DNA of 63,981 bases, filler included, from Octopus bimaculoides (lineage: Eukaryota), in the NCBI RefSeq assembly GCF_001194135.2. It is 8 parts of 8 records of this genome, joined end to end, with 100 filler letters (N's around TTAATTAATTAA, not from the genome) between each part and the next. Parts side by side here need not be neighbours in the genome. Positions count along the whole stretch, not along the records: positions 16,971 to 37,404 come from NC_068984.1; 7 more parts are not named here. The stretch is one strand, 5' to 3'. The notes below the pieces were generated by a model. It was not told the origin of the DNA, ran no database searches, and worked only from the letters and a program-made list of their open reading frames with translations. Below, piece after piece: positions 1 through 63,981 of this stretch (its first letter is position 1; the number at the start of each line of letters is the position of its first letter). A program made the translations under genes and the position numbers.

Positions 1-23965: not shown

Positions 23966-24360
23966 TTTATCACCGAACCCACTATTGTAGAGTGCTTCGT
24001 TGTACGGTCTTTCGATTTTCTTGAATATAGATTCCTTTGATGGTAAATTGGTGAGTTTTTATATGTTCTTTCCAAAGTTTTTAACTAAACTTTAAGGATT
24101 GTTAAAAAAATCTATGTATATAGTGGATATTTTCATTTTTTAATGAATTTTGTACATGGAAGCTTCTAACTCTAAATTAACTGCTTTGGGATGTATGACA
24201 TCTTTAATAGAGAAAATCAAGTTTTGCAATAACTTTGTTCTACTCACAAGATGAACCTCCAAAATAAGGCTTGAAAATACAAAGAAATTTACAGTCTGAT
24301 AAAGACCACCAAGTTGAAACTTTGAAGTAACTGCTAACCTTATTCTTATAAAAATAAAAC
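23955..24360 (-). mobile_element. Degenerate Penelope-like RT fragment (same type as the 63 kb element)
   Basis: LGGLYQ...KNENIHYIH...SLVKNFGKNI*KLTNLPSKESIFKKIERPYNEALYNSGF parallels GGLYRDD...KSNENLKYIN...ALVNNLGKRIS...IFNKHAPYYNEVLHKAGY at 63.3-63.7 kb. Confidence 0.6.
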
Positions 24361-24527
24361 ATGATACTCTAGTGTAAGTTAATGTTATAACTTAATGTTA
24401 ACCTATGTTTGACTATTTTTATATATAACTATACAAATATCACACATATTGGCATATTGGTCGTTGAGCGTGAGCATGTTTATGAACGAAATCTACAAGA
24501 GTTTGCATTTTAACTTTTGTTTTTCAG

Positions 24528-24740
24528 GTTATGATTGCCGGAACTAACAGATTGATGAAAAAATTACAGATGAGGGATGAATACAAAGACAACGAAATTC
24601 CGTTTGAGGAGTATCTTGGTGTAATGAACCAAAATGTCTTAATTAAAGAAATGGAAGGAAGCAAATACAGAAATTCCGATTATTTGACCTTCCAAGAAAC
24701 GAATTGGTTTAAATTCGATGGAAGTCCTGAGCAAGATAAG
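24528..24740 (+). CDS. Internal coding exon of an uncharacterised protein (phase 0/0, 71 aa)
   Basis: Acceptor ttttgtttttcAG, donor AAG|GTAATA, 213 nt open: VMIAGTNRLMKKLQMRDEYKDNEIPFEEYLGVMNQNVLIKEMEGSKYRNSDYLTFQETNWFKFDGSPEQDK. Not repetitive. Confidence 0.8.
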
Positions 24741-25294
24741 GTAATATACTTGTATCGATTGGTTTACTTGTCACGTAGTTCAATTAAATTATGACCTTAT
24801 TACTAATTAATTTCAAAAGCTGTACGCAAATTATTGATCCTAGAATCTACTTATAACAGTTGAGGTAGATTCGATTTAGTTGATTTTAAATATTTTGCTT
24901 TTACCGATTCGTGTATTTCCTTTTACAGAGCCATTGCCAGAAAATAGTAAAATGCTCTAATGATTCTGGGACTTAGACCTTAAGACGCTTATCTAGTAGT
25001 AATAACAATGATGCAATCTTAAAGAAGGGACCTTTTCTCCAGAATAGTCATTGGGTTAGGAATTCAAAGAATAAGTTTGAATACATTTCTTCAGTCATTT
25101 ACTAAATTGGCTAGGTAGATGCTCTCTGATTAGGCAAAACCAAATAATGTTGCTGGAATATTTGGCAAGTCTCTTGTTTATACGAAGAAAATATATTTAA
25201 ATGTGGGTTACCATGCATAAAGATATGATTCAAAAATAACTTTCAATCAATTGAAATTATAATCGTAAGTAGAAAAGATGAAATTGTTTTCAAA

Positions 25295-25492
25295 TTTTAG
25301 CTCAAGACCAGCAATTTCGAGGTAGAGACTAAGTCGATTATATCGACTTCAGTGCTAAGCTGGTACTTATTTTATCGACCTCGAAAGGATGAAAAATAAA
25401 GTCGACTTCGGCGGAAGTTGAACTCAGAACGTACAGACGGATGAAATGCCGTTAAGCATTTTGCCCAGAGTGTTAACGGTTCTGCCAGCTCA
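25295..25492 (-). mobile_element. SINE family B (intronic)
   Basis: ggtacttattttatcgacctcgaaaggatgaaaaataaagtcgacttcggcggaagttgaactcagaacg. Confidence 0.85.
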
Positions 25493-26717
25493 TCGACCCC
25501 AGAAGGAATGCTAATAGCATTAATAAATGTTACTTTATATTAGTTGAAATAAATTTTCACAGATTCATTAGTAAATGCTTCCTGCTTAGATAAACTGTGA
25601 TAAATCTATTGTGGATAAACATATAACAATATACCTGAAGTGTAGAAAAAAATTATGCTTTATAATTTGTCTTAGGTATTTCTGATGTATCTTCTTTTGC
25701 TATTACTTACATTACTCAACACTTTACCCTTTTCTGAGGTGCTTAAGTAATGATTTCAGAAACTTCCCCGCCCCACTGTTTTCTGTTTACTGTTTTCTGC
25801 AAACTTATGAGTCCATCGAGTTATATATTTAATGATTTAAATATAATTTTAAAACAATCTTAATTATGGAATTATTTTGTTAGTCATTTTCTGACCAATT
25901 GTAAGTTTTCAAGCCTGAGTGTCTTTCACTTAACCGGCAAAGTTTATGAATATTTTCTCCACAATCGATTGTGTCTGCGTTCATCTTGGATTAATATCCT
26001 GTATTTTCCATTTACTTAGAATACATGAGCAATATGTCGCCATTTAAATCTTAGGATAGAACAGAAAGACCATCTGTGAATAAGATATGTTATCTCATTT
26101 GTTATGATTTTTCTAAGGCTTCATGGCACTGGATCGTATGTGAAGTTTACTGAAATGAACAAATCGCAAAAAGAGATGTGATTGATAATTAATTTGTCTG
26201 CTAAACCAGCATATATAAATATATTTAGATAGACGACTTGCAAATCACTAATTAATTGCTGCGACATTAATTTTATTGACATCTACTGCTTTGTTTAGGT
26301 AAGGAGAAAGTTATTCTCAAGGAAAATTATTTCAAGTGATATCTTGTAGGCGCCTAATTTAAGATCTCAAAGTCTGGAATAAGCATAACATTGAGAGGAG
26401 GGAAATAAAGGCTATTCGACACATCTAAGTTGCATGCCTAATAAAACCTTAATGAGTTACAGGAAGTAACACCGTTTTGAATCTAGTCGTCGCTGGACAA
26501 TTTCTTCATTGAAGAGGTCCAAATCTATTGCATACCATTTTCTAAGAAATGGGACTTAATTTGCAGTCAGTTAAAACGAGACAAATAAGTATCTTCTTGT
26601 ATCAGAATCAGAGACACTCTGAATTTTTTAATACAAATGTAAGGTAAATTGGCAGCGAATACATTAGTTAATCAAGCATTAGTTAATCTTATATCTAAAT
26701 GCAAGTAAAAGCAATAA

Positions 26718-26880
26718 TCTAGCAGAATCGTTAGAGCGTCAGACAAAATACTTTACAGTATTTCTTCTAGCACTTTATGTTTTGAGTTCTAATTCTGCCG
26801 AGGTCAACTTCGTCTTTCATCCTTTTGGAGTCTATAAGACAAAGTACCAGTCGATTTCTGGCCTTGTGCTTAAATTAGAA
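26718..26880 (+). mobile_element. SINE family B, degenerate (intronic)
   Basis: gcagaatcgttagagcg...gagttctaattctgccgaggtcaacttcgtctttcatccttttggagtc. Confidence 0.75.
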
Positions 26881-27318
26881 ATCCCATCTATTGTGAAGTT
26901 GTGATGAATAATCGGCTGAAAGTTATGAATAATTCATTGTGATAACGAATGTATATACTTGTTACAGTCCACTAGTTTTATACTTGTGCAGTTTAGGGTT
27001 ATAATACATAACCCCCCGAACATGGAATCGAACGGAAACAGATTACAATGCAGAATTGTGAAATCTGAAAATAGTTACAAAGAAGCAAGCATCCTTGTCC
27101 AGCATCCTCTTATCTTGATTATACTGTCTGTCGCATTGAATATCAAATTGAGATACTGAGCATTGAACTGATTCTTGCAAACAACTGGTACTTATTTCGT
27201 TAGTATATCCTTCGCTAAGTCGAAAAGTAAAATCTGCTCTGTTGGATATCTCAGCTGAAAGCTAGAAATGCTTTTTGTACTGTTTAATCCAGTGCTTTGA
27301 TTTTCTTTCAGATATTTA

Positions 27319-28582
27319 CAGGGGTTGGACAAAATAATGGAAACACTTAGCATCAAAGCATCATAATTTTGAAATATCTTTAAAAACTGTCAAAAGCTTC
27401 TTTATTTTTATGTTTTTTGATTTATTATTAGTGTTGCTTAATATGTTTTGCTAAAATTGCTGTTTTTTCTAGATATCACCAGAAAAAGGTAATTAAAATT
27501 CATTAAAATGACTGATCTATCGGACTTTCAAACATGTCAGATTCATGGTGCTCGTATGGCAGGCGCTAGCGCAACGAAAACAGCCGAAATGTTTGGTGTA
27601 TCAAGAAGTACTGTCTTGAAAGTTATGACAGCCTTTGAGAAAGAGGGAAAACCTCGTCGAAACAAAACTCCGGAAGAAAACCAAAACTTTCAGATAGGGA
27701 CCGTCCGACTCTTACGCAAATTATTAGAAAGGATCACAAAAGTACAGCTCCCAAAATTACTGCAGAGCTTAATGACCACCTCTAGAACCCAGTTTCCGCA
27801 AAAACCGTTCACCGGGAGCTGCACAAAGCCGGATTTCACGGGAGGGCCGCAAGCATAAAACCACTACTTTCAAAAACAAACGTTGCAAAGCGATTAGAAC
27901 GGAGTAAAAACCTACAGAATTGGTCCGTAGAGAAGTGGAAGAATGTTATTTTTTCAGACGAGTAATCCTTTACCTTATTTCCGACCACCGGCCGAGTATA
28001 CGTGTGGAGATAGCCAAAAGAGGCATTTGACCCAGACTGCCTTCTTCCAGCTGTTAAACATGGAAGAGGGTGATGAGCTGGGGGGCTATATATTGGAAAT
28101 CCGCCGGCCCAATGGTTTCCCTTCATGGCAGAATTAATAGTGAAGACTATTTAAGAATTTTATCTGATCAAATTCAACGTATGGTTGCAGAAATGTTTCC
28201 GAAGGGAAACGCAATCTTTCAGGAAGATAATGCACCAATTCACACATCTAAAGTTGTTACTGAATGGCACGAGGAACATTTTAGTGAAGCTGAACATCTT
28301 ATCTGGCCACCACAGTCTCCAGATGTCAATATCATTGAACATTTATGGTACATTTTAGAAAACAAGTAAGGAGTTGATATCCTCTACCATCATCACTACA
28401 AGAATTGGAGACTGTTTTAGCTGAAGAATGGACAAAACTTCCTTTGGAAACAATTCAAACTTTGTACGAGTCCATACCTTGTAGAATTCAAGCTATAATT
28501 ACTACCAAAGGCGGTATTACTCAATATTAAAATAAGGTTGTTTGAAATTTTAAGGTGTTTCCATTATTTTGTCCAACCCTTG
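27319..28582 (+). mobile_element. Full-length Tc1 element (DD34E), intronic
   Basis: TA at 27317-27318 and 28583-28584; TIRs CAGGGGTTGGACAAAATAATGGAAACAC / GTGTTTCCATTATTTTGTCCAACCCTTG (1 mismatch in 28); 1264 bp. Confidence 0.95.
27508..28530 (+). pseudogene. Tc1 transposase pseudogene
   Basis: MTDLSDFQ...GVSRSTV (HTH), VIFSDE, WGAI.W, IFQEDNAPIHT...WPPQSPDVNIIEHLW; frameshifts and premature stops; original stop at about 28528-28530. Confidence 0.93.
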
Positions 28583-28833
28583 TATATGAAAAAAGTTAAC
28601 ATCATCAAATGAAGTAAACTTTTGTTTTATTTTATATTTTAGTCAGAAGAGGAAAAATTTCACCTGTGAGAATTGAAATCGTACAGATTGATGTGATTTC
28701 TGTTCAAATCGAGCCTCTGCAGTTTAATCTACCGATTTTGTATCATTTCTGATTTATTTTTCCAGTCATTTATGGTTGGAAAAATCCTGTACATTTCTTA
28801 AATTTATTTCTTCTATGCAATATTATGTTCTAG

Positions 28834-29052
28834 ATTTATCAAGTAGAAGCATGGTTTGCCAATCTGATCAACGATATGGATGTTTTAACTGACACAGAAA
28901 TCAACATTATTGATTTCGCAAACATTGTTGCAGCTACTGGGGCTGCAGTAAAAGATTTTTTCTCAGTTTTTGTGGCTGCCGACAATATCGAGCGTAGTAT
29001 AGTAGACGTGGGTATTCTGCGATATCCGGACATAGAAAGACCCTTTTTCAAG
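28834..29052 (+). CDS. Next coding exon of the same uncharacterised protein (phase 0/0, 73 aa)
   Basis: Acceptor tattatgttctAG, donor AAG|GTATCT, 219 nt open: IYQVEAWFANLINDMDVLTDTEINIIDFANIVAATGAAVKDFFSVFVAADNIERSIVDVGILRYPDIERPFFK. Joins 24528-24740 in frame across a 4093-nt GT-AG intron. Confidence 0.8.
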
Positions 29053-29110
29053 GTATCTATTCTGTTTTTCTTTTATAACAACCAAACAAAAGGGTCAAAT
29101 TGTGTGATTA

Positions 29111-29300
29111 CAGGTAAGTTTACCGCCATCAATTCACCGCAGGGAAAGTTCACTGCCATCAATTCACCGCGAAGAAAGTTCACCGCGGGGAAAGTTTACC
29201 GAAAAAATATATCCATAGTATCTCGCCATTAATAGTTAAAAACTACTTTATTGAAAAAAAAAAGAACCTAAAACGGGAATTGATGACGGTGAACCTGCCG
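29111..29300. mobile_element. Small non-autonomous TIR-like element with 30-bp subterminal repeats
   Basis: AAGTT(T/C)AC(C/T)GCCATCAATTCACCGC repeated at 29116 and 29146 (partial at 29176 and 29191); inverted copy GAATTGATGACGGTGAACCT at 29277-29296. Confidence 0.55.
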
Positions 29301-29349
29301 GCCATGAAATTGTGTGTGTGTGTGTGTGTGTGTATGTGTGTGTGTTTGT

Positions 29350-29386
<37 letters not shown>

Positions 29387-30341
29387 TGTGTGCGTGTGGG
29401 TGCAGCTAGTGAATTTTCTTTCTATTTCTGTAGACAGTTGTATTTCAATCACAAGGCGGCTACCCACCTGCCCATATCAATTTCCATTCATTCCACAATC
29501 AAACTATTGTTTTAACTTATTCATTGGCGTGTTTGATAAATAGGTGAATGAAAGGGAAAAGAAAATGGTACATGTGTCTGCGGAATACTCAACCACATAC
29601 TCAATTCAAGAAGTCGACTGAAGGACTGAATGTCATTCTCAGAAACTACTGGAGAGTCTCATCTTTTATATATGTATATGTACGTGTGAGTGTGAGCATG
29701 CGAGTATGAGCCCGTAAGTATGTATGTGTGTGTGCATTTGTGCGTGCAAGTGTGTTCATGTGTGTGTAGAGGAAAGCTCACTTAATCTCGCTGAGTTATG
29801 TGAGTAGGTCGGATTCAACCAATCTGCGGAATATATGATATCAAGGTCAAGAATATTGAAAATTCAGATTGTTCCATCAAAGCTTCATGGAAACTAAAAT
29901 GGCTGTAGTTTAGACTACTTTCAGTTTAAATTACAGCACTTTTACNNNNNNNNNNNNNNNNNNNNNNNNNNNNNNNNNNNNNNNNNNNNNNNNNNNNNNN
30001 NNNNNNNNNNNNNNNNNNNNNNNNNNNNNNNNNNNNNNNNNNNNNNNNNNNNNNNNNNNNNNNNNNNNNNNNNNNNNNNNNNNNNNNNNNNNNNNNNNNN
30101 NNNNNNNNNNNNNNNNNNNNNNNNNNNNNNNNNNNNNNNNNNNNNNNNNNNNNNNNNNNNNNNNNNNNNNNNNNNNNNNNNNNNNNNNNNNNNNNNNNNN
30201 NNNNNNNNNNNNNNNNNNNNNNNNNNNNNNNNNNNNNNNNNNNNNNNNNNNNNNNNNNNNNNNNNNNNNNNNNNNNNNNNNNNNNNNNNNNNNNNNNNNN
30301 NNNNNNNNNNNNNNNNNNNNNNNNNNNNNNNNNNNNNNNNA

Positions 30342-30375
<34 letters not shown>

Positions 30376-30379
<4 letters not shown>

Positions 30380-30470
30380 GAATAAGTCCTGGAGTCGATT
30401 TACTCGACTAAAGGTGGTGCTCCAGCATGGCCACAGTCAGATGGCTGAAACAAGTAAAAGAGAGTAAAAG
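30376..30470 (+). mobile_element. SINE family A tail (head in gap)
   Basis: gaataagtcctggagtcgatttactcgactaaaggtggtgctccagcatggccacagtc. Confidence 0.85.
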
Positions 30471-31090
30471 AGAATATATATATAAGTTACTGACTGACCC
30501 TGTGTTGATTTATTTTATACCCCTTGGTTCAATTTTTCTCGAAATTTACTTTAGTTTCTAAGAAAACATCTTTCCAACTTTGGCAATGCTTTATGTAGAT
30601 GAGCTAACGAAAATTTATAGAGTAAAGACTTGGGAAGTTAAAACTTTAATATCTTTATAACAAGACTGACATTTATAATTCTTTGACAGTACATTTTCTA
30701 CGTTTCTCATGCCAAAACTTAAATTATGGATTAAATCTTCCTGCATTTAGACATCAGAACTTTGAATAATCTTCCACAAAATGCTGTTGGAATAAACGTT
30801 CACAATAACTGTCCAGACTAAATGGAATCTCAAAATGTCTTCTATAACTTGCTTCCGTCTGGCGATTAAAACGTACCCTGATGGGGTACGTTTTAATCGT
30901 CAGAGGGAACACATGGCTGGATTTTACCCTAGAGCTGTCATTATAAAGTGTACTGCTGTTCTGTTTCCCATCCTGCTTTTACTAAAAACATCCTGCATTT
31001 CTTTTATTCTATGTCGTTTCCGTTGCCTATCTTATGGCCTATTGCTTTATAAATATCTATAGATTATAATTGTTAATATGTTTTACATTT

Positions 31091-31307
31091 AAGGCGGTGA
31101 GCCGACAAAATCGTTAGCACGCCGGGTAAAATACTTAACGGCTTTTCGTCCGTTTTTACGTTTTGAGTTCAAATTTCCCGAAGGTCAACTTTACCTTTCC
31201 TCCTTTCGGGACCGATAAAATAAATTCCAGTTGAACACTAGAATCGATGTTGTCGACTTACCCCCTTACCCGAAGTTGCAAGCCTTGTGCCACAATTTGA
31301 AACCAAT
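31091..31307 (+). mobile_element. SINE family B
   Basis: aaggcggtgagccgacaaaatcgttagcacgccgg...gagttcaaatttcccgaaggtcaactttacctttcctcctttcggg. Confidence 0.85.
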
Positions 31308-32072
31308 AGTGTTACATTTGAAAACAAATCTAAAATGTTCAGGTCATATCTTAGAAAGTTTTGGATTCCTTTTCGTTAACCAAATTGCATACGAAGTCAT
31401 TTTTTCATTGCTACATTCATGAAGATGTAATTAGCAGAAAACATCTTTAATTTAAATTCATAACCAAGTCGCGAACGTATCTCTCTGAGTTTCGAACAAC
31501 TCTTGTAATATCCATTTTCTTGTATAAATGCCTTATCTATTTCCGGTGTCGGTTTAAAATATAACAGAGACAGACTGGAAATGAGTGAATCTGGTGATAT
31601 ATAGAAAACGTAGAATATTATATTAAACAAATACTATCAGAAAAATAAATTATTGGAAATACGCCTGAATTACGAAATCTATTAAAAGTTGATCTGAATA
31701 AAATAAAATAAGGAATGCAACTAGAAATGATGTTTGCTTTCGTAAATAATAAGATATCATACAATAAAGGCACATTAACAAAGAAATAACAATTACTAAG
31801 AGCTTTCAGACGAAGCAAATATATTTTTATTCTACTAAATTTTGTAGAAGTTACTTAAATGAATACAACAATTGGTAATATGAATAATATATATATATTT
31901 CTAGTCTTATATTTCGAGCATTTAACAACAATATACGCTTTCGATAAAACAGTTGCTCCCGCAAAGCAAATTAAATAAAATTTGGGATTTTGCGGAGGAT
32001 CAAAATAGGTAACATAAACAAGACAGTGAAAACATACAGGAAGGGCTGCTAAGCCTAAATGAGGTTGTGGTG

Positions 32073-32907
32073 GCGAACGCGTAAATCAAGCTAGGACAGG
32101 AGACAAACAAGAACACGCCTTCCTTGTTCCAGCTACAACGGAGAGAAAGGAAGAAAGATGACCGATGGTCACGTGAGCAAGGGAGGAGGAGTGAGGGAGA
32201 GAGAGTTACAGAGTAATAGGACAGAATAGTGGGAGAAGAGGAGATAAAAGAATAAGAGATAGAAAAAGAGAGAAAAATGAAAGAGTAAAACGATCGTATA
32301 GAGTGCGCATCAGAATTATTAAGATAAATTTTACTTGAAAGAGGATGCATGGCGTTCAATCATATAATAATATAAATAATATATATATGCATATATACAT
32401 GCGTATATGTACATACTTACATCTATACGTATATATATGCATATGTGGGCACAGGACATCACGAAACGTGTACAACAAAAAAGTACGAAGCACGAGTACA
32501 TGGAACATGAACTATTCTTTCGAACAACGAAAGACACAAATGGAAAACAAATAACATAAAGAACGACCCTTCATCAATTGTTGACTGTTTTTCTAGTCTC
32601 GTATTTCGAGCATACGCCACGCATCCTTTTCCAAGTAAGTTTTATCTTAATAATTCTGATTCGCACTCTATACAATCTTTTTACTCTTTCAGTTTTCTCT
32701 CTTTTTCTATCTCTTATTCTTTTACCTTCTCTTCTCCCACTATTCTATCCTATTACTCTGTCACTCTCTCTCCCTTACTCCTCCTCCCCTGATCATGTGG
32801 CTCCCACGTGACCATCGGCCATCTTTCTTCCTTTCTCTCCGTTGTAGCTGGAACAAGGAAGACGTGTTCTTGTTTGTCTCCTGTCCCAGCTTGATTTACG
32901 CGTTCGC
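32073..32907. repeat. Long inverted repeat (arms 32073-32355 and 32614-32907)
   Basis: The arms align over about 290 bp at roughly 90% by eye (gcgaacgcgtaaatcaagct.ggacaggagacaaacaagaacacg...aggatgc.tggcgt). Confidence 0.92.
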
Positions 32908-33297
32908 ACACACACACACAGAGGCACAATAACTCAAGCACCAGATACAGTCACACTCACAGATACACAATTATTTATGAAATGCGAACAAGACAAATAC
33001 ATAAAGAAAAGAGGCGAGAAGGAGAGCAGAGAGTACGAGAAAAGGAGAGAGCAGATTACAAAAAGCTGAAACACATATACGCAAGTACACACATACACAA
33101 ACACACACACACACAATTGTATAGAATCATTCACGAGAAGCCAGCCTTTAGAGATAAGTCTGAGATTTCGGTTTTCTGCTACATCCCTCCAATATCACAT
33201 ATGTTAACTGTAACATTAGAAACAGGAATAAACCCCCACACTCTCATTCTAATAAATAAGCAGTGGCTTTGCATCTATAACAAAAATAAATATTTTT

Positions 33298-33508
33298 TTC
33301 TACTCTAGGAACAAAGCCTAGAAATTTGGGGGGAAGAGGCCGGTCGATTAGATCGACTCCAGTAACAACTAGTACTTAATTTATCGACTCCGAAAGGATG
33401 AAAGGCAAAGTCGACCTCGGTGGCATTTGAACTCAGAACGTAAAGACAAACGAAATACTGCTAAACATTTCGTCCGGCGTGCTAACGATTCTGCCAGCTA
33501 GCCGCCTT
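33298..33508 (-). mobile_element. SINE family B, near full length
   Basis: Reverse complement of 58656-58872. Confidence 0.9.
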
Positions 33509-34679
33509 TATAATAATAAATATTTGAACTAAAATATTCAATCTTGAGTGAGACGACTGGATCTTAACGTAGTAAACTGAATAGGAGCGAGATGGAGAAC
33601 AGAGTGTTGGATCATAGATTGTAAGTTCATCCTTTTCTCTCTCTGCTAGCGAGGAGAAGAGTTAGTTGTGCCGTGATGTATTTTTCGAATTATCTTGGCA
33701 TGTTATCTATTGTGATAGATTATTATTCCGTCTGTAGATAGAATTAATTTGTTATCCCATCACGCTAACGAATCAATGCAATCATTATTTTCATAGTAAG
33801 ACCAACTTTAAATGTCAGTAAGACTAACTATAAATGTTTACATACATACAGACAGAATACATACATACACGTATAATAGTACATTTGAATTGAATTCTTA
33901 TATTGCGATTCCAGCTTCACGCCAATGCAATTTTTAGAAGGGAAATGTTAAAACTAGAAGTAGTGATTTATTAAGTTTATTTAATAAACTAAATCAATCA
34001 CGGCTGTTATTTGGGTATGTCTTGACTGGCTGCTTATTTTTGTGTCGAGTTTAATTTCGTCAATTATGTTTTAATCCTTCATTAAAAAAATTTTTTTTTT
34101 ACTTGCTTCGATCATCGGTCCGCGGCCATGCGGCCATGTTGGGCTGCTGCCCGTGAAAGATTTAGTCTAGCAGATCGTCCCTTGTACATATTTTTTGTTT
34201 TGCAATGGTACAAACATACACTGTATACATGCGCACTATATATTCACAGTCACATACACACATACACACGTATACATACCACCTGGACAAGCACATATCA
34301 ACTGCAGAACACAAGTGTTTGTTCACGCACACACACACACACGTTAGCCTCACACATATATACAGGTCCATACGCGCCCACGCACACACAAATACGCAAA
34401 ATGCACATCACTCCACACAGCACATACACTAGGTTACATGTACACATACGCACACACCAGGCCAATGCGCATGCACACACATGATAACCGCGCACATAGT
34501 ACACACATCCATATGCAGACACACATACAAGTAGATAACACACATAACGCATATTACTCCACATAATGTACGCACTGGGTCAATTACACACATACACACA
34601 GGCAGGTACACATATTTTTCAGCTTACCCACACATACATACACATGAGCACTATTCTCACATACTCACACGCGCACGAG

Positions 34680-34935
34680 ATTAGATTCGTTCCGCCGAGT
34701 CACTGTCATTATCTACCTTTCATTTAGCCTTCTCCTGGCTATTTGGTCATATTGAACCGTTAATCCCAACATTGTTTTCATTCTCTCTTCTCCGCTCTTA
34801 ATCCTTTCGACGAAGAGCGTAGGTTCGAAACGTAAACGACTTTGCCATTCTTTCCGAGTGTTAAACCAATACAGCTGCTTGTTGTTCCTACACCTGTCTT
34901 TTGTTTTCTGTAAATTTGAACAATATATTACATAC
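34680..34935 (+). mobile_element. Penelope-like pseudo-LTR with degenerate minimal hammerhead
   Basis: TCGACGA-A-GAGC-GTAG-GTTC-GAAAC-GTA at 34807-34834 within a pyrimidine-rich unit ending near TA-rich sequence. Confidence 0.55.
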
Positions 34936-35266
34936 GTTCTCCTGGTCACCTCAATTTGATCTTGCCTGACTGAACTTGCTACGCTCTTTGACTCTCATCC
35001 TAACTATTTCTCGAACTTTCGGTACATCTCCTCAGCTACATAACCAGCACTCCACCCGGATTACCACCGGATCTTCGTTCTCATTCGGATTCTACCTCCA
35101 TGGCTCTTACTGGCTATTCCTGTATATATATATATATATATATATAAATATATATNNNNNNNNNNNNNNNNNNNNNNNNNNNNNNNNNNNNNNNNNNNNN
35201 NNNNNNNNNNNNNNNNNNNNNNNNTATATATATCTATATCTATATCTATATCTATATATATGTATG

Positions 35267-35298
<32 letters not shown>

Positions 35299-35576
35299 TG
35301 TATGTATGTAGGCATGTATGTGTGTGTATGTATGTATATGTACGCGAAAGTGTGAGAATTTGACTGAGACTGTGAATTCCTGCATGCCTCTAGATTCATT
35401 CATGTGCATGTAGATCCATATACATGTATAGATATAAGTATACGTATATGTATACGTATACATATACGTGTGCACTTATGTTCGTGAACGTATCTTTGGT
35501 GCGTGCATTTGTTTATATATTTGCATGTTTGTGGAAGTTTATATGAATATATCCATATGCCCCTTTATATATATAT

Positions 35577-35874
35577 ATATAATTTAGAGAAAAAAACCGC
35601 AAGTATTGAAGTCATCTATGAAAATCCGCAGTTACATATAGAAAAATTTAGTAAGTAAATACACTAAAAAAACCTATAATAAAAATACAAAGTTATAAAT
35701 ATTAAAATAATATTATTTTATTATTTTACTATTTTATTATTTTATTTTTTTAATATTTATTACTTTGTATATTTATTATAGGTCTTTTTAATGTATTTAC
35801 TTAGATTTTTCTATATGTGACCGTGGATTTTCATGGGTGAATTCAATAATTGTGTTTTTTTCTCTAAATTATAT
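35577..35874. repeat. AT-rich foldback palindrome (arms about 35577-35707 and 35746-35874)
   Basis: ataatttagagaaaaaaac...catatagaaaaat...cctataataaa.atacaaagt pairs with its reverse complement; (AT)n on both outer sides. Confidence 0.9.
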
Positions 35875-35971
35875 ATTTATATATTTATATATTTATATAT
35901 TGTGAAATTTAATTTAATTTTAATTTTGATAAATTAAATTAAATTGATTTTTAACCCTAATATTATTATCA

Positions 35972-36004
<33 letters not shown>

Positions 36005-36297
36005 NNNNNNNNNNNNNNNNNNNNNNNNNNNNNNNNNNNNNNNNNNNNNNNNNNNNNNNNNNNNNNNNNNNNNNNNNNNNNNNNNNNNNNNNNNNNNNNN
36101 NNNNNNNNNNNNNNNNNNNNNNNNNNNNNNNNNNNNNNNNNNNNNNNNNNNNNNNNNNNNNNNNNNNNNNNNNNNNNNNNNNNNNNNNNNNNNNNNNNNN
36201 NNNNNNNNNNNNNNNNNNNNNNNNNNNNNNNNNNNNNNNNNNNNNNNNNNNNNNNNNNNNNNNNNNNNNNNNNNNNNNNNNNNNNNNNNNNNNNNNN

Positions 36298-37210
36298 GGT
36301 GTATCAAGAAGTACTGTTTCGAAAGTAATGACAGCCTTTGAGAAAGAGGGAAAAACCTCGTTGAAACAAAACTTCGGAAGAAAACCAAAACTTTCAGATA
36401 GGAACCGTCGGACTCTTATGCGAATTGTAGAAAGGATCACAAAAGTACAGCTCCCAAAATTACTGCAGAACTTAATGACCACCTCGAGAACCCAGTTTCC
36501 GCAAAAACTGTTCGCCGAGAGCTGCACAAAGCCGGATTTCACGGGAGGGGTGCAATCAGAAAACCACTACTTTCAAAAACAAACGTTGCAAAGCCTTTAG
36601 AGTGGAGTAAAAACCTACAGAATTGGTCCGTAGAGAAGTGGAAGAATGTTATTTTCTCAGACGAGTAATCCTTTACCTTATTTCTGACCACCGCCGAGTA
36701 TACGTGTGGAGACAGCCAAAAGAAGCATTTGACCCAGGCTCTATATTGGAAATCCGCCGGCCCAATGGTTTCCCTTCAAGGCAGAATTAATAGTGAAGAC
36801 TATTTTAGCATTTTATCTGATCAAATTCATCGTATGGTTGCGGAAATGTTTCCGGAGGGAAACACAATCTTTCAGGATGATAATTCACCGATTCACACAG
36901 CAGAAGTTGCTACTGAATGGCACGAGGAACATTTTAGTGAAGTTGAACATTTTATCTGGCCACCGCAGTCCCCAGATTTCAATATTATCAAAATTTGATA
37001 GTGCATTCTAGATAAACTGGTAAGGAGTCGATATCCTCCACCGTCATCACTACAAGAACTGGAGAGTGTTTTAGCTGAAGAATGGACAAAACTTCCTTTG
37101 GAAACAATTCAAACTTTGTACGAGTCCATACCTTGTAGAATTCAAGCTGTAAGTACTGCCAAAGGCGGTCGTACCCATATTAAAATGCTTGTTTGAAATT
37201 TTAAGGTGTT
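36298..37210 (+). mobile_element. Second copy of the 27.3 kb Tc1 family (5' end in gap, about 50-bp internal deletion, clipped right TIR)
   Basis: Near-identical to 27594-28560; QDDNSPIHT...SPDFNIIK; lacks the CLLPAVKH...WGA segment. Confidence 0.93.
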
Positions 37211-37526
37211 ATATATACATATATGCATGTGCATATATATATATATACTCAAATACCCAAAATATCAAGGAGTTTCTGCCTCACCAACAGGAATTACACC
37301 ACAGTTATTTTGTGATCTTTGCTACCTTGGTTTCTATTAACCCATTTATTCTATCAGAATTATTATTTATTAGGATAGAATAAATACATATAATTAAATA
37401 TATANNNNNNNNNNNNNNNNNNNNNNNNNNNNNNNNNNNNNNNNNNNNTTAATTAATTAANNNNNNNNNNNNNNNNNNNNNNNNNNNNNNNNNNNNNNNN
37501 NNNNCACCACCACCACCACCACCACC

Positions 37527-37583
<57 letters not shown>

Positions 37584-37619
37584 ACTACTGCTTCACTACC
37601 ACATCACATACAAGTCAGT

Positions 37620-38125
37620 GTATAACTGATTACAAAGAGAATTAGTATACATGAAATGCTGTTGAACTATGTACCAGGAAAAAGTAGGTACCACTGATGC
37701 CATCTTACAATTCCAGAAGAACTTACCTAGAAGTAAGGTCTCATACCTGGAATTCAGCAATCTAGAGAAAGTCTTTGACAGGGTTCTACAATGTAATCTG
37801 GTTGGTGCTAAGGAAGCTAAGGGTAGATGAATGACTTGTAGAGAGGCACACTCAACAAGGTAAGAATCAGGCAATAAGTTCAACAATGAATTTAGCATGC
37901 TGGTAGAAATCCATCAAGGATAAGCCATAATAAAGAAGTTTAAAAGTGGCTGATCAAAGGTACTTTTGTATACTGATAAACTAGTTCTTATAGCCTAATC
38001 TGAAGCATATTTAATGACTAGAAGCACAATCTAGAATTGGGAGACTTCAATCTAAACTTAATTAAAGACAAAAGTTTTACTAAGTGGGAAAGATAACAAG
38101 ACCCAACCATCATCAGAACCTACTG
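37620..38125 (+). mobile_element. Ancient RTE RT fragment
   Basis: Broken reading PGK.TTDAI...LEKVFDRV...LRKLRVDE...LLYTDKLVLIA...IKTKVLLSGK..TQPS matches RTE RT motifs and joins the [17 protein letters not shown] sequence at 44548. Confidence 0.65.
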
Positions 38126-39216
38126 ACTCACACTATGAGCAAGTATGTAGCTACCATAATGATAGACTGCACTGGATTTCATACAGTCCTCTCCTACCTT
38201 CACTCCCGCTCCCTCAGGTATCTATAGTTTATTACCATTGTCATCTTAACTATGAATTACTTGTACATACTTTTCACAGCTAACACTACTTATCCTTCAG
38301 GTAACTCATTATTAACATCCATTACACTCTTACCGCTAACACTTAGACACTATCCATTATTTGCCCTCACCCATCATCTTCTAGGATTACTGTCTCATAA
38401 TACCCTACTAATTCTACTAGTATTACATCTTTTATTACATCTAGAACTGTCTTTCCCTTTTCTCCCTCTTCTTCCATACTGTCACCCCAATCATTCGGTC
38501 TCTCCTTTCATACACTTGCTCTTTCTTCTTTCCATCCTAGTTCTTCAGCAACAGCTCTTTCTTCAATGCGGTTGAAGAGAGAGCAGTAACATACAAATAA
38601 CAATACTGAGCAACAAAGACACCTTTTGTTTAGCAAAGTACAAAGTAACTGCTCTAGTGCTGATACTATGATAAAATACACTCAGTCAAGTGCAACCAGC
38701 CATAGAAACAATGACAAACATTGAAGCAAGGTGTGATCTACCAAACTATCAAGGAGGACTAAAACTTCAAATAAGAACCTGTCCAGCACATGCCAGTATG
38801 GAAAGTAAATGTAAAAATGATATTGGTAATGTTGACTTATATATTATCATCATCAGTTTAACACATACTTTTCCATGTTCATATGGATCAGATGAGAATT
38901 TGTGGGGGCAGAGTTTTCTTTGGCCAGATGCCCTTACTGTTGCCAACCCTCAATTGTTTCCAGTTAATCAAACAATAACCTGAACTTGTTTACATAGACA
39001 ACCGAAAACAAATGACACCATATAAATGAGCACAAATATATTTATTAAAAAATCATGCAACAAGTCAACATGTCAAAACATCAACAAGCCTGGATCAGCT
39101 TTCATGGTAAGCTGCACACAAGCAACTGTATAGACAGGAAACATGAACACACTCACACAAACATGTATTATAAACATACATACACATATATGTATATAGA
39201 CACACACACACACACC

Positions 39217-39292
<76 letters not shown>

Positions 39293-39974
39293 TATACACA
39301 CACACACACACAAGTGTATATATAGATATATATATATGTATATATATATATGTATGTGTATACACACACACACTCACACACAAACAAATGCACACATACA
39401 TACAAACACAGACGAATACAAGTATATAAAAATACCATACAACATAAATTTTTGATTCATTTTAAATTATGTCCACCAATGCATATGATAGAGCTCCATA
39501 TGAGAAGGAGAAACAATTTCAATTCTCCAAATCTGACATGCCATTAAGGAAGAGGACAGGCTTATTGTCTAGAGGCATCATCATCAAAACATTTGTCCAA
39601 ACATATCTCCAGTAGCCAAAGGAAAGTCAAATACAAAAATAGTCAAACACATTATTATCCTAGGTAATTTGCATGAATTAACAAAAATGACTGGCCAGTG
39701 GCATATATATATGAACAACATTGACAAATGTAAGTGCATCAGATACAATACTACATAAATTCCTGATTTACGAAAATTATCTCCACCTCCAGAGAATGAG
39801 ACACAATTTCCAAATGACATGAGTCTACCAAATTAACTGACAAGGCTTTGATCAATCCAGAGCTATAGAAGAAAACACTTTACTAAGGTGACCCATGATG
39901 GGATTGAACCTAAAACCATGTGGTTAGAAAATGAATTTCATAACTACAAAGTCACGCCTGCACTTTGAAGTTGT

Positions 39975-40802
39975 ACCTGCCCCTAGCCATACCTGCGTGG
40001 TAAGAAGTTTGCTTGTCAGCCACATGGTTCCAGGTTCAACTTATTGTGTGGCATCTTAGGCAAGCATCTACTATATCCACAGGCTGACCAAAGCCTTGTG
40101 AGTGGATTTGGTAGACAGAAACTGAAAAGAAGCCCCCAAAATAGCTAAATATTGGTATCTATCTTTCCTGAATGGGGTTAGATGTGGGTTGTCTTACCTG
40201 TCTATGACTTTCTGGCATTTTAACACCTGGTGCTTTGTGGGAGTCACTGCCACCATGCTAAACCACAGCATAACAGCAAACAAACAAAACACATACATTG
40301 AGTATGTGCGGTTGATAATTTTTAAAACACTAGCACTGCTTCTAATTTATAAATGAATATGCATATATCTAAGTGTGTGTATCTTTGTGTTTGCACCCCC
40401 TCCCCAGCCACCATGCTTGACAACTGATGTTTGTTTGTCAACATCCTTGTAACTTAGCAGTTCAGTATAAGAGAACAACAGAATAAATGCCAAGTAAAAA
40501 ATTATAAGTACTGAAGTCAAGTCATTTGACTAAACCCTTTCAAGGTGGTACCCCCAGCATGGCTGCAGTTCAATGACTGAAACAAGTAAAAGATAAAGAG
40601 AAATATTCTTATAATGCTTTTGCGGCCAAGTTGGGGCGCTGTTCTGAAGGATTTCTGTCAAATTGATCCCAATACTTATTTTTAAAACCTCGTACTTATT
40701 CTATCAGCTTCTTTTGCCAAAACACTAGGTTATGGGGATGTAAACGCACCAACACTGGTTGTCAAGTGGTGGTGGGAGACAAACACATAAACACTCACAC
40801 AC

Positions 40803-40846
<44 letters not shown>

Positions 40847-41005
40847 AAAGTGACAACATATATATACACGACAGACTTCTTTCAGTTTCCTTTTATCAAA
40901 TCCACTCATAAAGCTTTGGTCAGTCAGAGGCTATAGTAGAAGTCACTTGCCACCCAGAACTATGTAGTTGGGAAGCAAACTTCTTACCACGTAGCCACAC
41001 CTGTA
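39975..41005. mobile_element. Cluster of SINE A copies: + head 39975-40135, + tail 40370-40600, - copy 40620-41005 (plus - head relic 39830-39965)
   Basis: Each segment matches the SINE A head or tail; the copies lie in opposite orientations. Confidence 0.8.
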
Positions 41006-41411
41006 CCACTTGTAATAAATATTTTTTCATCTATTTTAAAGATCTAAAATATTGAATTGCTAAATAATGCCCACACACATGCAAATATCTACATACATAG
41101 TGTGGCTGGGTGGAGGGGGATACGGTTGTAGTGTGGATTTTGAACTGTTTCCATCTACTAAATTCCATTTACAAGATATTATTTAACCAAAGGCTACAAT
41201 AGAAGGCACCTGCTCAATGAGTCACACAGCAAATTCAAAGACAGAAACACACAGGGTTACAAAATTAATTTCTCAACCCCACAGCCCTGCCTGCAGCTAC
41301 ATAAACAAAATATAGCAAACATACACACACAAACATACATAACACCCCTACCCCATCTCCCTCTCTTTTTCACTATCTCTCTCTCACTCCATCTCCCTCT
41401 CTCTCTACCTC

Positions 41412-41446
<35 letters not shown>

Positions 41447-41884
41447 CTCTCCTGTAGACTGTATGTTATTTATAACCATTACCAGCAACCATATGTGGCA
41501 CATAACAAAGCTGTCAGAATATTTTAGTAGAGTTAGAAATAGTTTACAAACAAATCCTGACCAATTACATTCCAATGTTTTGGAGAGTTTGGAAAAACTT
41601 CTAAAACATTTTTAGATTCTTGATATATACATTTATATACATATATATGTTTGTATGTATATTATTAATATCTTCTTTTTTCATTTTTTTTTTTTACTTA
41701 TGCTTAAAAATATACTGGAATATATTACACATATTCACACATACAAACACCCACCCACATGCACATGTATGTACATATACATATATATTTAGAGAGAGAG
41801 AGGGGGAAGAGAGAGAAACTTACAATTGTCTGTTGATATGACTGCATACATGCATATATTATGTGTATGTGTAAGAGTGTGTGT

Positions 41885-42835
41885 ACCTTTCCTGGTGAAG
41901 AATTCACAACACAACATAGATTAGTAACTAGTGACGTCAGAGTCAGAAGCTGGCAGACACAGAAATGAAAGACATGGAGAAAGAAGATATGGAAACTAAA
42001 AGATCCTGAAATTGGGAATAGATTTTAAAAAATTCTAATTGACACCTGTGACTGTAGGAAAGTAGAATTAGATACCTGTAGCCTAAGTGAAAACTCTGTG
42101 TTTCACTAAAATAACCTGCTTAAGGCTACAACTCAGATGTGTGGTTGGAGCAAAATCCCAGCTAAGCCAAAAGTAACATGGTGGCAGAACGATGTGGATG
42201 ACAAGTAGTAAGCATTAAGAGACAGTGTTGGAAAAGCTGGAAAGAAGGTGGTAATAGGAAACATTTTCAAATGGCTAGAAAGGCGAACAAGTATAAGCTA
42301 AAAGTTATACTTGGCTAAGGAAGAGATTTGCAAATGTCTTGTAACATCAGGATCAGAGCCATGTGTTGTTGAAGATTGCAAGACAGCGTGTGAGAAAGGA
42401 CCAAGATGCCATTGGTGAGAAAAGTATTCAGGATGATGAAAGTATATTCACCACTGATATTGAAGACAAGAAATAAGCATTGAAGTGATCTGATTGGAGA
42501 TTATTGAATGTGGAAAAAGCAAGGGCTAAAGGATTATAATCTCATGCTAACCCTACAGAGGGACGAGTGGTTAAAATTAACAGCAGTGTGATAGATTAAG
42601 TAATGAAGGACATGAGAACAGGGAAAATTGAGAAGATGCTCAAAATATTTGGTGAGACAATCAAGTTATACAAGAAGGAATCAAATCCAATGTCTAGCAT
42701 TATCATCATAAACTGCTACAAAAGCAGAGGAGATGCATTAAAGAGAAGGATCTATAGAGGAATCAAACTACTGAATCAGGTTATGAATATCAGAGAGAGA
42801 GTCATAGCACAACTAAGAGAGAGACTACAGAGTCC
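41885..42835 (+). mobile_element. Old RTE LINE fragment (APE C-terminal end, linker, RT start)
   Basis: TFPGEEFTTQHRLVTSDVR...CGWSK.PA.PKVTWW...IKDMRTGK...IINCYKSRGDALKRRIYRGIKLLNQVMNIRERVIAQLRER; many stops. Confidence 0.8.
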
Positions 42836-42861
42836 ACTACAGTGTCCCCAGTTCATCCATT

Positions 42862-43320
42862 ACATTCTGAGGCCAGATTTGGTTCTGTATTCTGAAGAGA
42901 CCAAGGAAATAATCTTGATTGAGCTTACAGTCCCAGGAGAAGATGGGTGTGATCAAACCCATGAATTGAAGTATGTCAAGTACAAGAGCCTTCTGTAGAA
43001 TTGCGAGAAGGGATGGACATCATGGCTTCTCCCAGTTGAAGTTGGCTATAGGGAACACTTGCCCAGTCAGGAAGAAGACTTTTTACAACCATAGGAATGA
43101 GAAGAAAGGAACGATGGGTAGCTGTGTGCAGGATAGGAGAGGCAGCTGAAAGAGCCTCTTGCTGGTCATGGAGCAAGACAAAGGAGTTAAACTGAAGGCC
43201 AGCATGAAAAAATGAGCAGTGATGTGGCCACATCCGCTGACCCACCAATGATAGAGTGTTACAATACAGGGTCGAAGCACTCGATGATCGTTGTTTACCA
43301 TCTGATGACAGCAGTTCCTC
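42862..43320 (+). mobile_element. HERO/NeSL-like non-LTR 3' fragment (REL endonuclease)
   Basis: LRPDLVLYSEETKEIILIELTVPGEDGCDQTHELKYVKYKSLL...LPVEVGYRG...GEAAERASCWSW; the RPD..IELTVP..E..K..KY PD-(D/E)xK pattern is typical of HERO-type elements. Confidence 0.75.
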
Positions 43321-43354
43321 CTGGCCAAAGTTCCATTCACTTATACATATATAG

Positions 43355-43413
<59 letters not shown>

Positions 43414-44246
43414 NNNNNNNNNNNNNNNNNNNNNNNNNNNNNNNNNNNNNNNNNNNNNNNNNNNNNNNNNNNNNNNNNNNNNNNNNNNNNNNNNNNNNNN
43501 NNNNNNNNNNNNNNNNNNNNNNNNNNNNNNNNNNNNNNNNNNNNNNNNNNNNNNNNNNNNNNNNNNNNNNNNNNNNNNNNNNNNNNNNNNNNNNNNNNNN
43601 NNNNNNNNNNNNNNNNNNNNNNNNNNNNNNNNNNNNNNNNNNNNNNNNNNNNNNNNNNNNNNNNNNNNNNNNNNNNNNNNNNNNNNNNNNNNNNNNNNNN
43701 NNNNNNNNNNNNNNNNNNNNNNNNNNNNNNNNNNNNNNNNNNNNNNNNNNNNNNNNNNNNNNNNNNNNNNNNNNNNNNNNNNNNNNNNNNNNNNNNNNNN
43801 NNNNNNNNNNNNNNNNNNNNNNNNNNNNNNNNNNNNNNNNNNNNNNNNNNNNNNNNNNNNNNNNNNNNNNNNNNNNNNNNNNNNNNNNNNNNNNNNNNNN
43901 NNNNNNNNNNNNNNNNNNNNNNNNNNNNNNNNNNNNNNNNNNNNNNNNNNNNNNNNNNNNNNNNNNNNNNNNNNNNNNNNNNNNNNNNNNNNNNNNNNNN
44001 NNNNNNNNNNNNNNNNNNNNNNNNNNNNNNNNNNNNNNNNNNNNNNNNNNNNNNNNNNNNNNNNNNNNNNNNNNNNNNNNNNNNNNNNNNNNNNNNNNNN
44101 NNNNNNNNNNNNNNNNNNNNNNNNNNNNNNNNNNNNNNNNNNNNNNNNNNNNNNNNNNNNNNNNNNNNNNNNNNNNNNNNNNNNNNNTATATATATATAT
44201 ATATATACACATGTATATCTACATATATGTGTGTGTGCGTGTGTGT

Positions 44247-44296
<50 letters not shown>

Positions 44297-44470
44297 ATAC
44301 ATATATATACATATATATATGTATGCATATATATACATATACATATGTATGCATATATATATACATATACATATATATGTACACACGTATATACACATAT
44401 ATGTACACACACATATATATATACATATATATGTACACAAATTATATATACACATATATACATATATATG

Positions 44471-44543
<73 letters not shown>

Positions 44544-44544
44544 T

Positions 44545-45912
44545 AGGACTAAAGTCCTAATAAGTAGGAAGGTAGACAAAACACAAACCCCTTCAGGTAG
44601 ATGGCCCTGCTCGATCTGAAGAAAAGGCGTAGGTAGAAACTCCATAAGATGTACCCAGTGTAAGCTATGGACACATAAGAGGTGCAGCAATATCAAAGGA
44701 CAGCTAACTAGCAAGATAGTTTTTGTATGTTGCAGGTGCTCAGGAGCAATAAACACTGATAATGTGCAGAAAACAACCTTTATCACACTCCAGGGTGAAA
44801 AACTAGAAGTAGTTGATAGTTTCCACTACCTAGGGGATGGTGCACTGAAAGTGTAGCTGCTAGAATAAGAATAGTCTGGGCAAAGTTTAGAGCGCTCTTA
44901 GCTCTGCTGGTGACAAAGGGCCTCCCACTCAGAGTAAAAGGCAGACTGTATGACACATGTGTACGAACAGCCATGCTACATGGTAGTGAAACATGGGCCA
45001 TGACTACTGAGACATGCGTAAGCTCGAAAGGAATGAAGCCAGTATGCTTCAATGGATGTGTAATGTCAGTGTGCATACACGACAGTGTAAGTACCTTGAG
45101 AGAAAAGTTGAACCTAAGAAGCATCAGTTGTGGTGTGCAAGAGGGATGATTGCACTAGTATGGTCATGTGGTGAGAATGGATGAGGAGAGCTGTGTGAAA
45201 AAGTGCCACACCCTAGCGGTTGAGGGTACCTGTGGAAGAGGCAGGCCCAGGAAGACCTGGGATGAGGTGGTGAAGCACGACCTCTGAGCATTAGGCCTCA
45301 CAGAGGCAATGACTTCTGATCGAGACCTTTGGAAATATGCTGTGAGTGAGAACACCCGGCAAGCCAAGTGAGACCAAAATCCAAGGCCTCTGCCAGGGAT
45401 GTAGCCAACCCACTTATGCGCACCTTTCCGTCATTGGACACTAAAGTCCACTTGCGAAGACCTGTTGAGGCAAGTGAAATCGAAATCGAACTAAATTGGA
45501 CACTAAACTCAGCTTGCAAAGACTTGTTGCAGCAAGCAAAAGCGAAATTGTGATGGCACCACCGTTTGACCGTGATCGTTACCAGCGTCATCTTCCTGGC
45601 ACTTGTGCCGCAGCATCGTGTCCCTGGCACGTGAAAAGTCATTTGCGCAAGATCGTTGCCAGTGCCGCTGGACTGGCTCCTGTGCAGGTGGCACGTAAAA
45701 TACACCATTTTGAGTATGGCCATTGCCAGTACCGCCTGACTGGCCTTCATGCTGGTGGCACGTAAAAGCACCCACTACATTCTCGGAGTGTAGAAACTCT
45801 GCCAAATCAGATTGGAGCCTGGTGTAGCCATCTGGTTCACCAGTCCTCAGTCAAATTGTCCAAACCATGCTAGCATGGAAAGCGGACGTTAAACAACGAT
45901 GATGATGATGAT
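44545..45912 (+). mobile_element. RTE LINE 3' portion (RT end, ORF stop at about 45370, 3' UTR, (GAT)n tail)
   Basis: TKVLISRK...LEVVDSFHYLGD...RIVWAKFR...VRTAMLHGSETWA...GHVVRMDE...GRGRPRKTWDEVVKHD; tail gttaaacaacgatgatgatgatg. Confidence 0.92.
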
Positions 45913-46223
45913 ATATATATATACACACATACATACATATATATATACATACACACATATATATATACATATACACACACATATATATTTGTATACATAT
46001 ATTCATACATATATGCATATATATATATACATACATATACATATATATATAGACATATACATATAAATATAAATATCTATGNNNNNNNNNNNNNNNNNNN
46101 NNNNNNNNNNNNNNNNNNNNNNNNNNNNNNNNNNNNNNNNNNNNNNNNNNNNNNNNNNNNNNNNNNNNNNNNNNNNNNNNNNNNNNNNNNNNNNNNNNNN
46201 NNNNNNNNNNNNNTATATATATA

Positions 46224-46612
46224 TTGTTGTTGTTATTGGCAGTCCGTCGCTTACGACGTCGAGGGTTCCAGTTGATCCAATCAACGGAACAGCCTGCTCG
46301 TGAAATTAACGTGCAAGTGGCTCAACACTCCACAGACACGTGTACCTTTAACGTAGTTCTCGGCGATATTCAGCATGACACAGTGTGACAAGGCTGACGC
46401 TTTGAATTACAGGCACAACAGAAACAGGAAGTAAGAGTGAGAGAAAGTTGTGGTGGAAGAGTACAGCAGGGCTCGCCACCATCCCCTGCCGGAGCCTCAT
46501 GGAGCTTTAGGTGTTTTCGCTCAATAAATACTCACAACGCCCGGTCTGGAAATCGAAACCGCAATCCTATGACCGCGAGTCCGCTGCCCTAACCACTGGG
46601 CCATTCGCCTCC
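46224..46612 (-). mobile_element. tRNA(Arg)-like SINE family D, full length with (AAC)n tail
   Basis: Minus head GGAGGCGAATGGCCCAGTGGTTAGGGCAGCGGACTCGCGGTCATAGGATTGCGGTTTCGATTTCC has A and B boxes and resembles tRNA-Arg; octopus OR-type SINEs are known to be tRNA-Arg derived. Confidence 0.85.
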
Positions 46613-46664
46613 ACACACACACATATATATATATATAATTATTAATTTAAAATATAAATTACTT

Positions 46665-46834
46665 ATTTCCGTGCTGACTACCTGATAATTATCATGAACA
46701 TGATCTTTATCCTTATTTTATGAACATGTATATTTAATTATTAATTTAATAATTTAATATATGAATTGCTCATTTCCATGCTGACTACCTGATAATTATC
46801 ATGAATGTGATCTCTATCCTTATTTTATGAACAT
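46665..46834 (+). repeat. 63-bp direct duplication (46665-46727, 46772-46834)
   Basis: atttcc(g/a)tgctgactacctgataattatcatgaa(ca/tg)tgatct(t/c)tatccttattttatgaacat occurs twice. Confidence 0.9.
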
Positions 46835-46872
46835 ACATATATATATATATATATATATATCTATATATATAC

Positions 46873-47250
46873 GGCAATAACAAAATGGAGGGGATGAAAA
46901 GGTGGTATTCATCAACTTTTAGACATTATATTATGTCAATTTATATATATTTTTTTTTAAAGTAATTATAACAATATACATACATGTATAACATATGCTT
47001 TACATATATAAAAATACCAGTAATTATTAAAATATGTAACGTAGAACATAGAAATTACTATTCTACTTTCTGTGTCCTACGTTATATATTTTAATAATTA
47101 CTGGTATTTTTATATATGTAAAGCATAATATGCTATACATGTATGTATATTGTTATAATTTTTTTTTTTTTTAAATATATAAATCGACATAATATAATGT
47201 CTAAAAGTTGATGACTACCACCTCTTGATCCCCTCCATTTTCTTATTGCC
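46873..47250. repeat. Near-perfect foldback palindrome (about 180-bp arms, 12-nt loop)
   Basis: ggcaataacaaaatggaggggatg...acgtagaacatagaaa | ttactattctac | tttctgtgtcctacgt...cccctccattttcttattgcc. Confidence 0.95.
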
Positions 47251-47428
47251 ATATAAATTAAGGGTAAAACAACTTTCAACCCTCACCTATTTATTACATT
47301 CAGTAGTGTAATTGCCATGCAATGAAAAAACACTTGTGTATTAATAATTGGGTACTCTACCAGCTGTATATTGAATAGATATTATCCCTTAGTTGGTTGG
47401 ATTCACAACCTCTAATTCTTTTGGAATT

Positions 47429-47463
<35 letters not shown>

Positions 47464-47464
47464 A

Positions 47465-48925
47465 AATTAAAGAACAAAAATGCACACACTTTACATAGCT
47501 TTAATATCATTTTTAATATATCTTATTTTGTGTTTCTCAACCAGTTTCGCTTTTGCTAATCATGACATTAACATTTATTTAAATGCATATTTTCTTAAGA
47601 AAAATTTGTTTTGTCCATGTGTGTGTGGCGTTTATGAATGAATGATTCAACAAGTAGTTAAATCTAAGGGGAGGTAATCGGTTATCATTATTATTGTGGA
47701 CAAGGGAGATAATTGTTCCTCTTTCAGCATAGGAGTGTCCGCAACCTGAGCATTTTATTACATAAATTAGATTCTCAGAGGCATAAGTGAAGTTGGTTTT
47801 AATTGTGAATCTCTCTTCTTGTTTGAAAAGGAAATCCAAGCCTTCAAGTAGGTTGGAGCATCCACATTTTTTAACCATTGGTTTTGTGGTTGTTGTGTAA
47901 AGCTTCACACTTGTTAGAAGTCTCTTTAGCGATTTGTGTTGCTTTTTGCATTTGATGAATTTATATGCTTTCAGGATGTTGTTCATTTTTGGGTCTCTAG
48001 TTAGTAAAAGAAGATTTTGCACAGTAGTGTTGTATGCCTCATTGTTTCTAAGGTTGTGTGTTGATATATACAGTAGTGTTTTGAGATGAGGTGTGACGTT
48101 ATGTTTTGTTGTCCTGAGTGTTTTTATGTCCAATTTCTTGGCATGCTTAAGTGAGGGTGGATATTGTCTTTCAGTCAGTGTTGTTCTGAGGTCTTGAAGA
48201 CGAAGGTCGTGAGTAGTTCTATCAGACACTATTGTGCAAGTCCTTTTTGCCAAATTAAAGGGGATACTTATTTTGATGTGTTTCAGGTAGCATGAGCTAA
48301 AAAGGAGATATTGCTTCGAGTCCATTGGTTTATAATAGATGTTACTTGTAATTTGGTTGTTGACTTTTTTTTAACATAATATCCGAAAATGGGAGCTGCT
48401 CTTTACTGTATTCTAGTGAATTGAATGTTACTGTTCATATCATTTATTGTTGATTTGAATTCCAAAATTTTATCTCCTTCCAAATGATAAAAGAGTCATC
48501 CAAGTTGTTTCTTTGCCAGTTTTCTCTTATGTAATGGTGAAATGGATAACCATATTTTTGCAGTGTCACTTCATATATGGTGAATTCAAAATAACCCATT
48601 ATCAGTTTCGCAAGAACAAGGGCTGCTTTTGTTCCCATCACATTTCCACATATTTTTATGATAGTTGATGACATCAAATAGGAAATAATTGTTCTCAAGT
48701 ATAAATTTTAAAGATTCAATAATAAAGATATGATTTATGTGTTCCAGAAGTACTTCGGGATACTTTTCCAACCAGAATTTAATTGCTTTTATTCCATAGT
48801 CATGTTGTACGTTGGTGTAAAGATTGATAACATCGAAGGAAACTAATAATGCCTCTTCATTAATTCTTTTTGGTAGGTGCTCTAGCATGTCTAAATCATC
48901 TCTAATGAAACTTTTGATGTGTGTG
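47465..48925 (-). mobile_element. Penelope-like retroelement, Neptune-like (RT, Cys linker, start of GIY-YIG), degenerate
   Basis: LLVSFDVINLYTNV (motif A), GNVMGTKAA...MGYFE (motif B'), LDDSFIIW (motif C), SKQYLLFSSC...SIPFNLAKR (thumb), KKCGCS...TNFT.ASENLIYVIKCSGCG; 3' pseudo-LTR with a hammerhead-like relic. Confidence 0.85.
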
Positions 48926-48933
48926 TGGGTGTG

Positions 48934-49470
48934 TCATCATCATCATCATCGTTTAACGTCTGCTTTCCATGCTAGCATGGGTTGGACGATTTGACTGAGG
49001 ACTGGTGAAACCAGATGGCTACACCAGGCTCCAATCTGATTTGGCAGAGTTTCTACAGCTGGATGCCCTTCCTAACGCCAACCACTCAGAGAGTGTAGAG
49101 GGTGCTTTTACGTGTCACCCACACGAAGGCCAGTCAGGCAGTACTGGCAACAGCCACACTCAAAATGGTGTATTTTATGTGCCAACCGCACAAGAGCCAG
49201 TCCAGGGGCACTGGCAACGATCTCGCTTGAAAATCCTACAAAGGCCAGTCAGGCGGTACTGGCAACGGCCACGCTCAAAATGGTGTATTTTATGTGCCAC
49301 CTGCACAAGAGCCAGTCCAGAGGCACTGGCAACGATCTCGCTCGAAAATCCTTACACATGTCATGGGCTAGGCGACGCTGGGCACAGGTGCTATCCTGAT
49401 TTCGCTTGCCCCAATAAGTCTTTGCAAGCTGAGTTTCGTGTTCAATGAAGGAGACGACGTTGGCACGGGG
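48934..49470 (-). mobile_element. RTE 3' UTR copy with internal 115-bp tandem duplication
   Basis: Reverse complement of the RTE tail; units at 49126-49240 and 49241-49355. Confidence 0.85.
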
Positions 49471-49731
49471 GGTGTGTATAAAATAGTGCAAAACAAGAGG
49501 ATTGTTTTTCAGTAAAATAAAGCAGCATACAGTTAAAACATAAAAATAAATATAGAATAGTGGTAGAACAATGCACCAATATTTACTGGAAATAGCAGTT
49601 GATAATATACAACGCTATAATGAGGCTTCACTGTCTATATATACTGTCAAATTTGTGAAACTTTATTATAGTGTTGTATATTATCAACTGCTTTTAAATA
49701 TTCATGCATTGTTGTACCACTATTCTGTATT

Positions 49732-49762
<31 letters not shown>

Positions 49763-49981
49763 TTAGAAAAATATATACATACACACATATATATGCATAC
49801 ATATATATCTACATATAAACATATATATATACATATACACATATATATATATATACATATACATATATATATATATATATATATACACATACATTTACAT
49901 ATATATATATATACACATACATTTGCATATATATACATATATATATACATATACATTTACACACACACATATATATATATA

Positions 49982-50204
49982 TCATCATCATCGTTTAACG
50001 TCCGCTTTCCATGCTAGCATGGGTTGGACGATTCGACTGAGGACTGGTGAAACCGGATGGCAACACCAGGCTCCAGTCTAATTTGGCAGAGTTTCTACAG
50101 CTGGATGCCCTTCCTAATGCCAACCACTCAGAGAGTGTAGTGGGTGCTTTTACGTGTCACCCGCACGAAAACGGCCACGCTCGAAATGGTGTCTTTTATG
50201 TGCC
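49982..50204 (-). mobile_element. RTE 3' tail copy (cut by a linker)
   Basis: (CAT)n-cgtttaacgtccgctttccatgctagcatgggttggacg. Confidence 0.88.
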
Positions 50205-50599
50205 NNNNNNNNNNNNNNNNNNNNNNNNNNNNNNNNNNNNNNNNNNNNTTAATTAATTAANNNNNNNNNNNNNNNNNNNNNNNNNNNNNNNNNNNNNNNN
50301 NNNNATAGAAAATACGTATTCGTCTTTATATATTTAATCCTTTATATTGAACACTCAATATTTCATCTATTCAATAAGACATATTCCATATATTCAATAA
50401 GACATTCAATACTTTATTTCATTGTACCATCCATTTTTATATTACATATTGTATATTCCATATTCTATATCCCACATTAATTTTACAAGAATATAAATAA
50501 AACATAAAGAACAGACAGAGTTGGAACTCTTTTAAACAAAATAATATATTCCTCTATACACAATTATACAAAACCCCTTTTTTTGTATTTATTTTTACT

Positions 50600-50645
<46 letters not shown>

Positions 50646-50646
50646 C

Positions 50647-50677
<31 letters not shown>

Positions 50678-50684
50678 ATTATGA

Positions 50685-50816
50685 AGCTCGCTTTTCAAAC
50701 ACATAGTTCTAGTTCCCAGTGCAACACCGTGAACAACCAGCTGTCTTGAGACTTAATCTGGTAGATGGAAACTGTTTGGAAGCCCATCGTATATGCGAGT
50801 GTGCGCGTGAGTATGC

Positions 50817-50860
<44 letters not shown>

Positions 50861-51055
50861 ATCTATGTTGTGTACCACACTGCTTGACAACAAGTGTTGA
50901 TTTGTTTACTTTCCCGTAACGAAGCGGTTCGACATAAGACACCGATAGAGTAAGTACAAAACTTAAAAATGTGTTATAAAAGCGATTTGTTTGACTAAAC
51001 AGTTTCAAGGACAGAACTCCAGCATGGTCGCAGTCTAGCGACTGAAACAAAAGAC
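50685..51055 (+). mobile_element. SINE family A, diverged
   Basis: Head, (TG)n and tail are recognisable (ggtagatggaaactg...cttgacaacaagtg...ccagcatggtcgcagtc). Confidence 0.75.
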
Positions 51056-51786
51056 TGTATACACACACACATATTTAATACACGTGTGTGTATGTATGTA
51101 GTCTTAATGTCAGTTTTAATTTATTATCCTTCAGACAACGTTTTCTACGACAGACTTAATTTCAGTAAACACATGCCAAGAAAATAGTTATAAACTTCAC
51201 CGGAAAATCTTATTACTCCCATGCTTGATATCTTTCCTTGTTGCTTTTTTTTTTTGCTTTATTTTCATATCAAGTCTCTACATATCCTAAGCACATATAA
51301 ATGTACTTCTCGATAGAAAATATTAAAATTATTGTCGTGCTGCGATGATGTTTTAATAATTTCTAAACAGTTGTCAACCGAACAATTATAATATGCAAAT
51401 TAGCACACAATTACTGTCATTAAAACATGGAGTTTTCTATGAAGCTATTGTGTTGACGACATGGTGACATTGAATAAATAAACGGGCATCTGTTGAAACC
51501 TAAATTGCAATTACATACACACCACACCAAAAATCCAAGGTAACTTCATCCATTTATCTTTTCCAAAGAAAAATATAAAATTGAAACATGAGCATTCATC
51601 AGTACAGTAAGTTCAAGCAAAAATTAAAAGCTATGGTAGTCTTTTCTAATATAGGTATAACGTCTGAAATTTTTGTGCGGAAGAGTTAGTCGATTACATA
51701 GATCCCAATGTGTAACTGGTACTTTATTTTATTGGTTCCGAAAAAGTGAAAGGCAAAGTTGGCTTCGGTTGGATTTCTACTATAGA

Positions 51787-52045
51787 AAATGAAGAAGGTA
51801 AAGATAGTGCCAATTATTTTTGGGTCCTTGGGGTTTGTACCAGAAGGCATCAAGCGGAATATAAAGGAAATCGGAATAAGGTACCCAATAGAGTTGTTAC
51901 GGAAGCTTTGCCTCCTTAGCACGTCCAGAAAACTGAGGTAAGTATTAAATAGTTGAAAAGAACAGATACCATGGTCCCGTAGGATGCAGGTAGCAAGCCC
52001 GCTACCTATGCAAGACTCCAACGAAACCTGAGTTAAAGAACAATA
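51787..52045 (+). mobile_element. R4/Dong-like REL C-terminal fragment with 3' UTR
   Basis: MKKVKIVPIIFGSLGFVPEGIKRNIKEIGIRYPIELLRKLCLLSTSRKLR*VLNS*. Confidence 0.7.
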
Positions 52046-52379
52046 TTATTGATGATGATTATGAAGGCGTACATGGGTAATAGAATGAGGGAAGCTCCAT
52101 GAAATATGAGTGTACATGGTATCGTTAAAGCGAACTGAAATAATTATATAGAACAACTATTTCAATTCAAACACATCACCCTTAAACCCTTAAACCCTTA
52201 AACCGATCGGAATATGATATAACTATCAGATGCACTTCAAGGAAAAAACCGTTTGCGAAGAGAGATGAAGTTCAAAGTAAACACGCTGTGTCTAGAAAAA
52301 CTATTTAAAAGTAAACACATGCAGACTGATTGATGCAATAATGGATCAAGAAAAGCTAAAGCCGAAATATATATTCTCT

Positions 52380-52760
52380 CGTTGTATAAGGGAACAATAT
52401 ATAAGCAAACTAGGAAGCTGGTTTATACAAAAGAATGTGGTTTTAGATAAGGAAACAAAGCAAAGAACAAATGTAAAAGCAAAACGAAAGGGAAAATGAT
52501 AAAATCATACTTGAAAAGCAAATGAAAAAAAATCAAGAGAAAGAACAAAACCCCTTCCTCCGCCATAGTCAGTGTATTCAGGGAGAAAGTGGACTAATAT
52601 GCAATGGAACAATGGTTGAAAAGCTCCAGAATAAATAGATGAATCCCTAAGCATAAGATCAATGCCTGGTCCAAACATTTACTACTTAATGGAGTAACAA
52701 GAAGTTAATGTTACTACACAGACTTCAGCCTACAAAAAACAACTTAAAGAATAGACCATA

Positions 52761-52810
<50 letters not shown>
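52380..52810 (+). mobile_element. Degenerate R4/Dong-like fragment abutting (TTA)n
   Basis: KPL..HSQ...QWLKSS...A*DQCL resembles the KPLHGQY...WL......E....AAQDQ.L region. Confidence 0.5.
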
Positions 52811-53151
52811 GATCATTTCCCCGTTGTTCAGGTTGAATATATGTCAATGAGATGGATAGTTGTTAGAAAGATTTGCCACACAAATTATTTGAGATCTTTA
52901 GTTTTATACTTTGGTACACATAAGTATACCAATCTCGGTATTCCGAAATGAAGACGATCCCACAAATCAACCACAACCACCATCACAAATGCCATCCCCA
53001 CCATGAAACTAAATATCTATTATTCTTTGATTTCTGATCGATCTATCGATGAATTGCGAATGCTGAAGTATCACATGGAAAGGGAGAAATTACAGTCAGT
53101 CGTCACTCGCAACCGTGTATGGATTAGTAAGATGTATCACACTTTCTTATT

Positions 53152-53367
53152 TCTTTATTGCCCACAAGGGGCTAAACATAGAGGGGACAAACAAGGACAG
53201 ACAAAGGGATTAAGTCGATTACATCGACCCAGTGCGTAACTGGTACTTAATTTATCGACCCCGAGAGGATGAAAGGCAAAGTCGACCTTGGCGGAATTTG
53301 AACTCAGAACGTAACGGCAGACGAAATACCACTAAGCATTTCGTCCGGTGTGCGAACGTTTCTGCCA
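53152..53367 (-). mobile_element. SINE family B (variant 3' end)
   Basis: ctggtacttaatttatcgaccccgagaggatgaaaggcaaagtcgaccttggcggaatttgaactcagaacg. Confidence 0.9.
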
Positions 53368-53399
53368 CTTTCAGTAATTGTTTTAGATGTGAATATAGT

Positions 53400-53625
53400 C
53401 AAAGCAGACACAGGCACCCTTGCGACCCGTCACTCTTGATCAAGTGGAGCATCCAGGATATGCCTGCTGGAGGAGAGAGGCCTGCGCCAACCCCGTAGCT
53501 GATACTCATTTACAACTCAGTAGACTGGAACAACACGAAATAAATCGCCTTGTCCAAGGATAGAACTCGCCGGCCTGTCTAAGAAATGAACCCACGAACT
53601 TATGATCGTCAACCGGTCACAGTAC
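53400..53625 (-). mobile_element. Old CORE-type SINE
   Basis: actcatttacaactcagtagactggaacaacacgaaataaatcgccttgtccaagga is the reverse complement of a MIR/CORE-like domain. Confidence 0.55.
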
Positions 53626-54989
53626 CCAATAGGACATTTGCCTTTCCTTCACAGAAAGTTAGCCATACGGTTTCTAAATACAAGCACGTAGATATTGAAA
53701 TAAACAATAAATTATAATATAACCCTTTCTACTAAAGAGAGAGAGAGAGAGAGAGAGAAAGAAAGAAAGATGATGATGAAGAAACCTATTACAAAACTGG
53801 ACTAATTCGTTTATGAATGGGGCTCCGTGAAAATGAGAGGTAGACTTAACCTGGGCCGGATGTGAGCCGAGAGCAAAGGGAAATATAACGCAAAGTGTTT
53901 TATCCGACGCTTCATTTCTGCATCCTTTATCTATGAAACATCATTTACTCCAAGATATACATATCCATTTTCAAAACGTTCCCACAGATTCGAATGTGAA
54001 AAGGTTAATTACTTTTGTTTTCTGCCATTCGAGATGAACTTCTTTCAAGCAAATGTGTATTCATAACACACTCGATTAATTATCGTAAGGCGACTTTTAA
54101 GGGACACCCGGTGTTTTGTCGTTATTGTGTTCTTAGCCAAAACCATCCAGGACTAATGAATCTAAATACTATCATCGTAATGTTTGGCACTTTTCTTATT
54201 AAACGATAAGCTACAAGTGTAATCTGTTCATTAATTACAGAACGCACTGACTTCATATTATAATTTTAATAAGTGGAAGATTATAACAGAGCTGCTGGGC
54301 GAATTTATTCTAATGAAGTGCAATGCTGCGAGTAAAATGTTTCTTTTTATCCAATGAACCCGTCCAAATTTTTTTTAATTAGTATTCTTCAGAAATTTCT
54401 TGACTAATTGCGCTTAAAATAATTAATGATTTATATTAATATCTCATCTACACAACGTACATTATTTAAATCAATATACCGACTTGAACGATGTCTATAA
54501 CATAATGTATGTATATCGTTATTTTATATAATTAAACGTAAAACGATTCGAGCTGTAATAATTTTTTTCTCAGAGAAAATTCTCAGTAAATTTATGTCCA
54601 CAGAAGAAGTTTCTTTGAGAGGTTTCGAAGACAACATTTTGAAGTTAGGTTCATTCTACGTCTGCGTATACATTATGAATATACACACACTTTGAATTAT
54701 TTTCACACAAAAACCTACATGGGTGAGTCGTTCTGAAGGAATTATATCGTTTGCTACCTACGTCACTATACCTACCAACATTCAGAGTCGCTTCTCTCCT
54801 AGCATTCGTTTAATTTTTAATTACTTAATCAATATGGAAATTGTGTCCATTCTCCTCCTCCCACTAATATTATCTATGCTAGCTACAAGAATTAACATAG
54901 TGTACGTATTCGACCTCCCGTAGGAGTCTTTCCATTAGCATACACACACACACAAACACACATATATATGTGTGTGTGTATGTATGTAT

Positions 54990-55200
54990 GCATATATATA
55001 TATTTGTGTCTGTGTTTGTCCCCCTACAATCGCTTGAAAACCCATGTTGTGTGTACGTCCCCGTAACTTAGTGATTCTACAAAAGAGACCAACAGAATAA
55101 GTACTAGGCTTACAAAGAATAAGTCTTGGGGTCGACTTGTTCGACTAAAGGCGGTACTACAGCATGGCCACGGTCAAATGACTGAAACAAATAAAAGAAT
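54990..55200 (+). mobile_element. SINE family A, 3' half
   Basis: tgtgtttgtcccc...cgtccccgtaacttag...gaataagtactaggcttacaaagaataagtc. Confidence 0.85.
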
Positions 55201-56009
55201 GTGTGTGTGTGTGTGTGTGTGTGTTGGCACGTAGATGAAGATGGTTTATAATATAAACTAGAGTTATCATTTACTATGTTAGTGTGTTTGCTTGTCCTTT
55301 AGTCGACAGACTTTCAATATATATTACTTTAGATTATGTGTAGGACACCGCGTCCACATGATAGATGATAGTTATGCAGTGGAAAGTCTTTCATTATCAA
55401 AACGATACAAAACTAAATTATATTCAGATATGTGCTAAAAGTAAAACGATATTAGTTGATGACTAATATCATTTTCAATGGCAACAACTACAGACGCGGT
55501 TCACCTTCCAGAATACCGCCATTTGATTTCCGTGACTTGCTTAAGTATTATTGCGTAAATCGCTATAACTGAGATATTAAAGTGAGCGTCAGCATACTTA
55601 ATATCAGCAAACAGTAACAGAAATACTGACAAAATGAATTCGGCTGACGAATATCTCGCCTCTAAAGTTTCATACACAGAAATGTGTGCGTGCGTGTGTA
55701 TATTTTTGCGTGTGCGTGCGTGTGTATATATTTGCGTGTGCGTGTGTGTGCTGCTACCATTAGTATTGAGTTTCTTCCCTACCAACAGATGTTCTATTTT
55801 ACATTCTTAAACTTGCTTTAAAGTAATAACGTGAATTCTCCCACCTCACATACACACACACACACACACGCACGCGCACACACACGCGCACACACACACA
55901 CACACATATNNNNNNNNNNNNNNNNNNNNNNNNNNNNNNNNNNNNNNNNNNNNTTAATTAATTAANNNNNNNNNNNNNNNNNNNNNNNNNNNNNNNNNNN
56001 NNNNNNNNN

Positions 56010-56332
56010 AGTATGGAGTTCTGTGTCAGGCGTTCCTTAAGCCTTCTGTCCCACCATACCATGAAAAGATTGGCCACATCACCGGCGATACTAACCCCGA
56101 TGGCTGCCCCCTCGTCCTGGGCGTATAATTTGTTGTTAAATTTAAAGGTGTGGCCTTTTAGGGTGACCTTTATACTAGCTCCTAGTGCATGTGCGATCAT
56201 TTTCTTTACCTGGTGGATATTAGTGGGGGTCCGTATGGCTCTGGTCCATCCACTCCATCTCTCTATAGGGGTCTTCCTAGCCATAGAGGTAATTGTGGGT
56301 GGTCTACCTCTTAGACGTCTACTAGGGCAGAA
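56010..56332 (-). mobile_element. Penelope-like RT fragment resembling the Naiad clade
   Basis: Uninterrupted frame FCPSRRLRGRPPTITSMARKTPIERWSGWTRAIRTPTNIHQVKKMIAHALGASIKVTLKGHTFKFNNKLYAQDEGAAIGVSIAGDVANLFMVWWDRRLKERL; motif B' QxxGxAIG with MxWWD and a long insertion before it; starts at an (AT)n tract. Confidence 0.7.
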
Positions 56333-56354
56333 ATATATATATATATATGCGTAA

Positions 56355-56510
56355 AGTCTATTTTAGCTTCCGTCTACCAGATCCACTAACAGGGCTTTGG
56401 TCGGCCCGTAGTTATAGTAGAAGACACATTCCCAAGGTGCCACGCAGTGGGACTGAACCCTGAAGCATATAGATGGGAAGTAAGCTTCTTACCACACACC
56501 CATACGCCTT
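56355..56510 (-). mobile_element. SINE family A head
   Basis: ccaaggtgccacgcagtgggactgaaccc...cttcttaccacac. Confidence 0.8.
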
Positions 56511-56709
56511 TAGAAAAATAAGGGACATAACTCTCTCATTCTTAGCTTTACGTTTACGATATAAAAGTTTTCATATTATTCTACTGAGGTGGTGGTGGGC
56601 ATGAGAGGATCCTTTTTCTGGCCCGTCTTTTATATATTATTTTATTGTGATGTCATTTTGTCTTTCTAATTACACACAATTACACACAAAACAAATTATG
56701 AATAAACAT

Positions 56710-56851
56710 AGCTATGGTTACGAAAATATGGTAAGATGTTTGCTTGTCAATCTCACAGTTCCGGGTTCGTTAGGTGTGTTCTACTGTAACCACAGGTTGA
56801 CCAAAGCCTTGTGAGTTGATTCGGTAGATGGAAACTGAAAGAAACACGTTG

Positions 56852-56912
<61 letters not shown>

Positions 56913-57200
56913 GTGCGTGTGTGTATGTATGTACGTATGTATGTATGTGTGTGTATGTATGTATGTTTGTGTATGTATGTATGTATGTATGTGCGTGTGT
57001 TTGCGTGTGTAAGTATGTATGTGTGTGTGTGTATGTATGTATGTGTGTGTGTGTGAGTGTGTGTGTTTCCTCCGTTAGTGCTTCATAATAAAAGTTTGTT
57101 TACGTCATCATATTTTATCGGGGACGCTTCGTTCGACGTAAACCTATCAAGGACGTGCCCCATCATCGCCATAGTCCAATGACAGAAACAAGTAAAAGAT
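56710..57200 (+). mobile_element. Diverged SINE A with expanded internal (TG)n/(TATG)n
   Basis: Head 56710-56850, microsatellite 56850-57065, tail ending ...gtccaatgacagaaacaagtaaaaga. Confidence 0.7.
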
Positions 57201-57244
57201 TTTAAAAAAAAGATTATAATTAAATTTGAATTACTTTGGCTAAG

Positions 57245-57755
57245 TTAACCCATTAGCGCTCATGGGCCCTTTTTAAGACCAGACGGATAAGCCATCATAT
57301 TTCTGCAACACCTATATTTTTCTGAGATACCTTTAATTAGTCATCAAGACTGGAATGCCTTTCAGATATTGTAATAAATTTGTTTTTATATATATATTTA
57401 TTATCAGCTAAAACTGTATTTAAAAAAAAAATGGTAATAAATCAAATAGAAAAAATTGGGGCACTATTCTTAATTTTTCGTTTTAGGAATTTACAGAGAA
57501 GTTTTGCGAGATAGCATTCTACACAATTAGGAATTTACACAATTGATAAAAAAAAAAAAAAGAAAAAACCTTGAATTTTCGAAACTTTAAAAATCTTTTT
57601 GGTTAATTTTTCGAATTTTGTTTGTTTTTTTTTAAATCACAGCTTAAAATACGGACAGTCTGTGCTTTTTGGATTAAATCATTGCAACAGACCATTAAAT
57701 GTGTTTATGGGGAGACAAAGGAGCAGGATACGAGGTGGTCGGGAAGGGTACTAAA
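57245..57755. mobile_element. Possible piggyBac-type MITE
   Basis: Begins TTAA-CCC; the only right-end candidate is a degenerate GGGTACTAA near 57746-57754. Confidence 0.25.
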
Positions 57756-57949
57756 ATTAGCAGCTAAATAGGCTTTCGGAAATCATAAGAATTCCCTTGT
57801 GTACACCACAGATTCGCAAAAAATTTCTGAAAATTTCAGAAAGTTACGAGGGTTTATCTTCCGTGTACAAAGCAGAATTCTGCCCACTGTGTTTAATAGC
57901 AAAGTTGATACATACCGGAATGCGTTCGTCGTTCTGGTGTTCTTTATGA

Positions 57950-58150
57950 TGATAGTAGTAGTAGTAGTAGTAGTAATTATAAACGTTAACTTTATAGTGG
58001 GAGTAACAGAAGTAGTAGTGGTCGTCGTTGTTGCCGCACCAGTAGTAGAAGTGATAGTAGCGACAGCGGCAAAAATAGCAGTGATAGTAGTAGTAATAGC
58101 AGTAGTAGTAGTAGTTGTAGTAGTAGTAGTGGTGGTGGTGGTGGTGGTGA
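57950..58150. repeat. (GTA)n/(GTG)n trinucleotide tract
   Basis: Directly visible. Confidence 0.9.
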
Positions 58151-58524
58151 GAAAGAGACAGTCGAAACGATAAAATCCTTATAATTTGTTTAGTAAATTC
58201 CTCGGTTGTCATTCGACGAAAGTGTTTGTTAGAACAAGGAACATAACTCTCCGAATTTCAGTCTTACGCTTATAATACAGAAGTTAATGCTTTCTTTCTT
58301 TTTTTTTCTTCTTCTTTCCACTCGTCTTTTATTCTGTTTTATTAAAATGTCTTTTGTTTGTTCATATCTGATCACACACAAAACTCACCGTGAATAAAAC
58401 ATAGCTTTGGTTACGAAAATGTGGTAAGATATTTGCTTCGCAATCTCATGCTTCCGGGATCAGTTCTGCCACGTGGTATTTGGGGTAAGCGTGTCCTTCT
58501 ATAACCGCGGGCCGACTAAAGCCT

Positions 58525-58546
58525 ATTTATTATTATTATCATCATT

Positions 58547-58593
<47 letters not shown>

Positions 58594-58600
58594 TTTTAAA

Positions 58601-58655
<55 letters not shown>
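58525..58655. repeat. (TTA)n-(TCA)n-(TTA)n compound microsatellite
   Basis: Directly visible, between a SINE A head (58400-58530) and a SINE B. Confidence 0.95.
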
Positions 58656-58657
<2 letters not shown>

Positions 58658-58872
58658 GGTGGCGAGCTGGCTGAAACGTTAGCACGCTGGACGAAATGCT
58701 TAACAGTATTTCGTCCGTCGTTACGTTCTGAGTTCAAATTCCGCCGAGGTCGACTTTGCTTTTTCATCCTTTCTGGGCCGATAAATTAAGTACCAGTTGC
58801 GTACGGGGTTCGATCTAATCGACTGCCACCACCTCCCAAAATTTCGAGCCTTGTGCCAAGAGTAAAAAAGAT
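58656..58872 (+). mobile_element. SINE family B, full length (reference copy)
   Basis: aaggtggcgagctggctgaaacgttagcacg...ctgagttcaaattccgccgaggtcgactttgc..tttcatcctttc..gggccgataaattaagtaccagttgcgtacggggttcgatctaatcgac. Confidence 0.9.
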
Positions 58873-59837
58873 TATTGTTACTATTATTATTATTATTATT
58901 ATTAGTAGTAGTAGTAGTAAACAGGAAGTTATAGAAACCCGTAGAATGTATGTATGTATGTAGGCGGGGACGGGGCGAAACATTTCCTGGCTTCGGGTAC
59001 AGGAGGGTCAGTTAATTATGATTTTATCCAACAGAATACCCTCTCAGATTCATACACTTATTGCAGTGTTCCTTCAGATTTTTCCAGAAGGTTGGGCCTC
59101 CAACAAGGCCTTTGTCGGCCCCCTTAAAGTCAGTATGTTTTCAGCGTCCCCTAGTGTGTATGTATATATGTACATACATGCATACATACAAACACATACA
59201 TATGTATGTAGGCTTGCATGTGTGTGTGTTTGTATTTGTACCCTACCACCGTTTCATAAACTGTGTTGGTTTGTTTACGTTCCCGTAACTTATCGGTTTG
59301 TCATAAGAGTTAACTAGCATAAGCACCAGGCTTCGAAAATGGACGGAATTCTGTTGGTCACTCTGACGTATTGATGTTTTTCAATATCTTTCTCCTTATA
59401 AACACATTTAATGAGATTTAAGCCAAAAATTTGGACTGTCCATATTTTAAACTCTGATTTACAAAAAAAAAAAAAAAAAAAAAAAAAANNNNNNNNNNNN
59501 NNNNNNNNNNNNNNNNNNNNNNNNNNNNNNNNTTAATTAATTAANNNNNNNNNNNNNNNNNNNNNNNNNNNNNNNNNNNNNNNNNNNNTATATATATATA
59601 GTATGTATACACACACACAGGTTACAGTCTGTCTCTCCCGCAGCAAGTTTCGAAATATCACACGTTGTGTCGTCTTACAAGAACGCGTATACGACTATTA
59701 GTACAACAACTATTAATACTACTACTAATACCACAGCTGCTGTTGCATTTACAGGTACCACTACTACTGCTTCTGTCACTGCTACTGCACATGCCACTTC
59801 TACTACATCTGTGACTACTACTACAGTTATTTCTACT

Positions 59838-59871
<34 letters not shown>

Positions 59872-59904
59872 TTTCTACTATTGTTTCAAGATCTTACCTT
59901 TTTG

Positions 59905-60054
59905 GAATGTAGACGGGCCCAGTCGATTACATGGACCCCGAAAGGATTAAAGGCAAAGCGAACCTCGGCGGAATTTGAACTCAAAACGTAAAGACGGATG
60001 ATATGTCGCTAAGCATTTTTACCGGTGTGCTAACGATTTTGCCAGCTCGCTGCC

Positions 60055-60056
<2 letters not shown>
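59905..60056 (-). mobile_element. SINE family B with internal deletion
   Basis: cccgaaaggattaaaggcaaagcgaacctcggcggaatttgaactcaaaacg...gccagctcgctgcctt. Confidence 0.8.
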
Positions 60057-60091
<35 letters not shown>

Positions 60092-60889
60092 TAATAATAA
60101 TAATAATAATAATAATGATGATGATGATGATAAAAANNNNNNNNNNNNNNNNNNNNNNNNNNNNNNNNNNNNNNNNNNNNNNNNNNNNNNNNNNNNNNNN
60201 NNNNNNNNNNNNNNNNNNNNNNNNNNNNNNNNNNNNNNNNNNNNNNNNNNNNNNNNNNNNNNNNNNNNNNNNNNNNNNNNNNNNNNNNNNNNNNNNNNNN
60301 NNNNNNNNNNNNNNNNNNNNNNNNNNNNNNNNNNNNNNNNNNNNNNNNNNNNNNNNNNNNNNNNNNNNNNNNNNNNNNNNNNNNNNNNNNNNNNNNNNNN
60401 NNNNNNNNNNNNNNNNNNNNNNNNNNNNNNNNNNNNNNNNNNNNNNNNNNNNNNNNNNNNNNNNNNNNNNNNNNNNNNNNNNNNNNNNNNNNNNNNNNNN
60501 NNNNNNNNNNNNNNNNNNNNNNNNNNNNNNNNNNNNNNNNNNNNNNNNNNNNNNNNNNNNNNNNNNNNNNNNNNNNNNNNNNNNNNNNNNNNNNNNNNNN
60601 NNNNNNNNNNNNNNNNNNNNNNNNNNNNNNNNNNNNNNNNNNNNNNNNNNNNNNNNNNNNNNNNNNNNNNNNNNNNNNNNNNNNNNNNNNNNNNNNNNNN
60701 NNNNNNNNNNNNNNNNNNNNNNNNNNNNNNNNNNNNNNNNNNNNNNNNNNNNNNNNNNNNNNNNNNNNNNNNNNNNNNNNNNNNNNNNNNNNNNNNNNNN
60801 NNNNNNNNNCTAACTTGTTGTCTCTTGAGGTCTCTGGGTGAGACTTGGATCCAACTTGTACAAATGCAAAACAAAAGTCAAACATAATG

Positions 60890-60955
<66 letters not shown>

Positions 60956-61114
60956 GTTAGCCACCAAGTACCAAAACCTACAATGTGTGGAAAGAGACCC
61001 TGTGTGACCTCTGACAGAAGGCTGCTGTCTGTTCTCACGGATAATGGTAATAATAAATTGAGTGGAAACAGGTAAAAGAAATTCTCCACAGTAACTGAGA
61101 ATCGCCCACCCAAA

Positions 61115-61380
61115 TCAGTGACTGATTTATTTCTTCTTGATTGCAGCACACGACCAGAATCTCACCAATGGTTGCCTACGATCATATACAGTGAAACAAA
61201 ATACAGTACGTAACTTTAAGCGAAGTGGATACAATGAAGAAATAATTAAATGCATTATATCTGGCTACCAAGTTTTAGCCAATAAAGAATATATCCACAG
61301 GCGCTTCTAGTTATGCCAGCACTACAAAATACTCACCGGAAAGAAATGGTGTAGACGTAGGGCAGAAAAAGTTGTGTTTC
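61115..61380 (+). mobile_element. R4/Dong-like CCHC-region fragment abutting (TTA)n
   Basis: IAAHDQNL...EEIIKCIISGYQVLANKEYIHR...LCQHYKILTGKKW.RRRAEKVV, a degenerate form of AAQDQ.L...C..C....ET..HI.SGC..LA...Y..RH. Confidence 0.65.
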
Positions 61381-61623
61381 ATATTATTATTATTATTATT
61401 ATTATTATTGTTCAGTAGTTTCATTTTTATANNNNNNNNNNNNNNNNNNNNNNNNNNNNNNNNNNNNNNNNNNNNTTAATTAATTAANNNNNNNNNNNNN
61501 NNNNNNNNNNNNNNNNNNNNNNNNNNNNNNNTATCTTGTTTTTAGCATTGAGCTCTGTTTTTAGTATTGATCTAACTCGTCTATAGTACTCTTTCTTTAT
61601 TTTTTCTTTCATTTGTGTATGTT

Positions 61624-61694
<71 letters not shown>

Positions 61695-62832
61695 TTGCAT
61701 CATGTCCAATGTCTCTAAATTGTGACTCTTGTATTTCTTTGACTCATGTCCTGAGCTACGAGTCTTTAGTCAGAAGTATGTCTGGCTATTCTAGCCTCTG
61801 TTTTGGCGCCGTAGCTTTTGACCTGTCCTGTTGAGATAACTTCTGGATTTTCGTATTTAGTTACGCCTCTTTACATTCCGAGTTCAAATTCCGCCTTTCA
61901 CCCTTCCAGCCCAATAAAATACCGGTAAACAACCGAGAATGATATAACTGACGATGGCATTTCCAAAATCTAACACCTTTGTCGATGGTGGAAAGCAATA
62001 TTTCAAGGTCTTTTTTTAATTTCAGAGTTGATTATTTTCTTCTCATTAAGGTTGGAATTTCAAGGAGTTAAATATTATTTTCAGTTTACCACATTCTATT
62101 CCTGCACTTCGATATTTGCTCTCCTTGCAGAAGGCGACCCTCAGAAATGTTTCTGAGTCATTGGATCATAATAGTTTGTCCATTGTTAAACCGGATACAG
62201 TAGCGGGGAGAGAAACTTAGGATTACAGGCGTTCCATCCATGACAGTCCAGTCCATTAGTAAGTGTATCTAGAGATACATTCCCTAATAGTTCTTTTTCT
62301 TAACTTAGATATGACTCAAGAGAGTTTTGGCTGCTTTTTCCAGCAGAATGACCAATTACGCAGGCGCCTTCTCATTGTTTCCTAAAATCCATGCGTCAGC
62401 ATCAAATGGTGTGAACAGGCTGAATGGATACATTTGGTATAGACTTACATACACACATACATACATACATACATACATACGTACGTACGTACATACATGC
62501 ATACATACATACATACATACATACATACGTACATACATACATACTTGTATATACATGTAAGGACTACCTTGCCCTAATTTGCACTCACATGACCCCTAAT
62601 AATGCTATTGTAGTGAGAAAAGCTGGAAAATTCCACATAATGTGTTAGACAGACAGACAGATATCTTTTTATTATAGCCACACAGGGCTAAATACAGAAA
62701 ATGGACAAATTACAAAGTAGAGCTTTTCTTGGNNNNNNNNNNNNNNNNNNNNNNNNNNNNNNNNNNNNNNNNNNNNTTAATTAATTAANNNNNNNNNNNN
62801 NNNNNNNNNNNNNNNNNNNNNNNNNNNNNNNN

Positions 62833-63981
62833 CTCCAATGGAGGTATTACTTAATTTATTATTGTAAAACTTATTTAATTTACATTTATTAAAGAATGAA
62901 ATGATGTTGCCAACATTATTAGTGGTAGAGTAACCAACTCCAAATTTATTGCTAGAAAATGTGTCCTTATATTTCTGGACTAGCACAAATAATACTTTAA
63001 AATAGTTTAAAGATATTAAAGACAGTAGTAGTTACAAATTTATCCAAATAGACATAGAGGATTATTATTCATCTATTAATGAAATTGTACTTAATAAGGC
63101 CTTAATATATGCTATGAATAACGTGGGAATGACTAAAGATGAAGTTAAGGTAGTAAAAATGGCTAGAAAATCGTTTATTAGGTACAATAATAATTGTGGG
63201 CTAGAAAAGATACTTGAGATATTTTGATATCCCTATGGGAGCACCGGATTCTGCTCAGGTTACAGACCTAGTAGGAATTTATTTATTAGCAGAACTCCAA
63301 TTAGAAAATCTTAAATTGGAGGGTGGATTATACAGAGATGACCTCCTGCTAATAACGAAAAATAGCACAAATAGAACATTAGAAATATATAAGAAGAAAA
63401 TATACAGTTTCTTTAAAAGAAATGGGCTTAGGATTACAATTTATAATGAATATAGCAATGTCAACTACTTAGATGTAAATTTTAACTTAATAACAGGTAT
63501 AACCCAACCTTACCATAAAAGTAACGAAAACCTGAAATATATTAACGCTAAGAGTAACCATCAATCTTCTTTTAAGAAAGCGTTAGTAAATAATTTAGGG
63601 AAAAGAATTTCAGTACATTTTTCCAACTATGAGATATTCAATAAACATGCACCATATTATAATGAAGTGCTTCATAAGGCGGGATATAATAATAATATTA
63701 AATTTTTCAACAATTCTAAATATAATTATAATTTAAAAGCTAATTTAAATGATGAATACACCTTCTATTATAATAAACACAGCATTCAGAATCATATAAA
63801 GCCCGAGATAGGTAGTAATATGAACAAAAAACATCATAGTAATAATAATAAGAAGAATAAGAAAATATGGCTAATAATTCCCTATGTGAACAGGTAAAAA
63901 CTAACATTATTAAAGAGATTTTAAATATAATTAAGTTTTACAATAATAAATTAAGTAATACCTCCATTGGAGTCCAAAATA
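62833..63981 (+). mobile_element. Penelope-like retroelement (possibly Hydra clade), RT 63002-63897, with an inverted 3'-derived segment at 62833-62990
   Basis: KFIQIDIEDYYSSI (motif A), FDIPMGAPDSAQVTDLVG (B'), GGLYRDDLL (C), YINAKSNH...APYYNEVL.KAGY (thumb); one frameshift near 63200; 62833-62871 is the reverse complement of 63934-63971. Confidence 0.85.

Follow-up and report, generated by a model that had tools for sequence, protein, structure and literature searches.

Background

Proteins of the Cyt group bind membranes, have cytolytic or haemolytic activity, and are activated from a protoxin by proteolysis; the Pfam family Bac_thur_toxin takes in both Cyt and volvatoxin A2 (VVA2). The reference structures used here were the Bacillus thuringiensis toxins Cyt1Aa (3RON/6T14), Cyt2Aa (1CBY), and Cyt2Ba (2RCI), grouped with volvatoxin A2 and Erwinia Evf, and the cytolysin fold was taken to be an α/β domain with four main antiparallel strands (a β2-β3-β4 meander linked to β1) and a helical layer on either side. 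The published element order of this fold in CytC is α-α-β-α-α-β-β-β, the Cyt/volvatoxin/Evf group is itself patchily spread, occurring in bacteria and a mushroom, and a lipid-binding pocket has been suggested throughout the Cyt/Evf group (PMC5390079).

A second described case is the centipede venom family unchar05, which was attributed to fungus-to-arthropod transfer in a study that included the Octopus bimaculoides genome among those searched (Undheim & Jenner 2021, PMC7864903). Like the octopus family considered below, unchar05 is an uncharacterised secreted animal protein whose closest relatives are fungal (PMC7864903). The two are nevertheless not the same family, as the strings LRYPD, LRFPD, YRIKL, and FKFDGS are absent from the 28 supplementary files of that study, which contain no Octopus entry (PMC7864903).

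The locus and its product

The window, meaning the whole stretch of O. bimaculoides DNA that was analysed, is 63,981 nucleotides long and is joined from eight parts, of which the one from NC_068984.1 (positions 16971-37404) holds the features in Table 1. Exons 1 and 2 are the central coding exons of O. bimaculoides LOC106877887. An earlier note on this DNA had described a spliced gene with two phase-0 exons joining to 144 aa; both exons are present at its coordinates, on the + strand, its reading is exact, and the splicing is borne out by the AG/GT borders and by the RefSeq model. The joined peptide is identical at 144/144 positions to residues 122-265 of XP_014782525.1 and XP_014782450.1, and the same junction is thus present in a gene model made independently. 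Exon 1 (VMIAGTNRL...DGSPEQDK) and exon 2 (IYQVEAWFANLI...YPDIERPFFK) are each 100% identical to the LOC106877887 protein in tblastn and match the family profile HMM at E = 1.6e-17 and 3.4e-32, respectively. As these are the sole stretches that the HMM picks from the six-frame translation of 16971-37404, the two-exon signal lies far beyond chance. Both exons thus belong to the family by its profile and carry the four family motifs that fall within residues 122-265.

Table 1. Features of the part of the window from NC_068984.1, in window positions
Feature	Position	Strand	Details
Intron upstream of exon 1, visible part	16971-24527	+	N gaps 20279-20833, 23563-23922
Exon 1, internal coding	24528-24740	+	213 nt, 71 aa, phase 0; residues 122-192 of LOC106877887; TTTTTCAG directly 5', GTAATA directly 3'; AG acceptor 24526-24527, GT donor 24741-24742
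Intron between exons 1 and 2	24741-28833	+	4093 nt; GT...AG splice sites
Decayed Tc1/mariner copy	~27508-28523		Inside the 4093-nt intron; Pfam HTH and DDE_3 matches on ORFs 27508-27858 and 28070-28369
Exon 2, internal coding	28834-29052	+	219 nt, 73 aa, phase 0; residues 193-265 of LOC106877887; TGTTCTAG directly 5', GTATCT directly 3'; AG acceptor 28832-28833, GT donor 29053-29054
Intron downstream of exon 2, visible part	29053-37404	+	N gaps 29946-30340, 35156-35224, 36005-36297
Second Tc1/mariner copy	36349-37177		89-94% identical to the intron copy

Residues 122-265 are the only part of the LOC106877887 core within 16971-37404, and the remainder was taken from the RefSeq model. Searches of the visible upstream intron with the LOC106877887 protein, an orthologue, and N-terminal regions (tblastn), and with the family HMM, found no readable exon for residues 1-121; likewise, tblastn with five terminal-exon peptides and both isoform ends, together with the family HMM, found no readable alternative terminal exons (residues 266-326/327) in the visible downstream intron. 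Since LOC106877887 ranges over 164 kb in the newer assembly GCA_001194135.2, the next exon need not sit in the gap 29946-30340. The intron and the flanks of exons 1 and 2 are rich in transposon remains, and neither Rfam nor a tRNA scan matched anything in the piece.

The gene is already present in RefSeq and UniProt (A0A0L8IHA9) as uncharacterised, and is therefore not an unannotated gene. Its record, which carries no function, domain, or literature, lists three isoforms (XP_014782450.1, XP_014782525.1, and XP_014782596.1), wherein XP_014782525.1 (isoform X2) and XP_014782450.1, of 326 and 327 aa, are each named "uncharacterized protein". No paper was found under the gene, protein, or UniProt identifiers, nor any expression, proteomic, or activity data, and the supplements of octopus skin-mucus proteomes contained no match to the product. 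The product opens with a signal peptide, continues with ~70 acidic, disordered residues, and ends in a conserved α/β core of ~230 residues; octopod members begin with a typical hydrophobic signal sequence as judged by eye (residues 4-20 form a helix in the model), and the disordered stretch (residues 22-90) could be a candidate pro-region. Orthologues in O. sinensis (LOC115210937) and O. vulgaris (CAI9721287.1) are ~75% identical to LOC106877887 over the full length and share its signal peptide, implied exon borders, and alternative terminal-exon pair, whereas their acidic N-terminal region is shorter.

A patchily distributed family

By profile search, the LOC106877887-like family, delimited in this analysis by profiles A1 and A3, is large, unnamed, and very patchily distributed: 505 clusters (50% identity) reach E <= 1e-3, and 115 of them E <= 1e-30. 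Most of these clusters are metagenome or read-archive assemblies, and sources were looked up for ~30 of them. The core matched no Pfam, NCBIfam, or PADLOC model (in Pfam, none even at E <= 10), the family profile matched no PDB sequence at E <= 10, and no paper on the family was found. The earlier note's statement of a real family lacking an assigned function is hence upheld.

Conserved motifs of the family are LAPS-F/Y-G, FKFDGSPD, WF.NLI.D.DVL, IVA.TGA, and D-I/V-G-V/I-LR-Y/F-PD...PYFK.YRI.L.AW, among which the strings given in the earlier note (N.FKFDGSP, WF..LI.D.DVL, and D.G.LR.PD...P.FK) are to be recognised. The length of ~240 aa given there was too short, as members are typically 250-330 aa long. 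Conservation across kingdoms is strong at many charged positions (D117, D206, D208, D250, R255, D258, R268, and R279); from cyanobacteria to octopus, conservation reaches 92% at D117, 87% at D206, 83% at D250, 95% at R255, 100% at P257, and 79% at R268. Such a set of charged residues is more suggestive of ligand binding or of an active site than of a typical pore former.

Named members come from octopods, many Agaricomycetes, some ascomycetes (Exophiala), Acetabularia, Mastigamoeba, and two filamentous cyanobacteria; all named animal members are octopods, in which at least four paralogue lineages, with signal peptides, are found. Mushroom and cyanobacterial proteins share 36-40% identity with the octopus protein. 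Of the distribution described in the earlier note, the patchiness holds, and fungi are indeed a main home of the family, with many Agaricomycetes plus Exophiala; cnidarians, by contrast, appeared neither among the ~30 clusters with sources looked up nor among the named matches, and the list in the note lacked the filamentous cyanobacteria, an amoebozoan, a green alga, and probable large DNA viruses. The family has expanded to multiple copies in octopods and in mushrooms, and L002 has a tandem triplet. Targeting modules are fused to the core in two cases, a ricin-B lectin in the Mastigamoeba member (E = 7e-6) and LDL-receptor class A repeats in a member from a metagenome, and a class-3 lipase gene adjoins one cyanobacterial homologue.

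Two viral proteins in BFVD strongly resemble the octopus model in structure, namely M1I283 (367 aa; E = 1.5e-21, TMq 0.63, 24% identity) and M1HBT0 (371 aa; E = 2.9e-10, TMq 0.47). Judging from these model comparisons, both are probably true members, and the family probably occurs in large DNA viruses; their accession series may be that of chloroviruses. Two scans of IMG/VR with different sub-alignments returned no viral relatives.

Predicted fold

The AlphaFold2 model of the octopus protein has a confident α/β core (core pLDDT > 90), the complete core being taken as ~230 aa from β0 through the C-terminal helix. Exon 1 supplies most of helix A, helix B, strand β1, and the FKFDGSP loop of this model, and exon 2 supplies helices C and D, the TGA loop, strand β2, and the invariant LR-Y/F-PD turn. 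In the models of both the octopus protein and a fungal member, the elements follow the order αA-αB-β1-αC-αD-β2-β3-β4, identical to that of the Cyt toxins, which likewise consist of a single α/β domain of similar size. The octopus family differs from the Cyt group in its longer strands, its extra C-terminal helix, and its conserved charged network.

A structural check for a toxin-like fold, as proposed in the earlier note, gave a divided answer. With the octopus model, the best PDB matches in Foldseek were Cyt1Aa, Cyt2Aa, Cyt2Ba, and Evf (probability up to 0.98, E = 1e-4), but at TM-scores of only 0.2-0.3 and rmsd of 11-15 Å; the fungal model did not reproduce the Cyt matches and found nothing in the PDB better than E = 0.15. 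At the level of sequence or profile, nothing linked the family to the Cyt toxins in Pfam (including its Cyt family), in PDB sequences, or in hhalign, in which the family profile was aligned with a Cyt1Aa/Cyt2Aa/Cyt2Ba/CytC profile at a probability of 0.1%. The predicted octopus fold may resemble that of bacterial Cyt-type membrane-damaging toxins, but the resemblance is weak.

Possible functions

Tentatively, and at somewhat less than an even chance, we read the LOC106877887 product as a secreted lipid- or membrane-binding effector, cytolysin-like in its core layout (α-α-β-α-α-β-β-β-α, as modelled) and of a defence or toxin type that was spread horizontally and expanded in octopods. This reading is drawn from the octopod signal sequences, the patchy taxa, the lectin and LDLa fusions, the lipase neighbour, the copy expansions, the Foldseek matches to Cyt and Evf, and the element order. 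The toxin or defence idea of the earlier note accordingly has a degree of indirect support. The protein would be secreted and would then bind lipid or membrane as an effector; by analogy with Cyt toxins, the helical layers would leave the sheet, whereupon the three long C-terminal strands would engage the bilayer. Choice between the alternative terminal exons would change two of these three strands together with the last helix, and the gene itself would have passed between lineages by horizontal transfer and expanded in octopods. A bolder version, unlikely as a whole, would make the family a new branch of the membrane-damaging proteins with a cytolysin fold, unrecognisable by sequence, that travelled horizontally between filamentous cyanobacteria, fungi, protists, large algal viruses, and the octopod ancestor and that now serves octopods as a secreted multigene arsenal (venom, mucus, or immune) whose conserved alternative terminal exons vary its target range by exchanging two membrane-engaging strands and the last helix.

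Were the cytolysin-like reading true, the small Cyt/volvatoxin/Evf group would widen greatly, to hundreds of members in cyanobacteria, mushrooms, protists, and cephalopods, octopods would turn out to possess secreted effectors of a class that had gone unrecognised, and a clear case of inter-kingdom gene transfer would be available for study. Even if it is wrong, there stands a conserved family of 505 clusters that has no name, domain model, or structure. The family now has a confident structure prediction and so lends itself readily to expression, lipid-binding, and lysis assays.

Somewhat unlikely, in our estimation, is a non-lytic binder or carrier of lipid or another hydrophobic ligand, which would hold its ligand between sheet and helices and leave membranes undamaged. 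Ligand-holding precedents exist in Evf with palmitate and in the START/Bet v 1 proteins, a lipid-binding pocket is proposed across the Cyt/Evf group (PMC5390079), and the conserved buried polar residues of the family would accord with a site for a specific ligand. In Foldseek, Evf ranks near the top, with helix-grip proteins (START, PYL, and Bet v 1) lower down: START and PYL were matched at a probability <= 0.25 and TM ~0.1-0.2, and with PR-10 included no helix-grip match to the octopus model exceeded probability 0.25 or TM 0.25. Effectors, moreover, are a better fit than carriers to the fusions with lectin and LDLa, to so patchy a distribution, and to the expansions within lineages.

The unusual conservation of charged residues between cyanobacteria and octopus (D117 and R255, along with the proline P257), and the cross-kingdom identity maintained at 36-40%, would also be expected of an enzyme of an undescribed class, with the invariant Asp, Arg, and Pro as an active site acting on lipid, glycan, or nucleotide. 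We regard this as distinctly unlikely, since no enzyme family was matched by sequence (Pfam and NCBIfam) or by structure (Foldseek with the octopus and fungal models), and the conservation analysis contains no conserved Ser, His, or Cys nucleophile. That the locus is a non-working gene, either a pseudogene fragment or transposable-element sequence resembling two exons, is extremely improbable: although only two exons lie within the piece, amid an intron and flanks full of transposon remains, and one paralogue model in RefSeq (XP_014790449.1) is fused to a reverse-transcriptase-like stretch, both frames are intact and the splice sites canonical, the family HMM spans the exons unbroken in a family free of transposon domains, and a full-length RefSeq model, which has three isoforms and O. 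sinensis and O. vulgaris orthologues conserved from end to end, contains both exons without a single difference.

Gene Model and Isoforms

LOC106877887, the O. bimaculoides gene that owns both exons of the piece at 16971-37404 (from NC_068984.1), is already annotated, so that the novelty lies not in the locus but in its placement in a large undescribed family that extends from cyanobacteria to octopods and that, judging from structure models, may possess a cytolysin-like fold. The 144-aa join of the two exons proposed in an earlier, sequence-only note was reproduced exactly and proved, in a protein search, identical to residues 122-265 of XP_014782525.1 (isoform X2, 326 aa), and the 24740/28834 splice junction is consistent with the RefSeq model. 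Isoform X1 corresponds to UniProt A0A0L8IHA9, labelled "uncharacterized protein".

When the six frames of the piece were searched with a family profile HMM, only the two exon stretches matched (E = 3.4e-32 and 1.6e-17), and tblastn of the rest of the protein and of orthologue parts against the piece found no further exon. The gene spans 164 kb in GCA_001194135.2, and the remaining exons therefore most likely lie beyond the 20 kb studied here. Missing exons could possibly sit in two gaps, 23563-23922 and 29946-30340, though their absence needs no such explanation, and the next exon is probably not in the latter gap, one of the places where the earlier note proposed to look for it. The related gene on contig L001, probably from another cephalopod, has an exon layout absent from the piece, in which an exon ending ...DEKLK is followed by exons matching the two studied here and then, 1.7 kb further, by a terminal exon. 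The RefSeq model of the paralogue XP_014790449.1 (LOC106883823), in which 70 N-terminal residues resembling a reverse-transcriptase fragment precede the C-terminal two-thirds of the core, is probably mis-joined.

The LOC106877887 protein, which starts MKNQRILITFLGMLYFITVTS, is predicted to be secreted: its beginning is a typical signal peptide by eye, helical in the model over residues 4-20, and is followed by an acidic stretch to about residue 90 (disordered in AlphaFold, pLDDT below 50) and by a conserved core that starts near residue 92 and takes up the remainder of the protein. Isoforms X1 and X2 differ solely in the last 61-62 residues, which derive from two related, distinct versions of the terminal exon. 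This pair recurs in the O. sinensis orthologue LOC115210937, and in both genes the alternative last coding exons contribute two long strands plus the final helix. A third isoform is shorter by 8-16 residues in its acidic N-terminal part (16 residues in X3 of LOC106877887).

Coordinates of the exons, of related loci on other contigs, and of repeats and gaps (exon borders marked by a slash)
Feature	Position	Strand	Description
Exon 1 of the piece (internal exon of LOC106877887)	24528-24740	+	213 nt, phase 0, canonical borders TTTTTCAG/GTTATG ... GATAAG/GTAATA
Intron between exons 1 and 2			4093 nt
Exon 2 of the piece (internal exon of LOC106877887)	28834-29052	+	219 nt, phase 0, canonical borders TGTTCTAG/ATTTAT ... 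TTCAAG/GTATCT
L001, 410-kb ENA contig	3710-12100		related gene
L002, 72-kb metagenome contig, 33% GC	8461-9000; ~9627-10651; ~11497-12400	-; +; +	three tandem family paralogues
L003, cyanobacterial	50-8197		family gene near ECF-type sigma-70 factor and TPR protein
L004, cyanobacterial	273-6551		family gene near ECF-type sigma-70 factor and TPR protein
ORF run	17736-19284	+	three ORFs (148, 163, 102 aa), frames shifting
Tc1/mariner-type copies	27508-28523; 36298-37177		decayed; HTH and DDE_3 domains
Short interspersed repeat	25360-25490; 33369-33499; 31075-31233		75-81% identical, one inverted
Foldback	32066-32355; 32614-32914		inverted arms ~110 and 186 nt, 91-95% complementarity, spacer ~260 nt
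Assembly gaps	20279-20833; 23563-23922; 29946-30340; 35156-35224; 36005-36297		mostly flanked by (TA)n or (TG)n microsatellites

Size and Distribution of the Family

The family is unnamed, widely scattered, and multi-copy. When 1.84 billion representative proteins were searched with a profile of four sequences, 505 clusters reached E <= 1e-3 and 115 reached E <= 1e-30; the usual length of a member is 250-330 aa. Among the sources that bear names, members occur at several loci each in the octopods O. sinensis, O. vulgaris, O. bimaculoides, and Argonauta hians; in Agaricomycetes (Leucocoprinus, Pilatotrama, Gymnopilus, Phlebia, Auricularia, Phanerochaete, Candolleomyces, and Schizopora); in the ascomycete Exophiala; in the green alga Acetabularia, whose member is much extended at its N-terminus; and in the amoebozoan Mastigamoeba. 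A matching 'Quercus' record may be contamination. The core is occasionally fused to targeting modules, namely a C-terminal ricin-B lectin in Mastigamoeba (Pfam E = 7e-6) and LDL-receptor class A repeats in one metagenomic member. The paralogues on L002, each seemingly with one short intron, are nearest to the Mastigamoeba protein.

The earlier note, right in its essentials, had placed such a family in fungi and cnidarians, among others. The fungi are borne out; the cnidarians are unconfirmed, none appearing among the clusters with named sources, which are the minority. Its statement that no function had been assigned accords with the lack of a match for the core in Pfam, NCBIfam, PADLOC, and the PDB sequence set, and no paper naming the LOC106877887 gene or protein identifiers was found in the literature.

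Among prokaryotes, scanned at one genome for each species, members turned up in two cyanobacteria, both filamentous: Microcoleus sp. BROC3 and an Okeania MAG. Their 284-aa proteins have 40% and 37% identity, respectively, to residues 65-325 of the octopus protein. In both, an ECF-type sigma factor and a TPR protein lie beside the family gene; the Okeania locus further has an α/β hydrolase and, after the family gene, a class-3 lipase, and the Microcoleus locus an ABC exporter and an uncharacterized 403-aa protein. Among predicted viral structures, the octopus model strongly matched two proteins, M1I283 (24% identity, E = 1.5e-21, TMq 0.63) and M1HBT0 (E = 2.9e-10), whose accession series is probably chloroviral; IMG/VR scans yielded no relatives. 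A rough, star-like neighbour-joining tree, which leaves the direction of transfer unsettled, gathers most octopod sequences into one clade of at least four paralogue lineages (one of which includes Argonauta), with one O. sinensis locus outside it and the cyanobacterial proteins in a group of their own.

Predicted Fold and Possible Function

The AlphaFold2 model of the octopus protein, built on a 129-sequence alignment (mean pLDDT 81.5, core mostly above 90), confidently predicts an α/β core comprising helix A (118-135), helix B (147-156), β1 (168-181), helices C and D (190-225), three long strands (239-255, 264-280, and 283-301), and a closing C-terminal helix (303-324). Of these elements, the two exons encode helix A in large part, helix B, β1, helices C and D, and β2, together with the beginning of the invariant turn into β3. 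A model of the Phlebia member (pLDDT 84.6) has the identical element order with shorter strands. In both models this order equals the α-α-β-α-α-β-β-β of the cytolysin fold of Dickeya CytC, wherein a four-strand sheet is sandwiched by two helical layers and β2-β3-β4 are joined back to β1 (PMC5390079).

The earlier note's proposed search for a toxin-like fold gave a divided answer: with the octopus model as query, Foldseek placed Cyt1Aa, Cyt2Aa, Cyt2Ba, and Erwinia Evf at the top of the PDB (probability up to 0.98, E = 1e-4), but the Cyt and Evf superpositions were poor (TM 0.2-0.3, rmsd 11-15 Å), and the ranking was not reproduced with the Phlebia model. Because the latter matched nothing in the PDB better than E = 0.15 and an hhalign comparison between the family and a small Cyt profile reached a probability of 0.1%, the cytolysin-like fold, which could equally well prove right or wrong, is a lead rather than a result; sequence tests do not place the family among the Cyt proteins.

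The likeliest role of the octopus protein, put tentatively and at somewhat less than even odds, would be that of a defence or toxin effector directed at lipid or membrane and working like Cyt, volvatoxin, and Evf proteins. Hydrophobic residues on both faces of β2 and β3 fit helices covering the sheet on either side. A less likely alternative is a non-lytic carrier of lipid or another ligand. Across the 129 members, P257 (100%) and W199 (91%) rank among the best-conserved sites, as do many charged positions (D117 92%, D206 87%, D208 70%, D250 83%, R255 95%, D258 76%, R268 79%, and R279 75%), and this Asp/Arg set could latch the sheet to the helices, bind a ligand, or serve in catalysis; an undescribed enzyme working through these residues is improbable. 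That the exons are a dead fragment is scarcely credible given their intact reading frames, orthologues, and isoforms.

Repeats and Other Features

The two copies of the Tc1/mariner-type transposon share 89-94% identity and have broken frames, the first lying within the intron between the exons. The ORF run, which opens with a Cys-rich stretch (CVNHSDNFCYVCGKF), looks like a decayed gene, perhaps from a transposon, and has no Pfam match. Long 'inverted repeats' reported between gap regions by a repeat tool are not real, being N runs and (TA)n matching each other. The short interspersed repeat was recognized by ARAGORN and Rfam as neither a tRNA nor a known RNA, and the foldback resembles a MITE or foldback element.
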